In this document: in pieces, positions 1 to 64,000 of the stretch
How the letters are laid out: each line of letters begins with the position of its first letter
Numbering within the stretch: position 1 is the stretch's first letter
Sequence record: MF158046
DNA: 64,000 nucleotides
DNA from: Shigella phage Sf23
Reading direction: 5' to 3' (one strand)
The notes under the pieces: generated by a model
What the model was told of the DNA's origin: nothing
Seen by the model: only the letters and a program-made list of their open reading frames with translations
Databases searched by the model: none
Program-made: the position numbers and the translations under genes

Positions 1-144
1 TTAAGCGCTGAGCGCTCTAATTTCTTTTCTTGCTCAGCTTTAATCATAGATTTCATCCACTCTTCTGATTCATTCTGCATTTCTTTATTTGCTTGTTCAA
101 CCCAGCCATCATCAATATACATTGAGTTTGGTCGATTAAACCAT

Positions 145-642
145 TCAAATATTTTCTTTAGGACTTTCATTCATTTTACCTAAAACAATAGTAGGAGCAT
201 CGTCAAATTTATGAATTTTTAGCAAATTTGGAGTTAATTTATTCCATAAAGAAGTAATAAAATATGATAGCGCAATTTCTTCCGCAATTATGAATTTATT
301 TCCCTTATCTATTTTCCAGTCATGTACTGAATCATATGAATAGAAGGACAGCGGTTTATTGTTATAAAATGCTTCACCAACATCAATATAGTTAGATTTA
401 GTAAATGCTTGAATTGACGTAAATGGAGAATTTTGTACAGTTTCAATAATTCCGATCTTTTTAAGTTTTATTTCAACATCTTCTGGAACTGGCATTGAAA
501 TAAAATCTTCTACTAGATACATGCTATTGTCATATCTTTTGTCAATCATTACTGCTACAGTAATTGGAACATCCTTGACAAACGCCATACTAATACTATT
601 AATAAACATTTCAAACAAAATTGCTTCCATAATTTTCCTCAA
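145..642 (-). CDS. hypothetical protein (165 aa)
   Basis: Minus-strand ORF; start overlaps stop of upstream ORF 639..971 (ATGA-type coupling). No recognised motif. Confidence 0.5.
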
Positions 643-971
643 TCACAAGATGTAGATGAACAACTAGAATCACAAGAACTTCCGCATGAATCACTTGCCC
701 ATACGTGAACAGGAACATTTGTATCATATGAAGAATTAGAACTTTTAACTTCGTTAGAAGATGTAGGTACTGACCATCGCCAAGGATTTTTATAATATTC
801 TTGGGCTTCTTCATAAGTCATAGTAACTGCTTCTACTGTTCCATCTCCCATATAAACATACTCAACTACAGTTAAAGGAAGGTAGTCATTTGAAATAGGA
901 ACTACACCTTCCCCAGGAGTCGTAGAGAAAAAATCCGTAAAGAAACTTTTAAACCAATTAAAGATAAACAC
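639..971 (-). CDS. hypothetical protein with Cys/Ser-rich C-terminal tail
   Basis: 110-aa ORF coupled to both neighbours; C-terminus [18 protein letters not shown]. The overlapping 611..814 ORF is in another frame and is rejected. Confidence 0.5.
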
Positions 972-1177
972 TACAAAAAACCTCTCTTGAATTCAACTTG
1001 CTTCTCGCCATAATCATATCGAATCTCTGCATTAAATTCGACAGAACCATCTGCGTACATCATAAATGAATGCACAACAACTTCTGTGGACCATGGCTGC
1101 AGTTCATATTTCTTCATTACATGTCGTGAAATGATAATATCTAAATCTTCATTTGGTTTAATCCAACGATTTAACAT
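971..1177 (-). CDS. hypothetical early protein (68 aa)
   Basis: ORF directly downstream of an early-type promoter (1203..1240) and a terminator hairpin. Confidence 0.5.
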   Translation of the reverse strand: MLNRWIKPNEDLDIIISRHVMKKYELQPWSTEVVVHSFMMYADGSVEFNAEIRYDYGEKQVEFKRGFL

Positions 1178-1202
1178 AGTGCTCTCCTCTATAAGATAAT
1201 TT

Positions 1203-1240
1203 TATTATACCATACTCATTTTGGAAAGTAAACCGGTAAA
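1203..1240 (-). promoter_or_regulatory. T4 early-type promoter (sigma70-like)
   Basis: Minus strand reads GTTTAC-18nt-TATAAT (rc of 1228..1233 and 1204..1209); follows a terminator hairpin. Confidence 0.6.
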
Positions 1241-1243
1241 ATG

Positions 1244-1267
1244 AAAAAAGGACTCCCTAGGGAGTCC
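1244..1267 (-). terminator. rho-independent terminator after soc
   Basis: Palindrome GGACTCCCTAGGGAGTCC followed by T6 on the minus strand. Confidence 0.7.
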
Positions 1268-1275
1268 TTGAATTA

Positions 1276-1512
1276 TTAACCACCTATTTCTGTAGGCGTA
1301 AACATTGCAGCATTCTTAGTTTTCCAAGTTGCTGCATCGGAAACTACATCAGAATAAGCTGCTTTTTCTGACGGAAAGATTTGATAATGAGAATCTGCAA
1401 TACGGTGTTCATTTGAATATACATCAAATGCTACAGAAACTTCCATACCTTTAACTTCTTTGCCTTCACCTGCTGGATGAGTAAAGGTCTTGATGTTAAC
1501 GAAACCACCCAT
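1276..1512 (-). CDS. soc: small outer capsid protein Soc
   Basis: 78-aa product; similarity to recalled T-even Soc (VNIKTF...HYQ.FPSEKAAYS); late promoter TATAAATA just upstream; terminator downstream. Confidence 0.85.
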   Translation of the reverse strand: MGGFVNIKTFTHPAGEGKEVKGMEVSVAFDVYSNEHRIADSHYQIFPSEKAAYSDVVSDAATWKTKNAAMFTPTEIGG

Positions 1513-1543
1513 AATAAACTCCTTTATTGTTTAATTACAGGTG

Positions 1544-1551
1544 TATTTATA
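1544..1551 (-). promoter_or_regulatory. late promoter (gp55-dependent) for soc
   Basis: rc is TATAAATA, about 30 nt upstream of soc ATG. Confidence 0.65.
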
Positions 1552-1693
1552 ACTTACAATTTAGCGGCTTTCCAGAGTTGTTCAATAATCTCTTGGTCTA
1601 TTTCTTTAGTTATTTCATTACGTAATAAAGCAGTAAGGGCTTTCGCCCTTTTCTTATTCAACTTTTTGAGTTGACGTTTATTTAAACGAGACA

Positions 1694-2212
1694 TTAATAA
1701 CCTCGGTCCTGACGTGCGAAATTTTCAGCATTTTTCAGGTAATAAAGTTTAAAGATTTCTTCAGCTGTAAGACCAAGACCCTGGAACATATTCAGAACGA
1801 AATGAAGAATATCAATCATTTCAAATTTAATTTCTAACTGGTCTTGCGGAGACAAATCAGTAATCAGAGTTTCACGACGCTCACCATGCTGCGACTTCCA
1901 AGGTTTCCATACAGCAGATGCGTCTTTTTCACCATTACTCATACCACCAAGAGAAGTCAGAAGTTCACGGAATTCATCGTCAATATAATCTTTCTGATTA
2001 CGCAACCAATCAACAACTTCACCGGCAGTAGCCAAGTCATCAGGATGACGATTATATTCAGGTTTATCTTTAGCTAAACGAATTTGCAGAGATTTCTGCA
2101 TGTCAAGCATTACCTGCAGCGGGTCTTTTTCATCACCGAGAATATCCCAATATTCATTTTGAGCTTTATCAGCGCCTTCGATCAGTTGACTACATTCGTT
2201 GAAATGTGGCAT
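1694..2212 (-). CDS. 56: dCTP pyrophosphatase (dCTPase/dUTPase) gp56
   Basis: 172 aa, matches T4 gp56 size and position between soc and 61; MazG-like acidic motifs (EFRELL, EEIFKLY). Confidence 0.9.
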   Translation of the reverse strand: MPHFNECSQLIEGADKAQNEYWDILGDEKDPLQVMLDMQKSLQIRLAKDKPEYNRHPDDLATAGEVVDWLRNQKDYIDDEFRELLTSLGGMSNGEKDASAVWKPWKSQHGERRETLITDLSPQDQLEIKFEMIDILHFVLNMFQGLGLTAEEIFKLYYLKNAENFARQDRGY

Positions 2213-2244
2213 GTTATTTTTCCTTTCAATTCATGGGTTAGTAG

Positions 2245-2272
2245 ATTAATTATACAATAAATATATAAAGCA
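2245..2272 (-). promoter_or_regulatory. middle-promoter-like element upstream of gene 56
   Basis: Minus strand reads ATTGCTTTA-12nt-TATAAT with the same spacing as the 17652 element. Confidence 0.4.
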
Positions 2273-2285
2273 ATAAGGAGGACAT

Positions 2286-2486
2286 ATGGTACAAAAATTA
2301 ATGGCACTTGTTAATGCCATAAAAGGTAATAAAAAACGTATAGCTTTTACTATTTCTGCTATGGTAGGAATTTTACTCTGGAACTTTATTCTATCACCTG
2401 TTGCAATTGCGCATGGTATTAATATTCCAGTAGTTACTCTTGATACATTTGTAGATTTAGCATTTGCTTTAGTTGGGTTAATTTAA
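2286..2486 (+). CDS. candidate small hydrophobic protein encoded antisense to the gene array (66 aa)
   Basis: Plus-strand ORF exactly filling the 56-61 intergenic gap; AAGGAGG 6 nt before ATG; predicted TM segments. Overlaps a minus-strand middle-promoter-like element, so could be spurious. Confidence 0.3.
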   Translation: MVQKLMALVNAIKGNKKRIAFTISAMVGILLWNFILSPVAIAHGINIPVVTLDTFVDLAFALVGLI

Positions 2487-3511
2487 ATCTTAGCATATTT
2501 AGATAGCCGCATTTTAGCCATCAACCCCTGGGCAATATTATTTTTCATATATTCCATAATTTGTTCAGGGGTTGCACCTTCCTTTCTAATCATATCATTA
2601 ACATCTTTTGATTTCCAGGGAGATTTATCCCAAAACATAACCCTTTCTCCTGCATCAACTAATTTAGTCATTCGCTTAATAGTGTCAGGATGACGAGGTT
2701 CATTATCTAAGACCCACACACGCCTATCTTTAAATGGAACAACTTCTAGGTCTAATTGACCACCCGTAATAGCTATACCATTTTCAATAAAAAGCGAATC
2801 TATAGGTCCTTCTAGAACATATACATCACCATCTTTGACTCGTTCGACTCCATAGATTTTTGTTGCCTCAGGATAAGCTTTGATGGTGATATATTTTTGA
2901 GGAGCATCTTTCTTTAATGCACGTCCTTGAAAAGACTCAGCTTTTCCGTTAGCATTATAAATTGGAATAACAAGACGAGGCTCAGGTGTTTCCTTTTTAT
3001 ATGTTCCTGGAGCTATACTATTAACTAATTTAGGCCATTCAGTTGTAAACCAAAGATATTTCCATTTATCCTTTGGAATACAACGAGCTTTTACATATTT
3101 TATAATTGGATGGTCTTCCGCCAGTTTATCTAATCTAACACACGACGGAAGAGATTTAATTATTTTCTTCTCAGGTTGTTTAGGAAGTTCTTTAGGTTTT
3201 TCTACTGGACGACTTTTACCTTTTTCTTTTCTTATTTCAAAGATATACTCACGATATAAATCGGGTTCAAACTCCTTTAAATATATTCCGATTGGTGCAT
3301 GATAGTTACAGTTATAACAATGAATATTTCCTTCATTATTATCACCATAATACCATCCACGAGCTTTATTATGATCGGTTTTTGAATCTCCACAAACAGG
3401 GCATCTAAACCGCAATTTAAAAGTTGAACTATTGTTTACTTGTGTGAATTTAGGTAAATGAGCTAATGCACGATACGCAAACTCATTATCAATCCAAGGT
3501 ATTGATGACAT
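2483..3511 (-). CDS. 61: DNA primase gp61
   Basis: 342 aa as in T4 gp61; N-terminal zinc ribbon CPVCGDS...CYNCNYH; TOPRIM-like core; synteny with 41. Confidence 0.92.
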   Translation of the reverse strand: MSSIPWIDNEFAYRALAHLPKFTQVNNSSTFKLRFRCPVCGDSKTDHNKARGWYYGDNNEGNIHCYNCNYHAPIGIYLKEFEPDLYREYIFEIRKEKGKSRPVEKPKELPKQPEKKIIKSLPSCVRLDKLAEDHPIIKYVKARCIPKDKWKYLWFTTEWPKLVNSIAPGTYKKETPEPRLVIPIYNANGKAESFQGRALKKDAPQKYITIKAYPEATKIYGVERVKDGDVYVLEGPIDSLFIENGIAITGGQLDLEVVPFKDRRVWVLDNEPRHPDTIKRMTKLVDAGERVMFWDKSPWKSKDVNDMIRKEGATPEQIMEYMKNNIAQGLMAKMRLSKYAKI

Positions 3512-3513
3512 TT

Positions 3514-3678
3514 TTACTCTTCTTTTTCTTTAGATTCCTCTTTCTTCTTTTTAGGAATCTGTTCAGGACCTTTATTTACTACAGCGCCTGACGTTGTTCC
3601 AGTAGAGATATTTTCAGGATTACCACCTGAATCTCCAGCTACCATATCTTCTTTAATAAATTCTTTATATGTTTTCAT
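3514..3678 (-). CDS. small protein with internal-protein-like capsid targeting N-terminus (54 aa)
   Basis: Hand-translated ORF below the track cut-off: MKTYKEFIKEDMVAGDSGGNPENIST...KEESKEKEE; ATG 1 nt after the stop of ORF 3680..4036; N-terminus matches T4 IP capsid-targeting consensus MKTYQEFIAE. Confidence 0.45.
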   Translation of the reverse strand: MKTYKEFIKEDMVAGDSGGNPENISTGTTSGAVVNKGPEQIPKKKKEESKEKEE

Positions 3679-3724
3679 ATTAACCTCTATTCATAAAAGC
3701 ATTAAAAATTTGGTCATCAATAGA
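3676..3724 (-). repeat. 49-bp direct repeat copy A (gene 3' end + stop + next start)
   Basis: CATATTAACCTCTATTCATAAAAGCATTAAAAATTTGGTCATCAATAGA; 46/49 identical to copy B at 4034..4082. Confidence 0.9.
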
Positions 3725-4036
3725 TGGCACAGTAATATTTTCTGCATCATTTAGCAAATCATTAATTTCATCAGATAGCATAACACATGTGCCTTTATTT
3801 CCTGTAATTGTTACTGCACAATTACGAACGTTTTCTTTATCAAATTTTAGGTTAATATTTTCGTAGTGAAAATCCTTTAATGCCGAATATATCTTTAAAA
3901 TGAAATTGTCTTTTACTACAATAAACCCAACCTCACTATTAAAACGTGGTTCATGGAAACTGTAATAAACCTTTTCATCTATAAAATCGTATGAAATTTT
4001 TTCCATTTTTAAATATGAAAATTCAGAACTATACAT
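3680..4036 (-). CDS. hypothetical protein (118 aa), shares C-terminal tail with next gene
   Basis: ORF in the 61-41 accessory cluster; C-terminus SIDDQIFNAFMNRG encoded by a 49-bp repeat also found at the end of ORF 4038..4679. Confidence 0.55.
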   Translation of the reverse strand: MYSSEFSYLKMEKISYDFIDEKVYYSFHEPRFNSEVGFIVVKDNFILKIYSALKDFHYENINLKFDKENVRNCAVTITGNKGTCVMLSDEINDLLNDAENITVPSIDDQIFNAFMNRG

Positions 4037-4082
4037 ATTAACCTTTATTCATAAAAGCATTAAAAATTTGATCGTCAATAGA
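4034..4082 (-). repeat. 49-bp direct repeat copy B
   Basis: CATATTAACCTTTATTCATAAAAGCATTAAAAATTTGATCGTCAATAGA; encodes shared tail SIDDQIFNAFMN[KR]G. Confidence 0.9.
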
Positions 4083-4679
4083 AACATTTACTTTAGACTG
4101 TTTTTCTGATGGTAATTCATATCCACATATTACAATTTTGTGATCAATATCAAAATACACAGAAGCAATATGATTAATGATGTTTTCAGTAAAGTCTAAA
4201 TCAACATCAATATCTTTTTGACCACAGCCCAAAGGATAAATAATGCGAGTAATTCGATTATCTTTAACAAATATTCCACCGACATACTCTGTGCTGCGTT
4301 TAAAGTTTACACGTTTCCTAAATGAAAAATATTCAGGTTCTTTATGAGCCCGACTCATAGGACACAATGAGTAGCTAGAATAAGAGATGTCAAATCCTAC
4401 ACCTTCAATATGAGCCAACGCGTCATGATTAAACCAATTATAATCATATGCCAAATCCATTATATTGTAATATGTGAAAGGCACAGGATTAACATCATAT
4501 GTTGTACCTTTAAAATCTGCCCAGGCAACGATTTCGTTATCTTTAACAATTACAAAAATTACACCAATATGATATCCGTTATTATTTTCATTCGGCGTTA
4601 TATTATAACATTGTGCATCAGGAAATTTACCGTATTTAAACGGTGGATTTTTGTGCATATAATAAATCATATTATTCAC
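4038..4679 (-). CDS. hypothetical protein (213 aa), 61.2-position
   Basis: ORF in 61-41 cluster; C-terminus SIDDQIFNAFMNKG (repeat-encoded). Positional equivalent of T4 61.2; product identity not verified. Confidence 0.55.
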   Translation of the reverse strand: MNNMIYYMHKNPPFKYGKFPDAQCYNITPNENNNGYHIGVIFVIVKDNEIVAWADFKGTTYDVNPVPFTYYNIMDLAYDYNWFNHDALAHIEGVGFDISYSSYSLCPMSRAHKEPEYFSFRKRVNFKRSTEYVGGIFVKDNRITRIIYPLGCGQKDIDVDLDFTENIINHIASVYFDIDHKIVICGYELPSEKQSKVNVSIDDQIFNAFMNKG

Positions 4680-4965
4680 CTGTGATTTCGGTTACGATAT
4701 TTTTGTTATTAAAGTTTTTATCGCAATACAGAACATAATTATACTGCATTACACCACCAGACTTAAGTTGTTTTTGCACTTCAGCTTTCATTTTAGGACG
4801 ATCGCGCTCAACAATATTCATAATATCCGCTTCAATTTGAGTTTCAACTTCAGTCTGATCTGCAGTCATAGACCATTCACACAAGTCTTTATCATATCCT
4901 GCCATAGCAGGCTGAGCAGCACAAGAAGCCAAAGTAAAAATTGTAGCAAAAATAAATTTTTTCAT
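4672..4965 (-). CDS. sp: Spackle periplasmic protein (inhibitor of gp5 lysozyme, superinfection exclusion)
   Basis: 97 aa with signal peptide MKKFIFATIFTLASCAAQPAMA; size and position as T4 sp (61.3). Confidence 0.8.
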   Translation of the reverse strand: MKKFIFATIFTLASCAAQPAMAGYDKDLCEWSMTADQTEVETQIEADIMNIVERDRPKMKAEVQKQLKSGGVMQYNYVLYCDKNFNNKNIVTEITGE

Positions 4966-5025
4966 GATAATCTCCTCAGTAGTTTATGTTTATATAGTAT
5001 CTCAATTTCCAACAAAAGTAAACAG

Positions 5026-5325
5026 CTATTTTAAAACTTCTGCATAATCACATGTTACAAACTGTTTCTCTAGCTTAACGATCTTACGAAAGTATCTTTT
5101 GCATTGACGAATCTGCCGTTTCGTAGGACGTACAGCAAACTTAATAAATTCCACTCGACCAAATGGAGGGCTTTCTTCTGCCGGAATATCTAACACCAAT
5201 TCCCACGTATCCGCAATAAGTGCTTTGAATTGAGTATTTTTCCTGACGTTATACGGAGTAGGTTTAAATAAAACAATATGCATATTATCCTCGGCAATCC
5301 ACTTCGCACACTTTCTTGTCATCAA
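5026..5325 (-). CDS. hypothetical protein (61.4-like, 99 aa)
   Basis: ORF between sp and dmd; basic protein, no motif recognised. Confidence 0.5.
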   Translation of the reverse strand: MMTRKCAKWIAEDNMHIVLFKPTPYNVRKNTQFKALIADTWELVLDIPAEESPPFGRVEFIKFAVRPTKRQIRQCKRYFRKIVKLEKQFVTCDYAEVLK

Positions 5326-5467
5326 TGAAAGCTTTAACTAATGCTTTATTAACTTCAGCATATTGAGTAGTAGCCCATTGAACGTCATCTTTCATCATTG
5401 TGATTTCTTTAGTAAACATGCTTTCATTCTTAAACCACCCCATAAAAACTACCTTTACCAATTCCAT
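5285..5467 (-). CDS. dmd: Dmd, antitoxin against host RnlA/LsoA RNase toxins
   Basis: 60 aa, sequence matches recalled T4 Dmd (MELVKVVFMGWFKNESMFTKEI...); early promoter immediately upstream. Confidence 0.85.
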   Translation of the reverse strand: MELVKVVFMGWFKNESMFTKEITMMKDDVQWATTQYAEVNKALVKAFIDDKKVCEVDCRG

Positions 5468-5489
5468 AACAATCTCCTCATTTAACCAA

Positions 5490-5530
5490 CAAGACTACTA
5501 TACCATAGTCTTGTCAGTTTGTAAACTAAA
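5490..5530 (-). promoter_or_regulatory. early-type promoter upstream of dmd
   Basis: GTTTAC (rc 5521..5526) and -10-like TATAGT (rc ~5496..5504). Confidence 0.5.
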
Positions 5531-6953
5531 ATTTTAATTCATTTGCCAAAGCATCTAACTGAGCTCGAGTGGATTCATTTCTTTGATAGCGATTCTGTTC
5601 AGCCTGAATCTGTTGTGAACCTGCTACTTCACTCACTTCGGTTGGAGTAGAATCTTGTTCAATTTCTACCCATTTTTGATTTCCTTTTTGAACACCCATC
5701 AAAAACTTATTCCACTTATTCTTATCACCATATCGTGATTTGATTTGCTTAATAAGTTGTTGTTCAGCAGCTGCTAGCTCCTCGGTTTCAATGACCGCAA
5801 GCATAAAATCAGCTGTTGCTGGAAGACCAGCAGATTCTGCAATATCGCTCATGTTAACATCGGAAGAGTCCCAAGCTTGTTTACCGACCTGTGCTGCAGT
5901 CCAAAGAACAGTTTCGGTTTCAACAGCCAGAGCACGCAATTCCTCTGCGATAGCTTTAACAGTTGTGTAACTATTTTCTGAATAAACTCTAATGCGGCAA
6001 GATTTACAAATACCTAGATAGTCGACAATAATGATTGTTGGAACAAAATTCTTTTTGAGCTTTAATTCATTTAAAAGCGATCGAAATGTATTAGCGTCTG
6101 CCCCACCAGTAGGATACTGTTTAACGATTAAACGACCGAGAGTAGATTTCTCACGCCATTTTTCCATTTTTCCTTTATACTCAGCGTAAGAAATATGCCC
6201 ATCATCAATATCGTCAAGAGAAACATCGAGCATGTTAGCATCAATACGTTTAGCACAGACTTCTTCTGCCATTTCCATGGAGATATAAAGAACGTTATGA
6301 CCAAGCTGCAAATAATCTGCTGCTAATGAACAAAGTCCTAATGACTTACCAACGTTAACGCCAGCCATTAAAACGTTCAGTGTTCCTGTTTCAGCTCCGC
6401 CTTTAGTAATTTTGTTTAGAATTCTGAGTTTAAATGGAACTTTACGAGCTTTATTCATATAAGATAGCCAGCGTGCTTCGTAGTCATCCATCCAATCATG
6501 ACCAACGTAGCTATCAAATGAAATTGATAATGCTTGACGCATGATGTCAGGAATAGCACCAACATCCGGCATTTTCTTATTTCGTTTTTCCGGAGGAAGC
6601 TCAGCATTAGTTTGAATTTCGATTATTTTAGACGTAGCATTAAACATCGCCCTTTGCTGAACATATTTTTCTGTTTCTTTTACTAACCAACTGTGGTCTT
6701 CTGGAGAATCGGCTAGTTTTGAAATAAGTGTTTTTACACCAGAATATTCTGTTTCAGTAAATGAACTATTTTCTAATGCAACATTTAACGCATTAATAGA
6801 TGGAACGCTATGGTACTCATTAACGTGAGATTTAATTAATTTGAATGTATTTTTAGCTGGACCACTTTCAAAATATTCTGAATCCATATATGGCCAAACT
6901 TTTGAAAAATAAGCTTGATCAAATATGAGATGAGAAAGAATAATTTCTACCAC
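5526..6953 (-). CDS. 41: replicative DNA helicase gp41 (DnaB-like)
   Basis: 475 aa as in T4; Walker A GVNVGKS, DnaB-family motifs; synteny 61-41-40-uvsX. Confidence 0.95.
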   Translation of the reverse strand: MVEIILSHLIFDQAYFSKVWPYMDSEYFESGPAKNTFKLIKSHVNEYHSVPSINALNVALENSSFTETEYSGVKTLISKLADSPEDHSWLVKETEKYVQQRAMFNATSKIIEIQTNAELPPEKRNKKMPDVGAIPDIMRQALSISFDSYVGHDWMDDYEARWLSYMNKARKVPFKLRILNKITKGGAETGTLNVLMAGVNVGKSLGLCSLAADYLQLGHNVLYISMEMAEEVCAKRIDANMLDVSLDDIDDGHISYAEYKGKMEKWREKSTLGRLIVKQYPTGGADANTFRSLLNELKLKKNFVPTIIIVDYLGICKSCRIRVYSENSYTTVKAIAEELRALAVETETVLWTAAQVGKQAWDSSDVNMSDIAESAGLPATADFMLAVIETEELAAAEQQLIKQIKSRYGDKNKWNKFLMGVQKGNQKWVEIEQDSTPTEVSEVAGSQQIQAEQNRYQRNESTRAQLDALANELKF

Positions 6954-6962
6954 ACTTACTCC

Positions 6963-7307
6963 TTAAAAGAATTTAAATTTTTTCTTTGACCTTTTATTAA
7001 ATGCATCTTGTAGTTGCATTGTAATACATTTTTCTACATGAGGAGCTAACTCAGCTTTTCTTTCTTGGTCAAGAACAGCAAAGTCCATTACGACTTTTCC
7101 ATCAACCCAATCTAATTTTGTCACATACACAATGTGTGTAGAACCATCTTCTAGTTTAATGACAATCTCCTGGATAACATTTTCCATGGCAGATTTAATT
7201 ATCTTAAGAGATTCATTAAAAAGACGTTCTTTTCTTTCTTCTTCCCCCTCCGAAGAGGGGGATTCATCGATAATTTCTAGATCTAAATCTAAATCATCTT
7301 TATTCAT
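6963..7307 (-). CDS. 40: gp40 head vertex assembly chaperone
   Basis: Positional equivalent between 41 and uvsX; 114 aa from the internal ATG (track ORF extends to 7325); acidic N-terminus. Confidence 0.6.
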   Translation of the reverse strand: MNKDDLDLDLEIIDESPSSEGEEERKERLFNESLKIIKSAMENVIQEIVIKLEDGSTHIVYVTKLDWVDGKVVMDFAVLDQERKAELAPHVEKCITMQLQDAFNKRSKKKFKFF

Positions 7308-8481
7308 TAAATTCTTCCATATCACTTAACTGCTCGAGGTCAGTTTCTAAATCAGCAGCTGATTTACTTTTACTTTCTGGAGATTTAAATTTTTCAACCT
7401 TTGAGTTAATTAATTCATCAACTTCAGCTTCAACAATTTCATTACTATCAATAGCACCTAACTGATAAGCGCGTTTAATAGCATCTCGGAATGGTTGATG
7501 CTTAAATAAAGGACCCCAGAATGTAGTGCAATTGGTATCTTTTGCACGCCAAGATTTTTCTTCGCGAATCATCTCGCCGGTTTCTTCGTCAAGAAATTCA
7601 CGAGCATACCAACCATTCTTAGGTTTTACTACAAATCCTAATTCTAGAGCCATATCTAACAATCCAGAATAAGGATCGATACCACCGTCAAATTTAACAT
7701 CAATAAAGAATTTACTTTTTTCTTTAACGGTACGAGATTTTTCTACATTTAGAACAAATTGATACCCCTGAAGATCAGAACCATCTTTAATCTGACGCTT
7801 ACCGATAATGAATACGGTATCAGCCGAATACATTACGCCTGTACCACCTGTCATCACGGTTTTACTAAACATTTCAATTGTTTCAATTGTATGGTTAACC
7901 GCAACGCATGGAATATTTTTAATGCTAAAATAAGGAGTAACAATACGAAATAATGACTTCAGTGATTTAGCACGAGTCATATCTGCCACAGATTTTTCAT
8001 TCAAGGCGTCTTCCGTTTCTTTCTTAGAAGCCATATTACCGATTGAGTCGATGAATACAATAACCTTTTCACCACGCTCAATAGCTTCAAGCTGATTCAC
8101 CATATCAATTTTCAGCTGTTCAACTGACTGGATTGGCGTATGAATTACTCGTTCCGGGTCAACTCCCATGGATCGCAAATAAGCTGGAGTAATACCAAAT
8201 TCACTATCATAGAATAGACAAACCGCGTCAGGATATTTGTTCAAATATGCCGCAACCATAGTCAAAGACATATTTGATTTAAAGTGTTTAGAAGGCCCTG
8301 CGAAAATAGTTAAACCAGACTGCATACCGCCATCAATCGCACCAGAAATAGCAATATTCAGCATTGGAATTTTTGTACGGATTACATCCTTTTCATTAAA
8401 GAATTTAGATGTAGTCAGTTCAGCAGTCATTTTAGAAGTGGAAGCTTTAATCAAACGGGATTTTAAATCTGCAATAGACAT
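7300..8481 (-). CDS. uvsX: UvsX recombinase (RecA-like)
   Basis: 393 aa; Walker A GPSKHFKS, RecA-fold motifs; matches recalled T4 UvsX N-terminus. Confidence 0.95.
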   Translation of the reverse strand: MSIADLKSRLIKASTSKMTAELTTSKFFNEKDVIRTKIPMLNIAISGAIDGGMQSGLTIFAGPSKHFKSNMSLTMVAAYLNKYPDAVCLFYDSEFGITPAYLRSMGVDPERVIHTPIQSVEQLKIDMVNQLEAIERGEKVIVFIDSIGNMASKKETEDALNEKSVADMTRAKSLKSLFRIVTPYFSIKNIPCVAVNHTIETIEMFSKTVMTGGTGVMYSADTVFIIGKRQIKDGSDLQGYQFVLNVEKSRTVKEKSKFFIDVKFDGGIDPYSGLLDMALELGFVVKPKNGWYAREFLDEETGEMIREEKSWRAKDTNCTTFWGPLFKHQPFRDAIKRAYQLGAIDSNEIVEAEVDELINSKVEKFKSPESKSKSAADLETDLEQLSDMEEFNE

Positions 8482-8558
8482 TCATTTTTTCCATAGGCAT
8501 CATTATATTTTCCTCACTGGTTAAAGATAGAGTAATTATAACACAATAAATTTAGGCA

Positions 8559-9407
8559 TTAATCAACTGCTATTGGATGAATAGCATTAAACTTATGAAA
8601 TGCTTCTGATTTTTCTTTACGTGAAACGCACATGCGAAGAACCTTTAATGGCTCGTCTTCTTCACCCAACGATTTTCGTTTTTCAATATTCGACGTTTTC
8701 CAACGAGCTTGCTCTGGAAACTCTCTATTGATTTGCTCAAGCGCTCTATTATGTTTAGAATTACTACGAATTGAACTACACCCACCAGGAGCTTGCGCTT
8801 TTCCAGATACAACCAGATATTTGAACAAGGCCAAATGCGGATAACCTTGATTAATTAAATTGAGAAATGCATACATATCTTCGCACAAATCAATTTTTCC
8901 ATACCCAATTTGTTCTGTCGTAAGTTTTCCAAGGTCATACCATGTATTCGTGAATCCATATGAATTTTCACGATAATTACCCCAAGATGAAGTAATTTTA
9001 AAAATTGGTAGGCGAGCATGACCGTGATAATACCCGCAATCCATGGCATCTTCGACGTATTGAATCAATTCATAGAACTGTTCATGAGTCAATTGATTGA
9101 CTTTATCCACGCAACGACGGTCATCTCTTTTTCGCATTGAACTCATACGAATAGTAGTATCATCGTCAATCATCCAGATTCGTTGGCCTGCATACATATC
9201 AGTAATTGCTTTACGAGTACCGGCAATTCCATTTACGTCATCAGGAATAGTTATAATTTTAGCTCTAGACCCATAGGCATCATAATAAGCTTTTTCTTCA
9301 TGTTCACGCACTACAATATGGGGTTCATAATCAGTCGGAAACATATCAAGGGCAGAAACTGCCCCGACACGCTGATAACTTGGAATTACGAATTGAATCA
9401 TTTCCAC
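8559..9407 (-). CDS. DNA glycosyltransferase at the beta-gt locus (not T4 Bgt-like; T2/T6-type beta-glucosyl-HMC-alpha-glucosyltransferase is a candidate)
   Basis: 282 aa (T4 Bgt is 351 aa); DxD-type motif MIDDDTT; located between uvsX and 42 where T4 has beta-gt. Confidence 0.55.
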   Translation of the reverse strand: MEMIQFVIPSYQRVGAVSALDMFPTDYEPHIVVREHEEKAYYDAYGSRAKIITIPDDVNGIAGTRKAITDMYAGQRIWMIDDDTTIRMSSMRKRDDRRCVDKVNQLTHEQFYELIQYVEDAMDCGYYHGHARLPIFKITSSWGNYRENSYGFTNTWYDLGKLTTEQIGYGKIDLCEDMYAFLNLINQGYPHLALFKYLVVSGKAQAPGGCSSIRSNSKHNRALEQINREFPEQARWKTSNIEKRKSLGEEDEPLKVLRMCVSRKEKSEAFHKFNAIHPIAVD

Positions 9408-10138
9408 TCACCTTTATAGTCTTTTTTCACAATATGAGTTTCTCCAGTATTCCACCAATGATCAACCAAGTAAAAATGACGAGAATATACATGAAGACTT
9501 CCGACATTCCATATAATAGAACCTGCTTTATACTGACGAGTTGAATCGCCTGCATTCAAATCAGATACTAATTTATCTAATACGTATTTTTGCCATGCAT
9601 AATCATTACGGAATCCGAAGACCACGTCATTTGAGCGCATGCTTACTACTGCATTGACTTTCTTATCACGAATCAGGTACTGTACTGTATTAGTACACAT
9701 GAAATCTGACATACCATCTTTATTGTAATCAAATTGCATGGATGGACGAGTATAAATCATGATACCACGTCGAGAATCAGGATTTTGACCAAGTTCAGCT
9801 AAACACATATCATACTGGGCATAGTTATCTTCTGACCAAATAGCCCAACCATAATTCGAGTTAATTTCGCCTTTAGAAGATGCTACCTGCTGCCAAATCT
9901 TTGGTGTTTCACCTGGAATATCTTTAACAAACAAACTCTTAGATTTATACCATTCAAGTTCGCGCTGAATGTATTCATCATTAAGAGCGCCAAAAATAAA
10001 CGGTTCATCTGCTACAAATGATGCGCCAATAATTTCAATAGTTTTAACACCGGTTTTATCAACTACGAAATCTTTTTCTTTTAATGCAAGCCCCAAATGA
10101 AGACGGATTTCTTCAACTGTCATAGAGTCACTAATCAT
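9398..10138 (-). CDS. 42: dCMP hydroxymethylase gp42
   Basis: 246 aa as in T4 gp42; thymidylate-synthase-like fold motifs; synteny. Confidence 0.95.
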   Translation of the reverse strand: MISDSMTVEEIRLHLGLALKEKDFVVDKTGVKTIEIIGASFVADEPFIFGALNDEYIQRELEWYKSKSLFVKDIPGETPKIWQQVASSKGEINSNYGWAIWSEDNYAQYDMCLAELGQNPDSRRGIMIYTRPSMQFDYNKDGMSDFMCTNTVQYLIRDKKVNAVVSMRSNDVVFGFRNDYAWQKYVLDKLVSDLNAGDSTRQYKAGSIIWNVGSLHVYSRHFYLVDHWWNTGETHIVKKDYKGEWK

Positions 10139-10145
10139 TTAAACC

Positions 10146-10295
10146 TCAATTGATACATTCATATTTAACTTGTAACAGTAATAAGCTCCAACCTAAAATA
10201 ATAGTTGGAATCATAAGAGGAACCGTTACACTATAGTATATACTTATTATAATCATCAAGATTAAAAGCAACACTGTTATAATTTTGCTTTTCAT
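10146..10295 (-). CDS. small hydrophobic membrane protein (49 aa)
   Basis: Hand-translated ORF MKSKIITVLLLILMIIISIYY...; ATG overlaps imm stop (ATGA). Confidence 0.4.
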   Translation of the reverse strand: MKSKIITVLLLILMIIISIYYSVTVPLMIPTIILGWSLLLLQVKYECIN

Positions 10296-10543
10296 TCCTT
10301 CTCTCTGATGATAATTACCTGATTTGGTTGTGCAGACTTTTTAGTTTCACCCGCAATTGACCAAATAAATGTAATAAACCAACCAATAATTGACCAGTTA
10401 AACAGTAAAGATGTGAAAAAGATTCCTACTGTCGATTTTGACCCACGCATCAAGGCGATAAACCATGGAAGCATGTATATAATAATAGCCAACACACCTG
10501 AAACTAAAACCATAAAAATTGAACCTGCTACTAAAGTTTCCAT
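10292..10543 (-). CDS. imm: Imm, immunity to superinfection membrane protein
   Basis: 83 aa, two TM helices, position between 42 and 43 as T4 imm. Confidence 0.8.
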   Translation of the reverse strand: METLVAGSIFMVLVSGVLAIIIYMLPWFIALMRGSKSTVGIFFTSLLFNWSIIGWFITFIWSIAGETKKSAQPNQVIIIREKE

Positions 10544-10550
10544 GTTTTCC

Positions 10551-10931
10551 TCACTTAGTCAAATTTTTTACACATGAATTATAAGAATTCACTACATACT
10601 CCATCGGAGCATTTTTACCAGTACGCCATTGGTAATTATTAGCCCAATTAGCCCAAAGCTCGGCGCAGTAGTTTTCAATTTTTTCTTCGCGTGTAATTAC
10701 ATCCGAATTACGATATGCTTGAGCAGATTCATCTGGACGAATAGCTTCGTCAAAATTTGCCTGCATTTGTTCTACTGTTTGCTTTGGAGCTTCTTTATAA
10801 CACTTGACATTAGGATTATAAAACTTGCTTGAACAGTTTACAATTTTTCCTACATCAGACTGATTTACTACCGGTCCTTGAGCCACACAACCAGTAAGAC
10901 CTAATGCAATAACCAAAATAGCGATTTTCAT
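10551..10931 (-). CDS. predicted lipoprotein (126 aa)
   Basis: Signal peptide with lipobox LTGC; Cys-rich periplasmic domain. Confidence 0.55.
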   Translation of the reverse strand: MKIAILVIALGLTGCVAQGPVVNQSDVGKIVNCSSKFYNPNVKCYKEAPKQTVEQMQANFDEAIRPDESAQAYRNSDVITREEKIENYCAELWANWANNYQWRTGKNAPMEYVVNSYNSCVKNLTK

Positions 10932-10941
10932 AATAATTTCC

Positions 10942-11178
10942 TCAAATGCAAGTAGTAATTACTCCAGTAGTGCTTATGCAGGTATTACCCATTTGCACAC
11001 CTAAAGATCCATTTGTATTCACATGAAGATTATCATCAATTTTAACTGATATTTTACCATTAGTGTGAATAACGGTGCTAGATTCAATCACAGGTTGAGT
11101 ATCATTTTCAACACTAACAAATGGAACTGCTACTAATGCAACTAAACAAACTGCTAAACATCCCATAACAATTTTCAT
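10942..11178 (-). CDS. small secreted/membrane protein (78 aa from first ATG)
   Basis: Signal-peptide-like N-terminus MKIVMGCLAVCLVALVAVPFVS; early promoter upstream; track ORF start 11190 is a TTG. Confidence 0.5.
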   Translation of the reverse strand: MKIVMGCLAVCLVALVAVPFVSVENDTQPVIESSTVIHTNGKISVKIDDNLHVNTNGSLGVQMGNTCISTTGVITTCI

Positions 11179-11204
11179 TTTATTCTCCAAATCTGTATCA
11201 GTAG

Positions 11205-11250
11205 TTGATAGTTGTATAGTACCACAGAAGAACAGTCTTGTAAACAGTTT
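11205..11250 (-). promoter_or_regulatory. early-type promoter, conserved extended family
   Basis: GTTTAC...tggTACTATacaactatcaac; same ~50-bp consensus recurs at 36535, 37975, 53650 with flanking TTTTGTGAAAATTTT. Confidence 0.6.
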
Positions 11251-11327
11251 TGTGAAAATTTTTTAGGGAATTCTAAAGGTCCAGAATCATCTGTTTTTCA
11301 TAAGTATAGATTTATATTACTTGTATG

Positions 11328-11348
11328 AAAAAGGGACCCGGAGGTCCC
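11328..11348 (-). terminator. rho-independent terminator after gene 43
   Basis: GGGACCTCCGGGTCCC hairpin followed by TTTTT on the minus strand. Confidence 0.7.
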
Positions 11349-11361
11349 TAGATTTATTCTA

Positions 11362-14058
11362 TCAGCCAAACAGGAAGTCTAACGAAGCTTTTTCTTCATA
11401 GTCCATACCAGCCGATTCACACATGCCTGCAAGCGGTTTAACAAACGATTTTTGGAACAAAGTTGAGTAGTCAATCCAAGACAGTACGTCAGAACGAATT
11501 TCTTTTGGAAGTTCTGTACCCGACGGCCAAGCAATGCACTTATCACCAAATGGATTTCCTTCACGCAATGGAAGAACCATTACCTTATTTCCATCCAAAA
11601 TTGGAGCTACACCTAAACCGCTAACAGCTCGACGATAAGTTAACACACCACGAATATGGAACGGACATTTAAATCCTGGCCAACCTTTATCATCATATTT
11701 CGCTATATCGTTCGCAGTTTTTACTTCAGCAATAACTTTATAGTCGAGTTGACGATATTCTTTCTCGAAGTTCTTGTAATATTCTTGGACAGACTCTTCA
11801 CCTTCCTGAAGAATACGACGAATACTTTCTTCGAGAGCTTCTTGGACCGCTTTAGGCGTTGAACTCTGCTGAGTTTCCATACCCATGATTTTTAGATGCG
11901 GTTCAGCAAATCGCTTATCTTCCATATCATAAACGTTCAGAGCATAACGCTTTTTCGCTTTCCAAAATCCACCAACGCCCTTTGAACCAAGTGGAGGGCA
12001 AGAAATAGCTTCACGGTCCATATGCATCAGATGCTCGCGGTTATTCATATAATCACATAACTCACGATATGCAACATCAATCATAGGTTCCATCTTTTTC
12101 TTACCGAACTGATTCATGAATTCAACTAAATCGTTCTGCTCTTTGAATCGGTCAAGACCAACTTTTTCAATAACTTTATCTACACAAACATATACCGAAT
12201 CAGTATCACCTGCTGCGATGAAATCTTCGCCATTAGTTCCACATACTTTATTCAGATACTCATTAATTTTACGAGCAATCCACTGAATACCGACTTGACC
12301 AAAAATTGTAATAGCAGTAGCATTTCGCAAATCATAGTAGCGGAAATGAATATTACCAAGAGCACCGTAAAGGCTGTTAATAAGAATTTTACGGTTCAGC
12401 TGATTTGTATTAGCAAGTGTAGCCGCTTTTTCACATTCTTCAATCAAACTATTGAGAACAGATTCAGTATAATTCGATAGTTCATTTAAGAAATCATCAC
12501 TGAACTTAACATATCGTTCAACTTCAGGTTTAGTTGAACAAGACCCTGCGCCTTTCATAATAATCTTTTTAATAGCTTCGGCATTCATTTCTTCAGCGAA
12601 CATTTTCTTTTTCCAATCTTTACGCTGGAAAAATACTTTAGCGATTTCCTTTGGAATGATACCTTCTTGATGCTTATCATACATCCATCCATTCGGAGAA
12701 CAAGAATATTCATCACTCGGTTTAGGAGCTGTTCCTGCGATATATTCATGAATTGGATGAACTTTAAACTGACCACGAATAGTCTCAGGACTAATGTTAA
12801 CCTGACGAATAATGCTAGGATACAGAGACGTCAAGTCAAAACTCATAATATATCGACGAGCAATTGGTTTAGGTTCAAACACAAATGCACCCGGAAAACT
12901 TTGTTTAACGTGCGAACCTTGTTGAGGAATAACCTTATGTTCACCTTTCAATGAGTTAAAAATAATAGCATCCCAAGTTTTAATAGGACTCATTACACCA
13001 GAAAAAGGCATTTTAGCATAATAAGACATACTTAAAACTAGATCGATAAACCCGCGAATTTTATCAATTGCTTGAACTGATTCTACGTCAATGATGTTAT
13101 AACTAATGTATCGTTGATGATTAGTCTCACGAAGTTTATTAATAGGACCATCGTACGGTAATTTACCTTTTTTGGTTTCATGCTGAGCAACTGATTCCAA
13201 AGAGAATGACGGCAAATTAGTAAATGCGAATTTCTTATACAAATCTAAATAATCAAGAATAGATACGCCATCAATAGAATAAATTTCTTTGCTACCGTAC
13301 ATATTTTGAATTAGTTTAGATTTTACTCGACCGATTGGAGAGAAACGTTTCATACTGCGTTCACCGAGAACCATTTTAACGCGATTCATGATATACGGAA
13401 CGTCAAATCCCTCAATATTCCAACCAGTAAAAATAGCAGGTCGTTTCTGTTCCCAAAGATTGATATATTCCATGAGCATATCGCGCTCATTATCAAATGG
13501 CATATAAATTACTCGGTCAAGAATTTCTTGAGGAACTTCATCACCACCTTCACAGTCAAGCTTAGCAGCTAACTTTGCATCCCATTTTGATACTGAACCG
13601 TACATTGAATTCAACAAATCAAAGACGTAAAAACGATCGTCAATTGAATCATAATGAGTGATAGCATCAATTTCATATTCAGCTTTCATTGGGTCAGGAA
13701 ATTTATCACCAGTAACCTCAATGTCACAGTTAGCTACACGAACAAATTTTCGGTCATAAACAATTTCTGAACCGTATGTATCACTGATATAAGCGAGTTT
13801 AAAATCGTTCATACCGAGAGCTTCGAGACCGATGTCTTCCATTCGTTTCATCCAATCTCGAGCATCTTTCATTGATGGAAATTTTTGAGGAGCGCAGTTT
13901 TTACCATAAATGTCTTTGTACTTTGACTCTTCCTTACAATGCCTAAACATAGTTGGAAGATATTCTACTTCACGAGTACGTTCCTTTCCGTTTTCATCAA
14001 TATAACGTTCAACAATGTTATTTCCGACTGTTTCAATAGAGATATAAAATTCTTTCAT
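11362..14058 (-). CDS. 43: DNA polymerase gp43 (family B)
   Basis: 898 aa, identical in length to T4 gp43; exonuclease and polymerase motifs (DIE, SLYPS, DTDS); matches recalled T4 sequence. Confidence 0.97.
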   Translation of the reverse strand: MKEFYISIETVGNNIVERYIDENGKERTREVEYLPTMFRHCKEESKYKDIYGKNCAPQKFPSMKDARDWMKRMEDIGLEALGMNDFKLAYISDTYGSEIVYDRKFVRVANCDIEVTGDKFPDPMKAEYEIDAITHYDSIDDRFYVFDLLNSMYGSVSKWDAKLAAKLDCEGGDEVPQEILDRVIYMPFDNERDMLMEYINLWEQKRPAIFTGWNIEGFDVPYIMNRVKMVLGERSMKRFSPIGRVKSKLIQNMYGSKEIYSIDGVSILDYLDLYKKFAFTNLPSFSLESVAQHETKKGKLPYDGPINKLRETNHQRYISYNIIDVESVQAIDKIRGFIDLVLSMSYYAKMPFSGVMSPIKTWDAIIFNSLKGEHKVIPQQGSHVKQSFPGAFVFEPKPIARRYIMSFDLTSLYPSIIRQVNISPETIRGQFKVHPIHEYIAGTAPKPSDEYSCSPNGWMYDKHQEGIIPKEIAKVFFQRKDWKKKMFAEEMNAEAIKKIIMKGAGSCSTKPEVERYVKFSDDFLNELSNYTESVLNSLIEECEKAATLANTNQLNRKILINSLYGALGNIHFRYYDLRNATAITIFGQVGIQWIARKINEYLNKVCGTNGEDFIAAGDTDSVYVCVDKVIEKVGLDRFKEQNDLVEFMNQFGKKKMEPMIDVAYRELCDYMNNREHLMHMDREAISCPPLGSKGVGGFWKAKKRYALNVYDMEDKRFAEPHLKIMGMETQQSSTPKAVQEALEESIRRILQEGEESVQEYYKNFEKEYRQLDYKVIAEVKTANDIAKYDDKGWPGFKCPFHIRGVLTYRRAVSGLGVAPILDGNKVMVLPLREGNPFGDKCIAWPSGTELPKEIRSDVLSWIDYSTLFQKSFVKPLAGMCESAGMDYEEKASLDFLFG

Positions 14059-14110
14059 AGATATTCCTTAGTTTATAGCCCGAGTTATTAGGCTCTTGAT
14101 ATATTATACT

Positions 14111-14132
14111 CCAAATAAGGGGCCGAAGCCCC
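14111..14132 (-). terminator. hairpin terminator (UUCG tetraloop) upstream of gene 43
   Basis: GGGGCTTCGGCCCC then TTATTT on the minus strand. Confidence 0.55.
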
Positions 14133-14136
14133 TTGC

Positions 14137-14358
14137 TTAAATTAGTACTATTTGCCGGGTGAAAATTGTCAATCCATCTGCATTAATTGACTTAACGACT
14201 GCGGTAAAGTGTTTTTGTTCTGGATGAATTAATTTTTGAAATTCTACCTGAAATTTTAGTTGGAGGTTTTCTGGTAAATCAAAAAGTGTTTCTGTTGCAG
14301 AAAGATTATATTTTTCTTTAAGAGACGCCATGTATTCTTGTGGAGTTATAGCAGTCAT
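14137..14358 (-). CDS. hypothetical protein between regA and 43 (73 aa from internal ATG)
   Basis: ORF with ATG adjacent to regA stop; no motif. Confidence 0.4.
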   Translation of the reverse strand: MTAITPQEYMASLKEKYNLSATETLFDLPENLQLKFQVEFQKLIHPEQKHFTAVVKSINADGLTIFTRQIVLI

Positions 14359-14359
14359 A

Positions 14360-14728
14360 TTAATTACCAATCGTATATTTAGGAACGAGTTTCCATTCAT
14401 GTTTTTGTTTAAAAGAAATAACTCGGAAGTTATTAGTTAAATCTTTCATAAAAGTTCTTTGACCAGGAACGATTTCAATCAGTCCCCAATCTTCTAACAG
14501 CCATGCAATCGAATCACGACGAACTTCATCTTCTTCTGTCATTTCAACTTGACGGCCATCCATACGAAGCATTTCTTTAAAATGAACGATATAGTATAGT
14601 CCTTTTTTCTGAAGAATATGACAGGACTGATACAGAACTTTATCTTTATTATTAGCAATTCCCATACGAGTCAAAGTTTCTTTTACTTTCAGAAAATCTT
14701 CAGGTTTTTTAAGAGTAATTTCAATCAT
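14360..14728 (-). CDS. regA: RegA translational repressor of early genes
   Basis: 122 aa as in T4; matches recalled RegA sequence; synteny with 62. Confidence 0.9.
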   Translation of the reverse strand: MIEITLKKPEDFLKVKETLTRMGIANNKDKVLYQSCHILQKKGLYYIVHFKEMLRMDGRQVEMTEEDEVRRDSIAWLLEDWGLIEIVPGQRTFMKDLTNNFRVISFKQKHEWKLVPKYTIGN

Positions 14729-14729
14729 T

Positions 14730-15293
14730 TTACCATTCCAATGCTAGTTTTTTGAGTTGTTTCTGTTCTTTTACGTTCTTAGTCACTTCTTTCAAAAAAT
14801 CATCCGTGACTAATCCTTTAAGTTCTTTTAATACTAAAGGTAGTTTTCCATTTTTAGTAAGAATTGATTTATAGTTAATTGCATCATTTGTATTAACTTG
14901 ATAACGCTTAGCAAGTAACTTAATAATCAATACTTCGGTGGAATCTTCAACTAGTTTTGCCCATTTACCATATCTTTTACCACGAGGAACTGCAGCCATT
15001 AGATAATTAAAATGGGCTTCATCACTTAAGCCTGATCCAATTAAATTCATAGCATATACAGCTGGCATGCACTCTGGAAATTGTGATAATGCATTTTCAA
15101 CCATGAATTTTGAATAATCTTTTTGAGCAATAGAGCATTTAGTTTTATTATTAATAGCTCCAATTATTTCAAAAAACTCATTTTCAGCTTTTTCTTTAAA
15201 AGAATCAGCAGCGGATTGGACAGCCGTCCAATCTTTTGAATACCAAGCAACTTGATGCTCGTTTAATTGAATATCATCTTCAAATAAGCTCAT
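14730..15293 (-). CDS. 62: clamp loader small subunit gp62
   Basis: 187 aa from internal ATG (T4 gp62 is 187 aa); positioned between regA and 44. Confidence 0.85.
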
Positions 15294-15294
15294 A

Positions 15295-16254
15295 TCACTT
15301 CCACTGCATTTCACATGCTAACTGAATGAAAAGATAAGCTAAATGCAATTCAGTATTAGCTGCAATACCATGATACTGATTATTTTCGCCGACAATTTCG
15401 TACATACGAATAATACTCTGTGGAGTTACACGTGAATAGATTTCTTCGGCAAGTTTACCCACGAACCACGAATAATCGGCTGCATATTTTGGTGCTAAAG
15501 CTCTGAGTTGTTTAACATCTTTATTTTTGAGAGACTCAAGAACATCATCAATAGCACCACGATCGTTAGTAACCAGTGATAAAATACCAGCATCCAAAAC
15601 ACCTTTAGATGAATAACTATCGAGCTCGCCAATAGTTTTACGAAAATCAGGAAAATTCTTTTTAACCAAAGCTGCTACAACTTTCATATCAGCTATAGCA
15701 ATTCCTTCATGCTTACAGATTTCAGTCAATCGACGAATCATCTGCTTCATCATTTCAATTTTATCTTCATCGGTCGGTTGACCGAATGTAATAACTCGAC
15801 AGCGTGACTGAAGTGGTTTAATAATACCATCAATATTGTTAGCAGTAATAATAATACTACAGTTTGAACTATAAGCTTCCATAAAGGAACGAAGATGTCG
15901 CTGAGACTCTGCTAGCCCTGAACGGTCAAATTCATCAATAACGATTACTTTTTGACGACCATCAAATGAAGCGGCGCTGGCAAAATTAGTCAAAGGACCA
16001 CGAACGAAATCAATTTTACAATCTGACCCATTCACAAACATCATATCAGCATTTACATCATGACACAATGCTTTTGCTACAGTTGTTTTACCTGTTCCTG
16101 GAGAAGGAGAATGAAGAATAATATGTGGAATCTTACCTTTACTTGTAATAGATTTAAAGGTTTCTTTATCAAAGGCGGGAAGAATACACTCATCGATAGT
16201 AGATGGACGATATTTCTGTTCAAGAATGTGTTCTTTTTCATTTACGGTAATCAT
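15295..16254 (-). CDS. 44: clamp loader ATPase subunit gp44 (AAA+)
   Basis: 319 aa from first ATG; Walker [11 protein letters not shown], Walker B VIVIDEFD. Confidence 0.92.
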
Positions 16255-16280
16255 AATTTCCTCATTCAAGTTTTAGTGTA

Positions 16281-16302
16281 AATTATAAAGGGCCGAAGCC
16301 CT
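16281..16302 (-). terminator. hairpin terminator after gene 45
   Basis: AGGGCTTCGGCCCT then TTTATAATTT on the minus strand. Confidence 0.55.
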
Positions 16303-16305
16303 CTA

Positions 16306-16992
16306 TTAAAAATCGTGGGTAGAATCAGCTTCAAGAGCTACTACATAATTCGCGTGTTCACCTTCAAATTTAGCAGCACCTTGTTTACCTTTTGCCCAGA
16401 GCAGAAGTTTATAATTTCCTGGTTGCATTTTCATATTTGCCATATTGATAATAAAATTAAATGTATTTTCACCATCATAATCACCAAGAGTCAAAGAATA
16501 TTTAACACGGGTCAGAGCAGAATCTTCTACTTTATTAAAACCGTTAATTACGATTTTACCTTCTTTTACCGTGATAGCAATTGTATCAATTTGCAGACCA
16601 CGAGATACACGCAACAGTTGTTGAAGGTCTTCAGCTTTAATTTCAGTAACAACAGATGCTACCGGGAATGGAATTGGTTTATTAGGAGCAACTACTGTAC
16701 TCGGATCGGCTGCTGGCCAAAAAATTGTTGAACGAGCATCAGCAATTTTAATATTACCATCTTCTGACTGGGAAATTTCTGCATCATCATTAACTAGAGA
16801 CAGAATACCGAGAAAACCGTTCAAATCGTAAATTGCTACATCAAAATCAATAACGTCAGAAATATTCGCTTCTGCATAAGTTGTACCATTAACCGCACGA
16901 GTCATAATAAATTGACCGGATTTAAGCATAATACCAGAGTTAATAGTAGCGAAATTTTTCAGCAGAGCAGTAGTATCTTTAGACAGTTTCAT
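16306..16992 (-). CDS. 45: sliding clamp gp45
   Basis: 228 aa as in T4 gp45; synteny 45-44-62. Confidence 0.92.
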   Translation of the reverse strand: MKLSKDTTALLKNFATINSGIMLKSGQFIMTRAVNGTTYAEANISDVIDFDVAIYDLNGFLGILSLVNDDAEISQSEDGNIKIADARSTIFWPAADPSTVVAPNKPIPFPVASVVTEIKAEDLQQLLRVSRGLQIDTIAITVKEGKIVINGFNKVEDSALTRVKYSLTLGDYDGENTFNFIINMANMKMQPGNYKLLLWAKGKQGAAKFEGEHANYVVALEADSTHDF

Positions 16993-17047
16993 GTAATTTC
17001 CTTCAATTCAAATGAGATTTAATTTTATAACTAATTTAATAAAGCAA

Positions 17048-17437
17048 TTAACGATTAAAATCAGCCGCAATTGTTTCCGCAACAATTTGAGCAGCAACAA
17101 TTAGACGTTCATCTGCATTACCGCAATAATCATCTTCTAAACGTTCACCACATGAAGTCATAATAAATTTAGCACCGGCGTTTAGGGATTCTGTAGTATG
17201 TTTGCGCATTAGTTCAATCCATTTATTACTTACTTCACGATCGATAGCTTCATAATACGCATGACGAGCAGGTGCAGATTTAATTTTGTTCTGAATAACT
17301 TCCATTGCGTTATCAGAAAGAGACAAAACCCATGCGCGACGAATTTTATTTTGGTTTTGTGGATTTGAGTCAGAACGCACGTGTTTTGGCTGAATATCTT
17401 TTACATCAACAGTATAATTCACAGTAATTTTAGTCAT
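17048..17437 (-). CDS. rpbA: RNA polymerase binding protein RpbA
   Basis: 129 aa as in T4; located between 46 and 45. Confidence 0.75.
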
Positions 17438-17446
17438 AATACACCT

Positions 17447-17635
17447 TTAGTCATAATAATCAGTAACAGTCCAAGCTTCATTTCTATTGGACATTATTTT
17501 TGTATATTCTGCTTTAAATGCATTCCTAAGCATAGATTCAGTAACTATATGCTCTTCATTAGAAAAATTATTTCTCAGAATATATCGTTTTATTTCAGGA
17601 ATAGTTAATAGATGCTGTCCAGTTGAATATTCCAT
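17447..17635 (-). CDS. hypothetical protein (45.2-position, 62 aa)
   Basis: Small ORF with MotA-box middle-promoter-like element upstream. Confidence 0.5.
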   Translation of the reverse strand: MEYSTGQHLLTIPEIKRYILRNNFSNEEHIVTESMLRNAFKAEYTKIMSNRNEAWTVTDYYD

Positions 17636-17651
17636 GTTTTTCCTCCATAGA

Positions 17652-17677
17652 GATTATACTCTAATAAATTAAAGCAT
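17652..17677 (-). promoter_or_regulatory. middle-promoter-like element (MotA box + -10)
   Basis: Minus strand reads TTATGCTTTA-12nt-TATAAT, fitting the MotA box consensus (a/t)(a/t)TGCTT(t/c)A at about -30. Confidence 0.5.
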
Positions 17678-17690
17678 AATCTCTTATAAA

Positions 17691-19373
17691 TTAAACCATT
17701 ACAGTAAATCGACCAACTTTCTTCATTTGAAGATGCTGACCATATTCTTGCGGGTCATGGTCTTTATGCGAAATTATAAAGACATTAGTGTTTTTCATTG
17801 AATTTATAATATTAGCTACACCTTTAATACCTTCGGCATCAAATGACCCATCAAACACTTCATCGAGTATTAACGTACTAATACTAACACCAGATACAAT
17901 AGAAGCAATATCACGCCAAGTAAATAAAAGAGCAATATCAATTCGTGCTTTTTCACCTTCACTAAATGAAGCATAACTAAAATCTTCACGACCACGGGAT
18001 TTAATTGTCTCATTAAATTCTTCATCTAATGTAAACACATAATCCGCTTCCATTATTTTAAGATAATGGTTAATCTGCTTATTAAATAATGGAATGTACT
18101 TTTTAATAATAGCACCTTTAATACCAGAATCTTTGAGCATATCAGTCAAAATTCCTCGGTGGTATTTTTCCATTACTAAATTAGTTTTTGTCTTAACAAT
18201 TTTATCAAGTTCTTCTTGAAGCAGTGCTATTTCATCAGCATGGTCAATAAACTCAGAAGATGCTTTTTCTATAGCTGCTTTAACTTTTTTAGCTTTATCT
18301 ACCGTCGTGATTAGAGATTGCTTTTTATTGCGAATATCATTTGCCAACGACTGTTGGGTTTTAATATTATCTCGGTATTCATCAACAAGAACTTTTAAAT
18401 TATCACGATGTGTTGAAAGCTGTTCAAACGAATGCGTACATTCAGAAACTTTATCTTTAATTTTAGAAACAACTTTATCACCGGAACTTAATTGTGACAA
18501 ACAGGTTGGACATAATCCACCTTCGTGATACATATTAATGACTTTATTATACGAGTCAATTTTTGATTTAATTAAAACTGCTTCTTGACCGATTTTATTA
18601 AATGCATCAGTCGGGTCTTCGTCTAAAACAATATTAACTAATCTTTCATTAGCTTCTTCTATTTCCGATTTTAGCGTTCTAGCTTCTTTTGCCAAATCAT
18701 CATACATATTTTGCAGACGAGTAAGGTTGTCACCCGTTAATTTTTTCTGGCGTTCAACGTTATCATTATATATTTTAATTTGTTGGATAATACTATCTTT
18801 TTTAACGTCAAGCACTTGGTTTTGTGAATTTAATTCACGTATTAGTGCTTTATTAAGCTTATCCATTTCAGCTAATGTTCCTACCTCGAGCAGGTCTTCC
18901 ACAAGCTTTCTTCGCGCGGGGGTCGACAAACCCATGAAAGGGGTATACCCTGCTGTACCAAGGACAACAATCTGCTTGAAACTGGCATATGACATTCCGA
19001 TAAGCTGTTCAAATTCTGCTTGGAAATCTTTACTGCTGGCAGATTCATTAAGACGTGTACCGTTAACGGTGATTTCGAAAACGTTTGGTTTTTGTCCTCT
19101 TTTGATATAGTACTTTTTCTCATCATATTCCATCCACAGTTCAACTAAAAGTTCTTTCTTATTTGTGCTGTTTATTAATTGACCTTTCTTTACATCACGA
19201 AATGGCTTGCCAAAAAGCCCAAATGTGATGGCTTCTAACATAGTAGACTTACCACCGCCATTTCGGCCAGTAATAAGAGTTTTTTGAACCTTATCTAATT
19301 GAATGTCAATAGGATTTCCACCTACTGACATTATATTTTGATACCTAACTCGGTTTAGTTTAAAATTCTTCAC
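17691..19373 (-). CDS. 46: recombination endonuclease subunit gp46 (Rad50/SbcC-like ATPase)
   Basis: 560 aa as in T4; Walker A GRNGGGKST, zinc hook CPTC, signature FSEGE, Walker B LILDEVFD. Confidence 0.93.
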   Translation of the reverse strand: MKNFKLNRVRYQNIMSVGGNPIDIQLDKVQKTLITGRNGGGKSTMLEAITFGLFGKPFRDVKKGQLINSTNKKELLVELWMEYDEKKYYIKRGQKPNVFEITVNGTRLNESASSKDFQAEFEQLIGMSYASFKQIVVLGTAGYTPFMGLSTPARRKLVEDLLEVGTLAEMDKLNKALIRELNSQNQVLDVKKDSIIQQIKIYNDNVERQKKLTGDNLTRLQNMYDDLAKEARTLKSEIEEANERLVNIVLDEDPTDAFNKIGQEAVLIKSKIDSYNKVINMYHEGGLCPTCLSQLSSGDKVVSKIKDKVSECTHSFEQLSTHRDNLKVLVDEYRDNIKTQQSLANDIRNKKQSLITTVDKAKKVKAAIEKASSEFIDHADEIALLQEELDKIVKTKTNLVMEKYHRGILTDMLKDSGIKGAIIKKYIPLFNKQINHYLKIMEADYVFTLDEEFNETIKSRGREDFSYASFSEGEKARIDIALLFTWRDIASIVSGVSISTLILDEVFDGSFDAEGIKGVANIINSMKNTNVFIISHKDHDPQEYGQHLQMKKVGRFTVMV

Positions 19374-19585
19374 AAAAGATTCCTTTTAATGTATCTTTTA
19401 GACCATTCTATCATATCATCATAATCTAAAAAGTATTCATCAAATTCAGCCATGCAAACAACACCTTGTGCTGCTTTTGATGTGATATAAATTATTCCAA
19501 CATATCTAGAATCTTCTTCGGTATAATCAATATTTGCTATGAATTCATCATTAATGTCAAATGTCGAAAACTTCACAGTATGCAT
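19370..19585 (-). CDS. hypothetical protein (46.1-position)
   Basis: ORF coupled to gp46 start (ATGA); start chosen at internal ATG with AAGG upstream. Confidence 0.45.
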   Translation of the reverse strand: MHTVKFSTFDINDEFIANIDYTEEDSRYVGIIYITSKAAQGVVCMAEFDEYFLDYDDMIEWSKRYIKRNLL

Positions 19586-19820
19586 CCTTAATACAAGATA
19601 CAGCCATATCTCGTAATGATTTAGGTGTGTCATTATCTAAAATGTTGAAGTTAAAAGATACAGCCCAGTCAGTGCAGACTGTAACCTTTTTAATACAATT
19701 ATCTTCAACCTCTAGCGGTTCAAACCAATATTCAATAATTTCTTTATGACCAATATCATCTTTTACTTCGCATTCAAAATGCTGACTCATCATAACATTT
19801 TTAAATTCATCAAAAGTCAT
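19557..19820 (-). CDS. hypothetical protein (46.2-position, 87 aa)
   Basis: ORF coupled to gp47 stop. Confidence 0.5.
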   Translation of the reverse strand: MTFDEFKNVMMSQHFECEVKDDIGHKEIIEYWFEPLEVEDNCIKKVTVCTDWAVSFNFNILDNDTPKSLRDMAVSCIKDAYCEVFDI

Positions 19821-20836
19821 TGTGTTGCCTCTACATATAGCTGATTCGCATATTGAATAAGTGCTTCACGGTCAGAATCAGTGATGTCTGGAATTGCATT
19901 AATGTATTCTTCCATCAACGTCTGAAGAGATTGAACTTCAACTTCTTCACTTTCATCTGACTCGACAGAGTTATCAATTTTTGACACAACTCGTAATGAA
20001 TGCACAACTTTCTCTAGTTCAGATTCGAACTTCGTCAGATTTTTGTCTACTTCAGTTACTATAACACGTACTGATAGATTTGTAAAATCTTTATAGTCAA
20101 TTTTTCCTTTAAATGGATAATGAATTCTACGATGCCAGGTAGTATTGTTTGGAATAAATTCCATTCGTTCTGTTTCTGTATCAAACATCCAGAACCCACG
20201 AGGGTCATTCTCGTCACCTGCAGTTAGTGTCCATGGTGTCCCAATATATCTAACGTTAGCAGCCTCAGAGATAGTATGGAAGTGACCAGACCACACTTCT
20301 TTATAAGTCTTAAGGAAATCAGGTTCAAGACCATGAGATTTCATTCCTTTATAAAAATAAAATCCATTCAGTTCCCAGTGACCAACACAAAAAGAAGCAG
20401 ATGAAGTTTTGATGTGTTCAAGAATTTCACCAGTATTTTCTTCACACATCCAAGGAATTAAATCAATTAAACATCCGTCAAAATCTACTGTAGTAGGCTT
20501 ATCATATACTTTAACATTAGGATATTTAGCCAAAAGCTCAGTAGAAGCATTTGGATGCATTACATTTTTGTAGTGAAGATCGTGATTTCCTACAATAGTA
20601 TGTAGGGTAATACCAGCATCATCAAGCATTTGAACTATTTCACGAGCAAACTCCATAGTTTTATGCGTGATCGCTTTTCGCACATCAAAAATATCACCGT
20701 ATTGAATCCATACCGTAATTCCATTTTTCTTAGAATATTCTATCGCTTGCTTAATTCCATCAATTTGAATACCGCGAATCCACTCATCATCAGCTTTAAC
20801 GCCTAAATGCCAATCACCTAAATTTAAAATTTTCAT
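19817..20836 (-). CDS. 47: recombination nuclease subunit gp47 (Mre11/SbcD-like phosphoesterase)
   Basis: 339 aa as in T4; calcineurin-like motifs (DWH, GDIFD, GNHD, GHFH). Confidence 0.93.
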   Translation of the reverse strand: MKILNLGDWHLGVKADDEWIRGIQIDGIKQAIEYSKKNGITVWIQYGDIFDVRKAITHKTMEFAREIVQMLDDAGITLHTIVGNHDLHYKNVMHPNASTELLAKYPNVKVYDKPTTVDFDGCLIDLIPWMCEENTGEILEHIKTSSASFCVGHWELNGFYFYKGMKSHGLEPDFLKTYKEVWSGHFHTISEAANVRYIGTPWTLTAGDENDPRGFWMFDTETERMEFIPNNTTWHRRIHYPFKGKIDYKDFTNLSVRVIVTEVDKNLTKFESELEKVVHSLRVVSKIDNSVESDESEEVEVQSLQTLMEEYINAIPDITDSDREALIQYANQLYVEATQ

Positions 20837-20993
20837 ATATCAAGAACCGTCATTGAAATGCAAAATAAAATTATTGAAATAAACCCATCTGGTGTGCTAA
20901 AGAACCCAATCCAACATGCTCTAGTGAATAGATAAAATGCGAGAAAAAGTATCACATATCCAAGAAATATCATTATATCAAACTCCGTATAAA

Positions 20994-21016
20994 GCTAAAG
21001 GGCCGAAGCCCTTTAT
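20994..21016 (-). terminator. hairpin terminator after a-gt
   Basis: AAAGGGCTTCGGCCCTTT overlapping the a-gt stop. Confidence 0.55.
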
Positions 21017-22215
21017 TTTGTAATAATGTCAAACTGTTCTTTAAAGCAGAAGCTTGAATCTTGGTGCTGATACAAAAATTCATATGCTTTTTCTCGCTCA
21101 CGGTCATAAAGAGTTCGGTCAGATGACAGTTCTTTAATACGTTCAAATGTTGATTCCATGTCATTTTCATCAAACCAAATGATACCGCTATCATGCGAGG
21201 TCAAAGGAGTATTATCAACACGGAATTTTAAATTTTCGCCAGTAGATTTCCAAAATACTGGAATTGTTCCACATGCACCAAGCTCGAGATGAGTATATTC
21301 TAAAGAACGTTGTAGATATTTTTTATCCAACTTACTCAACTGATAACCAAAACCGGATTTACTCATACGTTCAAGCATTTCGCTATTTACATAACGGTCA
21401 AGAATTTGCGTTGGCAAATTAGGAGCAATTTTAATTTGGTCTACTTGATGAAGACGATAATACTCGTATGGAATTCCTTTTTCTTTAATAGGAATGAACG
21501 CTGGAGAACGTTCCAGACCTTCCATAATAGTACTTAGTCCTGCAGGTTTAAGATGTTTTTCGTGAAAATCAAACATCTGATAAAAACCTTTCCATGTAGT
21601 CGTACGACCAATCCAACGGTTGATATTCATGTTAATTTCAGAAACATCTTTCCAGTAAGTTGACCGAACCTTCGCAATATCCATAGGAGGCTGAAAGTTA
21701 TATACGGTCGGTGCTTCTTCAATATCATCAAACAGAGAAACAGTTTCTGGATACCACTCTTTCATCAGAACTTTATTAAAATCACCATTATCAGAATGGC
21801 TAAAAATAACATCAGCTCGACGAACAGTTTCTTCTAATCCCAAATTTCGACGCAAAGAAAGAGAAGAATGGTCATGTTGATAAACTACAACACGAACAGA
21901 AGGTTTAATGTTATCAATAATTTTTTTATAGTTATTAATAGTGTCTTCTTCAACCGAAGTAGCAGGAACTGAATTGATAATTAGAATATCACAATCATTT
22001 ACCAGCTTAAATGTTTTATCATATTCTTTTGCCAATAAAACCGGAATTGAAAATGATTTATAATCATGCGCGCAATTACGAGTAAATGATTTATCTTTAG
22101 CATAAACCAAAGTTACTTCATGACCATTTTTAATAAACCAATCACGTTGCTCGAGTGAGAATTTTGTTACACCACAACCTTCAAGACCTCGAGCCATAAA
22201 AATACATACTTTCAT
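21013..22215 (-). CDS. agt: DNA alpha-glucosyltransferase
   Basis: 400 aa as in T4 a-gt; N-terminus matches recalled T4 AGT (CIFMARGLEGCGVTKFSLEQRDWFIKNGH). Confidence 0.9.
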   Translation of the reverse strand: MKVCIFMARGLEGCGVTKFSLEQRDWFIKNGHEVTLVYAKDKSFTRNCAHDYKSFSIPVLLAKEYDKTFKLVNDCDILIINSVPATSVEEDTINNYKKIIDNIKPSVRVVVYQHDHSSLSLRRNLGLEETVRRADVIFSHSDNGDFNKVLMKEWYPETVSLFDDIEEAPTVYNFQPPMDIAKVRSTYWKDVSEINMNINRWIGRTTTWKGFYQMFDFHEKHLKPAGLSTIMEGLERSPAFIPIKEKGIPYEYYRLHQVDQIKIAPNLPTQILDRYVNSEMLERMSKSGFGYQLSKLDKKYLQRSLEYTHLELGACGTIPVFWKSTGENLKFRVDNTPLTSHDSGIIWFDENDMESTFERIKELSSDRTLYDREREKAYEFLYQHQDSSFCFKEQFDIITK

Positions 22216-22268
22216 TTAATATCCTCTTTGTTTTGGTTTATTTTACCAAAAATTTATAAAGCAATATA

Positions 22269-22282
22269 GGAGCCGAAGCTCC
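22269..22282 (-). terminator. hairpin (UUCG loop), possible terminator/RNA stability element
   Basis: GGAGCTTCGGCTCC; weak T tract. Confidence 0.4.
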
Positions 22283-22458
22283 TATCCACATAATACGCCA
22301 TACAGAGGCTCATTAGAACTTTTAAATTTTATGCGCTTATATGTTATAGTTCCTTCTGCTTTAGCTTTATCATGAGACTCTTTAAAGCGTCTCATCATTT
22401 CCTCTTTAGAGGAACGAATTTTATTATAATCTATTTCAGAAGTCTGGGTGTTCATCTT

Positions 22459-22665
22459 TCATAATTGCCACCATTTTTTGACTTGATAAGAATCAACCCA
22501 CACTTTCATATTAGGGTCTGCTCTTACAATAGGAGGATTAACTTCTTTAATTGAACTATCATGGTATTCTTTTTCAGAAATTTTCACACAAAGATGACCA
22601 TTCAAAGATTCAGTAAATCCTGCATTAATTTTAAGACGCTTGAATTTTACGTGTGTAAGCATCAA
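22459..22665 (-). CDS. hypothetical protein (68 aa)
   Basis: ORF in a-gt/55 interval. Confidence 0.4.
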   Translation of the reverse strand: MMLTHVKFKRLKINAGFTESLNGHLCVKISEKEYHDSSIKEVNPPIVRADPNMKVWVDSYQVKKWWQL

Positions 22666-22948
22666 TCATATCCTCAATCTGCGATCTAGTAGTCTTCCAA
22701 AGAATACTGATGAGTTCATCGTTATATGGCTGTTTTAGAATATCCCGACTTTTCTTGATAGCATATTCGTATTGAGCAAAATTATTATTTTCAGCTGCGA
22801 TCTGAGCGTGCTTATAAAGACGATTCAGTTCGCGTTTGTTTTTAGACAATAACTTATTTGCTTTTCTTTCTGCTTCAAGACGGTTCTTTTCTTCAATAGA
22901 AGAAATAAGCTTTTCCACTTCATCATTAATTTCGGGTTTATCAGTCAT
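22631..22948 (-). CDS. hypothetical protein (105 aa)
   Basis: ORF in a-gt/55 interval, predicted helical. Confidence 0.5.
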   Translation of the reverse strand: MTDKPEINDEVEKLISSIEEKNRLEAERKANKLLSKNKRELNRLYKHAQIAAENNNFAQYEYAIKKSRDILKQPYNDELISILWKTTRSQIEDMIDAYTRKIQAS

Positions 22949-22949
22949 A

Positions 22950-23168
22950 TTATTTCTCTAATATAAAATAAAAATCATCATCTGTTAAATGATACCGATA
23001 GTTTAATTCTACACCATTAGATTTAAAAGCGGTATCATACGGATTTTCTGGATCAATATCAATGTCAAGAGCTAAAACTTCCCTGAGATACATTTTAAGT
23101 AAATAGGGAATAGCTTCAACTTCAGGTATTTCTTCCAAGAATCCGGAGAGGTTAATCGTTAGCCTCAT
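22950..23168 (-). CDS. hypothetical protein (72 aa)
   Basis: ORF immediately downstream of 55. Confidence 0.5.
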
Positions 23169-23709
23169 ATAAAAAATCCAAACTAGGAGAATCGTCTACA
23201 ACACTTTTCTTTTCAGCCCCCGGTGTTCTATAGGTTGATTCTTCGTAATGCGTCATTTTATCGTAGATGTCTTGAATAAAAGTTTCATCTACTAACGCAA
23301 CCATATCGTCGTCACGGCTGTCATAGACATTGTGAACGAAGTAACTATATTTCTTTGCAACTTCCTTACGTTCTTTTTTAATACGCTGGACGAATGCATT
23401 AAAACAAGCTTGAGTTATATATGCATGTGGGTTTTTATATTTCGTTTCATCAAAATTGTGAAGCCCCTTAATAGAAGCTTCTATACCATCTGCAATCATT
23501 TCTTGTTTCCAAGACTGGGTGTATCCTGAAAAGTTGAAACGCTTAGATAAGCCTTCTGCAATAAGCATAATGGCTAATCCGATAGTATCATTCTGACGAA
23601 CTACTTTATTTGGATCTTTATTATTTGCTAATTCTGTTTTCCAATCAATAATAGCTTGTAAAAGCTCTTTATTGTTTACGTAATTATATTTAGGCTTAGT
23701 TTCTGACAT
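23152..23709 (-). CDS. 55: late sigma factor gp55
   Basis: 185 aa from ATG MSETKPK (T4 gp55 is 185 aa); sigma region-2-like segment. Confidence 0.9.
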
Positions 23710-23787
23710 TTTCACCTCTTAGCTCAATTCATAGATCTATTATATCATAATATTTGAAGATCTATCTTAAAGCATAGAGGATATCAG

Positions 23788-24057
23788 TTATCTAAGTAAA
23801 CAGTATGCTTGGAATACTTTTTCCATCATCTTTTTAAATTCATGAATATCTATATAATGACTAGTTAGATCAGCATGATATAAAAAGTCTAAAAACTTTT
23901 CATGTGTACTAACATATTCGCTTTCATTTAATTCAGAAACATGGCTTTCCCAATATCCAACACCAGTCTTATTTGGGAAAAATGAAATTTTCATGTATTG
24001 GTCAACATAGAAAATGCCATAATTTTCAATAGTAATAGAAATATTAATAAATTTCAT
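23788..24057 (-). CDS. hypothetical protein (89 aa)
   Basis: ORF in 55-nrdH accessory block. Confidence 0.45.
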   Translation of the reverse strand: MKFINISITIENYGIFYVDQYMKISFFPNKTGVGYWESHVSELNESEYVSTHEKFLDFLYHADLTSHYIDIHEFKKMMEKVFQAYCLLR

Positions 24058-24269
24058 ACATTCATCAACTTAGCCGCTTCAAGAGCTGCATCTAGTGAAT
24101 CAAATTGGTCAACATATTCAATCAATTCGCCATAATTGGCATATAACCACCATTGGCTAAATTCATACTCAAGGATGAATCCATTTCCTTCAATTTGAGT
24201 TAAACCATTGCCGTTTGTATTTACTTCATATCCGGCAAGACGCAAATCGTTAATAAGAGCTTCGTTCAT
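24054..24269 (-). CDS. hypothetical protein (71 aa)
   Basis: ORF coupled to neighbours. Confidence 0.5.
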   Translation of the reverse strand: MNEALINDLRLAGYEVNTNGNGLTQIEGNGFILEYEFSQWWLYANYGELIEYVDQFDSLDAALEAAKLMNV

Positions 24270-24271
24270 AA

Positions 24272-24598
24272 TTATACCTTAGTAATTTTCAGGTCTGCAA
24301 ATTTTTTCTTGCGTTGATTTTTCATGCGACGAATAGTTTTATCGGAAATTTCATGCTTTTGATAAGCTTTAGATTCTACACCAAAAGCTTTAACATCAAA
24401 TTCTGACAAGATATATTGAACCAACAATTCACGGACAGTATTGCGTCCAATCTTCTGATCATTCTGTTTCATCGTCTGATGAAGCTCTTTTTCCCATTTA
24501 TCCAAAATTTGAGGAGTTACAATATCGCCTTTTTCTAGCAAAGAAATTACTTTATCATATGCGTAAGAATTAATGACGTTTTTAATTTGAATAGTCAT
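24272..24598 (-). CDS. hypothetical protein (108 aa)
   Basis: ORF with terminator hairpin (24634..24650) upstream. Confidence 0.5.
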   Translation of the reverse strand: MTIQIKNVINSYAYDKVISLLEKGDIVTPQILDKWEKELHQTMKQNDQKIGRNTVRELLVQYILSEFDVKAFGVESKAYQKHEISDKTIRRMKNQRKKKFADLKITKV

Positions 24599-24633
24599 AC
24601 ATTATCCTCAATTACGTTAAAATTTTATTATCC

Positions 24634-24650
24634 AAAAAGGGCCGAAGCCC
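24634..24650 (-). terminator. rho-independent terminator
   Basis: GGGCTTCGGCCC followed by TTTTT on the minus strand. Confidence 0.65.
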
Positions 24651-24851
24651 TTAGCTAAACTTTTTGGCACCCTTCCAGCCTTCATACATCATTGCGGCTG
24701 ATATTAATATTGCTCCTGAGCAACTTGAATATTTGTGATTCCAAAACCAGTTTAGAAAAACTTCATCATCAATACCTTGGGCTATCATATTTTCAAAGAA
24801 CTGACGACGAGATTCGGCAATTCGTTGTGATAATTTAGATTCAGGATTCAT
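24651..24851 (-). CDS. hypothetical protein (66 aa)
   Basis: ORF ending just before the GGGCCGAAGCCC terminator. Confidence 0.45.
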   Translation of the reverse strand: MNPESKLSQRIAESRRQFFENMIAQGIDDEVFLNWFWNHKYSSCSGAILISAAMMYEGWKGAKKFS

Positions 24852-24990
24852 TTAAATTTTCCAGTTACCATTTTCATCAATAAATTTAATCCAGTCATTT
24901 ACTGACCACTTAGTTGTATCGCCTTTTGGAGTAACATTTAAAGTATATAGCCCTTGCTTAAAAAGCATTCGTTTGATATTCATATTTTCC

Positions 24991-25323
24991 TCAGCTGTAA
25001 CGATAACACTCGTTTGATTTACGTTTAGCAACTCGTTGAGAAGTATTATAATCAAAATCATCGTCAATGTAAACTGATTTTTTCAACTTTCTTACTTCAC
25101 CACGTAATTGGCGATTTAGCTCATCTTTAACTTCTGAATCAATGCCTTTCATTCTACGCCATTTATCTGAGCGAAAAATGTTTTCAACCATATCTTTATG
25201 ACTTACCCCATCAGGAGCTTTACGCTTTCCGAAATAGTCATAATCACGCACTTTTAAGTCTTTACGACGATACGTTTTACCCATGGAGTTTAATTTCCTT
25301 AGCAACTGAACTAAATGCAGCAC
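24991..25323 (-). CDS. hypothetical basic protein (110 aa)
   Basis: ORF; Lys/Arg-rich. Confidence 0.45.
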   Translation of the reverse strand: MLHLVQLLRKLNSMGKTYRRKDLKVRDYDYFGKRKAPDGVSHKDMVENIFRSDKWRRMKGIDSEVKDELNRQLRGEVRKLKKSVYIDDDFDYNTSQRVAKRKSNECYRYS

Positions 25324-25459
25324 GATCGCAAATCATGCGTTTATGTAACTTGAGTATAATATAGCAAACTTCAAAACTATTTACATGAGTAACACGAACA
25401 GCATTACTATTAATGAGATAATACTGTCCCTTTTTAATTTCTTTATCAACCACAACCAT
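25277..25459 (-). CDS. hypothetical protein (60 aa)
   Basis: Small ORF overlapping the start of the next ORF. Confidence 0.35.
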   Translation of the reverse strand: MVVVDKEIKKGQYYLINSNAVRVTHVNSFEVCYIILKLHKRMICDRAAFSSVAKEIKLHG

Positions 25460-25600
25460 ATCAAATCCTCAAAGGTAATTCATATGTTAATAATACCACG
25501 GTTTGAACTTGTTGTAAACAACTTTGTGAAAAATATTTCAGGGAATGATAAGAAAGGAACGATAGCTTAGAATGGTAATATACAGAATGTAAGAAAGAAA

Positions 25601-25614
25601 GGCCCAGAGGGCCC
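25601..25614 (-). terminator. hairpin after nrdH
   Basis: GGGCCCTCTGGGCC followed by a T-rich stretch. Confidence 0.45.
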
Positions 25615-25617
25615 ATC

Positions 25618-25929
25618 TTAGTCTTCTATGATATCTCTATCATATCCAAGTGAAATGAGAGTTTCTTTGAAGTGTTTAATGTTCTTTTGTCTGGAATCAT
25701 TAATGAAAATGACTGGATAACGAATGTTAAGAGATGCGAATCCAGCGCGTTTAGCAAGAGATACAATCAGTTGACGATCATACTCAATCTTACCATTATT
25801 TGTAAGAACTTTATAGAAAGTAAAAGGAGCATTGAGCTCCTTTAGAAGTTTTGTAACTGATTGACATCCAGGACAACGACCAACTTCATCTGGAATTCCG
25901 TAGACTTCAATCTTATTCTTTAAGTTCAA
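25618..25929 (-). CDS. nrdH: glutaredoxin-like protein NrdH
   Basis: Redox motif CPGCQS; located upstream of nrdG-nrdD as in T4. True start probably a TTG near 25929; track ORF extends to 26070 through a non-ATG start. Confidence 0.7.
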   Translation of the reverse strand: MNLKNKIEVYGIPDEVGRCPGCQSVTKLLKELNAPFTFYKVLTNNGKIEYDRQLIVSLAKRAGFASLNIRYPVIFINDSRQKNIKHFKETLISLGYDRDIIED

Positions 25930-26224
25930 GTTTTGTTCCACGAGAAATAATTCCTTGGTAAGCCCAATAAGGAGGATTAACAGAATCCTCACCAGAGTTT
26001 TCTTCAGGAAAATAAACCTGGATAACGAAGCCGGATTCATCAAAGGTAAAATAAACCGTAGGCAGTTCACCTAACAAATCGGCACGAGCGTTGATTTCTT
26101 CGAGGTCTTGTTCACGTCCAGCCCAGAAGCTTGGGTTCAGACTACATTCATAGAAATAATAGTCATTACCGAACATATCAAAACCATTCCAACTCTCTAC
26201 TACATACCGCTCAAAACTAATCAT
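25913..26224 (-). CDS. hypothetical protein (103 aa)
   Basis: ORF between nrdG and nrdH. Confidence 0.5.
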   Translation of the reverse strand: MISFERYVVESWNGFDMFGNDYYFYECSLNPSFWAGREQDLEEINARADLLGELPTVYFTFDESGFVIQVYFPEENSGEDSVNPPYWAYQGIISRGTKLELKE

Positions 26225-26226
26225 AA

Positions 26227-26442
26227 TTAATCCTTTTTATCAAGAACCGCATTCAGCTTGTTAGTAATTTTATCCAGACGCTCATTGAACTCACTAGAAG
26301 ATAAGCCCTTTTCTGGAGAAATTAAACTAATCACGAAAAATACAACAATAAAAGGAATAAGAAAAATAGCTCCAACTGCCATAAACAGAAAGAGCGTTAC
26401 AGTTGTAAGAAAATCAGCTAAACCTTTACGAAATTTATACAT
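26227..26442 (-). CDS. small membrane protein (71 aa)
   Basis: Predicted TM helix FLFMAVGAIFLIPFIVVFFVISLI. Confidence 0.5.
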   Translation of the reverse strand: MYKFRKGLADFLTTVTLFLFMAVGAIFLIPFIVVFFVISLISPEKGLSSSEFNERLDKITNKLNAVLDKKD

Positions 26443-26557
26443 ATTTTACCCTTAATTGATTAACCAAGCATTGATAAGCACTAAACTATATTGCGAATAA
26501 AATTCTGGACCAAAATGAAAAATCATATCATTTATAGTGTCCATAATATAATTCAAT

Positions 26558-27028
26558 TTAATCATGTTTCCACACCCCATCGGTATTTGACCAAAGTCGC
26601 TGATTATCTGATCCTCGCCACAGCTTTTTAGTCGGAAGATTTTTCTCATACTTCCCATCAATAATAACATCAACATATTTAAGCATTTCTAGTTGTTTAA
26701 TATCTTCAAACTTATATCCTGTCCACAACCAAATGCTTTTATTGGGATAAAGATTTTTTACTGTTTGAACCACAGAGTGAATCACGTCTCTGTTATCAGG
26801 ATAAAGAGGGTCACCTCCGGTTATAGTTAATCCTTCTATATAATCATTATTCAAACATTCAATTAATTGTTCTAGTGTTTCACCAGTGAATGGAATACCA
26901 TTTCTAGCATTCCATGTTGATTTATTATAACACCCTTCGCATTTATGCAAACAACCTGTAACGAAAAGAACGACCCTGCATCCAGGGCCATTCACAAAAT
27001 CGCAAGGATAAAATCTATCATAATTCAT
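26558..27028 (-). CDS. nrdG: anaerobic ribonucleotide reductase activating protein NrdG (radical SAM)
   Basis: 156 aa as in T4; Cys cluster CLHKCEGC. Confidence 0.9.
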   Translation of the reverse strand: MNYDRFYPCDFVNGPGCRVVLFVTGCLHKCEGCYNKSTWNARNGIPFTGETLEQLIECLNNDYIEGLTITGGDPLYPDNRDVIHSVVQTVKNLYPNKSIWLWTGYKFEDIKQLEMLKYVDVIIDGKYEKNLPTKKLWRGSDNQRLWSNTDGVWKHD

Positions 27029-28842
27029 TGGTGTTTAACCCTATGCATGATTTCTTTATTTTTACCGAGATTAAATCCGCGTTCGTTCGGATTTCCCAAA
27101 TAACCACATGTTCTTCTTATTGTGTTCATCTTTTTAGGATCAGTTTCTCCACAAATAGAACAAACAAATCCGTTTTCAGTAGGAGTCATTTCATGGGTAC
27201 TTCCACACGTAAAACATTTATCTACTGGCATATTAACACCAAAATAATCTAAATGTTGTGCAGCATAATCCCATACGGCCTCAAGACCCTTTAAGTTATT
27301 TTTCATATCAGGAAGTTCAACATAAGAAATGTGACCACCTGTCGCAATGAAATGATATGGCGCTTCACGAGAAATCTTTTCAAACGGAGTAATATTTTCT
27401 TCTACTGAAACATGGAAACTGTTAGTGTACCAGCCTTTATCGGTAACATCTTTTACGCTTCCATATTTTTCTGTATCGAGTTTACAGAAGCGATAGCAGA
27501 GGTTTTCAGCAGGAGTCGAATATAAACTAAAAGCAAATCCGGTTCTTTCAGTCCACTGTTTAAGATGAGCATTCATTTTAGTTAAAATTTCTTGTCCAAT
27601 ATCACGACCGACAAGAATATTTAATTCGTGAATACCAATGTATCCTAGGGACACTGAACTTCTACCGTTTTTAAATAACTCAATTATGTCATCGTCAGGT
27701 TTAAGACGAACCCCGAATGCACCTTCTTGGTAAAGAATAGGAGCAACAGTTGCTTTAACTCCTTTTAAGGAACTAATTCTACACATCAAAGCTTCAAAAC
27801 ATAAATCCATTCGTTCATTGAACAATTCAACAAATTTCTGTTCATTGAATTGTGTTCCAATATAAGAATCTAATGCAATACGAGGAAGATTCAGTGTTAC
27901 AACGCCAAGATTATTACGTCCATCAAGAATTTCATTACCAGTCGAATCTTTCCATACGCTCAAGAAACTGCGGCAACCCATTGGAGAAACAGGAATAGAT
28001 GAACCTGTGATAGCTTTATTGTTCTTAGCTGAAATAATATCAGGATACATTCTTTTGCTTGCACACTCTAGAGCAAGCTGCTTAATATCATAGTTCGGAT
28101 CGTCTTTATAAAGATTAACACCTTCTTCAACGAACATAACAAGCTTAGGGAAAATAGGAGTTATCCCATCGCGACCAAGGCCTTTAATACGATTTTTCAG
28201 AATTGCTTTCTGAATCATTCGTTCAGTCCAGTCAGTTCCCGTGCCAAATGTAATTGTTACAAAAGGCGTTTGTCCATTTGAACTAAAGAGAGTATTTACT
28301 TCATATTCATAAGCTTGGAACGCATCGTATACGTCTTTTTCTGTTTTAGATTGGGCATAATTCAACGCATCAGCGATTTGCCATTTTTCTGCATCCTCAA
28401 TATGTTTTGCATAGGTGCGTTTAACATAAGGAGAAAGTACTTTATCTACATTAGCAAAAGTCGTTCCGCCATATTGATGGGAAGCAACTTGCGCAGTAAT
28501 TTGTGCCATAATTGCAGTAGCAACGCCAATTGATTTAGGAGTTTCAATCTGTGCATTACCAAGCTTAAATCCGTTCTCAAGCATTCCTTTTAAATCTACT
28601 AAACAGCAATTAGTAAATGGAAGAGCAGGGGAATAATCAATATCATGGAAATGAATAATTCCGCTTTCATGCGCTTTCATAATAAAAGACGGGACCATAT
28701 TTTTGGCAATGTGTTTAGACACAATACCAGCCATAAGGTCCCGTTGAGTTGGAAAAACACGAGAATCTTTATTAGCATTCTCGTTTAAAAGGTCTTTATT
28801 AGTTTTATGAATCAATCCTTCAATTTCTTTTTCAATTGTCAT
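27025..28842 (-). CDS. nrdD: anaerobic ribonucleoside-triphosphate reductase NrdD, uninterrupted
   Basis: 605 aa continuous ORF; C-terminal zinc ribbon CFTCGS...CSICG and glycyl-radical motif RTCGYLG. Confidence 0.95.
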   Translation of the reverse strand: MTIEKEIEGLIHKTNKDLLNENANKDSRVFPTQRDLMAGIVSKHIAKNMVPSFIMKAHESGIIHFHDIDYSPALPFTNCCLVDLKGMLENGFKLGNAQIETPKSIGVATAIMAQITAQVASHQYGGTTFANVDKVLSPYVKRTYAKHIEDAEKWQIADALNYAQSKTEKDVYDAFQAYEYEVNTLFSSNGQTPFVTITFGTGTDWTERMIQKAILKNRIKGLGRDGITPIFPKLVMFVEEGVNLYKDDPNYDIKQLALECASKRMYPDIISAKNNKAITGSSIPVSPMGCRSFLSVWKDSTGNEILDGRNNLGVVTLNLPRIALDSYIGTQFNEQKFVELFNERMDLCFEALMCRISSLKGVKATVAPILYQEGAFGVRLKPDDDIIELFKNGRSSVSLGYIGIHELNILVGRDIGQEILTKMNAHLKQWTERTGFAFSLYSTPAENLCYRFCKLDTEKYGSVKDVTDKGWYTNSFHVSVEENITPFEKISREAPYHFIATGGHISYVELPDMKNNLKGLEAVWDYAAQHLDYFGVNMPVDKCFTCGSTHEMTPTENGFVCSICGETDPKKMNTIRRTCGYLGNPNERGFNLGKNKEIMHRVKHQ

Positions 28843-29312
28843 TTTAAACTCTTTCTAAGCTGCTTCTTAAATGAAGCTATTAATTGTGTTTTAGTGTCAG
28901 ATTCATTATATTCAAATCCTCTTTGAAGCATCTCAGCCATCATTTCCTCTTTTCCTAAACGAGAAAATTCCTTTGATTTATCTCCAACAAAGTTAGGATG
29001 AATATTATTTTGGGTGTAATCGGATTTTAAATAAGTAAGTAAATTTTCTAACCATTCAAGATAATCAACACCTTGCCCCTTTAAGCCAGAACGATTAAAT
29101 TTATGTTTCATTTGACCTTCTGCGGCATTGCAGAGATTACAAAGCAATCCACGCACCTTTCCTGCTTTTGGTCCATTTAATTCATGGTCATGATCAAGAT
29201 GATTAGCTTGAACATCAGGATTTAGTTCTCGTTGGCAAATTAAGCATTTACCGTTTTGTGCATCATAAAATTTCTGTTTTTCTTCTTTGTATAATTTGCC
29301 AGTCAATAACAT
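28839..29312 (-). CDS. 49: endonuclease VII (Holliday junction resolvase) gp49
   Basis: 157 aa as in T4; zinc and His-Me motifs (CLICQ...HLDHDHE...CNLCN). Confidence 0.92.
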   Translation of the reverse strand: MLLTGKLYKEEKQKFYDAQNGKCLICQRELNPDVQANHLDHDHELNGPKAGKVRGLLCNLCNAAEGQMKHKFNRSGLKGQGVDYLEWLENLLTYLKSDYTQNNIHPNFVGDKSKEFSRLGKEEMMAEMLQRGFEYNESDTKTQLIASFKKQLRKSLK

Positions 29313-29353
29313 AATAAACCCTTACCTTAAATAGATAAGGGTATTTATTATTT

Positions 29354-29839
29354 TCAAGTATTGTAAAACATTTGATTCAATCGCTTATATTGCCGAATCT
29401 TTTGGTCAGAAAAAGAAATTTGGGTTTCAAGCCATTCAATATATTCTGCCGCAGCTTGCATCAAATTTCCTTCATAGCCATCGTTATTTTCTTGTGCAGC
29501 TAATTTAGCTAATGCGTATGAAATACGTTCACCTTGAAAATCAGCTTTAGGCTTCTGAACAACTTGATTAGTTCTATCTACAACTTCTTCAATTTCGCCA
29601 TTTTCTACTGATTCAGTATTCCACAAGCACCAATACGTAATTGGCTTATCGTAGATGTTAATAATCTTTCCATCAGAAAGTTCAATTTCAATAATTCCAG
29701 TATCAGGCTCTATATCATCTTCACATTCTTTTGCAAGTTCACGAACTTTAAAGACAGTACCTGCACTAAGTTCCGGCCAGTAATTACACAGCCCTGTATC
29801 AGCACGATTAATTCTAAACCACTTATCTACTGTAATCAT
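29354..29839 (-). CDS. pin: Pin, inhibitor of host Lon protease
   Basis: 161 aa from internal ATG (T4 Pin is 161 aa); position between 49 and nrdC. Confidence 0.65.
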   Translation of the reverse strand: MITVDKWFRINRADTGLCNYWPELSAGTVFKVRELAKECEDDIEPDTGIIEIELSDGKIINIYDKPITYWCLWNTESVENGEIEEVVDRTNQVVQKPKADFQGERISYALAKLAAQENNDGYEGNLMQAAAEYIEWLETQISFSDQKIRQYKRLNQMFYNT

Positions 29840-29962
29840 GTCCCATCTCCATATCAATTAAGTCATTTATCGTTGGTTCATTATATATTGTTTCTTCATC
29901 AGTGTAAACCGGTTCTTCCGGCTCTGGCTCTACAGTTTCCCATCTAGCCGCCCACCAAGGTT

Positions 29963-30283
29963 TTATAGCGTAATCCATTCTCGTACTGTCTGAGTTACTA
30001 CACGTTCATGGGGCTCGACTAGTTCAACAGTCGGAACTGCATAATACCAGTCAGAATGATAAGAACCTGACCGAGATTCATTTACAGCCACATGTACATT
30101 ATGTTTTGGACTAAAGTAAACACACTGACGATATTGACATTTACCATCTTGCACCCAGTCTTCTATTTCGACAGGTTTAAGATAATCGGAAAAATCGAAA
30201 TCATAGTTTTCCGAAAATGCATCATGGTCTTCAATGATTTCGCTCAGAACTGCATCAACATCTAATTTATTTTCAATAGTCAT
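29963..30283 (-). CDS. hypothetical protein (106 aa)
   Basis: ORF in pin-nrdC interval. Confidence 0.5.
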   Translation of the reverse strand: MTIENKLDVDAVLSEIIEDHDAFSENYDFDFSDYLKPVEIEDWVQDGKCQYRQCVYFSPKHNVHVAVNESRSGSYHSDWYYAVPTVELVEPHERVVTQTVREWITL

Positions 30284-30293
30284 TTTTCACCAA

Positions 30294-30503
30294 TTAATTT
30301 CGCAATTTATTAAGTTCTTCATAATCAATCCAGGATTCTAGTCCTGATGGCAAATCAGATTCAATTTCCCAAAGAAGTTCTTCAATTTTCTGAAGACGAT
30401 CTAATTCTTCAGCTGGAATAGTAACCATTGACGGAGTTCTTGATACGCTAATATCGTAAATCATATTTACCCCAGTTTGACCATGCAATCGCCATATTTC
30501 CAT
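30294..30503 (-). CDS. hypothetical protein (69 aa)
   Basis: ORF in pin-nrdC interval. Confidence 0.45.
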   Translation of the reverse strand: MEIWRLHGQTGVNMIYDISVSRTPSMVTIPAEELDRLQKIEELLWEIESDLPSGLESWIDYEELNKLRN

Positions 30504-30682
30504 TTAGAAATAGACTTTTCACCGTTAGAATAATAAACTTCGAGTTTAGCACGATTATTTTTAATTTGAATAACCTTTGCTGTCATCAAAGTTCCATACC
30601 CATAATAAACTGCAACCTCATCACCTACATATACCGCGCTTCCGCGGTAATCATGGATATAATCAGTTCCTTCGAGCATCAT
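30467..30682 (-). CDS. hypothetical protein (71 aa)
   Basis: ORF immediately upstream of nrdC. Confidence 0.45.
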   Translation of the reverse strand: MMLEGTDYIHDYRGSAVYVGDEVAVYYGYGTLMTAKVIQIKNNRAKLEVYYSNGEKSISKWKYGDCMVKLG

Positions 30683-30942
30683 TTAAAGTATTCCCGCAAT
30701 TGGTCAAATCCACCAATATGACTTCCATCAGGAGCAAATACTTGTGGCATTGTCAAACCAATTTGAGTATCACGACCTAGTTTCGTCAGAAGCTCAGCGA
30801 TTTTCTCATCATCAAAAACACCTTTTTCCGGCATAATGTTGATAAATTCAAACGGCTGTTTCTTCACGGTCAAAAGACGTTTTGCATTATCGCAATACAC
30901 ACATTTATGAATGTTGCTATCATAACCATATACTTTAAACAT
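30679..30942 (-). CDS. nrdC: thioredoxin/glutaredoxin NrdC
   Basis: 87 aa; redox motif CVYC; matches recalled T4 NrdC sequence. Confidence 0.92.
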   Translation of the reverse strand: MFKVYGYDSNIHKCVYCDNAKRLLTVKKQPFEFINIMPEKGVFDDEKIAELLTKLGRDTQIGLTMPQVFAPDGSHIGGFDQLREYFK

Positions 30943-30943
30943 A

Positions 30944-31186
30944 TTATTCCTTAATTCCTAATACTTGTTTAAAAGTCTCGTCGTAATCAAGACTTTGGCC
31001 CGTTTGTTCTTTATGTTTGTATATAATATCACTTACTTCTGATAGCATATTTTTATATGAACGAGTTAAAGCAGATTTAAGCACGCTGTATCTATCAGGA
31101 AATTTACCATGTTCATTATAATAAGCTATTGCTAATTCACGGACTGCCTTTTCAGCAGCCTCCATATATTCTTTACGCTTGGTCAT
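30944..31186 (-). CDS. hypothetical protein (nrdC.1-position, 80 aa)
   Basis: ORF coupled to nrdC. Confidence 0.5.
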
Positions 31187-31188
31187 TT

Positions 31189-31578
31189 TTAATCCAAAAT
31201 ATTATTAGGCATTGGTTGAACACTCACAAGTTCTTTAAAGAACTCAGTAGAGTCAGGCAATTTAACCATTTCCGGAGCATGCTTACTGAATTTATGTTTA
31301 CATTGACGGCATTTATATTCAAGCTCTGGTTTACGCCAGTTAATCAATTGAACTTGTTCAGTACCGCATTCAGGGCAATTAGGAACGTTTTTAGAAGCTC
31401 TTTCACGTCGTTCAACCATAGCCATAATAGCATCCCATGCTGGAGGTTTAAAATCTAAATCGTCGCAGCCGTGAATCTTTCCACGCATTTCCATATCATC
31501 TTCCTCACCAGCCATAATAATTTTAATTAAACTAGAATTACTTGAAGCTGCAATGTCTTCTAATAAACGCTTTTTCAT
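31189..31578 (-). CDS. zinc-ribbon protein (129 aa)
   Basis: Cys pairs CPECG...CRQCKHKF. Confidence 0.5.
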
Positions 31579-32504
31579 TTCAATACCTCAATAGCATTAC
31601 GTAAACCATTTGCTTTTGCATTAAGAGCTTTTAACAATTTAGTGTGTTCGGCAATCTGAGCTTCAACTTCAACTAGTCGAGATTTGAGGTATTCACGTTC
31701 TTCGCTCAAGTTATCAATCTTTTCTACTTTAGGCTCTTTTACAACTGTCTTATATGTATTAGGGTTCTTCAGTTTAATTAAAATGCGTGAACTGTATAAC
31801 ATTGAACCATTATCTTCGGTTTCGTCATACATTTCAACTACGTCCATCATCTCCACCATCGTGCAGAGTTTATAAGACAACGAACGAATAATTTTGTTGT
31901 GCTTATTAATTTCTCTAGCTGTCATGGTGCCGAGATTACGTGAGTAATAATAAGGAACCTGGATATTAATTAATACTGATGAACCACCTGGCTTGTGTGT
32001 TACTTCATCAGCAATAACCCAATCCTTAACATGAACTGTATTTGTACGGTCATCGCCCGCGGTAAATAGTTTGCGAGCATGCTTAAAAAGCATATTCACT
32101 TGGTCATTGAATTGACAAGCAAATTTATCAGCAAATTTAGTTTCAGGAATGGTAGAAAACCAATCAGCCAAATGAGTCTTTTTAACATCATTAACAATAG
32201 TAAATTCAACCAAATCGGTTATAGATGTCTCAGATTTAATGAAGCTCGGCTTCATAAAGTTTTTAATGTTCTCATGAGCTACAGTAGAAGATAACATACG
32301 AGAACGTTTAAACCATTCAAGCAAATTGCCTAACGAATGAGAATAAGCGTTTTGAGTATCTTTACAGATATGATTTTCCTGACCAACATATTGAAGGAAA
32401 TCACGAAGAATATTATTGATTACTGCTCTGTGTCCTATCTGATAATTACGATGTTTAGTAATAAGACTGTCAAAATAATCAATATAATGTTTACGAGTTT
32501 TCAT
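31575..32504 (-). CDS. member A of tandem paralog family with C-terminal coiled coil (309 aa)
   Basis: First of four adjacent 300-340 aa ORFs with Pro-containing linker followed by ~40-aa heptad-like C-terminus. Confidence 0.55.
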   Translation of the reverse strand: MKTRKHYIDYFDSLITKHRNYQIGHRAVINNILRDFLQYVGQENHICKDTQNAYSHSLGNLLEWFKRSRMLSSTVAHENIKNFMKPSFIKSETSITDLVEFTIVNDVKKTHLADWFSTIPETKFADKFACQFNDQVNMLFKHARKLFTAGDDRTNTVHVKDWVIADEVTHKPGGSSVLINIQVPYYYSRNLGTMTAREINKHNKIIRSLSYKLCTMVEMMDVVEMYDETEDNGSMLYSSRILIKLKNPNTYKTVVKEPKVEKIDNLSEEREYLKSRLVEVEAQIAEHTKLLKALNAKANGLRNAIEVLK

Positions 32505-32556
32505 ATTCTTCTCACTTGGTTAATGGTTTATACTCCGAGCCATCCTTGGCTTTAAA

Positions 32557-33588
32557 TTACTTAATTAACTGTAAAGCTTGTTCAAGACGATCAAGACGAT
32601 TAACGGATTCTTCCCAAATCTTTTTAGCCTGCTCATATTCTTTCTGCGCTTTATTAGAAATTTCTAGAACTTCTTTATAAGCTTTTTCTAATGCAATAAC
32701 TTCTGGACGAATTTCTACCGGTTCAGGTGAATCATCAAGACATTCCATTAGTTCCTCAAGGGTAGTTTCTTCTTTAGGAGTATTCACAATTTCCTCACAT
32801 TTTTGTTGATAAATTTCTTTATCAGTAGGTGAATAAGCACATTTCACTTCACGAAGACTAATTACAATTTTATATCCTTCCCATCCGCATATATTCTTAA
32901 AAGGATATGTATGAATATTTTCTACTGTTTCCATACAAAGTAATGCAGTCTCTAACTGACGAGTTATAGTGCTAGCAATTGAGAAAAATTTATTAATATT
33001 CTTTTGGTTAGCGTTTGGTGTAAAAAATCCATAATTCACAAAAATAGCTACTTTATTTTCATCAAGCTCATATTCTTTTACGATAATCATATCAGAAGCC
33101 AAAGGATGAATTTGACGATAATCGCCATAACATAATTTAGAAGCTGATTTTAGAATTTGTCCTTTGAAAAGTCTGAAATTACTAATCCAACGACGAGTAA
33201 AAATATTCTCAGGGTCTTCTTTATTATTAAGATGATAAGAATTAACATCACCGAACCAATTATATCCTACTACATCTTTGGTTCGTTTAATTTCTTTCCC
33301 AAAATTACCAAGAATATCCCGATTAACCAAATATGAAAGAAGACGAGACTCTTTAAAAGTTTTTTTGATAACATCTTTATCTACACGGCTAGAAATTTTA
33401 CGAATTTCATGAATAAATTTAGTAGAAGAAACAATACTTGCATCAACACTATTGAGCCATTGATTGATAATAGAAAGAACGATATTTTGACCAAACATCG
33501 GTATAGCTTTATCATCAATAACGCTGTTGAACGATTTAATATATTCGTTGCGAGTCATATTAATCTCCTCAGTAGAAAGTAAGAACAT
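32557..33588 (-). CDS. member B of tandem paralog family with C-terminal coiled coil (343 aa)
   Basis: Same architecture; C-terminus ...PEPVEIRPEVIALEKAYKEVLEISNKAQKEYEQAKKIWEESVNRLDRLEQALQLIK. Confidence 0.55.
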   Translation of the reverse strand: MFLLSTEEINMTRNEYIKSFNSVIDDKAIPMFGQNIVLSIINQWLNSVDASIVSSTKFIHEIRKISSRVDKDVIKKTFKESRLLSYLVNRDILGNFGKEIKRTKDVVGYNWFGDVNSYHLNNKEDPENIFTRRWISNFRLFKGQILKSASKLCYGDYRQIHPLASDMIIVKEYELDENKVAIFVNYGFFTPNANQKNINKFFSIASTITRQLETALLCMETVENIHTYPFKNICGWEGYKIVISLREVKCAYSPTDKEIYQQKCEEIVNTPKEETTLEELMECLDDSPEPVEIRPEVIALEKAYKEVLEISNKAQKEYEQAKKIWEESVNRLDRLEQALQLIK

Positions 33589-33620
33589 TATACCACATCC
33601 TTGTGGCGAAGTAAACTAGT
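33585..33620 (-). promoter_or_regulatory. early-type promoter
   Basis: GTTTAC (rc 33611..33616) and TATAAT (rc 33588..33593). Confidence 0.5.
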
Positions 33621-34620
33621 TTAGTGCATTTAGTGCGTTGTTCAGTTTAGAACGTTGCTTCGTGAGATTTTTGACTTTTTCTTGTGCTTTTTCTAGCATC
33701 TTTTCAGCTTCTAACACTTCATTGGTCGCTTTAACGAGTTCATCATCTACTGCCTTAAGAGACTTCTCAATCGCATCCGCGTGCCATTTTTCAACAGGTT
33801 TAAGACTCGGATTTTCAATAGGAAGAAAATTCACTTTATTGAATTTCCATGCATCATTATTACCTGAACTATACATCCAAAATTTAGGATCGTTTGATGA
33901 GTAATTAGTTTGGGGTTCAGGTTTTTTCTCTTGTGTAACTTCGTCCTTTCTCAAAAAATCATATTTAAATGAAACGATCATATCAAGTTCATATGTTGTC
34001 GTATCTAATTTAAATCGTTCGAAATGCTGCGAAATCTTAGACTGAACAGCAGAAACAACATCCATATACTTAAATGCTTCTGTCAGCTGTGATTTAAGAC
34101 ATTCACAAATTGAAAGAGAATTTTTAGTACTAGGTTTAAAGCTAATTCGTGCAGTTCTATTATTTTCTTTTAATGGTCTTACTTCCATCTGAAGAGTATA
34201 ACCATCAAATTTCAGATTCTTTAAGTTAATATCAGAGCCCTTTAATCGACTAGCAGTAGACAAAATTTGCTTTAATTGTTTACGAAATAGAGCAATAAAT
34301 CTCCATTCAATACGATAATGATTTGGATTAAAAAATCCTGTTGATAAATCAACCTTACTCTGACCAACGCCTTGAACAAATAGAGGATTTTTATAATCAA
34401 TAGTTTTACAGAAATCGGTGAGCTGCTCACGAGCAGTCATTTGAGTAATATACCCTGCTTCATTAAAATGACGTAACCATTCACTGCTATTCATATATTT
34501 AAAGTGAATATCACGATTAACTTTATCAGGGTCTAAATTATTTTGGCACAAAAATGTCATAACATCACGAGTATAGCTGGCATTACGAACCATATCTTCA
34601 ATTTGAGAACGAGTTTTCAT
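33616..34620 (-). CDS. member C of tandem paralog family with C-terminal coiled coil (334 aa)
   Basis: Same architecture; early promoter-like element at 33585..33620 just downstream of its stop. Confidence 0.55.
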   Translation of the reverse strand: MKTRSQIEDMVRNASYTRDVMTFLCQNNLDPDKVNRDIHFKYMNSSEWLRHFNEAGYITQMTAREQLTDFCKTIDYKNPLFVQGVGQSKVDLSTGFFNPNHYRIEWRFIALFRKQLKQILSTASRLKGSDINLKNLKFDGYTLQMEVRPLKENNRTARISFKPSTKNSLSICECLKSQLTEAFKYMDVVSAVQSKISQHFERFKLDTTTYELDMIVSFKYDFLRKDEVTQEKKPEPQTNYSSNDPKFWMYSSGNNDAWKFNKVNFLPIENPSLKPVEKWHADAIEKSLKAVDDELVKATNEVLEAEKMLEKAQEKVKNLTKQRSKLNNALNALN

Positions 34621-34628
34621 AGTGTTCC

Positions 34629-35537
34629 TTAAGATTTAAGTAAATCAACAATTTTAATTAACTTTTCACGCTCAGATTTAGCTTTACTACTCAGTCCAGA
34701 TAGTCTGAAAATTTCATCGTCATACTGTTGAATAGAAATATTCAGCTCTTCAATTTGCTTATTAAAATAATCAATTTGCTCAGAATGTTTTTCATTACTG
34801 CGAACTGGTACAGGTTTTGTAGGCAATTTAGTTAAACTGGATTCATCCGGGCGATAAATTAAAATACAACTTGAACCAATCGGGCATTTAGCACCAGACA
34901 CATATTCTAATGTTCCGGCTTCTTTTAAAACTTCAAAAGCTAAACAGAGATGATGCCCCATATTAACATAATCTGTAGAGCGAGCTCTGACGTAATAATC
35001 ATCGCCGCGAATACTAAATTTAAAGCATTTAAGGTCTTCTGTATTATTGGTCTTAAAAATCATTTGTTTATCTAGACCTTTAGCTAATCGAGCGCCTAAT
35101 GCTAATAATCGTCGTTGATTTTCCCACAAATCTGCGATCATTTGGTCAAATGATAATTTCGGCATTAGTCGACCATAAAGGTCGTATCCTTTATTATAAT
35201 TGCGAAGGATTTCACTCGCATTAATACGAGACAATGCTCCAATTTTATTAAGGGCTTTCATAATGCGATTAGATAAATCCATTCCAGACTCGTGTGTTCG
35301 CTGCAAATGTTTTTCTAATCCAAATCCAATATCAACTTTAAATTTATCTAAAATTTCAGCATGAACATCTTTGTCAATAACATTCAAATTCAGAGTTAGA
35401 TTAAATCTATGAAAAAATTTATCTGGCTCTCCACGACGAAGTACAGTCCATTCATTCATTTTTTTATTAACTAAAGATTTAATTACTGCATTGACATTAT
35501 TAATTACTACTGACATATTTTCCTCACTCAATTTCAA
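34629..35537 (-). CDS. member D of tandem paralog family with C-terminal coiled coil (302 aa)
   Basis: Same architecture; C-terminus ...EQIDYFNKQIEELNISIQQYDDEIFRLSGLSSKAKSEREKLIKIVDLLKS. Confidence 0.55.
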   Translation of the reverse strand: MKLSEENMSVVINNVNAVIKSLVNKKMNEWTVLRRGEPDKFFHRFNLTLNLNVIDKDVHAEILDKFKVDIGFGLEKHLQRTHESGMDLSNRIMKALNKIGALSRINASEILRNYNKGYDLYGRLMPKLSFDQMIADLWENQRRLLALGARLAKGLDKQMIFKTNNTEDLKCFKFSIRGDDYYVRARSTDYVNMGHHLCLAFEVLKEAGTLEYVSGAKCPIGSSCILIYRPDESSLTKLPTKPVPVRSNEKHSEQIDYFNKQIEELNISIQQYDDEIFRLSGLSSKAKSEREKLIKIVDLLKS

Positions 35538-35931
35538 TTTTACTAAATACGCAGAATATGATGGAAAAGACTATATAAGCACCGCATACAGATTGAACTA
35601 ATACCATTCCAAAGAACCAAACAATATTATCAAACAATGTCTGTTTTACGTCGAAAGGACGTAAACTTACAGTAATATTATCACCTTTTTCTATTGACGA
35701 ATACATCTCTGGTGAAATATATTCGCTAAATCTATAACCGTCTTTGAGTTCATATACGGCAATAAACGATAAACTAGACCCCTTTCCTTGAGTTCCTGTA
35801 ATGGTATTAACTACAGTAACATCATAATCTTTATAATGCATATAATCATTAATAGCATAATAACCATATGCAATTACTATACATAAACAACATATCAATA
35901 AATTCAATCTTTTAATTATCAACTGTTTCAT
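35524..35931 (-). CDS. membrane protein (135 aa)
   Basis: N- and C-terminal hydrophobic helices flanking a beta-rich middle. Confidence 0.5.
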   Translation of the reverse strand: MKQLIIKRLNLLICCLCIVIAYGYYAINDYMHYKDYDVTVVNTITGTQGKGSSLSFIAVYELKDGYRFSEYISPEMYSSIEKGDNITVSLRPFDVKQTLFDNIVWFFGMVLVQSVCGAYIVFSIIFCVFSKIEIE

Positions 35932-35986
35932 AATAATCTCAATTAAAAGGGCTTAGAACCATTATACCATCCTTGGTATAAAGCGG

Positions 35987-36514
35987 TTATGCGAGTACCG
36001 TCTTTAACCGTTCTTCAAACTTCCGAAGAGTATTTTGGCGTTCAGCTCTTTGCTTTTTGTAAGTTTCAATACGCTCTGAAATGAGAGTGTATCGTTCATT
36101 TACTGATTCTTTCATAAAATCAGGAATTTCACGAGAAGCTTTAATCTCGTCAAATTTATCAATAACAGCTTGCTCTTCAGCAATTAAGTTATCATACATC
36201 AAAATATCTTTCTTGATGAACTCAATATCTTCTTGAGTTACACGAGATAATTTAGATGCTTTATCCTTTTTGTACTGTTCGTTAGTATCACGAGACCAGT
36301 GTAATGTACGATTTTTATTCGTATTCTTGTAAATTTCTACAATACCGATCTCGTCAATAATAACGATCCAATTCCAACGGGATTTGTAAATTTGTCCTCC
36401 ATCAACAGTGATTTCACCTCCAATTGAGATGTCATTAAAGAACTTGCTTTGTGCTTCTGATTTAAATTTACCATCGTTGTAATTTACCAGGTTGAAAATA
36501 TCTTTAGCGTTCAT
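35987..36514 (-). CDS. hypothetical protein (175 aa from first ATG)
   Basis: Track ORF extends to 36574 by reading through the early promoter (artefact MFTRPFLCGTIQLSTT); true start taken as MNAKDIF. Confidence 0.5.
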   Translation of the reverse strand: MNAKDIFNLVNYNDGKFKSEAQSKFFNDISIGGEITVDGGQIYKSRWNWIVIIDEIGIVEIYKNTNKNRTLHWSRDTNEQYKKDKASKLSRVTQEDIEFIKKDILMYDNLIAEEQAVIDKFDEIKASREIPDFMKESVNERYTLISERIETYKKQRAERQNTLRKFEERLKTVLA

Positions 36515-36534
36515 TTTGTGTTCCTCCGTAGTTG

Positions 36535-36575
36535 ATAGTTGTATAGTACCACAGAGGAACGGTCTTGTAAACAAC
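36535..36575 (-). promoter_or_regulatory. early-type promoter, conserved extended family
   Basis: rc of GTAAAC at 36567..36572 and TATAGTACC at 36542..36550. Confidence 0.55.
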
Positions 36576-36889
36576 TAAAAGAAACTTCTTTCACAATTTT
36601 TTCCACTGAACCACGCACTCACTGCTTTCTTAGTCTCAGGAGCAGTGTTATCCATAAACCATTCAAAGGCAGCCTTTTTATGATTCTGGAGGGCTTCTCG
36701 GGCTTTAATCTGCTCACGGTCTATTAACACTAACATATGAGCCTTTCTTGTCACCATGGGCTTCTTATGATTTTTTGAATACTCCCAATCATTTGTCCAT
36801 CGCATCGTTGTTGCGAACTGAAATACTGCTTCTTTAATTTTAGTTTCGTAAATTTCACGAGCCTTTGAGTATAACATCACTACCTCCAT
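36575..36889 (-). CDS. hypothetical protein (104 aa)
   Basis: ORF, no motif. Confidence 0.5.
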   Translation of the reverse strand: MEVVMLYSKAREIYETKIKEAVFQFATTMRWTNDWEYSKNHKKPMVTRKAHMLVLIDREQIKAREALQNHKKAAFEWFMDNTAPETKKAVSAWFSGKNCERSFF

Positions 36890-36978
36890 TTACCAGTTTA
36901 ATTCTAGTCATCTTTTTGATGGCAGTCCATATAATCTATTTCTGAACTGCCTTTTTGTCTTAGAAGTCCTCTTATGAA

Positions 36979-37947
36979 TTATTTCAGAAGAGTAACCTCA
37001 GCAATTTCTTCCCAACCATTTTTGTCGGTCATAATAAAGTCAGCAAGATAAAGAGCAGTACGCAGTGAAACATTGCGTAAACGATTAACATTGACTTTCA
37101 TCCATGATAATGCTCTATAAGTTTCTTCATCAGAAAGACCACGCTTTTGCATCATGTCGGTTGAAAGAATAACATCTTCAACCCTGACCATAATTTCTTC
37201 ATTAGTGTGAACACCCAAATCTAAATAAACTGAGCGGGAAACTAATGCTTGTAAATGTGGAGCAAGTTTAGTACCACGGTCTAATTCGCGGTCAATGTCA
37301 ACGTTTGTGATAAAAACAATCGTTCCTTTAAATTCAAACTCACGCTCAATGCCTTTTTCTTCTAAGTAAGAAGATGCAGTGCTCCAGCAGACTTTACGGG
37401 TCTCTCCAGTGTCCAGAGCAGCTTTCAGAAGATTAAGAATGTCCATATCAGAGAAAACATCCACATCATCAATCAAAAGGACAGAATTCTCTTCACGATT
37501 ATTCCAAAGCTGCTCATAAAGACCAATACCAGAGATTTTACCATTAATGCTTTTATACTCAATGTATCCAATATCATTTGCTTTATTTAAAGCTTTATCT
37601 AAAGAATACGTTTTACCAATACCTGCTGCTCCCGAGATAATTAATGAACGAATGTTTCCGTTAATAATACCATTCGTCATCATTCCCATAACATTAAATC
37701 TTTTATTAATGCGGGTTTTCATATCTTCATACGATTCTTTAACTTCTTCAACTTTTACACCATCATATGAAATGTCTGATTTGTAAACCCAAACACCGCG
37801 ACGCTTACCGTCAATTTCAACAAAAACTTTACCATCTCCTTGTGCATCTACCGGAGCATTATCTGGGAACCATTCACCTAAGAGCTCAAAAGTTCCAGAG
37901 ATTTCTTTACCGAAGTAGATACCCTTATTGATAGTTACAGTTTTCAT
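36979..37947 (-). CDS. AAA+/P-loop ATPase (322 aa from first ATG)
   Basis: Walker A GAAGIGKT, Walker B LLIDDVD; early promoter upstream; track start 37959 is a TTG. Confidence 0.6.
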   Translation of the reverse strand: MKTVTINKGIYFGKEISGTFELLGEWFPDNAPVDAQGDGKVFVEIDGKRRGVWVYKSDISYDGVKVEEVKESYEDMKTRINKRFNVMGMMTNGIINGNIRSLIISGAAGIGKTYSLDKALNKANDIGYIEYKSINGKISGIGLYEQLWNNREENSVLLIDDVDVFSDMDILNLLKAALDTGETRKVCWSTASSYLEEKGIEREFEFKGTIVFITNVDIDRELDRGTKLAPHLQALVSRSVYLDLGVHTNEEIMVRVEDVILSTDMMQKRGLSDEETYRALSWMKVNVNRLRNVSLRTALYLADFIMTDKNGWEEIAEVTLLK

Positions 37948-37974
37948 TTTATTCTCCAAATCCGTATCAGTTGA

Positions 37975-38015
37975 TAGTTGTATAGTACCATAAAGCTTTA
38001 TGCTTGTAAACCGTT
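37975..38015 (-). promoter_or_regulatory. early-type promoter, conserved extended family
   Basis: Same consensus (GTTGATAGTTGTATAGTACCA...GTAAACCGTTTTGTGAAAAATTTTT on plus); follows a terminator hairpin. Confidence 0.55.
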
Positions 38016-38025
38016 TTGTGAAAAA

Positions 38026-38050
38026 TTTTTGAAATAAAAAAGGGAGCCCG
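38026..38050 (-). terminator. rho-independent terminator
   Basis: GGGAGCCTTCGGGCTCCC followed by TTTTTT on the minus strand. Confidence 0.7.
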
Positions 38051-38061
38051 AAGGCTCCCTA

Positions 38062-39075
38062 TCATTTATAATAACTTCGGTGGTTTTCAAGATAGACCTT
38101 CTCAAGGAAGTCATCCCAGAAACCCATGTCTACTTTTTGCTGCATACCGTTCTTAGAAGCTTCAGTAGATGCTGCTTCTACTTGATCGACCACATCTTCC
38201 AAAAACTCTTGAACTGTTTTAAATGGATGTTTACCCAACTTCACGTCGAGAATAAATGGAGCATCTTGGAGTGGATAAACCAAGTCACCAGTTTTGTAAA
38301 TTTCCAATAGTTGGAGTCCACCACGACAAGCATGACTCAGAGCTTTCCAGTCAATGCCTTCATTAGCTTCGGCTTTACGAGCACGTTCACCATATTCAGC
38401 ATCTAATTTATTCAGTGACTGCTTAAGCTCAATAAGAGAAAGTGTTGTCTGATATTTACGACCCAACACAGTGTAGAACGTTTGCGGGCCTGTTTTCTCG
38501 TGATTATGGAACACCCATTCACAGAATTCGTTTTCTGGAAGACGATGCTTAATATCTTCAACTTTAGTACGACGTTGCTTAATGGAACCGTCTTCTTGAT
38601 AATCAACCCACTGATCGGGGATTTGATTAACTACTTTCAATACATCGCGTAATGCAGCCAAACGAGAACCTTTAACACCATATTTAGAGGCTTGTTTACG
38701 AACATATCCTAAATAGGATTTCATGTTAGTCGTATAAAAACGAGAACGGTTGTCTTGAATAAACTTCCACACATCAGGCAAATCAGATTTAACCACCAGT
38801 TCAGGCGGAGTGTGAAGCATATCCAATGCTACAGTTTCACCATCTGCTGCTAATTTAAAGAAATATTTAAGACTGTATAGTTCATGGTCAATATCATCTT
38901 TAGTGTTTTTAGATGATGTGTTGTTGGTGTTTTTACTCATGTGCTCTTTGACATTTCCGATAAGAATATCGCGAGCAGGAGGAACAAAGATTTCTTTAAA
39001 ATCTACATCAGATTCTGGAGTAGAAGTTCCATAAAGATGACTACCAAAATAACTTTTCATTACTGTTTTCATCAT
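38062..39075 (-). CDS. predicted nucleotidyltransferase-fold protein (337 aa)
   Basis: N-terminal GSHLYGTSTPESDVDF fits the pol-beta-like NTase signature G[SG]...D.D; remainder helical. Confidence 0.5.
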   Translation of the reverse strand: MMKTVMKSYFGSHLYGTSTPESDVDFKEIFVPPARDILIGNVKEHMSKNTNNTSSKNTKDDIDHELYSLKYFFKLAADGETVALDMLHTPPELVVKSDLPDVWKFIQDNRSRFYTTNMKSYLGYVRKQASKYGVKGSRLAALRDVLKVVNQIPDQWVDYQEDGSIKQRRTKVEDIKHRLPENEFCEWVFHNHEKTGPQTFYTVLGRKYQTTLSLIELKQSLNKLDAEYGERARKAEANEGIDWKALSHACRGGLQLLEIYKTGDLVYPLQDAPFILDVKLGKHPFKTVQEFLEDVVDQVEAASTEASKNGMQQKVDMGFWDDFLEKVYLENHRSYYK

Positions 39076-39533
39076 TCAGCCTTATATTCAATAACAGGAC
39101 ATACTTTAGCTTTACGAGCTTTTAAAAATTCAACGATAATCGATTTCTTGGGTTGAATAGGAGGTAAACCTTTATACGCCCTATCAATATTTTCTACGTG
39201 TAAAGCATAATCCTTTTTCCATTTATAATCTTTATATTTTTCACGCAAATGTGCAGGAATAACAAATGAACCGATAATAAGTAAAACAACCAAAAGCGCA
39301 AGTATAAATGATGATGGAAGCAAAGTCCATAAACTGCCAAAAATAAACCAACGCTGTAGGCTTTCTGCACAAATAATTGTTAGTCCTACGAGTATAGCAC
39401 ATCCAAAAATAGAAACGAAAAATGTAGGAATAACAATAGACCAAAAATACGCGCATAGTGTCTTAGGTCGTTGCCATTCATCGTTAAACAATTTGAATAA
39501 TTTATAGTGCCAAGAGTTTTCATTAATAATCAT
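39072..39533 (-). CDS. membrane protein (153 aa)
   Basis: Multiple TM helices; stop overlaps the NTase-fold ORF start. Confidence 0.5.
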   Translation of the reverse strand: MIINENSWHYKLFKLFNDEWQRPKTLCAYFWSIVIPTFFVSIFGCAILVGLTIICAESLQRWFIFGSLWTLLPSSFILALLVVLLIIGSFVIPAHLREKYKDYKWKKDYALHVENIDRAYKGLPPIQPKKSIIVEFLKARKAKVCPVIEYKAE

Positions 39534-39535
39534 AA

Positions 39536-40057
39536 TTATCCTTTCATTGAAGGCGTAACGGTTGTTAAATACTTAATCATAGCTTCAGCTTCTGATTTTG
39601 ATAATGAAATTTCTTCATTGTTTTGACGAATAGAAATAAAATCCGGATGACGGTCACCACCAGCTTTTAAAACACACATATAAGTATCAACTTCGCCTTC
39701 AATATTTGAAATGATTGAAGCAGTTCCGCATGAATGTGGTTTTTGATAAATCAATACAGCTTTTCTTCCACCGTTTGACTGTTCATAGGCTTTTAATACA
39801 TCAAGCAAATCAGTTCTTTTATCAATAGCTAAAATGTTATTTTCATCTTCAATGTTAAATCCTTCGGATACTTCATAAAGTGTTACCCATAAATCACCGA
39901 TGTCAATAACAGCATTTACTTTTCCACGACTTTCAAGAGTATGACAAATTTTCTTGATTTCGTCATAACTCATTTTAATAATATCATCTCCTTGACTAAG
40001 GAAGATGTCATTTTTAAATTCAACACGAATTAAACCGCTTCCACTTGAAATAAACAT
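39536..40057 (-). CDS. hypothetical protein, paralog pair member (173 aa)
   Basis: Shares SIRQ and C-terminal KYLTTVTPSM motifs with ORF 40064..40618. Confidence 0.5.
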   Translation of the reverse strand: MFISSGSGLIRVEFKNDIFLSQGDDIIKMSYDEIKKICHTLESRGKVNAVIDIGDLWVTLYEVSEGFNIEDENNILAIDKRTDLLDVLKAYEQSNGGRKAVLIYQKPHSCGTASIISNIEGEVDTYMCVLKAGGDRHPDFISIRQNNEEISLSKSEAEAMIKYLTTVTPSMKG

Positions 40058-40063
40058 ATTTCC

Positions 40064-40618
40064 TCACTTTGAAATCATAGTTGGAATAACAGAATCAAGA
40101 TAAGTCTTTAGTGCAATAGCTTCGTCTTTGGTAAATGTGACAATATGTGATCGAAAATCGGCAATTTGACGAATAGATACTATATCTCCCTCTTCATAGC
40201 ATTTTGAAACATTTAAAATAGTTTCATCATTCTGATTACAGGAGTTAGTAATAATAGCATTACATTTTTTAAACCATTTTAAATTATGTTTTCTTTTAGT
40301 AGAATCATAAAAATATTTAATGTTAGTTATAAAATTATCCCAATTATTAATTGATAAGCACATTGACTCGCTTTTAATATTAAATCCTGGACATGAAGAA
40401 TAAAAATGAATTTTATGCTCATCATTAATGCTTACAATTTTATCAGTGTAAGCATATTCAATTTGGGTTAAACGAACAATTTCACTAGGCGTAAAATATA
40501 ACATATCATCTTCTTGCGTCAAACGATACATGTTATTTACTTTTTCGATCGCTAATTCACCAAAAAGCACACTATCTTCTAATACTAATCGTTTCATATT
40601 AATCCTTTTTATTGGCAC
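40064..40618 (-). CDS. hypothetical protein, paralog pair member (184 aa)
   Basis: Shares motifs (SIRQ..., TYLDSVIPTM) with ORF 39536..40057. Confidence 0.5.
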   Translation of the reverse strand: MPIKRINMKRLVLEDSVLFGELAIEKVNNMYRLTQEDDMLYFTPSEIVRLTQIEYAYTDKIVSINDEHKIHFYSSCPGFNIKSESMCLSINNWDNFITNIKYFYDSTKRKHNLKWFKKCNAIITNSCNQNDETILNVSKCYEEGDIVSIRQIADFRSHIVTFTKDEAIALKTYLDSVIPTMISK

Positions 40619-40877
40619 GAATTTGTTCTAAAATTTTAGAGTATTCCTTTGTATCAGATTTACGTACAATCGATACACTATACGGCATACTATCGGTGTC
40701 TTTTATAAAGCGTTCCAAATGACACTCTAATAAAATTTCTGGATTATAAATCGTGTACATCAAATTACCTGTTGCTCCACGATATTGACAGATTTCTACT
40801 GATTGAACATCATTCCATAATTTTGTTAAGACCAAATCACCTACTTCTAATTTAGGAAAGCCCATGTTATTCACCAA
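40599..40877 (-). CDS. hypothetical protein (92 aa)
   Basis: ORF coupled to neighbours. Confidence 0.45.
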   Translation of the reverse strand: MVNNMGFPKLEVGDLVLTKLWNDVQSVEICQYRGATGNLMYTIYNPEILLECHLERFIKDTDSMPYSVSIVRKSDTKEYSKILEQIRANKKD

Positions 40878-41052
40878 TTAAAGTTTCAATATAAGAATCA
40901 AGATTTACTTTAGCTTCTTCCATAAGAGTTTTGTATTTAATCTTGTTGGCATGTCCGGAGAAAGCTGATTCATCAATAATTGTTGATGTATGAACAGCTT
41001 TACTATACGTCTCAATTAATTCTCTTAATTTAAAAGCCTGCTCACTTGTCAT
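40867..41052 (-). CDS. hypothetical protein (61 aa)
   Basis: Small ORF. Confidence 0.4.
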   Translation of the reverse strand: MTSEQAFKLRELIETYSKAVHTSTIIDESAFSGHANKIKYKTLMEEAKVNLDSYIETLIGE

Positions 41053-41216
41053 TACATACTCCTTTGAATAATATCAATAATGTTGTTCACCAAATTATAA
41101 GTAAACATTGGGTAATTATATTGAATCATCACATACACAACAAACAAAACTTTCATTCTCTTCTCCTTGACAGTTGGCAAGATTACTATACCATAACCTT
41201 GCCAACTTGTAAACCA

Positions 41217-41390
41217 TTAAATGACGTTTTCGATAAAATTCTGAAGCTTTGTATGAGCATCAACCATGATTTTCAATTCTTCTTTAGCGAAAACTGTGCC
41301 TCTTTCACGAGAAGAGCATTCATAGTCAGAAACTGCATTAGCATATTCTTCAATTAGTTTCATTAAAAACATCTGCTTTTCAGTTTTCAT
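41217..41390 (-). CDS. small hypothetical protein (57 aa)
   Basis: Hand-translated ORF MKTEKQMFLMKLIEEYANAV...; ATG overlaps stop of the upstream ORF; below track cut-off. Confidence 0.35.
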   Translation of the reverse strand: MKTEKQMFLMKLIEEYANAVSDYECSSRERGTVFAKEELKIMVDAHTKLQNFIENVI

Positions 41391-41574
41391 TATTCCACCT
41401 AATCATTTCAAGATATTGAACTAACTTAGCTTTAGATTTATCCAAATCCTTTTTAGCTGTTTCTATACCGTCGTATGAATATCCTTCACAATGCTCAACT
41501 GCTAATTGATATGAATCTATTTCAATATCACGTGCTAATTTAATGATTTTTTCAAACTGTTCATGTGTTAGCAT
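41380..41574 (-). CDS. hypothetical protein (64 aa)
   Basis: Small ORF. Confidence 0.4.
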   Translation of the reverse strand: MLTHEQFEKIIKLARDIEIDSYQLAVEHCEGYSYDGIETAKKDLDKSKAKLVQYLEMIRWNNEN

Positions 41575-41576
41575 AC

Positions 41577-41816
41577 TTAAACTCTCGTATTATGATCGAT
41601 AATTTCATCAAGAAACATATCTAACGCTTCTAAAGCATTATCAACTTTAGTTTCAAAGTCTTTAATGCCTTTATTCGAAATACCCGATGAATACCAAGCA
41701 AAGTCAATCAGCTCTTCATCTGCTTTACGAATTGAAGCCACTAATTCCTTGATTTTATCTGCTTGCTCTATACTAATCATTATTCCACCACATATGACAG
41801 AGAGAATATTGCACAC
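41577..41816 (-). CDS. hypothetical protein (79 aa)
   Basis: ORF. Confidence 0.45.
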
Positions 41817-41968
41817 GCCATGTGAGTTGCAACTTCATCACACATATTATAACGTTTCTTAAGAAATTCTACAAGTTCTTCACTAGTAACTTCATCCATG
41901 TCGACGAAAAAATCACCATTAATGATGACGTAGATATTTCCTTCTTGATTAAGTGCTTCAATTTTCAT
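41780..41968 (-). CDS. hypothetical protein (62 aa from first ATG)
   Basis: Track ORF start 42013 reads through the early promoter (TIQLS artefact); true start taken as [10 protein letters not shown]. Confidence 0.4.
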
Positions 41969-41984
41969 GATGTTCTCCTCTTTA

Positions 41985-42030
41985 TCCGATAGTTGTATAG
42001 TATCACAGCTCAAACGGAAAGTAAACCGGT
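41985..42030 (-). promoter_or_regulatory. early-type promoter
   Basis: Consensus variant GATAGTTGTATAGTATCAC...GTAAACC; follows terminator 42035..42058. Confidence 0.55.
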
Positions 42031-42034
42031 AAAA

Positions 42035-42058
42035 TGAAAAAAGTCTCCCGAAGGAGAC
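42035..42058 (-). terminator. rho-independent terminator
   Basis: GTCTCCTTCGGGAGAC followed by a T run on the minus strand. Confidence 0.65.
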
Positions 42059-42063
42059 TAATG

Positions 42064-42450
42064 TTATTCGAGGGAAAGAAGATACTTACTCTGGTAAAAC
42101 ATTCCAGTAATATCATCTATCGTGCTTTGAATGGCTGGAGGCATTTCTTTATAAATGCTGTTAGATTGGTCTAGTATGCGATCAATCATTTTAATTGTGT
42201 CGGTAGGAAGTTTACTGGCATCTGGAATTGAAGGCGTGTATTTTCTACCAGAATACCCCAAATATTGCTCACCAAATTTATCAATCAAATCTGGCAATTC
42301 GGAGAAAATAAAATCGTATGCTTTGTGTCTAGCATAACTTTTAGTTTCAAAATGCGCAGAATGAAAATAAGCTTGTGCAGCCATTAATAAACCTAAGTAT
42401 TCATCTGCCTTTGAAGGTTTTCCACTTTGTGAAAAGTCGCTGAATTTCAT
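42064..42450 (-). CDS. hypothetical protein (rI.-1 position, 128 aa)
   Basis: ORF immediately downstream of rI. Confidence 0.5.
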
Positions 42451-42740
42451 TCAGTCTCCAATTTAATGTTCATAATTCTAGCGTATGATTGTGCCATCTC
42501 CGCGCCTCGTTCTATACATTCAAAATCAGAAGAGCACGGGTCATTTTTATAGGTCGTTCTCATAAAACTATAGAACTGTTCAGATGATTCTACGCTTTTA
42601 TTTTCAAAAAGCATATAAACATGTCTAATACCAGATTCCATAAATTTATCAAAATGAGGATCGACATTCGCTTCAATTGGTGGAGATAAAGCAAATGACA
42701 ATCCTAGCATGGCAAATAGTGCCGTTGCTTTTAAGGCCAT
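42447..42740 (-). CDS. rI: lysis inhibition regulator RI (antiholin)
   Basis: 97 aa with N-terminal signal-anchor MALKATALFAMLGLSFALS; matches recalled T4 RI; position next to tk. Confidence 0.85.
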   Translation of the reverse strand: MALKATALFAMLGLSFALSPPIEANVDPHFDKFMESGIRHVYMLFENKSVESSEQFYSFMRTTYKNDPCSSDFECIERGAEMAQSYARIMNIKLETE

Positions 42741-42752
42741 AAAGGCCTCCTA

Positions 42753-42965
42753 TCATTTTTGTCCTGTATTTACTTTATGCCGATGCACGGCCTTAACTTT
42801 ATCAAGGTATTTTTCAAAATTTCGCAATCTAGTATAGTCTGCCGGAGATTGGTTGAGTGATACTTCTCGACGCAAAGCTGAAATGATATTTCCAACTTCC
42901 CTACGAATTTCATCTAATTGAAGCACAGTAAGATTGCGAAGTTGCTTTTCAGTTAATTGTAGCAT
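42753..42965 (-). CDS. hypothetical protein (rI.1 position, 70 aa)
   Basis: ORF between tk and rI. Confidence 0.45.
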
Positions 42966-43007
42966 ATATACCCCTTTAGTTAGATAAACCTATTTATAAC
43001 TTTTGCA

Positions 43008-43589
43008 CTAACCGAGCTTTTTAGTTAATTCGTTCCAGTGTTTTCTACACAAAGAAACATAAATTTCATCACCAATACAGATTTGATTACCTTCTTTAAC
43101 TGGTGTTCCATCTTCCATTAATCGAGCTGTCATAATCGCTTTTTTGCCGCAATGACAAACTGCCTTTAGTTCAATAAGTTTATCTGCAATCGCCAAAAGT
43201 TCTTTAGAACCTTCAAACAATTTTCCAGCGAAATCAGTCCTTAATCCATAAGCCATAACAGGAACATTATATGTATCAACAATTCGGCTTAATTGGTGCA
43301 CCTGTTCAGTTTTTAAAAACTGAGCTTCATCTACAAATACGCAATGAATATCTTTTTGTGCTTCAGCCCATTTATAGAACTCGAAAATATCCATATCATC
43401 TGTAATAATATTCGCTTCCTGTTTAATTCCAATGCGAGAAACAACTTCACAGACAGAATCGCGAGTATCAATAGCAGGCTTAAGAACTAATACACTCATT
43501 CCACGTTCTTTATAATTATGTGCAGCAGTCAAAAGAGAAGCAGATTTTCCAGCATTCATTGCTGCATAAGTAAAAATTAAACTCGCCAT
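43008..43589 (-). CDS. tk: thymidine kinase
   Basis: 193 aa as in T4 Tk; P-loop AAMNAGKS, zinc ribbon CHCG...C. Confidence 0.95.
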   Translation of the reverse strand: MASLIFTYAAMNAGKSASLLTAAHNYKERGMSVLVLKPAIDTRDSVCEVVSRIGIKQEANIITDDMDIFEFYKWAEAQKDIHCVFVDEAQFLKTEQVHQLSRIVDTYNVPVMAYGLRTDFAGKLFEGSKELLAIADKLIELKAVCHCGKKAIMTARLMEDGTPVKEGNQICIGDEIYVSLCRKHWNELTKKLG

Positions 43590-43598
43590 ATCACCTTC

Positions 43599-43784
43599 TT
43601 AAAGCGTATTCACATAAGCTATTAATTCATTTTCTTTCTTATCAAACCGATCAGCAAATTCTTCCTGCTGTTCGGGAGATAGCGGGCCGTATTCATCATA
43701 AAAGGTGTTTGCTTCTGTATGCTCATCTAGAAGTTCATGGATAAGCTCAAACAATTTATCTTTTTGTTCTTTACTCAGACTCAT
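43599..43784 (-). CDS. hypothetical acidic protein (tk.1 position, 61 aa)
   Basis: Small ORF upstream of tk. Confidence 0.45.
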   Translation of the reverse strand: MSLSKEQKDKLFELIHELLDEHTEANTFYDEYGPLSPEQQEEFADRFDKKENELIAYVNTL

Positions 43785-43955
43785 ATATTAATTTCCAGAA
43801 GTTTTAAAATAATTCGCTTTTGCTTAAATATTTCCATAGTTAAATGACCAGTATCTTTTTGACCGATTCCAATAGCAAAACCTTTATTAACAGCGAGTTC
43901 AATTAAATTATCAAGCTCACGTAACACTTCGTATTGTAACTCAAAACTATTCATT
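43781..43955 (-). CDS. small hypothetical protein (57 aa)
   Basis: Hand-translated ORF MNSFELQYEVLRELDNLIELAVNKGF...; stop overlaps tk.1 ATG (ATATGA). Confidence 0.35.
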
Positions 43956-44178
43956 TTGGTTTACCTTCTTTAACGAAATCTGGATAAGGATAAAATCCCG
44001 AATAAAATCCTTCACCTTTATGATTGATACATCCTTTATTAGAACAATAGCACCAATAATCGAAATCACAAGCCATTTCATCATTACATAAAGCAAAAAC
44101 AACCGGCCATTTACACTTTTCACAATGAGCATTTTTAAGAATACTAGTTTGGCTCATAACCATGTCACCTTTAAGCAA
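43951..44178 (-). CDS. Cys-rich small protein (75 aa), probable zinc binding
   Basis: Eleven Cys including CEKCKW, CNDEMACDFDYWCYCSNKGC. Confidence 0.45.
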   Translation of the reverse strand: MLKGDMVMSQTSILKNAHCEKCKWPVVFALCNDEMACDFDYWCYCSNKGCINHKGEGFYSGFYPYPDFVKEGKPK

Positions 44179-44366
44179 TATTCTTCTACGTGCTGTTTAC
44201 GACCTTTCTTATCAATAAAGGTATATTCAACGAATGTTCCAATGTAGTCTTTATCTACATCATGTGGACTATTAATTGGACATTTAGTACGGCAAATGCG
44301 TTCCCATTGACGAATAATTACTGCTTTGTTTTTAGGATCAAACGGATGCGGGTAATGTACTTTCAT
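44154..44366 (-). CDS. hypothetical protein (70 aa)
   Basis: ORF. Confidence 0.45.
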   Translation of the reverse strand: MKVHYPHPFDPKNKAVIIRQWERICRTKCPINSPHDVDKDYIGTFVEYTFIDKKGRKQHVEEYCLKVTWL

Positions 44367-44817
44367 AATCCACCACTATTAAATCAATATCAGGAGTAAA
44401 CATGTCGATTAATTTAGAAACCTTATCCCAATCACCGCCAGCAATACCACAACCTATGCGTGGAATGTAAATTACTGGTTTAAACAAAAGGGTTTCTGCC
44501 TGTAGATTTAATTCTATCATGCAGTTTACTAAAGCACCATAATCAAGATTAGGACCCGGTTCGTATTGCGTATACAGGTTATAGCATATACCAAATCCCG
44601 TAGGACTATGTTTAAAAACAATAGACATATCGCCTAATTTATCACGAGAACCGTACTCGGTAGTAGTTTTATCTATTTCTAAAATTTTGGGATAGGCTCT
44701 TGCTAATTGACCTGCTACGCCAGAGCCCATTGTATGAAAACAGTTGCACCCGTGTGCAATAATATTACCTTGAAGAAATAGGGCGACAATATCGCCCTTG
44801 ATATATTTTACAATCAT
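44338..44817 (-). CDS. macro domain protein (ADP-ribose binding/hydrolase fold)
   Basis: 159 aa; motif HGCNCFHTMGSGVAGQL and later GCGIAGG resemble macro-domain ADP-ribose pocket signatures. Confidence 0.6.
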   Translation of the reverse strand: MIVKYIKGDIVALFLQGNIIAHGCNCFHTMGSGVAGQLARAYPKILEIDKTTTEYGSRDKLGDMSIVFKHSPTGFGICYNLYTQYEPGPNLDYGALVNCMIELNLQAETLLFKPVIYIPRIGCGIAGGDWDKVSKLIDMFTPDIDLIVVDYESTLPASV

Positions 44818-45155
44818 CTAGTACTCAATCCTCGATTATAAGAATCTACCAAACGGTCAACCATTGAATGACAAGCGGCTTTATCTTTCTCCTCCGCAAC
44901 TGAACATTCTAAGGTATTCCACTTTTTAGCATATCGTTTTAACAATGTATCATTTTTATATCTGCTTGATTTATCTCTTTCTCCGTCTTTATATGCATAT
45001 ATTAATTTCTGCGCAAATTCAGCTTGGCATGCTTTATTTTTCCCACAATAATCCGCGGCAGTACGGTTTACATACTCTCTAATTTCAGTATATGATGTAT
45101 CTGCTAACGCAGAAAATGAAATTAATCCTATACATAAAACCAAAATTTTAGTCAT
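44814..45155 (-). CDS. secreted/periplasmic protein with signal peptide (113 aa)
   Basis: Signal peptide MTKILVLCIGLISFSALA; four Cys. Confidence 0.5.
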   Translation of the reverse strand: MTKILVLCIGLISFSALADTSYTEIREYVNRTAADYCGKNKACQAEFAQKLIYAYKDGERDKSSRYKNDTLLKRYAKKWNTLECSVAEEKDKAACHSMVDRLVDSYNRGLSTR

Positions 45156-45693
45156 TTACTATTTCCAAAAGTTTATTATTTTTAAGGTAATTAGCCTTTT
45201 CTAGGACTTCAGAAGCATATTTAGAACCTGCTTTAACATTCCATCCCGAATTATAAGAGGATATTGCTTTTCTTATATCGCCCTTATGTATATTTAACCA
45301 ATAAGAAAGTTCAATGTACGCCCAGGAAGCTGAATTGGACCGTTTATTCAACATTCTTTTTATTTCAGCATCGGTCATATTATAACCAAGTTCCTTAACT
45401 CTTGCTCGCATAGTAGGCAAATAATTTTGGAACATTCCGTAGGCGTGATGCTTTGGTTTAGATTTTAAATTAACTCCGCCAGAGCTTTCTTGCCATAAAA
45501 TAGCAGCCATTATATGACCTAATCCGCTCTTGTGGATATTTTTATGTGTTTTATATTTTCCATCCTTAGAAAATTGTTCCCCGAATTGATACGCGTAACG
45601 CATGTTATCGAGTTGGACATTACTGAAAGTATGCTCGGAGCTATGTGCCATCATAGAAATGGCCAATAGACCAGCGAGTAGTGCTTTTCTCAT
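45148..45693 (-). CDS. periplasmic lytic-transglycosylase-like protein (181 aa)
   Basis: Signal peptide MRKALLAGLLAISMMAHS; WQESSG and SYNSGW motifs resemble SLT-domain. Confidence 0.55.
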   Translation of the reverse strand: MRKALLAGLLAISMMAHSSEHTFSNVQLDNMRYAYQFGEQFSKDGKYKTHKNIHKSGLGHIMAAILWQESSGGVNLKSKPKHHAYGMFQNYLPTMRARVKELGYNMTDAEIKRMLNKRSNSASWAYIELSYWLNIHKGDIRKAISSYNSGWNVKAGSKYASEVLEKANYLKNNKLLEIVND

Positions 45694-45700
45694 GCTTACC

Positions 45701-46162
45701 TCATTGAGTTTTAATTACTGCTTTAGAAGCCTTTCCTGGTAAACGACGACTGTTGATAATTGCCATCCTGCACTGAAGTGACGGGTCTTTGAACTTCTCG
45801 TTAGGTTTACAAACTGTAAATCCAAGCCAAAGATTTCCATCTGTGATTTCTAAACGCCCAGGACGATATTCAACCCCATCAATAAAATCCTCATCAATAT
45901 CAGGGCGTGGAGGCATACTCAGGAATTCATTAACTTCTAAAACATGGTCTTTTATTTTATGGAATAATTCAAAAACATATGTCTCATCAATCTCCCGTTG
46001 AATTGCACGATCAAGAAGATGCTGAGAATATTTTAGATGAAACGATGAGACCCCTGCTGCTTTTGATGCCTCACGAATCTCATTGTTAATTTGACGAAAC
46101 TCCGACTCAAAGTGACGACGGAGCTTATTTCGACGGATAAAAACTTCTGTATTGATAGTCAT
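45701..46162 (-). CDS. regB: RegB site-specific endoribonuclease
   Basis: 153 aa as in T4; strong early promoter directly upstream. Confidence 0.88.
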   Translation of the reverse strand: MTINTEVFIRRNKLRRHFESEFRQINNEIREASKAAGVSSFHLKYSQHLLDRAIQREIDETYVFELFHKIKDHVLEVNEFLSMPPRPDIDEDFIDGVEYRPGRLEITDGNLWLGFTVCKPNEKFKDPSLQCRMAIINSRRLPGKASKAVIKTQ

Positions 46163-46184
46163 GTTATTCTCCTCTTAACTGATA

Positions 46185-46222
46185 GAAAAATTATACCACA
46201 GTCAAGAGGAAAAGTAAACAGT
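46185..46222 (-). promoter_or_regulatory. early promoter upstream of regB
   Basis: GTTTAC (rc 46214..46219) and TATAAT (rc 46190..46195). Confidence 0.6.
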
Positions 46223-46500
46223 TATTCTTTAAATCTAATCAATTTATTCATAGACTTTGAAACTTCTGCACGAACCTCATGTAGATTTTTGAGCTGTTCA
46301 AGACGCTGCGTATAGTAAGCAATTTCATCTTCTTCGAGACAGTCCTGTGAATCTTCTTTAAGATAACGCGCATAATCCTGGAAAGCTTTACGGACTACTT
46401 CCTGGAAGTCATCAAGACTTTGAATTTTCTTAGGAGCGGCAGATACACGACGAGGTGCAGTATAATACTCATAACCAAACCCTGCGCTTAATTGAGCCAT
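46222..46500 (-). CDS. hypothetical protein (vs.3 position)
   Basis: ORF; start trimmed to internal ATG abutting upstream stop. Confidence 0.45.
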
Positions 46501-46802
46501 TAGTATTTTTCCTCTGGTTGGAACACTGCGCGACAAGCCCACATACTAGCTTCTTTGAGTTTCGTTTTAGCAATAGTTAACTGATCGAGGCTTTCAGCAT
46601 AATTCTTCGCGAGTTCATCATCTTCACAGCTATCGAATGCTTCCCAGAATTCATCGTATAAAGCATCAAAGATAAGTCCTAAACGAACTTCAGCGTCTTT
46701 GATAGCATTCACTTTACCGATTTTCTCTTCAGTATGCGGCTTATAACCTTTAATGTCTTCAATCATATTTGACTTCCTCACCAGTACATAAATCATATTC
46801 AA
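46500..46802 (-). CDS. hypothetical small helical protein (vs.4 position; candidate Acb2-type cyclic-nucleotide sponge by synteny only)
   Basis: ORF at the position of T4 vs.4; true start may be the internal ATG (~88 aa). Confidence 0.45.
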
Positions 46803-46980
46803 CTAAACGAATAGGTTCATGAATGCCATATCCTTGAACAGAAATTTCTGTCGTAGGATAAATTCCATCAATATCACCCATATTCCAGGCTTCATTAAAT
46901 TGCTGTTCGCCTGAATTACTAAACCACTCGGCGAAAGCATTTAGCACATCTTTAGAACCTTCAATAATTATCTTTGCCAT
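46759..46980 (-). CDS. hypothetical protein (73 aa)
   Basis: ORF coupled to neighbours. Confidence 0.45.
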   Translation of the reverse strand: MAKIIIEGSKDVLNAFAEWFSNSGEQQFNEAWNMGDIDGIYPTTEISVQGYGIHEPIRLVEYDLCTGEEVKYD

Positions 46981-47342
46981 TACAAACTCTCAGTAAAGGT
47001 ACGAGCGATAACGTCGCGCTGCTGTTCCGGAGTCAGAGAGTTAAAGCGAACTGCATATCCGGATACACGGATGGTCAGCTGCGGATATTTTTCCGGATGC
47101 TTAACTGCATCTTCCAGAGTTTCGCGACGCAGAACGTTAACGTTCAGGTGTTGACCACCTTCAATTTTAACTGTAGGCTGTGGCTCAATTTCAATTTCAC
47201 GGGCATGCAAACCATAGAAAATTTCTGGGTCTACAAAAGAGTCCTCTTTAAAGGTTTTAGAAACGATAATTCGTGCTTGAATACCATCTTCAAAATAAAT
47301 AGTACCTTTATGTGTGCCTTCAAGAATTTGATATGCTTTCAT
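46980..47342 (-). CDS. autonomous glycyl radical cofactor (GrcA/YfiD-like)
   Basis: 120 aa; C-terminal half [60 protein letters not shown] carries the glycyl radical motif RVSGY and matches E. coli GrcA as recalled. Confidence 0.85.
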
Positions 47343-47349
47343 ATAAACC

Positions 47350-47679
47350 TCAATTAGAAAATAAATTTATCCAAGATTGTTCTTTAATTAAAAACGGCTC
47401 AGAATCATATGCCATTAAACTTTGGGTAATTAATCCTTTAAAAGGTCCATCAATAAATTCCATGGTAAAATATGGAATTTTATTCATTAACTGCGCGTTA
47501 GGAGCAGTGCACAAAACTCTGCATCCTTTGAATACGCCTTTTTGTAATTTGTATTGCTTGGGATAAAATTCGCTCAAAATGTTATTATTTGCCAAAATTT
47601 CAAAATGATTCACCAATTTATTTTTAATAGTTTTTGGCGAAAAATAAAGATATTCGAAAAGCTGTGTGTCTGTCATCAT
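47350..47679 (-). CDS. hypothetical protein (109 aa)
   Basis: ORF. Confidence 0.45.
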
Positions 47680-48266
47680 TGCATTCCAACCACAAAAAAT
47701 TGAGGACGAACTGTTTCACCTGTTTCAGCATTATAGCTTCGACAACAGTGTTGTACCGTTTTAATATGGATATTGTAAATCTTATCCATATCAGGAGCTT
47801 TAATAGGTTCGTCAATTATGTACAAGATACGAGAAAGCGATAACCCACGGAATTTATGACCTTCATTACCGATAAAACTACGGACAGAATCAGTAAATAA
47901 ACGGAATCGAATATCATCATTAGAATAACGCGAAAATTCCTTTTTAATGTTATTTGCAGAAATTTTAGCGTAAGCTGAAGTATTAGAAAGAACAATAACT
48001 GTTCCGCCATCATACAGCCAATTAGCAGCAAAGTTAGTCACAGCAATTGATTTACCGGATTGACGTCCACCATCTATACGAAGTGTGCAGTACTGTTTGA
48101 GCACATCTTCCATTGGTGGAAGATAATCATTCTTACAAATTTCTTCTACTCTAGCATCAGAATGGTGTGTAAAAGCATTCATCAGGGATAGATAAGGACC
48201 AGTTAAAAATGTTCTCATTTTATTCTCTCTAAGTTTGGGCCATTCCGTGGCGCATGAATTGTCCAT
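47676..48266 (-). CDS. P-loop NTPase-like protein (196 aa)
   Basis: Walker A-like GGRQSGKS and Walker B-like ILYIIDEP. Confidence 0.5.
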   Translation of the reverse strand: MDNSCATEWPKLRENKMRTFLTGPYLSLMNAFTHHSDARVEEICKNDYLPPMEDVLKQYCTLRIDGGRQSGKSIAVTNFAANWLYDGGTVIVLSNTSAYAKISANNIKKEFSRYSNDDIRFRLFTDSVRSFIGNEGHKFRGLSLSRILYIIDEPIKAPDMDKIYNIHIKTVQHCCRSYNAETGETVRPQFFVVGMQ

Positions 48267-48359
48267 TTCTGTATTTACCCATTACCGCACTTGGGCTCGA
48301 CCTTATCACAGGTTGGCGGGAATCCCTCACAGAATCATGAGGTCCAGGTTGTTCCCATA

Positions 48360-48833
48360 TTATTTGAACGATTTAACGTACTGAATAGAACCCTTACTAT
48401 TCACAAAGGCAATTTTACCATTTTTATTATACATGGTAGCAGTACGCTGATAACCATAGGTTTGTTTACCAGATTGATAACCAACTAATGCAAAATTATC
48501 TTCACCCATTTTATTCTGTTTAGCGCGAATGCGTTCATGACCATGTGCCATAAGAACCTTAGCATCACCAGTTGCAATGGATCGACGAGTTTTTTCATCT
48601 TCAACTGCATTAACAAAGTCGTCAAATGAATCAAATTTAGCATGAGATTTATTATACAATTTTCCATCTACTGCATAATTATATCCCTGTACATCCATTT
48701 CAACTTCTGTACCATCATCCAATACAGCAGTAATTTTTTGACCTTTTTTAAATTTCAAAAGATCAGTAAAAGATTCAGCAATAATTTGAGAATTAATAGC
48801 TGCTTCAGTGATAAATTCTTGATATGTTTTCAT
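48360..48833 (-). CDS. internal-protein-like capsid protein with capsid targeting sequence (157 aa)
   Basis: N-terminus MKTYQEFITE matches T4 IP capsid-targeting consensus with I-x-E prohead-protease site; basic body. Confidence 0.6.
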   Translation of the reverse strand: MKTYQEFITEAAINSQIIAESFTDLLKFKKGQKITAVLDDGTEVEMDVQGYNYAVDGKLYNKSHAKFDSFDDFVNAVEDEKTRRSIATGDAKVLMAHGHERIRAKQNKMGEDNFALVGYQSGKQTYGYQRTATMYNKNGKIAFVNSKGSIQYVKSFK

Positions 48834-48842
48834 GGGTTTCCT

Positions 48843-49259
48843 TTAAATGTAAATATTTTTACCGTAATACTTATACCAATGTGGTTTCATTAAAATTTTT
48901 TCATCAAGTCGTTGTTGACTCAATTTAATAGCTGATTTGCATGGATTATAATCATTTTTCCATTCTATTGGAATATCGCTGATGTCAGGAACTTCAGTAT
49001 CTTTTATACTGAACCCGCGTTTTAAGCATTCCGTTATAATGTCTAATTGACGCTTTCGCAAAAATTCTAACTTATCGTAAAAGAACGTAACATGACCAGA
49101 ACCTAAAATAAACTCGGAAGATATTTTAAAATCTTTAACGCGCTTACCGTTTGCCACATGCTTACGAACTATACCAAAAACACGCGGCAATTCACGGTAT
49201 TCTGCGATTAAATGTTGATCAGCAAGTTCAGATACTAAAGTCAAATTAATACGAGTCAT
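48843..49259 (-). CDS. denV: endonuclease V (pyrimidine dimer DNA glycosylase) DenV
   Basis: 138 aa; N-terminus [28 protein letters not shown] matches recalled T4 endoV. Confidence 0.92.
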
Positions 49260-49277
49260 TTTATCCCTCCAAGTAAC

Positions 49278-49318
49278 TGTGAATATACTATCACAATTCT
49301 AGGAGAAAGTAAACAACT
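49278..49318 (-). promoter_or_regulatory. early-type promoter upstream of denV
   Basis: GTTTAC (rc 49309..49314) with -10-like element near 49283..49291. Confidence 0.45.
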
Positions 49319-50287
<969 letters not shown>

Positions 50288-50306
<19 letters not shown>

Positions 50307-50776
50307 TCAGTGATAAAGTTATTTAAATTTTGAGTATATTTCTTTTCATCAAAAATCTTTTGTTGTCTGCGTAGCCGCCATGGCATTTCAATGAACGTGT
50401 ACCATATCCCAGATAATATTGCTGCAGTAAAAATATTAACAAGTATGGTTAAAAGAATCCAATCTCCTATTCTGTCCATTGGATTTTTTATAAAAAAGTA
50501 AAATACGAATGATGTCACAGGAAGACTAATAATATACCACAGAATCATAATTTTATCTGTGAACCAATCAGCGTTCGTTAACTTAGCGCGACCATTATGA
50601 ATACACACGAATTTATCATCTGTTATAATAGATGGCTTAGCTGCTTGATATCCCATTCTAAACTCCCTAATCAACAAATTTTTCATATCTTCGGAACAAC
50701 CATTCCAGTCAACTCTATCAACTGAAATGCCATCATCCCCATCATCTAAATCATACCAGCGAGTTTTTAAAATCAT
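50288..50776 (-). CDS. membrane protein, CRK[IL]K-tail paralog (162 aa)
   Basis: TM helices; C-terminus NFITECRKLK. Confidence 0.5.
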
Positions 50777-51147
50777 TTAATTTTCCTACAATCACTCACA
50801 AACTCTTCCATTGATTCTTTTTCAATATAAGACATGTAGCTATTATATTCCTTTAATTGTATTTTGTAATCCTTTTTTCTTTGCCAATTTATTTTAAAAT
50901 TATCATAATGAAAATATAACATTGTACCAAAGAATGAAAATAATGAAATCGCTATAGTATAATGAAGTTCACTCCAAACTTCTATTATATCTATTATACC
51001 GCTGACGTTACTACGGATGTTTAAAATAAGACAGTCAATTAACAATCCAAAAAGACTACCCGCAAGAGCTGCAGCCAACGCTACAGCAAAAATTAAAAAT
51101 GACTCAGGAAGAGAATATTTGACTTTATTTAGTTTTGGCTTTTGCAT
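50773..51147 (-). CDS. membrane protein, CRK[IL]K-tail paralog (124 aa)
   Basis: TM helices; C-terminus EEFVSDCRKIK. Confidence 0.5.
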   Translation of the reverse strand: MQKPKLNKVKYSLPESFLIFAVALAAALAGSLFGLLIDCLILNIRSNVSGIIDIIEVWSELHYTIAISLFSFFGTMLYFHYDNFKINWQRKKDYKIQLKEYNSYMSYIEKESMEEFVSDCRKIK

Positions 51148-51542
51148 CGTGATTCCTTAACAAATTTCATAATTTCATCAAATTCATGCGCAGCAAGTTT
51201 AAGCTGATGTTCCTTTTTAATCTTTTTACACTGAGCTTTCCAATCACGTACACGTTTACGATAGTGTCTTCCTTGATACCAATATCCTATCCAATTTATA
51301 GGTACTAATAAAAGCGGAACTACCAACGGAAGAATTAGTGTTGCTCCAAATATTGCACCAGATTCAATATCAGTCATAACGTCTATAACCATTCCAGCAA
51401 TCACCAGAATCACAAATGATACAACTACCACAGGACCTATTAACACATCAGTAGAAATTATCTGACGCTTTAATTCATACTTCAACGGTTTACTTGGAAG
51501 GTATAGTGATGGTTTTGACATATTCTCTACATTCCTTAACAA
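51129..51542 (-). CDS. membrane protein, related paralog (137 aa)
   Basis: TM helices; C-terminal region WKAQCKKIKKEH... Confidence 0.5.
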   Translation of the reverse strand: MLRNVENMSKPSLYLPSKPLKYELKRQIISTDVLIGPVVVVSFVILVIAGMVIDVMTDIESGAIFGATLILPLVVPLLLVPINWIGYWYQGRHYRKRVRDWKAQCKKIKKEHQLKLAAHEFDEIMKFVKESRCKSQN

Positions 51543-52095
51543 ATTTTTCTAATAATAAATCGCTTTCAAAATTGGGATTTTCTACGAATTTATCAAAAAG
51601 ATCATCGACAATAGTTAAGATATTCTTTTTACTAAGAATACGTTTATTTTCATGCTTCGTTTCAGAATCAACTATAAGAGTAAAGAAATATTTCTTGCCC
51701 TGAAATTTTACAGTAGTATCAATATAGAATAAATTTGACTTTTGTAAATTACGTTTAAACCATGCATCACTTAAACTATAAACGCCAAGATAATCATAAT
51801 CGTCGTTTAAATAACAGACCGTCCATTCAGGAGAAACAAAATCAGTAAATTCAACGTCAAAATCGCATGTTAATAAATGAATTGATTCAATACTGTTAAT
51901 AAGTATTCCAGGACGTATTAAAGACTTTTTACCTTTATAAAATCCAGAAAGACTTTCATCAGTTTCATATGAAGAACCCCAATAATAATTACGTCCTTCT
52001 GCCATACGTTTAAGAGCATTTAATAATTGGTCTGGAACATCAACCTGTCTTTGGAACTCTTCAAACATTGAATTGAAATCACTTTGCATTTTCAT
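51490..52095 (-). CDS. hypothetical protein (201 aa)
   Basis: ORF; C-terminus EKFVKECREYVK resembles tail motif of downstream membrane paralogs. Confidence 0.5.
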   Translation of the reverse strand: MKMQSDFNSMFEEFQRQVDVPDQLLNALKRMAEGRNYYWGSSYETDESLSGFYKGKKSLIRPGILINSIESIHLLTCDFDVEFTDFVSPEWTVCYLNDDYDYLGVYSLSDAWFKRNLQKSNLFYIDTTVKFQGKKYFFTLIVDSETKHENKRILSKKNILTIVDDLFDKFVENPNFESDLLLEKFVKECREYVKTITIPSK

Positions 52096-52116
52096 TCCTA
52101 CTTACTCCAAGTAATA

Positions 52117-52130
52117 GGGGCCGAAGCCCC
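52117..52130 (-). terminator. hairpin (UUCG loop) after ORF 52137..52730
   Basis: GGGGCTTCGGCCCC followed by TATTACTT. Confidence 0.5.
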
Positions 52131-52136
52131 TTATCA

Positions 52137-52730
52137 TTATTTCAGAGAATTAATATATTCCTGAACATCGGCAGAGGTAGTTTCAACCCCAGAAATATTA
52201 CCATTAAAGGTTTCAACTCGAGCAAGAGTATCTTCAATATCAACCTTAGTCAGTGCTGCAATTTCAACTACATCATCAGCAGTACTAATTCCAAGGGCAT
52301 TCGCGGCGCGAGTTTCACGGATATATTCCAATTTAACTGCAAGTTCTTGGCGAGCATCATCTAACTCAACTACTTTCTTGGCGATTTCAATTCGCATTTC
52401 AGCATAACCATCAGCTTTAGTAGTCAACTGCTCAGCTGTTCGACGATATAGTAAACCAAGTTTAGCATGCATTGTTACATCTTGACCTTCCGAAAGGAGC
52501 TTGCGAATTTCACGCTCTTTTGATTCGGCCTGCTTATTCTTTTCAACAATAAGTTCACGAATACGCTTTTCTTCATTAATAGATTTAACAGAAGCAGTTT
52601 TTAGATCTTTAATTTTATCAAGCAATTTTGCTGCTGCGGCAGTATACTGCTCTTCAACAGATAGATTTTTAGCCATAGCAGAACCAAGTTTAGTGCGAAT
52701 AAACTCAACAATTTTCTTCAGTGTGTTCAT
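52137..52730 (-). CDS. coiled-coil protein, weak PspA/IM30-like (197 aa)
   Basis: Long heptad-like helices; DTLARVE segment resembles PspA. Tentative. Confidence 0.45.
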
Positions 52731-52773
52731 AGTATTTCCTTAGGTTGATTAGAAATTAAAATCTGCAGAAGAA

Positions 52774-53307
52774 TTATATCATGCTACTTAAGAGATGTAA
52801 ACTATTTTTAATTTTACAAATTCGTTCAGCTTCTTCAACAGCGGCAGTGATAATGCTTTTAGCTATAGGAGTACTAATACTAGTAGCTTTTACACTTAAC
52901 ACGATTTCTTTATCTTTACCAGGCCAACCCCACGATTTTTCACCATGGGTGCCTTTAATTACAGCAGACACCTCAAGTGAGCATCCATTATCGCATGTTT
53001 TTACATTAACAACCCAAGTGTCACTTTTCTCAACCGGTTTATCCCAGTAAATATTAAGAATACGTGGAACATCAAATTTAGCAGGGCAAATCTTAACCGT
53101 AAGACCTTCGCTTTCTAGCCAATTAATAAGAGGGCGTTCATACATGCGGCGATGTGGGCTTTGAACTCGACAAGCTTTGTACCCATTGCTTGCGGCTTCA
53201 CTAAGCTCTTCTAATACCTGCTTTTGCATTATTGATAAGATACCATCAAAAGATTTTTCGGAAGTTTCATTCAGTTCGGTATAAAGAGACATAACAGTTT
53301 TCCTCAA
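52774..53307 (-). CDS. hypothetical protein (177 aa)
   Basis: ORF, no motif. Confidence 0.5.
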   Translation of the reverse strand: MRKTVMSLYTELNETSEKSFDGILSIMQKQVLEELSEAASNGYKACRVQSPHRRMYERPLINWLESEGLTVKICPAKFDVPRILNIYWDKPVEKSDTWVVNVKTCDNGCSLEVSAVIKGTHGEKSWGWPGKDKEIVLSVKATSISTPIAKSIITAAVEEAERICKIKNSLHLLSSMI

Positions 53308-53348
53308 ATTATAGGCTCATAATATCTCAATCATGAGCCTATGTAAAC

Positions 53349-53612
53349 TTATTTCATATTATTGAAATATTCTTCTGCGATTTCGTCGTTATCATGGTAA
53401 ACTTTAGAAGACAGTTTAACATAACCTTCAGCAGTGAACATGTTAATCACAACCTTTACAGTATACCACTGACCATCTTCATTACCCATTACTGCATAGG
53501 TTTCAAACATCGGATGATCAGGACCGATAACTTTAATATCATTCACCGTACGACCGAAATCTTCTGAAACACATTTCATAAAGAAGTTGAACAGTTCGCC
53601 GTAATTATCCAT
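53349..53612 (-). CDS. hypothetical protein (87 aa from first ATG)
   Basis: Track ORF reads through early promoter (TIQLSTT artefact); true start taken as MDNYGELF. Confidence 0.45.
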   Translation of the reverse strand: MDNYGELFNFFMKCVSEDFGRTVNDIKVIGPDHPMFETYAVMGNEDGQWYTVKVVINMFTAEGYVKLSSKVYHDNDEIAEEYFNNMK

Positions 53613-53649
53613 TTCATTCTCCAAGTTGTTTTCTGTATCAGTAGTTGAT

Positions 53650-53690
53650 AGTTGTATAGTACCATGGAAGGACAAGGATGTAAACCGTTT
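53650..53690 (-). promoter_or_regulatory. early-type promoter, conserved extended family
   Basis: GTAAACCGTTTTGTGAAAAAATTTTTT and GTTGATAGTTGTATAGTACCA on plus; near-identical to the 11205 copy. Confidence 0.55.
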
Positions 53691-53820
53691 TGTGAAAAAA
53701 TTTTTTAAAAAGTTTTAGGGAATTCTAGGGCAGGGAGGGGCAATTAAAAGATAGGATAATATATTATAAAGGGTAGAAACTAAATGATGCCTAGAGAGGC
53801 CTGGAAAGGCCTAGATACCA

Positions 53821-53847
53821 AAAAGCCCCAACCTTTCGGCTAGGGCT
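53821..53847 (-). terminator. rho-independent terminator after internal-protein-like gene
   Basis: AGCCCTAGCCGAAAGGTTGGGGC followed by TTTTT; near-duplicate of the 54375..54402 copy. Confidence 0.65.
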
Positions 53848-53854
53848 AAGAATG

Positions 53855-54328
53855 TTATTTGATTTGTTTAGCAGACCAAATGCGGTCTTTAATAATTTTT
53901 TGAATGTCTTCAACATACTCAAGAGAGTGAGCATGTGGGTTATCTTTGAAACTATAAGCACGAGCTAGTTTTTGGCCTTCAGTTTTGATTACTAAAAGCT
54001 CTTTAAGGATAGCTTCATATTTGGAGATAATTCCTTTAACGATATTTTTCTCTTGTGTGACTTTAGGATCTGCTTTAGGAGCAGGTTTACCCGAAGCCTT
54101 TGCAAAAGCAGCGCCAGTAGCAACTAAACTTTTCCAGGCCATACTAACTGCATTTCCCGTAAATCCTTCCGCTTTCATGTCACGTGCGAACTGGAATCGT
54201 GATTCATCAGAAGCATCTTTGTAAGAATATTTACCCGCTGCAATGGCTGCTTTTGCGACAGCTTGAATTTCGGTGCTAGACGCTTCATTTAACACCGCTT
54301 CATTTAAAAATTGAGTATATGATTTCAT
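53855..54328 (-). CDS. internal-protein-like capsid protein with capsid targeting sequence (157 aa)
   Basis: N-terminus MKSYTQFLNE (CTS-like, L-x-E site); own late promoter (54365..54372) and flanking twin terminators. Confidence 0.6.
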   Translation of the reverse strand: MKSYTQFLNEAVLNEASSTEIQAVAKAAIAAGKYSYKDASDESRFQFARDMKAEGFTGNAVSMAWKSLVATGAAFAKASGKPAPKADPKVTQEKNIVKGIISKYEAILKELLVIKTEGQKLARAYSFKDNPHAHSLEYVEDIQKIIKDRIWSAKQIK

Positions 54329-54364
54329 CTTATTTCCTGTTTTAATTTGTAGATTTAATATACT

Positions 54365-54372
54365 TATTTATA
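54365..54372 (-). promoter_or_regulatory. late promoter for internal-protein-like gene 53855..54328
   Basis: rc is TATAAATA, about 36 nt upstream of the ATG, just downstream of a terminator hairpin. Confidence 0.6.
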
Positions 54373-54374
54373 CT

Positions 54375-54402
54375 AAAAAGCCCCAACCTTTCGGCTGGGG
54401 CT
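54375..54402 (-). terminator. rho-independent terminator closing the tRNA/stable RNA operon
   Basis: AGCCCCAGCCGAAAGGTTGGGGC followed by TTTTT. Confidence 0.65.
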
Positions 54403-54718
54403 AAGCCTTGCGGCAACCTTGTCGGGGTTCCACCTGCTAAGGCAAGTGTTTGTACGAAACGCCGGGATTCGAACCCGGTTATCAAGCAGTTGACGCTACT
54501 CAATATTTTTAAAAGGCCATATCTCGACCATATCCGAACGTTCCGTCAAAAACGCTACTCGGCTTACGGCAAAGATATTTCCTCGAATCGATAATTCGGT
54601 GCGCCGTTTCTGCTGTGATGTAAGGGGGCATTAACCGATCGTAAAGATTTGTTAATGCCAGTCCTTACCCAGGGAACATCAGTCCGACGACTTACCGGTA
54701 GCGACCCGGCTTCTTGTT
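54403..54718 (-). ncRNA. candidate small stable RNA region (T4 species 1/2 rnaC/rnaD-like)
   Basis: ~316 nt non-coding stretch between tRNA-Arg and a terminator, GC-richer than surroundings, with a tRNA-like T-arm CCGGGTTCGAATCCCGG (rc of 54460..54476). Ends not determined. Confidence 0.35.
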
Positions 54719-54794
54719 TGGTCGAGGCAGTAGGGATCGAACCTACGACCTAGGACTTAGAAGGTCCTTGCTCTTCCTTCTGAGCTATGCCTCG
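54719..54794 (-). tRNA. tRNA-Arg (anticodon UCU)
   Basis: Hand-folded cloverleaf: acceptor CGAGGCA/TGCCTCG, anticodon loop CTTCTAA, T-loop GGTTCGATCC, CCA encoded. Confidence 0.8.
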
Positions 54795-54798
54795 TATT

Positions 54799-54873
54799 TG
54801 GCGGACGTGATAGGATTCGAACCTATAACCAATCGCTTAACAGGCGATCGCTCTGCCATTGAGCTACACATCC
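54799..54873 (-). tRNA. tRNA-Asn (anticodon GUU)
   Basis: Hand-folded: acceptor GGATGTG/CACGTCC, anticodon stem ATCGC/GCGAT with loop CTGTTAA, T-loop GGTTCGAATCC, CCA encoded. Confidence 0.75.
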
Positions 54874-54877
54874 AAAT

Positions 54878-54964
54878 TGGTGGGGAGTGATGGAGTCGAA
54901 CCACCCGAGTCGCAATGACAATGGATTTACAGTCCACACCGCTACCTCTACGGGATAACTCCCC
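54878..54964 (-). tRNA. tRNA-Tyr (anticodon GUA), class II with long variable arm
   Basis: Hand-folded: acceptor GGGGAGT/ACTCCCC, anticodon loop CTGTAAA, long variable arm GTCATTGCGACTCGG, T-loop TTCGACT, CCA encoded; resembles E. coli tRNA-Tyr. Confidence 0.75.
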
Positions 54965-54976
54965 TAATTCATAATT

Positions 54977-55051
54977 TGGTGGCCCTGGGTGGAATTGAAC
55001 CACCATCTGGCGATTATGAGTCGCTTGCTTGAACCTTCCAGCTACAGGGCC
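54977..55051 (-). tRNA. tRNA with CAU anticodon (Ile2/Met type; T4 tRNA-Ile position)
   Basis: Hand-folded: acceptor GGCCCTG/CAGGGCC, anticodon loop CTCATAA, T-loop GGTTCAATTCC, CCA encoded; 1 nt from tRNA-Thr. Confidence 0.75.
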
Positions 55052-55052
55052 T

Positions 55053-55128
55053 TGGTGCTGATTGACGGAATCGAACCGCCGACCTTCTCATTACAAGTGA
55101 GTTGCTCTACCTACTGAGCTAAATCAGC
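55053..55128 (-). tRNA. tRNA-Thr (anticodon UGU)
   Basis: Acceptor GCTGATT/AATCAGC, anticodon loop CTTGTAA, T-loop GGTTCGATTCC, CCA encoded. Confidence 0.8.
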
Positions 55129-55133
55129 AAAAC

Positions 55134-55223
55134 TGGCGGAGGCGATAGGATTTGAACCTATGAGTCGCCGGAGCGACTGCCGGTTTTCAAGACCGGTGCA
55201 TTAAACCACTCTGCCACGCCTCC
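55134..55223 (-). tRNA. tRNA-Ser (anticodon UGA), class II
   Basis: Acceptor GGAGGCG/CGCCTCC, anticodon loop CTTGAAA, long variable arm, T-loop GGTTCAAATCC, CCA encoded. Confidence 0.8.
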
Positions 55224-55225
55224 AG

Positions 55226-55299
55226 TCTCCATACAAGGATTTGAACCTTGGACCTCCTGATCCCAAATCAGGCGCTCTACCAAACTGAGCTACACGGAG
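55226..55299 (-). tRNA. tRNA-Pro (anticodon UGG)
   Basis: Acceptor CTCCGTG/TATGGAG, anticodon loop TTTGGGA, T-loop GGTTCAAATCC; no encoded CCA; 2 nt from tRNA-Ser. Confidence 0.8.
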
Positions 55300-55309
55300 T
55301 AAATTAAAT

Positions 55310-55383
<74 letters not shown>

Positions 55384-55388
55384 AAATT

Positions 55389-55475
55389 TGGTGCGAGAAG
55401 TGGGACTCGAACCCACAAGGAAATCATTCCGCAGCATTTTAAGTGCTGTGCCTTTACCAATTTGACCATTCTCGC
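55389..55475 (-). tRNA. tRNA-Leu (anticodon UAA), class II
   Basis: Acceptor GCGAGAA/TTCTCGC, anticodon loop CTTAAAA, long variable arm, T-loop GGTTCGAGTCC, CCA encoded. Confidence 0.8.
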
Positions 55476-55476
55476 G

Positions 55477-55549
55477 CTGGGAATAAAGGACTCGAACCTT
55501 TGCATCCTGGAATCAAAATCCAGTGCCTTACCAACTTGGCTAATTCCCA
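55477..55549 (-). tRNA. tRNA-Gln (anticodon UUG)
   Basis: Acceptor TGGGAAT/ATTCCCA, anticodon loop TTTTGAT, T-loop GGTTCGAGTCC; no encoded CCA; 1 nt from tRNA-Leu. Confidence 0.8.
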
Positions 55550-55635
55550 ATTATTAACAAAGGCTCTCAAGCAAGAACCCTTGATGATAGAGGGTATTAA
55601 TCAGTGCGGTATGAGTTAATAATAACAAATAATTC

Positions 55636-56160
55636 TTAAAGCAAATTAAACATTTTAACAGTCGGCAAAACAATTTCTTTTTCTATATAAGAGTATTTAA
55701 CACTCTCAACTACACGCAAAAAATCATAATCATAATACTCAGAAGCATTACCTAAAATATTAATAAGTCCTTCAAGCACTTTATTACCGTTCACAAAGAA
55801 TAAGTCAAATACACGTTCTTCATCTTCTTCGGATTTATTACCAAGGTCAACTTCTATATCAAAGACCTTTTTAATGAATTCTGGATAAAGTTGTTCTGAG
55901 AACAGTCCTTCAACCAAGTATTCATAAATAAAAAGCGATTGCTCGCTGAACAAGCCATTACCACAATAACGTTCAACTTTTGTGCTAGAATGTCTGCTTT
56001 TAAACTTCTTTAAAAGATATTGGAATTGTAAGATTTCATGCTCTTCTACACCAAACAGTGTTTTAGTTTTATAGTTGTCACCATCATTTTCCCAGGTAGT
56101 GACATCAATTACGTAACCCTGCGGAATTGTAGTACCTAAACAAATATTCATTTTCACCAC
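55636..56160 (-). CDS. hypothetical protein (174 aa)
   Basis: ORF upstream of tRNA cluster. Confidence 0.5.
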   Translation of the reverse strand: MVKMNICLGTTIPQGYVIDVTTWENDGDNYKTKTLFGVEEHEILQFQYLLKKFKSRHSSTKVERYCGNGLFSEQSLFIYEYLVEGLFSEQLYPEFIKKVFDIEVDLGNKSEEDEERVFDLFFVNGNKVLEGLINILGNASEYYDYDFLRVVESVKYSYIEKEIVLPTVKMFNLL

Positions 56161-56444
56161 GCTGCATTAATATAAGTATATTTAATACATTCAAGACTTA
56201 AAGGATTCTTGAAAATATCATATTCAAGAGGACCTTTTTCTGTTTCAATAAAGAAATCAAAATTTACTGTATTAAATTTACGGTCTTCCTTCACTAATTT
56301 AACCTGAGAAGATGAACGGTCAATGTAAACCTTTTCAACTTCAAAACATGTTAAAATGCCATAATCATCAATCAAGGCTTTAGCTGCTTCTTGATCATAT
56401 TTATATCCATTTTCAATGGACGATACTTTAGCATAAAGAATCAT
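56154..56444 (-). CDS. hypothetical protein (96 aa)
   Basis: ORF coupled to neighbour. Confidence 0.5.
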   Translation of the reverse strand: MILYAKVSSIENGYKYDQEAAKALIDDYGILTCFEVEKVYIDRSSSQVKLVKEDRKFNTVNFDFFIETEKGPLEYDIFKNPLSLECIKYTYINAAW

Positions 56445-56446
56445 TA

Positions 56447-56827
56447 TTACCCTTCATCAACAATAGTATGAGTGTGGGCATTTACAATTTGCCACCAATC
56501 AAAGCGATTAGAACCATACATTGGTTTGTTCTCATTTTCTTTGATAATGTCACGGAGTTCATCTTCGGTAGCGGCTTTCGCGATTAAATCAGCATATCCA
56601 CCGCGAGGATAATAATTATCACCTGCAAAAAGTAAAAAGTTTGGTTTAATGTTATTGAACTCTTCAAGAGTAATAACTGTTCCACCAGGTTGAACAATAT
56701 CTACATAACTATATCCTAATTTTTGAGCAGCATCTACTGCTTCAAGCAAGGTATCATGAGCCCATCCAATTTGGCAATCTGGCTTTTCAGATGGATTAGC
56801 CTGATAATCTGCATATACTTTATACAT
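56447..56827 (-). CDS. hypothetical protein (126 aa from first ATG)
   Basis: Start trimmed to MYKVYADYQ, which abuts the upstream stop. Confidence 0.5.
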   Translation of the reverse strand: MYKVYADYQANPSEKPDCQIGWAHDTLLEAVDAAQKLGYSYVDIVQPGGTVITLEEFNNIKPNFLLFAGDNYYPRGGYADLIAKAATEDELRDIIKENENKPMYGSNRFDWWQIVNAHTHTIVDEG

Positions 56828-56828
56828 T

Positions 56829-57014
56829 TTACTCACCTTTAGAAATTTTATCCATAACGATAGCAATTAAACCAATTAAAAATGCTACTACAAGTGAAAA
56901 TACATTTTCTGCTGTAGTTAATAATCCGCATATAAATCCAACAAACATTGAAAAACTAAAAGCGGAAGCAGAAATTGCAATAGCAACATTTCGAATTAAT
57001 TCACAGCGTTTCAT
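56829..57014 (-). CDS. small membrane protein (61 aa from first ATG)
   Basis: Two TM helices; track ORF extension to 57074 is promoter read-through (TITLSTT artefact). Confidence 0.45.
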   Translation of the reverse strand: MKRCELIRNVAIAISASAFSFSMFVGFICGLLTTAENVFSLVVAFLIGLIAIVMDKISKGE

Positions 57015-57019
57015 TTTAT

Positions 57020-57075
57020 TCTCCTCAGTAGTTGATAGGGTAATAGTATCACTACTAAAACCCCGTGTAAACAAC
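57020..57075 (-). promoter_or_regulatory. early-type promoter
   Basis: GTAAACAACTTTGTGAAATTATTTT and TAATAGTATCAC on plus; twin of the 57375 copy. Confidence 0.5.
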
Positions 57076-57084
57076 TTTGTGAAA

Positions 57085-57342
57085 TTATTTTAAATCTTCT
57101 AATCGTTTCTTCATCTTAGAACCATTTTTAGCGATTTCTCCTGCGTCAGAGCATAATGCTAAAAGTGCTTTAACTTTAGTTTGGTCTCCTTTAAAAGACG
57201 AAGGATCGACTGCAGCAGCAAGTTCTTTAATACGAGAGAAAAGACGCTCAGCTTCAGCTAAAGCCATTCCAAGCTTTACTTCCATACCATGAGAAGATTC
57301 AGTGATAATAGTTTCTGTAGCAAACTCTTTATAAGTTTTCAT
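57085..57342 (-). CDS. internal-protein-like capsid protein at the ipI locus (85 aa)
   Basis: N-terminus MKTYKEFATETIITE (CTS-like, I-x-E site); adjacent to 57B where T4 carries ipI. Confidence 0.6.
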   Translation of the reverse strand: MKTYKEFATETIITESSHGMEVKLGMALAEAERLFSRIKELAAAVDPSSFKGDQTKVKALLALCSDAGEIAKNGSKMKKRLEDLK

Positions 57343-57372
57343 TTTATTTTTCCTAATTAATTTTGATGAGGT

Positions 57373-58112
<740 letters not shown>

Positions 58113-58113
<1 letters not shown>

Positions 58114-58838
58114 TATAGTACCTTTAGTGTATTTTTAATTTTAGAAAAAAGTTCTTCAAGAGAACCATCGTTTGTAATTACTAAATCACCATCACGAATT
58201 GGCAATCCAGCTTCTGTAATATGTGTATCATTGGATTTTTGACCAGGACGAACTACATGAATTACTGTAGCACCCATCGCCCTAGCCGCATCCATTTCAT
58301 GATCTTGACGAGTATCAGGAACGATATAATAATCATAACCTGAGTTAAATTTATCAAGATAATCTAAAGCAAATAATTTTACCCAGTACATGCGGTCGAA
58401 GTTATTAACAATCAAATCCGTACCTAGGGCTTGCATCAGACGACGGACTGACCATTGATCTTCAATATTATTTATAACGTCAATAATCTTGTTAAATGCT
58501 ACGGAATTAACTGATTCTTCTCCTTCGTCATCAAAAACAAACACACCTTTAATTGGGCTTTTACCATTAAGATAGCAAAATGCTTGTTCCATAATCGCGA
58601 TTACTTCTGATTTAGTCAGATTTAAATTAGTCTCACGATCATAGTCAATTCCTTCAAACTCTTTACGAGTTAAGCAAGGATAGTCAGTGTTTGCTGCAAA
58701 TACTCCCCATGCATAAGCCAATGCATCCTTAATAGGACCAGCAAGTTGGTATTTAACTGCAGAATAATTGCTCATGATAAAATCAGCAGTAGTATCTTTT
58801 CCACTACGCTTTACACCGCTTAAAAAGATTAGTTTCAT
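58113..58838 (-). CDS. 1: deoxynucleoside monophosphate kinase gp1
   Basis: 241 aa from ATG MKLIFLSG (T4 gp1 is 241 aa); P-loop GVKRSGKDT; track ORF has an upstream non-ATG start. Confidence 0.9.
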
Positions 58839-58887
58839 GTGTTTCTCCTCAAATTTAATTAAGATTATAACACACAAAACTGAAGCA

Positions 58888-59418
58888 TTAAACTTCTGCT
58901 ATAATTTTTCCATCTTTTTCTACTTGAAAATAGGTGTAAGGAATCGTTGCAGTACATACTAACGCCGGGTCTGAATCTTCTGTGTAGCTAAATTCTACTT
59001 CAGATAGGTCAGAAACCCAAGGCTTATAAAAATTTATTGACATCACGATTTCAGTTTTGCTATTATCTAAGATGTAAAGCGTAATGTACTCAGGACCTGT
59101 TTTTTGGGCAGTATTTTCACCTGTAAGATAGTTGCTAGTTCCTAGCATCCATTCATACATTCCTATCCACGACTTAAGTTCTTCATCAACTATAAATCTC
59201 ACAATGAGTGGATCATACTCAAATGTAACACCTGGACGTTGTGCTCGGCCCAGTCCAAACGGCCCAGTCACGGTATCAGTAACAGGTATTCTAATTCCTG
59301 GAATAGGAACTGACTGAGCATTTAAAGTAAAAGCAGATGTAGTATTACTATGTGGTATTGATACTACAAAGTTAGTTGTATTTGCTTGGTTAAAAATTTG
59401 TTGCAGAGCTTGCGACAT
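58888..59418 (-). CDS. 3: gp3 tail completion/sheath stabilizer
   Basis: 176 aa from internal ATG MSQALQQ (T4 gp3 is 176 aa); synteny 1-3-2-4. Confidence 0.75.
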   Translation of the reverse strand: MSQALQQIFNQANTTNFVVSIPHSNTTSAFTLNAQSVPIPGIRIPVTDTVTGPFGLGRAQRPGVTFEYDPLIVRFIVDEELKSWIGMYEWMLGTSNYLTGENTAQKTGPEYITLYILDNSKTEIVMSINFYKPWVSDLSEVEFSYTEDSDPALVCTATIPYTYFQVEKDGKIIAEV

Positions 59419-59524
59419 ATATTCCTCATAATGCTTTATAACTGTTGGTGGTATAATGGGTCTAAGTCCCTTCCATTCAATTCCATTTAGAACAAACAAT
59501 AGAAAAGAATGGAAGATAATAGAA

Positions 59525-60349
59525 TTAGATATTTGACCAGACTTTGTTTGCAGAGAAACGTTTTCCTTTTGAAACGAACTGCTGAAGTGGCATTAATACA
59601 ACGTTCGCCCAGTCTTTCGGGGCGATTTCAACAAGGCTACCCATAATATTACCGGGTATATATGCCTTAATCATTTGGTCTGCACCCCTAAATCCTTTCA
59701 CTTGACTCCAATCAATTTTTAATTTCGTTTTATTAGTAATAGTAGGTGTATTTGCATATTGCTTTAAAAGCTCTTCTAGGAATTGCTGACGAGCTTTAGG
59801 TGGAATATAGTGCAAGTTCAATCCGTACATTAAGTTATGCTTACCTAAACCAAGGTAAATTATTAAAGGAAATTTATCCCAGTAAGGAAGAGTTTCCTTG
59901 TGTTTAGCATCATAAGCAAAAGCATATATTCGCCCCGGCTGCGGGCGAACAACTTTATGTCCTTTTACTTGCTTAATAGTTTCGGCAAACCATTTTCTGG
60001 TTTTATTATTAATTGCTGCACCTTCATTACGAATTTTATCGCGCAATGTTTGTCTGAATGAATTTATCATAAGCAGTTGTCTTTCTTGCTTATTGAGCTT
60101 ATTCATTGGTTTTGATTCAAGCTTTTGAATCTTTTCAGCCGTTTTAATTCCTGAAGCATATTTTGACATTGCCGAAGTAAACGTAGAGTATTTGATTCCT
60201 CTTTCTTCAGCAAATTGCTTTCCTGTCATTCCTTTTGCTTTGGCCTTTTTATATTCAAGACCTATTTGAATCCATTTCTTTTCGTTTAATGATTGCTTAA
60301 CCTTTGGAACTTGGGGAGTGCTTTCATTAATTATTTGAAAAATAGCCAT
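59525..60349 (-). CDS. 2: gp2 DNA end protector protein
   Basis: 274 aa as in T4 gp2; basic; synteny. Confidence 0.8.
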
Positions 60350-60801
60350 TATGCCCCCTTAAAGCCAAGAGCTCGTAATCCATCTTCTGTTAGAATTCTA
60401 AATTTTATTCCACGCTTTTCAGCTAAAGCTTGCGCTGCTTTCCATTTGTCGGTATTAACGGAATATGTATAAATTTCATTCATAAATCTTTTCTTCGCTG
60501 CAGTTGTTAGATGTGCTGGTTTAACTGGTGGTTGTGTTTCTTTTTTAGGTTTTATTTCAATAAAAAATTCTTGTCCAGAAGAATCTTTCATCCAAATATC
60601 CATGAAGTATCTACGTTTTTTCCCTTCTGCATTACAAAAATAAGGAATTACTGCTGTTTCACTACCCCATGCAATAATTTCTGGATTTTTATCTAACCAT
60701 TCAAAAAAGAATTTTTCCCAATTTGATCTATACGTAATTTTTTTAGGGTCACCTCTATACTTTGATATATTTTTAGGAACCCATTTTCCAGAATATGCCA
60801 T
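60349..60801 (-). CDS. 4: gp4 head completion protein
   Basis: 150 aa as in T4 gp4; late promoter upstream. Confidence 0.8.
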
Positions 60802-60812
60802 TGGATTCTCCT

Positions 60813-60820
60813 TATAAATA
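60813..60820 (+). promoter_or_regulatory. late promoter for gene 53 (plus strand)
   Basis: TATAAATA on plus, about 28 nt upstream of gp53 ATG. Confidence 0.65.
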
Positions 60821-60827
60821 GATAATA

Positions 60828-60835
60828 TATTTATA
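60828..60835 (-). promoter_or_regulatory. late promoter for gene 4 (minus strand), divergent from the gene 53 promoter
   Basis: rc is TATAAATA, about 27 nt upstream of gp4 ATG; the two late -10 boxes sit back-to-back within 25 bp. Confidence 0.6.
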
Positions 60836-60848
60836 AACAGGAGGGCCC

Positions 60849-61439
60849 ATGCTCTTTACATTTTTTGATCCGATTGAATATGCGGCCAAAACGGTGAATA
60901 AAAACGCGCCGACTATTCCTATGACAGATATTTTTAGAAACTATAAAGACTATTTTAAACGCGCTCTTGCGGGATACCGCTTACGTACTTATTATATCAA
61001 AGGTTCACCACGCCCGGAAGAATTAGCAAATACTATATATGGAAATCCACAGTTGTATTGGGTTTTATTGATGTGTAATGATAATTATGATCCATATTAT
61101 GGATGGATTACTTCGCAAGAAGCTGCTTATCAAGCATCTATACAAAAATACAAAAACGTAGGTGGAGACCAAATAGTATATCATGTGAATGAAAACGGTG
61201 AAAAATTTTACAATTTAATATCATACGATGATAATCCATATGTTTGGTATGATAAAGGCGATAAAGCTAAAAAATATCCTCAATATGAAGGAGCGCTTGC
61301 TGCTGTTAATACGTATGAAGCTGCTGTTCTTGAAAATGAAAAACTTCGTCAAATAAAAATAATAGCAAAATCAGACATCAATTCATTTATGAACGACCTT
61401 ATACGTATAATGGAGAAATCTTATGGAAATGATAAGTAA
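60849..61439 (+). CDS. 53: gp53 baseplate wedge protein
   Basis: 196 aa as in T4 gp53; late promoter TATAAATA 28 nt upstream; overlaps gene 5 start. Confidence 0.8.
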   Translation: MLFTFFDPIEYAAKTVNKNAPTIPMTDIFRNYKDYFKRALAGYRLRTYYIKGSPRPEELANTIYGNPQLYWVLLMCNDNYDPYYGWITSQEAAYQASIQKYKNVGGDQIVYHVNENGEKFYNLISYDDNPYVWYDKGDKAKKYPQYEGALAAVNTYEAAVLENEKLRQIKIIAKSDINSFMNDLIRIMEKSYGNDK

Positions 61440-63471
61440 TAACCTCAATTGGTTTGTTGGTGTTGTTGAAGATAGAATGGACCCATTGAAATTAGGTCGT
61501 GTTCGTGTTCGTGTTGTTGGTCTGCATCCACCTCAAAGAGCACAAGGTGATGTAATGGGTATTCCAACTGAAAAATTACCATGGATGTCAGTTATTCAAC
61601 CTATAACTTCTGCAGCAATGTCTGGAATTGGAGGCTCCGTTACTGGACCGGTAGAAGGAACTAGAGTTTATGGTCATTTTTTAGACAAATGGAAAACCAA
61701 CGGAATTGTTCTTGGCACGTATGGTGGAATAGTTCGCGAAAAACCGAATAGACTTGAAGGATTTTCTGATCCAACTGGACAATATCCTAGACGTTTAGGA
61801 AATGATACTAACGTACTAAACCAAGGCGGAGAAGTAGGATATGATTCGTCTTCTAACGTTATCCAAGATAGTAACTTAGACACCGCAATAAATCCCGATG
61901 ATAGACCACTATCAGAGATTCCAACTGATGATAATCCAAATATGTCAATGGCTGAAATGCTTCGCCGTGATGAAGGATTAAGACTAAAAGTTTATTGGGA
62001 TACTGAAGGATATCCGACAATTGGTATTGGTCATCTTATCATGAAACAGCCAGTTCGTGATATGGCTCAAATTAATAAAGTTTTATCAAAACAAGTTGGT
62101 CGTGAAATTACTGGAAATCCAGGTTCTATTACAATGGAAGAAGCGGTAACTTTATTTGAACGTGATTTAGCTGATATGCAACGTGACATTAAATCACATT
62201 CTAAAGTAGGACCAGTCTGGCAAGCTGTCAACCGTTCTCGTCAAATGGCATTAGAAAATATGGCATTTCAGATGGGTGTTGGCGGTGTAGCTAAATTTAA
62301 CACAATGTTAACTGCTATGTTAGCAGGAGATTGGGAAAAAGCATATAAAGCTGGTCGTGATTCGTTGTGGTATCAACAAACAAAAGGCCGTGCATCCCGT
62401 GTTACCATGATTATTCTTACCGGAAATTTGGAATCATATGGTATTGAAGTTAAAACACCAGCTAGGTCTTTGTCGGCAATGGCTGCTACTGTGGCGAAGT
62501 CTTCTGATCCAGCTGACCCTCCTATTCCAAATGACTCAAGAATTTTATTCAAAGAACCAGTTTCTTCATATAAAGGCGAATATCCGTATGTTCACACAAT
62601 GGAAACTGAAAGCGGTCATATTCAGGAATTTGATGATACCCCTGGGCAAGAACGATATAGATTAGTTCATCCAACTGGAACTTATGAAGAAGTATCACCG
62701 TCAGGAAGAAGAACAAGAAAAACTGTCGATAATTTGTATGATATAACCAACGCTGATGGTAATTTTTTGGTAGCCGGCGATAAAAAGACTAACGTCGGTG
62801 GATCAGAAATTTATTACAACATGGATAATCGTCTTCACCAAATAGATGGAAGCAATACGATATTTGTGCGTGGAGATGAAACTAAGACAGATAAAGGCGA
62901 ATATCCGTATGTTCACACAATGGAAACTGAAAGCGGTCATATTCAGGAATTTGATGATACCCCTGGGCAAGAACGATATAGATTAGTTCATCCAACTGGA
63001 ACTTATGAAGAAGTATCACCGTCAGGAAGAAGAACAAGAAAAACTGTCGATAATTTGTATGATATAACCAACGCTGATGGTAATTTTTTGGTAGCCGGCG
63101 ATAAAAAGACTAACGTCGGTGGATCAGAAATTTATTACAACATGGATAATCGTCTTCACCAAATAGATGGAAGCAATACGATATTTGTGCGTGGAGATGA
63201 AACTAAGACAGTTGAAGGTAATGGAACTATCCTAGTTAAAGGTAATGTTACTATTGTAGTTGAAGGTAATGCTGACATTACAGTTAAAGGAGATGCTACC
63301 ACTTTAGTTGAAGGAAATCAAACTAATACAGTAAATGGAAATCTTTCTTGGAAAGTTGCTGGGACAGTTGATTGGGACGTTGGTGGTGATTGGACAGAAA
63401 AAATGGCATCTATGAGTTCTATTTCATCTGGTCAATACACAATTGATGGATCGAGGATTGACATTGGCTAA
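61423..63471 (+). CDS. 5: gp5 baseplate hub/tail lysozyme with internal 107-aa tandem duplication
   Basis: 682 aa vs 575 aa in T4; OB domain, lysozyme domain similar to gpe (EGLRLKVYWDTEGYPTIGIGHL), C-terminal VxGxxxxx beta-helix repeats; exact 321-bp tandem repeat accounts for the extra length. Confidence 0.9.
   Translation: MEMISNNLNWFVGVVEDRMDPLKLGRVRVRVVGLHPPQRAQGDVMGIPTEKLPWMSVIQPITSAAMSGIGGSVTGPVEGTRVYGHFLDKWKTNGIVLGTYGGIVREKPNRLEGFSDPTGQYPRRLGNDTNVLNQGGEVGYDSSSNVIQDSNLDTAINPDDRPLSEIPTDDNPNMSMAEMLRRDEGLRLKVYWDTEGYPTIGIGHLIMKQPVRDMAQINKVLSKQVGREITGNPGSITMEEAVTLFERDLADMQRDIKSHSKVGPVWQAVNRSRQMALENMAFQMGVGGVAKFNTMLTAMLAGDWEKAYKAGRDSLWYQQTKGRASRVTMIILTGNLESYGIEVKTPARSLSAMAATVAKSSDPADPPIPNDSRILFKEPVSSYKGEYPYVHTMETESGHIQEFDDTPGQERYRLVHPTGTYEEVSPSGRRTRKTVDNLYDITNADGNFLVAGDKKTNVGGSEIYYNMDNRLHQIDGSNTIFVRGDETKTDKGEYPYVHTMETESGHIQEFDDTPGQERYRLVHPTGTYEEVSPSGRRTRKTVDNLYDITNADGNFLVAGDKKTNVGGSEIYYNMDNRLHQIDGSNTIFVRGDETKTVEGNGTILVKGNVTIVVEGNADITVKGDATTLVEGNQTNTVNGNLSWKVAGTVDWDVGGDWTEKMASMSSISSGQYTIDGSRIDIG
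62570..63211 (+). repeat. perfect tandem direct duplication, 2 x 321 bp, inside gene 5
   Basis: 62570..62890 is base-for-base identical to 62891..63211; in frame (107 codons); junction encodes ...RGDETKT-DKGEYPYV... Confidence 0.95.
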
Positions 63472-63481
63472 TATACTTCCA

Positions 63482-64000
63482 ATGAGCGCTGATTTAGGAG
63501 AATCCATGGAAGGTTCTTCTATCGACGTCACCTTTACCGCTCAATTAGAAACAGGTGAAACGTTAGTATCTATAAATATAACTAGTTACGAAGAAACTCC
63601 TGGGGTTTTAGTAGAAGAAAATCGCTTATACGGAACATATGAATCTGTGTTTGGTTTTGGAAATGACGCGTTGAAATATCGTTTAGGCGATGAATTTAAA
63701 ACTGCTGCTTCATGGGAAGAACTTCCAACTGATTCTAATACTCAGTTGTATTTGTGGAAAGCTCCCCAAAACCTCCAGAAGACATTCACTTACGAAGTAA
63801 CATTAATATATGACTATCAAGAACAAAGTGAATCTGGAGGTTCTGGCAGTAATTCTAGGTCATCTTCTGATACTACTGAACCGACAGATCCTCCTGCTCC
63901 AGTAAGAAAAACTCTCGTTAAAAATTATACTAAAACTATAGTTGGAAATTGGAGTCGTTGGGCTAATAAGCTGAGAAGCTATGTGTATGAGAGGCCATAA
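63482..64000 (+). CDS. hypothetical protein (5.1 position, 172 aa from first ATG after gene 5 stop)
   Basis: ORF downstream of gene 5, ending at the last base of the window; Ser/Gly-rich acidic segment. Confidence 0.5.
   Translation: MSADLGESMEGSSIDVTFTAQLETGETLVSINITSYEETPGVLVEENRLYGTYESVFGFGNDALKYRLGDEFKTAASWEELPTDSNTQLYLWKAPQNLQKTFTYEVTLIYDYQEQSESGGSGSNSRSSSDTTEPTDPPAPVRKTLVKNYTKTIVGNWSRWANKLRSYVYERP

Follow-up and report, generated by a model that had tools for sequence, protein, structure and literature searches.

A 157-aa open reading frame (ORF) lying between rnaC and e.8 of Shigella phage Sf23 probably encodes an unannotated, late-expressed internal protein (IP), targeted by a capsid targeting sequence (CTS) and carried in a hairpin-bounded cassette, here termed cassette A, at a third polymorphic IP site. 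Two IP loci have been described (57B-tRNA.4 and denV-e), and IP genes were stated to be absent elsewhere (Arbiol et al. 2010, PMC2839356). The window, that is, the whole stretch of 64,000 nt that was analysed (sequence record MF158046), derives from a Tequatrovirus of the RB32/RB51/KIT03 type, with 96-98% nucleotide identity to RB51, RB68, RB32, KIT03, wV7 and many others.

Organization of the locus

Ten tRNA genes are followed on the minus strand by rnaD, rnaC, the 157-aa ORF, e.8 and the e.7-e.2 block, in that order (Table 1). In RB68 and GiZh rnaC is annotated at the equivalent place, and tRNAs were the sole Rfam matches near the cassette. The ORF with the CTS-like beginning that an earlier sequence-only reading of this DNA had described is present; it has an ATG start and a Shine-Dalgarno sequence, and cassette A forms a self-contained unit in the order terminator, late-promoter motif, Shine-Dalgarno, ORF, terminator. 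An early-type promoter lies in front of e.8, so this downstream gene is independent of the cassette for its promoter.

Table 1. Positions of features in and around cassette A, and of two further CTS-pattern proteins, in the window
Feature	Position	Strand	Remark
rnaD	54598..54714	-	
rnaC (species 1 RNA) homologue, last gene of the tRNA operon, upstream of the cassette and outside it	54453..54591	-	97.8% identity to T4 rnaC over the full 139 nt
Upstream copy of the 36-nt repeat, holding a terminator hairpin	54370..54405 (stem 54379..54402)	-	
TATAAATA, T4 late-promoter (gp55) consensus motif	54365..54372	-	first three bases inside the upstream repeat
Shine-Dalgarno AGGA, 6 nt 5' of the ATG	54335..54338	-	sequence reading
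Cassette A ORF, 157 aa, ATG start, candidate internal protein	53855..54328	-	phrog_2280
Codons 1-10, MKSYTQFLNE, CTS-like leader ending in a gp21-type L-x-E motif	54299..54328	-	
15-nt tandem duplication (TTAAATGAAGCG-GTG-TTAAATGAAGCG), doubling the LNE/A motif	54281..54307	-	sequence reading
Downstream copy of the 36-nt repeat, holding a terminator hairpin	53815..53850 (stem 53824..53847)	-	
Sigma-70/early-type promoter TTTACA-17-TACTAT of e.8, outside the cassette	53656..53684	-	conserved in T4; promoter annotation in phage Lutter
Ip5, CTS-pattern match	57085..57342		phrog_3499 'internal head protein'
157-aa protein, CTS-pattern match	48360..48833		phrog_3155 'internal virion protein'

The two near-identical terminator hairpins that the sequence-only reading had placed around the ORF are both there, and they are the cores of a longer direct repeat of 36 nt, CTTAGCCC[C/T]AGCCGAAAGGTTGGGGCTTTTT[A/G]GTAT, whose copies are identical at 34 of 36 positions and lie 555 nt apart. 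Each hairpin has a 10-bp stem and a GAAA loop, followed by a T5 tail, with predicted stabilities of -20.6 and -18.3 kcal/mol (z about -3.8 versus shuffles). Within the 64-kb window there are exactly two copies of a 30-nt core of this repeat, versus 0.00 expected (100 shuffles). To the right of the downstream copy stands GGTATCTAGGCC, the same sequence that trails the single hairpin in T4, T2 and T6. From their sequences, the upstream hairpin is predicted to end the tRNA/rnaC operon and the downstream hairpin to end the cassette transcript.

Directly after the upstream hairpin, 36 nt 5' of the ATG, sits TATAAATA, exactly where the sequence-only reading had located the ORF's own late promoter. 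This octamer is not enriched in the AT-rich window (9 found versus 10.25 expected), so its mere presence proves nothing and the argument is carried by comparative conservation. Nine of ten independent IMG/VR loci have ATAAATA right behind the hairpin, as do RB27 and Klebsiella Jiaodavirus KpV477. The post-hairpin motif reads TATAAATA in Tequatrovirus, in one carrier of a Mosigvirus-type allele and in Jiaodavirus KpV477, and AATAAATA instead in the other (most) carriers of Mosigvirus-type alleles; one metagenomic contig reads CATAAATA after the T-run of the hairpin. Since the motif is kept while the 25-35 nt spacer between it and the Shine-Dalgarno sequence diverges freely among loci, the comparison supports TATAAATA as a putative functional late promoter.

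Distribution and annotation

The cassette A protein was found by tblastn in 510 phage records, with one copy per record. Identity is >90% in most Tequatrovirus and about 75-78% in RB27 and Mosigvirus, and the Klebsiella Jiaodavirus homologue is about 50% identical, in the N-terminal half only. In all contexts examined cassette A follows the tRNA/rnaC cluster, and this position is shared by no fewer than three annotated genera (Tequatrovirus, Mosigvirus and Jiaodavirus) and by a Yersinia phage that is more distant. Yersinia phage fHe-Yen9-01 carries a gene like that of the second cassette described below, cassette B (start MLQYNEFLKE), and an A-like gene (start MLEYSEFLKE) in tandem after its tRNAs. 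In T4, T6 and T2, rnaC is followed by a single hairpin and then by the e.8 promoter region, with no gene between, in line with the sequence-only reading, which placed no T4 internal protein gene at this position. Presence of cassette A is the majority state; because its position is kept across genera, T4, T2 and T6 more likely represent losses, or else alternative states. Absence from these three phages also explains why the gene was overlooked and is absent from the classical literature.

Of the roughly 50 cluster members listed by name, a single one has a GenBank product name other than 'hypothetical protein': a Klebsiella homologue that one depositor calls 'Internal head protein'. The annotated records among the phage-search matches listed all have 'hypothetical protein'. 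Literature searches with the locus tags RB32ORF132c, RB14ncORF136c and RB69ORF148c found nothing.

Polymorphism and breakpoints at the rnaC-e.8 site

The rnaC-e.8 site was typed, with the T4 empty junction as query, in an evenly spaced sample of 36 records spanning the whole site; its states were told apart by how many pieces aligned and how far they extended. Cassette A alone was present in 22 of the 36 records (including one RB27-type allele), cassette B alone in two (RB14 and Shfl2), and both in tandem in six (e.g., DalCa and KarlGJung); the remaining six were empty (e.g., T4, T6, PST and Sf24). Cassette A is non-essential and polymorphic among close relatives, being absent from T4, T2, T6, PST and Sf24.

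Cassette B corresponds to RB14ncORF136c, a 187-aa ORF with the CTS start MKTYAEFLTE, and occurs in 165 records. The same hairpin stands in front of it, together with a (G/A)ATAAATA motif, and it ends in a different hairpin, CCCTATC..GATAGGG, fused to the same right flank, CTTTTTGGTATCTAGG. BLASTP and hhalign comparisons of A with B returned nothing shared beyond the leader, so homology beyond the CTS is not claimed, despite their joint assignment to phrog_2280.

The empty site of T4, T2 and T6 consists of exactly one repeat unit, joined on the left to the flank of copy 1 (the rnaC tail) and on the right to the flank of copy 2, and in genomes with both cassettes the same 36-nt repeat divides A from B. 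DalCa and phiE142 are 97-98% identical as far as the first hairpin; identity then drops to 56-82% over A and is 92-99% over the second hairpin and B. In phages that carry the 75% allele of cassette A, the cassette B protein is 97-98% identical. The breakpoints of the presence/absence junctions, of the A-B junction and of the allele-swap mosaic all fall in hairpins. The suggestion that the twin hairpins mark recombination boundaries was therefore upheld by breakpoints mapped in related phages. In WFbE185 the variant left arm CCCCTTCC is common to both hairpin copies, and the copies are likewise concerted in L013-L015; the shared arm suggests, rather than establishes, conversion between copies, since the copies are discordant in other genomes (L012 and L018).

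To judge from these alignments, the cassettes are exchanged at one fixed site, with no movement to new positions. The transferable module envisaged by the sequence-only reading stands as a self-contained unit with hairpin-bounded exchange; it is not a rare insertion, and its site is fixed, every context examined lying after the tRNA cluster.

The leader and the protein

In T4 the CTS is MKTYQEFIAE, of which, by amber suppression in IPIII, residues 4 and 7 serve mainly targeting and residues 8 and 10 processing; the gp21 prohead protease cuts after (L/I)-x-E, and the ten-residue CTS alone suffices to package foreign proteins, e.g., GFP and beta-galactosidase (PMC9026906). MKSYTQFLNE keeps M1, K2, Y4, F7, L8 (for I) and E10, and the CTS-like character noted in the sequence-only reading holds at every critical residue of the T4 CTS (Y4, F7, L8 and E10). 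The gp21-type L-x-E motif followed by a small residue, LNE/A, ends at residue 10 and, through the 15-nt duplication, again at residue 15, with predicted post-cleavage starts at Ala11 (AVLNEASSTEIQAVAK) or Ala16 (ASSTEIQAVAK). RB27-type and Mosigvirus-type alleles are without the extra 4-5 residues.

The pattern MK.Y..[hydrophobic]..E was matched four times in the six frames of the window versus 0.065 times in shuffles (about 60-fold). Besides the cassette A protein, the matches are Ip5, a further 157-aa protein (Table 1) and the gp61.1 homologue, an early-region 54-aa ORF with the start MKTYKEFIKE. Every member of the cassette A family keeps [F/Y]4-F7-L8-E10, including weak profile matches (E about 1e-3 to 1e-12). 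The weakest relatives have different C-terminal halves yet keep the leader; the most distant have the leaders MLKFNEFLAE, MINFSDFLNE and MKSFSSFLNE, with the remainder diverged or replaced. As judged across these sequences, the leader is the most constrained feature of the family, and its conservation over deep divergence argues for selection acting on it.

The ORF is a real gene under strong purifying selection, with dN/dS values between 0.04 (C-terminal 70 codons, versus the 75% allele) and 0.10 (versus the 81% allele), and 0.05 versus a 97%-identical allele. High conservation of this kind, and not fast evolution, is unlike what would be predicted for a simple arms-race inhibitor, though known IPs, too, vary mainly by presence or absence.

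The predicted mature protein (about 15.5-16 kDa, pI about 9.5) is similar in these properties to the other CTS proteins of the window, and is basic and Ala/Lys-rich, with an internal LKE ending at residue 110. AlphaFold2, run on a 9-sequence alignment, returned an all-helical, two-part model of moderate confidence (pLDDT 72.9, pTM 0.40), in which an N-terminal bundle is joined by a Pro/Lys-rich linker to a long C-terminal helical hairpin. Foldseek searches of PDB and BFVD with this model matched only its own family, and sequence searches of Pfam, NCBIfam and PDB gave no credible match. One PDB profile match, to dPPR10, a designer PPR protein (E = 3.5e-7), was rejected as an artefact: its score adds up eight repeats that contribute about 3 bits apiece and are individually non-significant. 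When 1.84 billion representatives were searched exhaustively with the profile, only 13 proteins were recovered; they form one small family, all have the leader, and they offered no functional lead. In PHROGs, cassettes A and B and the Klebsiella homologues all belong to phrog_2280, to which no function is assigned there. Sequence, profile and Foldseek searches thus detected no similarity of the mature protein to named IPs or to known folds or families.

Virion evidence and alternative explanations

The orthologue in Yersinia phage fD1 (HE956711), g140 (67942..68415), is 99.4% identical to the cassette A protein and was scored 'PPAP', that is, particle-associated by LC-MS/MS at a strict threshold, in Table S3 of the fD1 study (PMC8309999). 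In that table g140 has 'No' in the final Yes/No column, which we take to stand for 'present in T4' (PMC8309999). The adjacent e.8 (g139) carries no particle-association mark; g129, which is IP-like, does (PMC8309999). The fD1 proteome is unspecific, with 113-137 of 277 phage proteins and 672 host proteins scored, including thymidine kinase and NudE (PMC8309999), so detection of g140 is weak proof of packaging. Of the virion protein anticipated by the sequence-only reading it can be said that a close orthologue is scored as particle-associated, in a dataset too unspecific to carry the point further. A literature search for further virion proteomes found nothing.

Contamination of the fD1 preparation, which extends to many non-structural phage proteins, would also account for the detection of g140 if the gene product were an unpackaged late cytoplasmic protein whose CTS-like start came about incidentally, through recombination with conserved 5' ends of IP genes or through a shared translation-initiation region. 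Also in favour of this explanation, gp61.1 has a CTS-like start yet is unscored as particle-associated in fD1, so such a start is no guarantee of detection. We consider this explanation unlikely, because a CTS by itself is enough to package foreign proteins (PMC9026906), the leader is what the family conserves best over deep divergence, and the conserved late-promoter motif would put expression at the time of prohead assembly. No more probable is a role as an accessory of the prohead core or scaffold (like gp67/gp68 or gp22 fragments), cleaved by gp21 and acting in head assembly or DNA condensation, not as an injected effector. In its favour are the shared leader and L-x-E motifs, including the internal LKE, the basic, Ala/Lys-rich and helical character of the protein, its conserved position across genera, and the low dN/dS values found here, which are more structural than arms-race in character. 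The gene is dispensable, however: T4, T2, T6 and PST build heads without cassette A, and alternation with the unrelated cassette B at the same site is the pattern of accessory IPs. Core proteins, moreover, are for the most part broken down and ejected from the head (PMC9026906).

As to the boundaries, the twin hairpins could be two independent terminators that are alike through functional constraint, presence or absence of the cassette then being due to ordinary deletion and the repeat having no role in recombination. GC-rich stems with T tails are common to intrinsic terminators, and downstream hairpins do differ in some lineages, with a short GCCCCGTCTGGGGC hairpin in L016, L017 and L019 and the CCCTATC..GATAGGG hairpin after B. 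The identity between the copies, however, takes in 36 nt including the loop and flanks, where no such repeat is expected by chance; the empty sites retain exactly one unit with the flanks of both copies; the same repeat parts A from B in tandem genomes; the identity steps of the DalCa/phiE142 mosaic fall at hairpins; and both copies in WFbE185 carry the same variant arm. Independent terminators are on these grounds very improbable, clearly more so than either of the two explanations above, and the preferred reading remains that of a packaged IP in a cassette bounded by a recombining hairpin repeat.

Comparison with known systems

The nearest known relatives in kind are the internal proteins of T4 and the polymorphic Ip4-Ip13-type variants of T-even phages, reportedly described by Repoila et al. 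in 1994 and by Mullaney and Black in 1996, and treated by Silas et al. 2025 (PMC12373910). Like T4 IPI, IPII and IPIII, the cassette A protein is small and basic and has a 10-residue leader of the MKTYQEFIAE type. It also resembles T-even IPs in being non-essential and polymorphic between close relatives, and in having its own regulatory signals, conserved flanking repeats and a close orthologue scored in a virion preparation, albeit an unspecific one. Unlike the named IPs, it is without sequence or fold similarity to them beyond the leader: Pfam, NCBIfam, PDB, PHROG and fold searches gave no similarity to Ip1, Ip2 or Ip3, and its PHROG differs from that of IPI and from those of the other IPs in the window. 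Ip1-3 are themselves mutually dissimilar, with the leader alone in common (PMC12373910; PMC9391042). A further difference from known IPs is that cassette A lies between rnaC and e.8, outside both described loci, which is a matter of location only and not of a mechanistic requirement. Whereas Ip5 in the window has the classical arrangement, bracketed by a repeated AT-rich early-promoter sequence, cassette A has a GC-rich terminator repeat and a late-type motif.

The PeSL (promoter-early stem-loop) cassettes of RB49/phi1, PST/T4 and nt-1/KVP40 (Arbiol et al. 2010, PMC2839356; Comeau et al. 2014, PMC4122927) resemble cassette A in placing a small ORF without assigned function between repeated elements with a G/C-rich stem-loop, in having indel or replacement breakpoints in the repeated element, and in that tandem cassettes are possible. 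Unlike PeSLs, which have a sigma-70-like early promoter, cassette A has its stem-loop fused to the late-type TATAAATA, and its repeat unit is terminator-first, upstream of the ORF. The composite of early promoter and stem-loop that characterizes PeSLs is not found here; the closest early-type promoter, that of e.8, stands some 130 nt past the downstream hairpin. As cited in PMC2839356, Mosig et al. 1998 described GGGC/GCCC inverted repeats at the endpoints of T4 deletions. The hairpin arms of cassette A, AGCCCC...GGGGCT, contain the same GCCC/GGGC, and loss of the cassette leaves exactly one hairpin. As cited there, the Mosig deletions differ in being laboratory events in another hyperplastic region.

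Proposed mechanism and significance

From the arrangement of signals and the match to the T4 CTS we infer late transcription, targeting, cleavage and injection of the cassette A protein and, by analogy with Ip1-3, an anti-defence role. The upstream hairpin would halt transcription of the tRNA/rnaC operon, gp55-directed RNA polymerase would initiate at the TATAAATA that abuts it, and the downstream hairpin would close a monocistronic message of roughly 0.5 kb. The leader MKSYTQFLNE would direct the protein to the prohead scaffolding core, where gp21 would cut it off after Glu10 or possibly Glu15. The basic mature protein would be kept in the head with the DNA, to be injected at the next infection, where, by analogy with Ip1, Ip2 and Ip3, it would probably neutralize a first-line host defence. 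Cassettes A and B would be alternative or tandem CTS-gene cassettes, at least two in number, that are gained, lost and swapped at the rnaC-e.8 site by homologous recombination in the hairpin repeat.

This mechanism is familiar. The locus and the family appear to be unrecognized in the literature, although the ORF may be listed among the 'more than 30 IP variants' of Arbiol et al. The rnaC-e.8 site illustrates neatly, in natural genomes, how terminator hairpins act as cassette boundaries. The cassette A family occurs in roughly two thirds of sequenced T4-like coliphages, many of which are proposed for therapy. Each of the proteins Ip1-3 inhibits a different type IV restriction enzyme of the GmrSD kind (PMC12373910), which makes uncharacterized CTS-bearing proteins prime candidates for anti-defence or host-range functions. 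A broader proposal, which we put forward tentatively and would not yet back over its alternatives, is that rnaC-e.8 is a third, unrecognized T-even IP hotspot, whose late-promoter/terminator-hairpin repeats with GCCC...GGGC arms bound the cassettes in recombinational gain, loss and exchange, and that A and B are injected inhibitors of defences, e.g., of type IV variants. If this is true, the two-locus picture of IPs would extend to a third locus, and A and B would counter defences for which there has so far been no matched phage countermeasure.

CTS-like genes at and around the cassette A site

In the focal ORF (cassette A), the predicted cleavage motif of the prohead protease gp21, LNE|A, is doubled by a 15-nt tandem duplication, and two cleavage sites are thus predicted in the window allele, whereas the RB27 and Mosigvirus alleles carry one. 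The site of cassette A can also hold a second CTS gene, cassette B, either alone or in tandem behind cassette A. Cassette B was found in 165 phage records, with identity of 97-98% even where the phage carries the 75% allele of cassette A, and this combination of sequence identities suggests recent exchange.

A cassette A homologue in Klebsiella phage KpV477 is broken by an internal stop codon, whereas related Klebsiella phages have an intact gene of 177 aa; the KpV477 copy is either a pseudogene or the product of a sequencing error.

Coordinates of features in the window and comparison loci
Feature	Sequence	Coordinates	Strand	Remarks
Tandem duplication, 15 nt	Window	54281..54307	-	TTAAATGAAGCG-GTG-TTAAATGAAGCG
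CTS protein, 157 aa	Window	48360..48833	-	MKTYQEFITE...; phrog_3155 'internal virion protein'
gp61.1-homologous ORF, 54 aa	Window	3514..3678	-	Named gp61.1 in JS98
Ip5 gene	Window	57085..57342	-	
Direct repeat around Ip5	Window	57030..57087 and 57362..57420	-	AAATAATTTCACAAAGTTGTTTACAC...GTGATACTATTACC
tRNA genes, n=10	Window	54719..55549	-	Asn, Tyr and Met(CAU) among them
Cassette B, 187 aa	RB14 (L010)	604..1167		MKTYAEFLTE...
Cassette B, 187 aa	DalCa (L009)	1165..1728		MKTYAEFLTE...
Cassette A homologue	Klebsiella phage KpV477 (L008)	2495..3230		Internal stop codon; annotated as 78-aa fragment
ORF, 52 aa	Yersinia phage fHe-Yen9-01 (L020)	1200..1358		MKTYIEFINE start; between tRNA-Trp and tRNA-Gly

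Other CTS-bearing and internal protein genes

The CTS protein at the ipII/ipIII locus equals the focal ORF in length, and the two sequences are unrelated. Judged by size and position rather than by alignment, it appears to be the counterpart of g129 of Yersinia phage fD1, a 'Head protein' of 157 aa and 17.8 kDa that was particle-associated in the (unspecific) LC-MS/MS virion proteome of that phage (PMC8309999). The gp61.1 homologue, located in the early 61.x region and kept in 1227 phage records, starts with the CTS-like leader MKTYKEFIKE; its fD1 counterpart, g024, had no particle-associated score in the same proteome. The repeat flanking Ip5 is a repeated early-promoter element and matches the classical IP-locus repeat type, whereas cassette A is flanked by a terminator repeat.

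Relation to the tRNA cluster

No segB-like ORF is present within the tRNA cluster of the window; T4, by contrast, has eight tRNAs with segB within the cluster, and the segB-like ORF of RB68 is truncated. In fHe-Yen9-01, B-like and A-like CTS genes follow in tandem further on from the 52-aa ORF. CTS-bearing ORFs seem to accumulate in the tRNA-proximal region across several genera.

Follow-up and report, generated by a model that had tools for sequence, protein, structure and literature searches.

The end of the tRNA operon of Shigella phage Sf23 very probably carries the structured RNAs rnaD and rnaC of T4

What, if anything, is encoded between the last tRNA gene and the terminator of the tRNA operon of Shigella phage Sf23? 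The window analysed here, a stretch of 64,000 nucleotides from sequence record MF158046, belongs to a T4-like phage of the genus Tequatrovirus. It contains ten minus-strand tRNA genes, which ARAGORN and Rfam place from 55549 down to 54719 in the order Gln, Leu, Gly, Pro, Ser, Thr, Met(CAT), Tyr, Asn and Arg. A first-pass annotation had described the 316 nt that follow (54403-54718) as flanked by tRNA-Arg and the operon terminator, as devoid of a credible ORF, and as having about the right size for two small RNAs like the T4 species 1 and 2. The boundaries are borne out by the ARAGORN and Rfam call for tRNA-Arg and by the terminator hairpin (AGCCCCAGCCGAAAGGTTGGGGCT, followed by TTTTT, at 54402..54379 on the minus strand). 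The lack of a credible ORF also holds, as the only ORFs that reach into it are mechanical ones of 20-53 aa. Shigella phage ESh31 matches the interval with its flanks at 99.3% identity, and matches occur in 952 phage records, most of them from Tequatrovirus.

The interval very probably represents this phage's copies of T4 rnaD and rnaC, two structured non-coding RNAs that form the tail of the tRNA operon and would be released from a polycistronic precursor (Table 1). This identification is based on homology with the T4 genes, on synteny, and on folds that are supported by covariation. The two small stable RNAs of T4 have been on record since the 1970s. rnaD and rnaC are thus already known genes, and their presence in Sf23 is not new; what the analysis adds are structural models, the ranges of the two families, and a set of annotation errors.

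Table 1. Features of the end of the Sf23 tRNA operon, in the direction of transcription; positions are those of the window, and the helices and loops are predicted ones.
Feature	Position	Strand	Basis
tRNA-Arg(UCU), last tRNA of the operon (context only)	54719..54794	-	ARAGORN; Rfam RF00005, 68.1 bits
rnaD homolog (T4 species 2 RNA), 120 nt	54598..54717	-	T4 rnaD alignment; covariance model R1
rnaD P1, 5' hairpin GCCGG-GUCGCUA-CCGGU	54694..54710	-	RNAalifold
rnaD P2, 5' strand GUCGUCG; pairs with CGGCG(C)AC	54685..54691	-	RNAalifold, model-fitted alignment
rnaD P3 5' strand, CCC bulge (54674..54672) and hypervariable P4 hairpin (54671..54616)	54616..54678	-	
rnaD P2, 3' strand CGGCGCAC	54599..54606	-	RNAalifold, model-fitted alignment
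Spacer between rnaD and rnaC, 6 nt, GAAUUA (T4: AAAUUA)	54592..54597	-	alignment to T4
rnaC homolog (T4 species 1 RNA), 139 nt	54453..54591	-	T4 rnaC alignment
rnaC acceptor-like stem, 5' strand, nt 2-8, CGAUUCG; pairs with nt 131-137	54584..54590	-	
rnaC junction stem (nt 9-11/76-78, 3 bp) and long interrupted hairpin, D-arm position	54514..54583	-	
rnaC A-rich single-stranded linker UUAAAAAU, nt 79-86	54506..54513	-	near-invariant alignment columns
rnaC 10-bp hairpin, nt 87-112, anticodon-arm position, 6-nt loop CGUCAA	54480..54505	-	
rnaC T-arm CCGGG-UUCGAAU-CCCGG, nt 114-130	54462..54478	-	
rnaC acceptor-like stem, 3' strand, nt 131-137, CGUUUCG; then tail UA (CAA in DNA)	54455..54461	-	
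3' trailer, 49 nt, small hairpins CACUUGC-CUUA-GCAGGUG and GCC-GCAA-GGC	54404..54452	-	homolog comparison
Intrinsic terminator of the tRNA operon: 10-bp stem, GAAA loop, U run	54374..54402	-	

The T4 reference genome (NC_000866) annotates two misc_RNAs right after tRNA-Arg, rnaD at 71053-71171 (119 nt) and rnaC at 70908-71046 (139 nt), and the window aligns with this stretch collinearly, without rearrangement. rnaC is identical to its T4 counterpart at 136 of 139 positions in a gap-free alignment (97.8%), and rnaD in 104 of 121 alignment columns (86%). The spacer (5/6) and the 49-nt trailer (46/49) are similarly close, whereas tRNA-Arg is only 53% identical, because T4 and Sf23 carry different alleles. 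In the comparison with T4, rnaC is therefore better conserved than the adjoining tRNA gene. The suspected likeness to the T4 pair of RNAs is thus one of direct homology, with a correction of the gene order, which is tRNA-Arg, then rnaD, then rnaC. As in T4, rnaD is located directly 3' of tRNA-Arg, the 3' end of which lies one base upstream, and 5' of rnaC. Also as in T4, rnaC is the last RNA gene of the operon, and is followed by the same trailer and an intrinsic terminator.

The two phages differ in several places. The three substitutions in rnaC all fall in predicted stems: two change U-A to U-G pairs in the 10-bp arm, and one is a U-to-C change in the long arm. The core of rnaD is identical (5' hairpin, GUCGUCGGACUGAUG...CCCUG, and AUCACAGCAGAAACGGCGCACC), whereas substitutions and indels set the apical hairpins apart. 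The base that follows the 3' end of rnaD is A in T4, so that CACCA is encoded, and G in Sf23, which gives CACCG. Upstream, Sf23 has ten tRNA genes and no segB, and T4 has eight tRNA genes and segB.

For the fold of rnaC, homologs from Tequatrovirus, Mosigvirus, Karamvirus, Kanagawavirus, Winklervirus and Klebsiella phages were gathered from GenBank phages, IMG/VR and metagenomes. In the structure prediction, which had been suggested as a check, RNAalifold folds 23 distinct sequences into a four-way junction. According to this model, rnaC is a tRNA-shaped, cloverleaf-like molecule that is supported by covariation and is not a decoding tRNA. In the 23 sequences, 98.4% of the cells of the consensus structure are paired, and 25 of the 44 pairs show a compensatory change. 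None of 500 shuffles is as good, and pairing drops to 39-47% when the partners are slid against each other. With more genera and the loop-loop helix described below, 96% of the cells are paired and 26 of 49 pairs are compensatory. The window rnaC forms every pair of the family consensus, including those of the four-way junction and the T-arm, and has the complementary loops.

The long interrupted hairpin (nt 15-72), an arm of roughly 60 nt, has compensatory changes in 16 of its 21 pairs, and 7-8 of the 10 stem pairs of the 10-bp hairpin covary. The acceptor-like stem comprises 7 bp with an invariant tandem U.U (nt 5-6/133-134), and its pair 4-135 is A-U in Tequatrovirus-type (T4-type) sequences and G-C in other genera. 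An alternative fold with an internal acceptor helix (nt 46-53/131-138), on which the ARAGORN tRNA calls in Karamvirus homologs depend and to which a weak tRNA-Sec alignment also pointed, was rejected. This helix shows no compensatory change, is broken in up to 7 of the 23 sequences, and breaks exactly where the rival helix with the 5' end covaries. Most homologs, like the window sequence, have the 3' tail U-ACA, and the Klebsiella-phage group has U-CCA; there is no encoded CCA at the 3' end of rnaC in Sf23.

Two of the arms may also contact each other. The loop at the apex of the long arm, UUGACG (54549..54544), is the exact complement of the loop CGUCAA (54495..54490) in the 10-bp arm, and the complementarity extends no further than the loops themselves. 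Neither loop varies, while the stems that carry them do. The exception is found in the Klebsiella-phage homologs, where UUGGCG and CGCCAA represent a double change from A-U to G-C. All six pairs are formed in 18 of the 18 sequences counted. A kissing interaction between the two 6-nt loops is probable; it is not graded as proven, because there is only one independent compensatory event, in one lineage. The predicted pairing could equally be intramolecular or link two rnaC molecules.

The T-arm was the element that had attracted attention to the interval, as a perfect T-arm without a full cloverleaf. It is real and is part of rnaC, although the position given for it earlier (54460..54476) was off by 2 nt. 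The GGTTCRANTCC box occurs nine times in the window, against an expected 0.18; of these copies, eight belong to tRNA genes and the remaining one to the rnaC T-arm. Among homologs, the middle pair of the T-stem is G-C, U-A or A-U. The occurrence of three Watson-Crick forms argues that the hairpin is under selection and does not represent a chance match. With respect to the cloverleaf, the earlier description stands insofar as rnaC is not a decoding tRNA, but it needs to be revised in view of the covariation-supported cloverleaf-like junction. What rnaC shares with canonical tRNAs is a 7-bp acceptor stem adjoining a 5-bp T-stem with a T-loop, apart from the two conserved U.U mismatches. The T-arm directly adjoins the 3' strand of the acceptor stem, as in a tRNA, and the two helices would stack to form a 12-bp minihelix.

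A second tertiary contact, similar to the G18.U55/G19-C56 elbow of tRNAs, is possible between the T-loop and nt 74-75, which are located on the 3' side of the internal loop adjoining the junction stem. These nucleotides are GG wherever the T-loop is UUCRANN, and CG in six sequences with the T-loop UGCAUNC. The CG is as predicted for an elbow contact if position 55 of the T-loop became G. The two groups differ also in the middle pair of the T-stem, but there are few independent events. The Kanagawavirus and Winklervirus homologs (UGCAUGC and UGCAUCC) have lost the T-loop consensus, and a strictly tRNA-like elbow is therefore not universal in rnaC.

Among known RNAs, rnaC most invites comparison with the tRNA-like domain of tmRNA and with YrlA RNA (RF02553). 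In these RNAs, as in rnaC, a 7-bp acceptor-like stem formed by the 5' and 3' ends adjoins a 5-bp T-stem, and the remaining molecule replaces the decoding part; the rnaC T-loop, UUCGAAU, also resembles that of these modules. Like them, rnaC, with its gene among tRNA genes, is presumably matured by tRNA enzymes. It differs from them in the absence of an encoded CCA in Sf23, in the tandem U.U of the acceptor stem, and in its body, which consists of two arms with complementary loops instead of the mRNA-like domain of tmRNA or the Ro-binding stem of YrlA. Moreover, rnaC has no Rfam match to either class at thresholds, but only partial matches of 10-16 bits on the T-arm. ARAGORN finds no tmRNA, and the Rfam tmRNA match amounts to 10 bits over 17 nt of the T-arm. 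The YrlA model has no match in the interval at E<=10, and its weak match in T4 is to tRNA genes, not to rnaC or rnaD.

rnaD has a different architecture. It is modelled as a rod, built from a 5' hairpin, a near-invariant terminal stem with an internal loop, a conserved CCC bulge, and an apical hairpin that is hypervariable. Among 26 distinct sequences, there is hardly any variation in the first 48 and the last 21 nt. The middle, of roughly 50 nt, differs in sequence and length between phages, and yet the pairing of the P4 hairpin is always kept. Compensatory changes are seen in all five pairs of P1 in the wider model-fitted alignment, and in three of the four pairs of P3, in which UGUU pairs with AGCA (54614..54611). 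The P2 stem is near-invariant, with one G-C to C-G exchange and four pairs that never vary. It leads into the internal loop GACUGA/GAAA. Two features persist throughout, the P2 core CGUC/GGCG and the CCCUG motif, the latter in nearly all homologs, with a few that read CUCUG. Overall, 95.7% of the cells are paired and 14 of 23 pairs are compensatory in the model-fitted alignment, where covariation is supportive but not independent, because model fitting favours the structure. A covariance model (R1) built from the 26 sequences, the kind of search proposed at the outset, scores the window rnaD with 138.7 bits (E 1.6e-37), the window sequence being itself part of the R1 seed alignment.

On account of its CUGAUG...GAAAC, rnaD was also compared with the hammerhead ribozyme, which has the core CUGANGA / GAAA / NUH and three helices, and this reading was rejected. 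Stem I is absent, because only 3 nt separate the candidate GUC site from CUGAUG, A9 is replaced by U, and no hammerhead match is found by Rfam at E<=10 in the interval. A kink-turn-like reading of the internal loop (GACUGA/GAAA) was dropped as well; this loop is not conserved in the Karamvirus, Kanagawavirus and Jiaodavirus homologs.

How would the two RNAs be released? In T4, both belong to one primary transcript, with its start upstream of the tRNA cluster and its end behind the species I gene (PMC2330249). In Sf23, the trailer between rnaC and the terminator is conserved, and it is present also in phages where rnaC is absent; the two hairpins listed in Table 1 show G-C to A-U exchanges among homologs. 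In older studies of T4, an RNase III site was reportedly mapped to the region downstream of species 1 RNA. A stack of acceptor stem and T-arm, 12 bp in length, is the minimal shape that RNase P recognises, and a cut would therefore be expected at the 5' side of the acceptor-like stem of rnaC, within one nt of 54591. Apart from the shape of rnaC, this proposal draws on what the old T4 work reportedly found. The same cut would separate rnaC from rnaD and free the 3' side of the latter. 3' exonucleases could then trim rnaD and rnaC back to their terminal helices, and owing to this trimming to stems, both would accumulate as stable RNAs. Non-tRNA substrates of RNase P are known from E. coli and its phages, namely the 4.5S RNA precursor, the C4 RNA of P1 and P7, and the M3 RNA of phi80. 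As proposed for rnaC, they are small stable RNAs with ends that tRNA-processing enzymes set on an acceptor-like helix. In the minimum-energy fold of the whole precursor, P1 of rnaD pairs over a long range with the T-arm of rnaC. This pairing was discarded, in view of the internal covariation of each hairpin and the occurrence of each RNA alone.

Matches to rnaC are present in 742 GenBank phage records, 679 of them with at least 95% identity, and matches to rnaD in 733, with identities from 60% to 100%. Some of the records label the genes rnaC or rnaD. The range of rnaC comprises Tequatro-, Mosig-, Karam-, Kanagawa- and Winklervirus as well as Klebsiella phages. rnaD occurs also in Dhaka- and Jiaodavirus, and in one Vequintavirinae phage. 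With the R1 model, significant matches are found in the tRNA clusters of Karamvirus, a Citrobacter phage, Klebsiella phages, Kanagawavirus (E 1e-4 to 1e-6) and the Vequintavirinae phage W70. The Jiaodavirus locus reaches only E 0.15 with R1, and was picked by BLAST and by eye. No Rfam family covers rnaC or rnaD in the window or in T4, even at permissive thresholds, and the same applies to the Vequintavirinae, Karamvirus, Klebsiella-phage and Kanagawavirus homologs. Judged from these comparisons, rnaC and rnaD appear to represent two families of structured RNAs, widespread but uncurated, in the tRNA clusters of phages.

Each of the two RNAs can apparently occur without the other, which suggests independent gain and loss. 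In Dhakavirus and at a few other loci, rnaC is precisely absent, and CACCGAA joins the trailer ACACTTGCC directly. In Karamvirus, rnaC lies between tRNA-Trp and tRNA-Gly with no adjacent rnaD, and an rnaD-like RNA is located about 1 kb away, between tRNA-Asn and tRNA-Asp. The Vequintavirinae phage W70 has an rnaD-like RNA right after tRNA-Met (95 bits), and no rnaC match at that locus. In T2-like phages, a 351-nt ORF separates tRNA-Arg from rnaD. Outside phages, no similar sequence was found in 5,426 complete E. coli genomes. A structure-anchored pattern, run against one genome per bacterial or archaeal species, returned three chance matches, none with a T-arm or acceptor strand. A wider rnaC pattern scan of IMG/VR gave many chance matches in G+C-rich contigs, which were discarded by eye.

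The function of rnaC and rnaD is stated to be unknown, also for T4 (PMC3014915). In T4, RNAC has been probed by Northern blot, and RNAC and RNAD are both classed as late RNAs (PMC9697503). The sole mutation common to T4-like phage lines that evolved on a semi-permissive host is a single SNP in rnaD (PMC12685909). We tentatively suggest, with low confidence, that rnaC and rnaD are accessory and host-dependent, and that rnaC is a tRNA mimic that may bind or titrate a host or phage protein recognising the acceptor stem and T-arm. Accessory RNAs that interact with proteins would fit the high conservation of loops and bulges, the patchy presence, and the shared rnaD mutation. T4 deletions that remove the tRNA region reportedly grow on laboratory strains, and any function would therefore be conditional. 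The role of rnaC as a mimic or decoy, for which its shape, conservation and patchy distribution speak, is a tentative one. The tail U-ACA in the window, in place of N-CCA, and the loss of the T-loop consensus in Kanagawavirus and Winklervirus count against it. A more detailed version is doubtful: the loop in the anticodon position would be locked by the intramolecular kiss, the T-loop would be docked on the GG in the D-arm position, and the molecule, as decoy or adaptor, would engage a host factor or defence that recognises tRNAs by their acceptor/T-arm end.

The main rival explanation denies the two RNAs a function in trans, and appears possible but unlikely. According to it, they are cis-acting processing or stability modules, or relics of tRNA genes, at the 3' end of the operon; the structures give RNase P and other nucleases entry points and shield the tRNAs upstream, with the stable RNAs as by-products. 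It is true that rnaC and rnaD are always found inside or at the end of tRNA clusters, but the Karamvirus rnaC, between its two tRNAs, is not at the operon end. rnaC does carry the minihelix that RNase P needs, and yet loops and single strands that would be dispensable for processing do not vary between genera (UUGACG, CGUCAA, AAAAAU; in rnaD, the core including the CCC bulge). Either RNA may be missing in related phages, and 50 years have passed without a function being found (PMC3014915). Nevertheless, rnaC is 95-100% identical over about 680 records, compared with the 53% for the tRNA-Arg alleles of T4 and Sf23.

It is improbable that rnaC and rnaD are small RNAs that regulate host or phage mRNAs by base pairing, even though they are labelled 'small regulatory RNAs' in the literature, without evidence (PMC9697503, PMC12685909). 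Conserved unpaired stretches do exist, namely the rnaC linker UUAAAAAU and the CCC bulge of rnaD, but these are short, low-complexity sequences. There is no target on record (PMC3014915), nothing similar to the interval was found in the 5,426 E. coli genomes, and the combination of acceptor stem, T-arm and closed loops is unlike Hfq-type small RNAs.

That rnaC could be an unusual decoding tRNA or a pseudo-tRNA is very improbable. ARAGORN calls a tRNA-Phe or tRNA-Met of 95-96 nt in the 3' two-thirds of Karamvirus homologs, and one GenBank record labels an rnaC homolog as tRNA-Met, but the tool calls disagree on the anticodon. In the Sf23 interval (54403-54718), neither ARAGORN nor Rfam RF00005 at its gathering score calls a tRNA. 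The Rfam tRNA model has no match there even at E<=10, and the sole match within the tRNA clan at this threshold is a weak tRNA-Sec alignment (16 bits, E=1.8). Instead of a 7-nt anticodon loop on a 5-bp stem, rnaC has an arm of 10 bp with the 6-nt loop CGUCAA. This six-nucleotide loop, which occupies the anticodon position, is the complement of the loop of the long arm; with no free anticodon loop, rnaC cannot decode.

Next to no credence remains for the idea that the interval encodes small proteins of 53 and 40 aa: the ORFs exist (54342..54503(-) and 54509..54631(-)), have PHROG matches (phrog_28391, E 5e-38; phrog_24262, E 6e-33) and correspond to a 'hypothetical protein' annotated here in many GenBank records, but the 53-aa ORF has a TTG start inside rnaC and extends across the hairpins of the trailer, the terminator and a late-promoter box, the 40-aa ORF has its ATG in the hypervariable rnaD hairpin, where homologs show substitutions and indels, the variation among homologs keeps base pairs and not reading frames, and the T4 reference has RNA genes and no CDS in this place. 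The PHROG matches probably reflect the same automatic gene-calling error made many times over in strongly conserved DNA, from which two families of such ORFs have resulted. A small peptide in T4 rnaD (AUG AGA AAC ...) was also considered and dismissed; its AUG is absent in the window (ACAAGAAG...).

Many deposited genomes carry spurious ORFs or false tRNAs over rnaC and rnaD. One Rfam family for each of the two RNAs would correct such annotation errors.

For the Sf23 genome, the rnaD and rnaC genes are ordinary, and they are expected in any T4-like phage. The wider interest lies in the RNAs themselves: of the phage RNAs that lack an assigned function, species 1 and 2 are among those known longest. 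The covariation-supported folds, the spread over several genera, and the independent gain and loss offer handles for experiments. If the decoy or adaptor reading is true, rnaC and rnaD would be determinants of host range.

Many GenBank phage records carry the annotation 'hypothetical protein' across the region corresponding to 54342..54631, where two mechanically called open reading frames lie over rnaC and rnaD, the homologs of the T4 species 1 and species 2 RNAs (table). The protein families that these frames match, phrog_28391 and phrog_24262, probably originated in mis-called ORFs over RNA genes. The tRNA annotations of some rnaC homologs raise a related problem. In Karamvirus-type phages, the 3' two-thirds of the homolog are reported by ARAGORN as a 95-96-nt 'tRNA-Phe' or 'tRNA-Met' (loci L027, 646-741, and L028, 646-740), and the homolog in PQ824230 is labelled tRNA-Met in GenBank. 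The helix required by the tRNA-Phe and tRNA-Met calls is without covariation support, and these annotations are therefore likely false.

Features on and around the RNA genes of Sf23, and a conserved stretch in related phages
Feature	Coordinates	Strand	Remarks
53-aa mechanical ORF	54342..54503	-	spans rnaC, trailer and terminator; matches phrog_28391, E 5e-38
40-aa mechanical ORF	54509..54631	-	spans rnaD and rnaC; matches phrog_24262, E 6e-33
Terminator hairpin pair	54402..54379 and 53847..53824	-	AGCCCCAGCCGAAAGGTTGGGGCT and AGCCCTAGCCGAAAGGTTGGGGCT, almost the same sequence
T4 late-promoter box, TATAAATA	54365..54372	-	few bases past operon terminator, ahead of gene 53855..54328 (-)
Conserved hairpin-bearing stretch, ~130 nt	L004 430-565; L050 575-715; L051 575-718		Karamvirus and a Citrobacter phage

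The tRNA cluster of the window differs from that of T4 by additional Tyr and Asn tRNAs, and by the absence of the segB gene. The tRNA at 54977..55051 (-) was called Met(CAT), at the place where tRNA-Ile is annotated in T4. It is probably an isoleucine tRNA, presumably read as Met because its CAU anticodon is unmodified. Beyond the tRNA operon, a 157-aa gene is flanked on each side by one of the two near-identical terminator hairpins. The late-promoter box occurs in the whole window no more often than expected by chance.

When the entire precursor (54374..54718, minus strand) is folded to minimum energy, CCGGG of P1, the 5' hairpin of rnaD, pairs with CCCGG of the rnaC T-arm. Covariation supports separate local hairpins over this pairing, which may represent a transient structure of the precursor.

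In T2-like phages, a 351-nt ORF is inserted between tRNA-Arg and rnaD (L002, 1601-1951; L033, 102-452), with its stop codon within about 3 bases of the annotated rnaD start. In a Klebsiella phage (L054, 435-500), about 60 nt (AAGUGGUGG...CCCUGCCCACUU) separate tRNA-Met from the rnaC homolog and, judged by eye only, look like a miniature rnaD-like hairpin. The conserved non-coding stretch of the Karamvirus and Citrobacter phages, located between the rnaD-like element and tRNA-Asp, may be a further uncharacterised RNA.

The rnaD-like RNA of Escherichia phage W70 (L039, 696-796) is shorter, at about 100 nt, and shares the core of rnaD. It lies directly 3' of a tRNA-Met and scores 95 bits with the covariance model built from rnaD homologs. 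W70 belongs to the Vequintavirinae, a phage family not related to T4, which suggests that the rnaD-like element has spread horizontally along with tRNA genes.

Follow-up and report, generated by a model that had tools for sequence, protein, structure and literature searches.

Ip5, an internal protein of Shigella phage Sf23 encoded by an interchangeable cassette at the ipI locus: a candidate strain-specific counter-defence factor

The short open reading frame located between genes 57B and trna.4 of Shigella phage Sf23 (sequence record MF158046; the stretch analysed, 64,000 nt long, is referred to here as the window) is ip5. The ipI locus houses internal protein cassettes that can replace one another, and ip5 is the allele of the T2/T6 type. 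The ip5 product is probably packaged, processed and injected, and probably counteracts a host defence in a strain-specific manner, with a target in E. coli CFT073; the probability of this reading can be put at roughly two in three. Capsid targeting, cleavage by the prohead protease and injection are steps that we infer by analogy with the T4 internal proteins. A role as a strain-specific counter-defence factor appears the most likely one, given the precedents within this class of proteins and one indirect, unvalidated dataset. Neither Ip5 nor the organisation of the ipI locus into cassettes is new: both have been on record since the 1990s, and the gene is already named in GenBank.

Results

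The gene next to 57B encodes Ip5

An earlier note on this DNA, made from the sequence alone, described an 85-aa open reading frame next to 57B and took its product for an internal protein with a capsid-targeting sequence, encoded at the ipI locus. The open reading frame was found exactly as noted, preceded by an AGGA ribosome binding site, and the targeting sequence, an I-x-E motif (ITE) and the locus were all as described. The gene and its closest neighbours on the upstream side are:

57085..57342, minus strand: ip5 coding sequence, 85 codons plus a TAA stop, with an ATG start (open reading frame listing, PHROG 3499, Ip5 homologues, dN/dS)
57351..57354, minus strand: Shine-Dalgarno sequence AGGA, 8 nt 5′ of the ip5 ATG (direct reading of the sequence)
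57416..57871, minus strand: 57B, coding for the anti-CBASS nuclease Acb1 (Pfam PF23474 Acb1, E=2.6e-60; PHROG 755)

The 85-aa protein translated from the window starts MKTYKEFATETIITESSHGMEV and has RLEDLK as its C-terminus. Gene 57B lies immediately upstream of ip5, the locus being the slot between 57B and trna.4, and beyond 57B the genes 57A, 1, 3 and 2 follow in the order found in T4. A known counter-defence gene (57B/Acb1) therefore adjoins ip5. At the DNA level, the segment 56400-58200 of the window showed 100% identity to the Escherichia phages vB_EcoM-Sa45lw and JY01; with RB51, AR1 and wV7 the figure was about 99%. The phage is accordingly a Tequatrovirus that belongs with these.

Several database entries give the protein its name. 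An identical protein of phage RB51, ORF146, is annotated as ‘Ip5’, similar to Ip5 of T6, T2, RB15 and RB70 and to RB69ORF127c, and another that is 100% identical, Sa45lw_152, carries the annotation ‘putative internal head protein IP5’. ‘Ip5’ is also the UniRef name of the T2 and RB70 (Q38378) proteins, which show 95–99% identity to that of the window, and RB32 is a further phage with a gene annotated as Ip5. The whole protein (residues 1-85 of 85) matched PHROG 3499, ‘internal head protein’, with E=3.7e-50. The Ip5 proteins of T2, T6, RB15, RB70, RB32 and RB51 are thus the same protein as that of the window, and they share its locus, flanking repeats and propeptide. In the window and in Bas37, ip5 was found together with a T2/T6-type β-α-glucosyltransferase, two single cases; T2 and T6 combine the two as well.

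When the mature part of Ip5 (residues 16-85) was compared by tblastn with 50,697 phage records, 493 were matched. Identity was at least 99% in 230 of these, with T6, RB32 and RB3 at 100%, and the T2 protein fell just under this band with 98.6%. Another 226 of the 493 were about 54% identical over the aligned core and corresponded to the RB69ORF127c type. Ip5 is carried by some 267 phage records, and the body of T4 IPI* by 292; the two are thus of similar frequency, and Ip5 is not a rare variant. The earlier note had viewed the product of the open reading frame as a divergent internal protein. The gene is not a divergent or novel IPI but a non-homologous cassette that was already named Ip5 in RB51, in Sa45lw and in the UniRef entries for T2 and RB70, so that its novelty had been estimated too high.

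The family is all but absent outside such phages: among 1.84 billion representative proteins, a profile search picked up only three Ip5 clusters, which leaves the protein without distant annotated relatives that could lend it a function. Pfam and NCBIfam held no family for Ip5, and a sequence search of the PDB gave no match. A literature search with the name ‘Ip5’ found nothing on the phage protein, the papers retrieved dealing mostly with inositol phosphates.

The RB69ORF127c-type proteins of the Mosigvirus phages (∼94 aa) are true distant homologues of Ip5, 39–47% identical over a full-length alignment. Ip5 and these proteins have two motifs in common, KLGxAxxEAxxLxxRIxELA in the core of helix 1 and EIAKNGS…RL towards the C-terminus, and the RB69ORF127c-type proteins likewise have a capsid-targeting sequence of their own, with an LNE or LAE site. 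Their C-terminus is longer, and their genes lie at the other internal protein locus, which in RB69 is the site between e and denV; some of these phages also have an IPI-type gene.

Selection on ip5

The window and T2 alleles of ip5 differ by 12 synonymous and 3 non-synonymous changes (dN/dS 0.06). Comparison with the allele of phage ECML-359 gave a dN of 0.087 and a dN/dS close to 0.02, with dS saturated, and comparison with RB69ORF127c gave a dN/dS of about 0.25. The values of 0.02–0.06 denote strong purifying selection and hence a functional gene. The evolution of ip5 proceeds through cassette exchange, not through rapid point substitution. Near-total conservation of the sequence, as found for Ip5, is unusual for an arms-race protein.

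The ip5 cassette is bounded by promoter/stem-loop repeats

Two 69-nt direct repeats (family D1), 86% identical and located 331 nt apart, delimit the cassette. Their components are:

57363..57431, minus strand: upstream cassette-boundary repeat, 69 nt, with the last codons and stop of 57B, an early-promoter-like site and a 13-bp stem-loop
57402→57374, minus strand: promoter-like site of the upstream repeat, TTTACA-17-TACTAT with an upstream TG (promoter scan)
57364-57393, minus strand: 13-bp stem-loop of the upstream repeat, -17.4 kcal/mol, z=-4.2
57032..57100, minus strand: downstream cassette-boundary repeat, 69 nt, with the last codons and stop of ip5, a promoter-like site and a weaker stem-loop (-15.4 kcal/mol, z=-2.4)
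57071→57043, minus strand: early-promoter-like site of the downstream repeat, serving trna.4, TTTACA-17-TACTAT with an upstream TG

In each repeat the hairpin overlaps the -10 element. Since each repeat also includes the last codons and stop of the gene located upstream of it, 57B and ip5 both end in …DLK. The upstream repeat is near-identical in T4. Elements of the PeSL type, based on T4 early promoters, have been described at two highly variable internal protein loci, the proteins themselves having ‘more than 30 known variants’ (Arbiol et al. 2010, PMC2839356); these authors credit the architecture of the loci to Repoila et al. 1994. The ip5 cassette is bounded in the way described for such hyperplastic loci, with repeated early-promoter/stem-loop elements on both sides.

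The content of the locus differs among relatives. The window has a single cassette, while T2 has ip5 followed in tandem by ip7 (‘internal head protein 7’), and Bas37 and Bas42 have ip5 followed by a gene for a 77-aa protein with a capsid-targeting sequence, bas37_0260 in Bas37, where three copies of the repeat are present. In the Gaprivervirus ECML-359, ip9 precedes ip5.

Propeptide and predicted mature protein

The protein can be divided into two parts:

57298..57342, minus strand: propeptide, residues 1-15, MKTYKEFATETIITE, a capsid-targeting sequence ending at the predicted gp21 site I-T-E↓S
57088..57297, minus strand: predicted mature Ip5*, residues 16-85, 70 aa, 7.5 kDa, pI 9.2, all-helical (AlphaFold2)

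The N-terminus MKTYKEF fits the pattern M-K-T-[Y/F]-x-x-F of capsid-targeting sequences through Tyr4 and Phe7; positions 4 and 7 are the determinants of targeting according to the work of Mullaney and Black (summarised in PMC9026906). Residues I13-T14-E15 form an (L/I)-x-E motif of the kind recognised by gp21, and the Ip5 propeptide could be aligned with that of T4 IPI, MKTFKEFTSTTTPVSTITE, in such a way that I13-T14-E15 falls on ITE19 of IPI. The capsid-targeting sequence with an I-x-E protease site that had been proposed from the sequence is therefore borne out. In the case of IPI, cleavage after ITE19 is documented, since the chain in PDB 2JUB, the only solved IPI structure, begins at residue 20 (T4 IPI matches it over residues 20-95). 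Cleavage of Ip5 after Glu15 (I-T-E↓S) is proposed by analogy. The ITE site is kept in all Ip5 alleles, including a shorter one in which it ends at residue 10 (MQTYQTFITE↓SSHG), and this shorter allele places the conserved mature N-terminus at Ser16. The window protein differs from those of T2 and Bas37 by three substitutions, Y4F, E10K and I12T, all of them within the propeptide, which is the only variable part of Ip5.

The AlphaFold2 model of Ip5 had a pLDDT of 85 overall and of 89–96 over residues 21-85, with helices predicted at about residues 17-44, 54-63 and 67-84. At residues 12-14 the pLDDT was below 50, which suggests that the cleavage region is flexible. Helical hairpins or bundles of the kind predicted are generic, and the fold gives no hint of function. 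The mature protein is basic, with a C-terminus rich in Lys and Arg. A search of the accessible literature for virion proteomics covering Ip5 found none, the HY01 paper having dealt only with five major bands.

Two further [LI]xE motifs, L-A-E30 and I-K-E40, are invariant across Ip5 and its RB69-type homologues of 40–50% identity, and gp21 is known to process gp22, gp67 and gp68, all proteins of the core, into several fragments (PMC9026906). Ip5 might accordingly be cut at these positions as well, ending as short internal peptides instead of as a folded 70-residue protein. We consider this very unlikely, since both motifs sit in a helix predicted with high confidence (pLDDT 93–96), unlike the disordered region around ITE15; further, strong purifying selection acts on the whole 70-residue body and not on fragments alone.

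Ip5 and T4 IPI share a propeptide and a locus but not a mature domain

T4 IPI (PDB 2JUB) occupies the same slot between 57B and trna.4, between the same type of promoter/stem-loop flanks. The two proteins are similar in size and pI, have homologous propeptides ending in ITE, and presumably follow a common route of packaging, processing and injection. These features could be taken to mean that Ip5 is a diverged orthologue of IPI with the same task, namely the inhibition of a CT596-type GmrSD. The similarity, however, stops shortly after the cleavage site. BLASTP aligned Ip5 with T4 IPI over residues 1-22 only (E=0.002), the aligned N-termini being MKTYKEFATET----IITESSHGMEV for Ip5 and MKTFKEFTSTTTPVSTITEATLTSEV for IPI. 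A tblastn search of the window with IPI* gave no match, and a phmmer search of the PDB with Ip5 did not find 2JUB at E≤10. When the DNA was compared with the T4 locus, near-identity extended from the end of 57B through the intergenic region into the first codons, and the bodies of the genes could not be aligned; identity to T4 resumed at the ip5 stop codon and ran on into trna.4. The two proteins belong to different families, PHROG 3499 for Ip5 and PHROG 4363 for IPI. In addition, Ip5 is predicted to be all-helical, whereas IPI* is an α/β protein in which helices at the N- and C-terminus flank two β-sheets.

The earlier note had remarked that the body of the protein did not match T4 IPI, a remark that these comparisons confirm, and had suggested a structural comparison with IPI*, whose fold differs from the one predicted for Ip5. 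The alternative that the open reading frame is simply IPI was rejected, given that the mature domains are unrelated in sequence and the predicted folds differ. With homology and fold both refuted, and with phages that carry Ip5 still being restricted by the CT596 GmrSD that IPI* inhibits, an orthologue of IPI with the same task is extremely improbable.

Ip5 and the GmrSD enzymes

Three internal proteins of T4, Ip1, Ip2 and Ip3, each inhibit a distinct type IV restriction enzyme of the GmrSD family, without cross-protection; Ip2 inhibits GmrSD-ECOR21 and Ip3 inhibits GmrSD-ECOR17 (Silas et al. 2025, PMC12373910). Ip2 and Ip3 bear capsid-targeting sequences, are injected, and are encoded at a hyperplastic internal protein locus, each one acting on one defence variant, and they serve here as the working model for Ip5; they differ from it in that their genes lie at the other internal protein locus and in that the similarity is limited to the capsid-targeting sequence.

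In the same study, where eight systems were active in the assay, ip4-10 showed no reproducible inhibition of the additional active GmrSD variants (PMC12373910, section 10 and Supplementary Fig. 9; the ‘ip5’ of that panel was matched to the present gene by name). Phages T2 and T6 are restricted by the GmrSD enzymes of ECOR21 and ECOR17 (PMC12373910), as well as by the CT596 GmrSD and by the ‘UT’ enzyme of UTI89 (PMC4437046). Since T2 and T6 carry Ip5, it neutralises none of these four enzymes, and it does not replace Ip2 or Ip3. Restriction of T2 by the CT596 GmrSD is relieved by IPI* (PMC4437046, Table 3). The protection against type IV systems that the earlier note had envisaged thus finds no counterpart in the published GmrSD data, which are negative both for the ip4-10 panel and for T2 and T6. 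Its broader proposal, an injected anti-defence protein acting on something different from the target of IPI*, stands as a reasonable candidate, although the GmrSD variants of that panel seem not to provide the target.

Insertions in the Bas37 orthologue are depleted on E. coli CFT073

Phage Bas37 (MZ501089) carries an orthologue of ip5, bas37_0261, whose product is 96% identical to that of the window over its full length; in the mature part the identity rises to 100%. Insertion data for this gene are contained in the supplementary Tn-seq tables of the HIDEN-SEQ preprint (bioRxiv 10.1101/2025.11.20.689424), where log2 fold changes (log2FC) are expressed relative to strain BW25113. The values for bas37_0261 are:

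K-12 reference library: 18 of 18 TA sites hit; non-essential
BW25113 (control): mean insertion count 263.4
CFT073: mean 61.0; log2FC -2.09; adjusted p reported as 0.00000; one of 14 significant genes
CFE299: mean 261.4; log2FC -0.01; p=0.98
CFE303: mean 262.4; log2FC -0.01; p=0.99
CFE336: mean 315.7; log2FC +0.26; p=0.78

Disruption of bas37_0261 therefore had a modest fitness cost, of about 4-fold, on the uropathogenic strain CFT073, and no cost on K-12, CFE299, CFE303 or CFE336. The main text of the preprint does not mention bas37_0261, and the CFT073 signal is neither discussed nor validated there.

The neighbouring genes are relevant to how this signal is read. The two genes downstream, bas37_0260 and bas37_0259, showed no defect on CFT073, which excludes a polar effect of ip5 insertions on them. 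The gene upstream, 57B/Acb1 (bas37_0262), was also depleted on CFT073 (log2FC -1.56, adjusted p 0.003). The depletion of bas37_0261 might thus be due to an effect in cis on the transcription unit formed by 57B and ip5, for instance on Acb1 expression or mRNA stability, or else to noise, and not to the loss of Ip5; the signal comes from one competitive Tn-seq experiment reported in a supplementary table, with 17 TA sites and no follow-up by the authors. However, a polar effect of ip5 insertions on 57B is impossible, 57B being the upstream gene of the two, and the milder depletion of 57B fits a polarity of 57B insertions on ip5. In addition, noise is hard to reconcile with a place among the 14 significant genes at the adjusted p value given above, and the same control library yielded a log2FC close to 0 on three other strains. 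An origin of the signal in cis effects or noise is on these grounds distinctly unlikely.

The gene next to ip5 in Bas37 has a different phenotype. Bas37_0260 (77 aa, MKTYQEFIAE…), a protein with a capsid-targeting sequence whose gene comes right after ip5 at the ipI locus of Bas37 and Bas42, is an McrBC inhibitor (HIDEN-SEQ preprint, bioRxiv 10.1101/2025.11.20.689424). Its phenotype was seen on McrBC+ K-12, where ip5 insertions are neutral, and its match to Ip5 is limited to the first 11 residues, that is, to the capsid-targeting sequence; no homologue of its body was found in the window. This protein shows that the type IV enzymes open to attack by cassettes of the ipI locus are not confined to GmrSD. 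That Ip5 itself could be the McrBC inhibitor of Bas37 was considered and rejected, the inhibitor being the adjacent 77-aa protein.

A general role in the phage head?

Ip5 could also be a general head-filling or DNA-associated protein without a specific host target, contributing to charge neutralisation, core assembly or DNA ejection. The pI of 9.2 of the mature protein and its Lys/Arg-rich C-terminus would suit such a role, as would its very strong conservation, the negative results of the GmrSD panel and the dispensability of ip5 on K-12. The T4 internal proteins are likewise basic, are present in about 300 copies each and were assumed to interact with DNA, and the loss of IPIII slows head assembly (PMC9026906). 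A role of this kind, however, predicts an equal effect on all hosts, and a depletion seen on CFT073 only, with neutrality on K-12, CFE299, CFE303 and CFE336, is hard to square with it. Further, the cassette is freely swapped for unrelated proteins, and all four proteins of T-even phages with a capsid-targeting sequence and an assigned target (Ip1, Ip2, Ip3 and Bas37_0260) inhibit type IV restriction enzymes. A general head role without a host target seems, on balance, unlikely.

Candidate targets in CFT073

The immigration-control region of CFT073 does not have the mcrBC/mrr arrangement of K-12. The strain carries instead a DUF262 fragment and a gene annotated with a ‘GmrSD restriction endonuclease domain’, a type I system of the EcoAI type and a further DUF262 protein of 550 aa, all of which are candidate targets. 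A GmrSD homologue of CFT073, c5421, is listed in PMC4437046. The only CFT073 system cloned by the authors of the preprint is SanaTA (bioRxiv 10.1101/2025.11.20.689424). Among the DUF262/GmrSD-family genes of the immigration-control region, C_RS25630 or the pair C_RS30460/C_RS30465 may encode the target of Ip5. More specifically, Ip5 may be an injected inhibitor of a CFT073 defence system outside the GmrSD variants characterised so far, be it the product of a DUF262/GmrSD-family gene or a non-GmrSD system, a proposal that we put forward tentatively.

Discussion

In the mechanism that we favour, in which Ip5 is an injected counter-defence factor, the 85-aa precursor would enter the scaffolding core of the prohead by means of its N-terminal capsid-targeting sequence, and the prohead protease gp21 would cut it after Glu15 (I-T-E↓S), as T4 IPI, IPII and IPIII are targeted and cut. 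The resulting 70-residue, basic and predicted all-helical product would be kept among the packaged DNA and injected with it, in analogy with the T4 internal proteins; a protein injected with the DNA can act before any phage gene is expressed. The target would be present in uropathogenic E. coli CFT073 and be absent or irrelevant in K-12 and in the clinical isolates CFE299, CFE303 and CFE336, and it would lie outside the set of GmrSD variants examined to date. Ip5 would most likely bind a host nuclease stoichiometrically and thereby inhibit it, the nuclease being one that attacks DNA containing glucosylated hydroxymethylcytosine.

Besides T2 and T6, the carriers of Ip5 include hundreds of phages that are candidates for therapeutic use. 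The published negative results with GmrSD enzymes narrow the search for its target, and an unremarked row of a public Tn-seq table points to CFT073, which makes the proposal directly testable. Should Ip5 prove to be an inhibitor of a CFT073 system, this would provide the first target for the commonest internal protein not found in T4, and would extend to the T2/T6 lineage the rule of ‘one injected protein, one restriction variant’.

Cassette boundaries and the internal-protein set

The neighbouring gene 57B and ip5, the gene for the 85-aa internal protein, have the same final residues because the 69-nt boundary repeat takes in the last codons of both. At either end of the ip5 cassette the substrate for recombination thus includes codons: those of the capsid targeting sequence (CTS) on the 5′ side and the last ones on the 3′ side.

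57416..57431 and 57085..57100: shared 3′ ends (…DLK*) of 57B and ip5, within the 69-nt boundary repeat

A second internal-protein gene was present in the window. It adjoins denV, at the ipII/ipIII locus, and its counterpart in phage Sa45lw is annotated as ‘putative Ip4’.

48360..48833 (-): gene for a 157-aa internal protein beginning MKTYQEFITEA…; matches PHROG 3155 (‘internal virion protein’) at E=1e-101

Neither an IPI body nor a body of the Bas37_0260 type was found within the window. With this Ip4-type gene in addition to ip5, the recognisable internal-protein set within the window, on a search that covered IPI and Bas37_0260, is therefore Ip4 plus Ip5. Bas37_0260 is a published inhibitor of McrBC (bioRxiv 10.1101/2025.11.20.689424). 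Phage Bas37 carries both ip5 and the Bas37_0260 cassette, while the window phage lacks the latter; a gene of the same type was also found in phage Bas42.

Bas37 (MZ501089) 354-587 (-): Bas37_0260, 77-aa CTS protein beginning MKTYQEFIAETADVKVEF…, second cassette, downstream of ip5
Bas42 1792-2025: 77-aa CTS gene of the Bas37_0260 type, second cassette downstream of ip5

Other ORFs with CTS-like starts

A further ORF with a CTS-like N-terminus is a candidate for an internal protein so far unrecognised.

53855..54328 (-): 157-aa ORF, N-terminus MKSYTQFLNEAVLNEASS, two L-N-E sites
54365-54372 (-): late-promoter box TATAAATA, perfect match, ∼37 nt upstream of this ORF
53815-53850 and 54370-54405: GC-rich hairpin direct repeats (36 nt, 94% identical) flanking this ORF

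It belongs to PHROG 2280, a family of unknown function, and was found in 510 phage records; among the matches listed, 30 out of 30 were labelled ‘hypothetical protein’. With e.8 on one side and the tRNA cluster on the other, it is in neither classical internal-protein locus, and its position is one at which T4 has no gene.

Another CTS-like start was observed far from every internal-protein locus.

3514..3678 (-): 54-aa ORF starting MKTYKEFIKE, perfect CTS with an I-K-E site; PHROG 1823, a family of unknown function

Its CTS is followed by a low-complexity tail rich in Lys and Glu. The ORF lies directly upstream of a 342-aa ORF (2483..3511), which we take to be the primase gene 61; this would place it at the 61.1 position of T4.

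Comparison with related phages

Sa45lw is 100% identical to the window around ip5. Across the tRNA region (window 54300-55600 compared), the coordinate offset between the two shifts by ∼555 bp; the window is therefore not Sa45lw along its whole length. A further hotspot for indels is the tRNA/segB-like region.

Two glycosyltransferase genes were identified.

8559..9407 (-): glycosyltransferase, 282 aa, TAGT family, beside uvsX; PF20691, E=1e-9
21013..22215 (-): α-glucosyltransferase, normal; PF11440, E=1.6e-236

In place of a β-glucosyltransferase of T4 size, the window has the TAGT-family enzyme, and the genes look like a T2/T6-type β-α-glucosyltransferase set. A βα-gt gene is present in Bas37, likewise an Ip5 carrier. 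Glucosylation genes of the T2/T6 type appear to be common to the two phages, despite the absence of Bas37_0260 from the window phage.

Candidate targets in E. coli CFT073

In the immigration-control region of uropathogenic E. coli CFT073 (NC_004431.1 5162679-5173048), other genes replace mcrBC/mrr.

Split pair of DUF262 and GmrSD-endonuclease-domain genes, one part annotated as a pseudogene
Type I R-M system, EcoAI-family
Separate DUF262 protein, 550-aa

These three are candidates for what makes ip5 matter on CFT073.

Follow-up and report, generated by a model that had tools for sequence, protein, structure and literature searches.

The needle of T4-type phages is formed by the C-terminal β-helix of gp5, which exists only as an interdigitated trimer. 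In phage T4, gp5 is cleaved between S351 and A352, and its β-helix comprises residues 389-575 and is 110 Å long (PMC3004832, PMC4576200). The helix starts as a non-intertwined antiparallel sheet (389-427/435) and continues as a three-start, intertwined structure built of octapeptides with the repeat motif VxGxxxxx (PMC3004832, PMC4576200). Its residues 389-482 lie under the lysozyme domain; it accepts engineered length changes and possesses an internal folding nucleus at residues 483-525 (PMC4576200).

Tandem duplications are readily formed in T4 (PMC9391042). Independent amplifications of dmd-tifA have their boundaries at microhomologies of 6-10 bp, one copy of which is left between the repeats (PMC9391042), and all T4 deletions that escape CRISPR, as well as the classical deletions compensating rII duplications, have end repeats of at least 3-4 nt (PMC8262927). 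Exact repeats may also be introduced by assembly: untrimmed 127-bp end overlaps of SPAdes contigs are a documented hazard and are removed in phage genome finishing (PMC5923482).

Gene 5 of phage Sf23 and its surroundings

The window analyzed here, a 64,000-nt stretch of the Shigella phage Sf23 genome (MF158046), belongs to a Tequatrovirus and is ~98% identical to Sa45lw, CAM-21, wV7 and similar phages. It is collinear and co-oriented with genomes that follow the T4 convention, its position 1 corresponding to ~13.9 kb. The base quality is high, with no Ns and with few indels, intergenic or mutually compensating, relative to Sa45lw over 50 kb. Poor base quality was considered as a cause of the repeat described below and was rejected, given the lack of Ns and of notable frameshifting indels relative to Sa45lw.

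Gene 5 (61423..63471, plus strand) encodes the baseplate central spike and tail lysozyme. Its product exhibits the domain set of T4 gp5, an N-terminal OB-fold, a GH24 lysozyme and a C-terminal VxGxxxxx triple β-helix, with Pfam matches to Gp5_OB (2e-66), Phage_lysozyme (5e-12), Gp5_C (5e-27) and Gp5_trimer_C (1e-9). It is near-identical to the 575-residue T4 gp5 chains of PDB entries 1K28, 1WTH and 1PDL along two stretches, residues 1-483 matching 1-483 and residues 502-682 matching 395-575, and T4 numbering therefore applies. The domains and the T4 chains support the initial annotation of this gene as the tail spike/lysozyme gene, whose product has 575 amino acids in T4, and the ORF does read 682 amino acids instead of 575, as had been proposed. 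As written, the protein departs from the form of ~575 residues with a single 384-489 segment; with one copy of the repeat removed, it is 575 amino acids long and its gene aligns without gaps over 1728 nt with more than 30 loci.

Upstream, gene 53 (60849..61439, plus strand; baseplate wedge, PF11246 Phage_gp53) overlaps the start of gene 5, and gene 5.1 (63446..64000, plus strand; PF26906 Phage_T4_Y07E) follows downstream; the order 53 - 5 - 5.1 is the same in relatives. The exact gene 5.1 product is found in 13 contigs, and the adjoining gp5 is 575 amino acids long in all 10 shown. The last codon of the window (63998-64000) is the gene 5.1 stop, probably by coincidence, and gene 5.4, encoding the PAAR protein that caps the gp5 needle, lies just past the window end.

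Two of the fetched loci (L023 12325-13191 and L035 6311-7177) carry between genes 5 and 5.1 a 288-aa ORF without any Pfam match, next to a gp5 of 576 amino acids; this ORF may be a mobile insertion and is absent from the window. A 219-aa homing-endonuclease gene annotated as mobB occupies the gap between genes 3 and 2 in CAM-21, ESh32 and one Logan contig (L012 7470-8137, L024 8018-8677 and L053 1742-2401), where the window has 9 nt (59528-59536). In Sa45lw (MK977694; L046 4583-5179), genes 5.1 and 5.4 are separated by a 198-aa ORF whose SegE-GIY-YIG and NUMOD3 matches are faint and which is absent from most other relatives fetched. The window also contains a dispersed family of ~70-nt intergenic repeats (…GTTGATAGTTGTATAGTACCAC…CTTGTAAACA…TTTGTGAAAA…) at 11192-11264, 25466-25538, 36519-36591, 37958-38030, 53632-53704, 57019-57091 and 57363-57431. 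On the minus strand these presumably resemble T4 early promoters (GTTTAC … TATAC). Several Logan contigs from different runs end beside the copy at 57363-57431.

A perfect tandem repeat with a blunt join

Within gene 5, direct comparison of 62570..62890 with 62891..63211 reveals identity at 321 of 321 positions. The same unit is returned by TRF (period 321, 2.0 copies, score 1284), and the run of identity between each base and the base 321 positions later is exactly 321 long. Together with the open 682-aa ORF, these results bear out the perfect 321-bp in-frame tandem duplication first noticed in gene 5. The unit stands alone in the 64-kb window as the sole exact direct repeat of at least 45 nt within 3 kb. 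Judged from the sequences, a chance origin of a 321-nt repeat is excluded, because no clean natural tandem duplication occurs in the 1.12 Mb of T4-like sequence fetched from related loci.

The join between the two copies, ...GATGAAACTAAGACAG|ATAAAGGCGAATATCC..., is a blunt one that shows neither shared sequence (0 nt of microhomology) nor filler. The repeat is flanked by ...TTCAT|ATAAAGG on its left and ...GACAG|TTGAAGG on its right, neither of which adds a single base to the end of the unit. The nearest word common to both boundaries, AAGG, sits 3 nt further inward and does not mark the crossover. An imperfect similarity is present near the boundaries (TATAAAGG vs GTTGAAGG; YKGE/VEGN, ..T.AAGG), and a crossover within its AAGG was considered; it predicts ...ACAGTTGAAGGCGAA..., but the junction reads ...ACAGATAAAGGCGAA..., and this route was rejected.

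The join bears directly on the possibility that the repeat is a real, very recent in-frame tandem duplication carried by the sequenced stock, which would yield a gp5 with residues 384-489 twice and a longer needle. The repeat is in frame and leaves the ORF open, the base-level quality of the window is good, and T4 is prone to tandem duplication (PMC9391042), all of which speak for such an event; sequenced T4 rearrangement junctions nevertheless lead one to expect a boundary microhomology of at least 3-4 nt, typically 6-10, against the 0 nt found here. A real duplication is considered unlikely. Duplications of rII in T4 are unstable and, given the very active homologous recombination of this phage, a perfect 321-nt tandem repeat would be expected to recombine away fast unless selected, a further point against a real event.

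The repeat in the gp5 needle

The first base of the unit is the second of codon 383. Copy 1 (62570..62890, plus strand) comprises two thirds of the Y383 codon, K384-T489 and the initial base of the codon that follows, and copy 2 (62891..63211, plus strand) is 100% identical to it. At the protein level, the 106 residues K384-T489 (T4 numbering) are present twice, separated by a new Asp whose codon GAT (62890..62892, plus strand) assembles the last base of copy 1 and the first two bases of copy 2 (G|AT). The junction peptide reads ...GDETKTDKGEYPY... (also given as GDETKTDKGEYPYVHTMETESGHIQEFDDTPGQER). The duplication had initially been counted as 107 residues; the repeat itself stands, but it amounts to 106 identical residues plus the junction Asp.

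The repeated block is composed of 5 linker residues (384-388) followed by 101 β-helix residues (389-489), the N-terminal 54% of the helix. Its earlier placement in the linker after the lysozyme domain and in the needle start was essentially right, save that the share of the linker is only 5 residues. The right boundary falls within an octapeptide (GDETKT|VE), directly before the regular 24-nt periodic array. This imperfect natural 24/48-nt array (63210..63342, plus strand; TRF period 24/48, 70-84% matches), which corresponds to the VxGxxxxx octapeptides of the β-helix, begins exactly at the right end of copy 2.

Residues 384-489 roughly coincide with a structural module, namely the half of the helix that is shielded by lysozyme (389-482). 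At the junction, Gly stays in the octapeptide 'a' position, where the helix kinks, and Asp takes the place of Val490 at position g (...GDETKT|VEG... context). The correspondence between block and module and the retained Gly make a foldable product possible, and as such they count in favor of a real duplication and against an artefact. Engineered helix lengths are tolerated, and the folding nucleus 483-525 would be kept once, downstream (PMC4576200), which points the same way; the exchange of the conserved octapeptide Val for Asp argues against a real duplication.

Distribution of the junction and of two-copy gp5

The collections searched for the junction do not contain the window sequence itself. 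Gene 5 was found by megablast in 539 of 50,697 GenBank phage records, and the listed ones all harbor one copy, matched in two pieces that together cover 1780 nt (2101-321 nt) of the record. An 80-nt junction probe gave no contiguous megablast match among GenBank phages, its halves aligning separately, one at each end of the single unit. Searches of IMG/VR, JGI metagenome contigs and 100,044 GTDB genomes gave 0 matches to the exact junction pattern and likewise to a version with every wobble position degenerate; a control pattern, covering the normal right boundary, was recovered. A 41-mer carrying a window-private SNP had no match in any of these three collections.

Protein searches are in keeping with this distribution. 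Exact-product look-up in a protein index revealed no 682- or 680-aa product on record. Among the best 120 of 1369 gp5 homologue clusters, lengths range from 403 to 595 amino acids, and from 559 to 595 for the full-length ones; a two-copy gp5 would score highest and hence rank first. Such a tightly conserved length argues against a real duplication. A HMMER search with the 106-aa unit against 1.8 billion representatives identified 2306 homologues and no gp5-type protein holding the unit twice. Matches in multiple stretches were considered as natural duplicates and rejected, since they reflect the usual internal repetition of the helix or, for P0123, an unrelated repeat protein. Literature searches returned no description of a gp5 duplication.

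One of the homologues, P0121, is a 198-aa gp5 fragment whose M393-T489 segment matches the window at 100% identity and which stays T4-like as far as residue ~500. Beyond ~500, the tip of its β-helix differs and is ~15 residues longer (…KVVIQGTADITVEQEAYITVEKDTT…GGNVQVG), with no exact PDB chimera match, which suggests a natural mosaic exchange of the needle tip. Mosaicism of this kind lends some plausibility to a natural change of the needle such as a real duplication would be.

At the level of nucleotide sequence, all fetched loci with gene 5 encode a single-copy gp5 of 574-576 amino acids, with the exception of one split record discussed below, and gene 5 of phage AR1 has its normal 1728 nt. 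The closest lineage was reached via the exact products of neighboring genes, gp43 being too conserved to help. It is represented by Logan contig SRR36526148_2038 (run SRR36526148), which aligns without gaps to the de-duplicated window over 57398-64000, with 5 mismatches in 6282 nt (99.92%). All five are located between 60245 and 61488, and 61489-64000 is 100% identical. The contig shares both SNPs that are otherwise private to the window (57542 and 58520), and it runs through ...GACAG|TTGAAGG... with one copy. Inheritance of the repeat by related isolates or assemblies is thus not observed, even at this distance, and, with one copy in the nearest lineage and in the other fetched loci, the duplication, if real, would be private to the sequenced stock. 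Its absence from this near-identical lineage and from every other assembly and protein cluster examined further weakens the case for a real event.

Assembly artefacts in related records

Across the 1.12 Mb of fetched T4-like sequence, only three exact nearby repeats of at least 50 nt were found. The first is in Escherichia phage vB_EcoM_G4507 (MK327946.1; RefSeq NC_054919.1), in which gene 5 is annotated as two CDSs. This gene holds poly-T runs and a complete Illumina Nextera P7 adapter (CAAGCAGAAGACGGCATACGAGAT-CAGCCTCG-GTCTCGTGGGCTCGGAGATGTGTATAAGAGACAG; index CAGCCTCG), after which 55 nt of the gene sequence that came before are repeated (L013 2090-2211, ~76,638-76,759 of the record). The insert reads clearly as a contig end rotated into the interior, that is, as contig-end contamination.

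The two others are in ENA scaffolds, GAIO21-1_SAMN11097765 scaffold_663 (L003 2008-2217) and SAMN11097764 scaffold_415 (L005 9825-10034), where the same 55 nt stand on both sides of a 100-N gap. Going by their sequence, these repeats are contig overlaps of k=55 that were left unmerged. In L005, the gp8 call is shortened to 194 amino acids by the gap. With three cases in 1.12 Mb, artefacts of this class are frequent in the group to which the window belongs.

Origin of the second copy

The initial annotation left a choice between a very recent event and an assembly error. Between the two, an error is favored by the lack of microhomology, by the absence of the junction elsewhere and by the single copy of the near-identical lineage, and the recent event retains the low probability given above. 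The 321-nt repeat is probably a finishing artefact, made of overlapping sequence ends that were concatenated untrimmed, and the phage itself most likely lacks the second copy.

A circularly permuted T4-type genome assembles as a circle, which would leave a linear contig with the same sequence at both ends, or else overlapping contigs. Should such ends be joined by plain concatenation, for example on rotation to the T4 start convention, the overlap would turn into an exact, blunt and internal tandem duplication, of any length and at any position. In the present case the overlap would have been 321 nt long and would have fallen by chance inside gene 5. Since 321 is a multiple of 3, the ORF would have remained open and gp5 would have passed from 575 to 682 amino acids.

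Several features are those expected from this mechanism. The copies are identical and adjacent, with arbitrary, homology-free boundaries; a blunt, exactly tandem join would result from simply concatenating overlapping ends. The repeat occurs in one record only, and removal of a copy restores collinearity with relatives. The T4-convention collinearity and orientation of the window are compatible with a rotated record. In addition, the base rate of finishing artefacts is higher than that of a new viable duplication becoming fixed in a plaque-purified stock. From the exact repeat, a join without homology, the lack of a second occurrence and the artefact class documented in sister assemblies, we infer that this record was probably made by such a route.

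Other observations count against an artefact. The in-frame length has a 1 in 3 chance of occurring (a factor of ~3), and the base-level quality of the window is high. The repeat is 321 nt long and clean, unlike the verified 55-nt cases with their filler, a difference that in turn speaks for a real duplication. A length of 321 nt is not a usual k (compare 55 and 127); it is of read scale for overlap-layout assemblers or manual merging, and an artefact would require an assembler of the overlap type or a manual merge.

The blunt join would also suit a chimera of the ligation type, and a de Bruijn assembler given the junction k-mers outputs X-U-U-Y even if they stem from a minority. The second copy might then originate from a minority rearranged subpopulation, from a library or amplification chimera in the consensus, or from a post-assembly edit, the junction not being in viable phage. 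Yet random chimeras rarely pass assembly coverage thresholds, a same-strand, exactly tandem and in-frame product has no cause under chimerism, and the window is devoid of adapters, Ns and local errors; an origin of this kind seems very improbable.

Consequences for gp5 and for public records

If the repeat is the concatenation artefact favored above, the gp5 annotation returns to 575 amino acids and the record loses 321 nt. Other flawed public records come to light by the same check, among them the RefSeq record of G4507 with an Illumina adapter in gene 5, which needs correction.

The sequence evidence offers little reason to expect a real longer needle. Were the duplication real, gp5 would have a mass of 75.3 kDa instead of 63.1 kDa, and cleavage at S351/A352 would release a gp5C of 331 amino acids and 36.4 kDa, compared to 224 amino acids and 24.3 kDa. 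The needle would gain ~63 Å (107 x 110/187), ~57% over the 110 Å of T4. Copy 1 is predicted to contact the OB and lysozyme domains as in the native protein, and copy 2 to be stacked beneath it. The second 'A' segment would comprise the antiparallel start (389-427/435) and the first intertwined turns, so that a non-intertwined part would come after an intertwined one. The needle tip, to which gp5.4 binds, would be intact, and the inward Val490 of one rung would become Asp. The highly conserved gp5 needle would thereby have its first natural length variant. Such a variant would imply that a 57% extension and a second copy of a folding module are tolerated by the needle, would bear on the limits that the baseplate cavity and the periplasm set to spike length, and would provide a ready-made test of needle length in envelope puncture and baseplate assembly.

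Comparison with known systems

The window gp5 can be compared to T4 gp5 and its engineered length variants (PDB IDs 1K28, 1WTH, 4JJ2 and 6P20-6P2A; PMC4576200), which share the same protein and numbering and in which length is manipulated on the basis of the VxGxxxxx motif. Engineered and natural gp5 variants alter the solvent-exposed C-terminal part (483-575), whereas the window repeats the lysozyme-shielded N-terminal half including the antiparallel start, a repetition seen in no gp5 homologue examined.

With the T4 duplications formed at microhomologies (rII; dmd-tifA, PMC9391042; PMC8262927), the repeat shares its head-to-tail arrangement, a T4-type genome and the zero divergence of its copies. 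These duplications differ in keeping one 3-10 nt copy of the homology at the junction, where the window join has none. Moreover, they are selected for the dosage of whole genes, are typically kb-scale and multi-copy, and do not lie inside an essential structural gene.

The contig-end overlap artefacts (PMC5923482; G4507; L003 and L005) resemble the window repeat in being exact direct repeats with homology-free boundaries, restricted to a single record and found in genomes that assemble as circles. The verified cases differ by their k-mer-sized 55 nt and by the adapter, poly-T or 100 Ns between the copies, whereas the 321-nt copies of the window abut each other in frame. The artefact of G4507 resides in the same gene as the window repeat.
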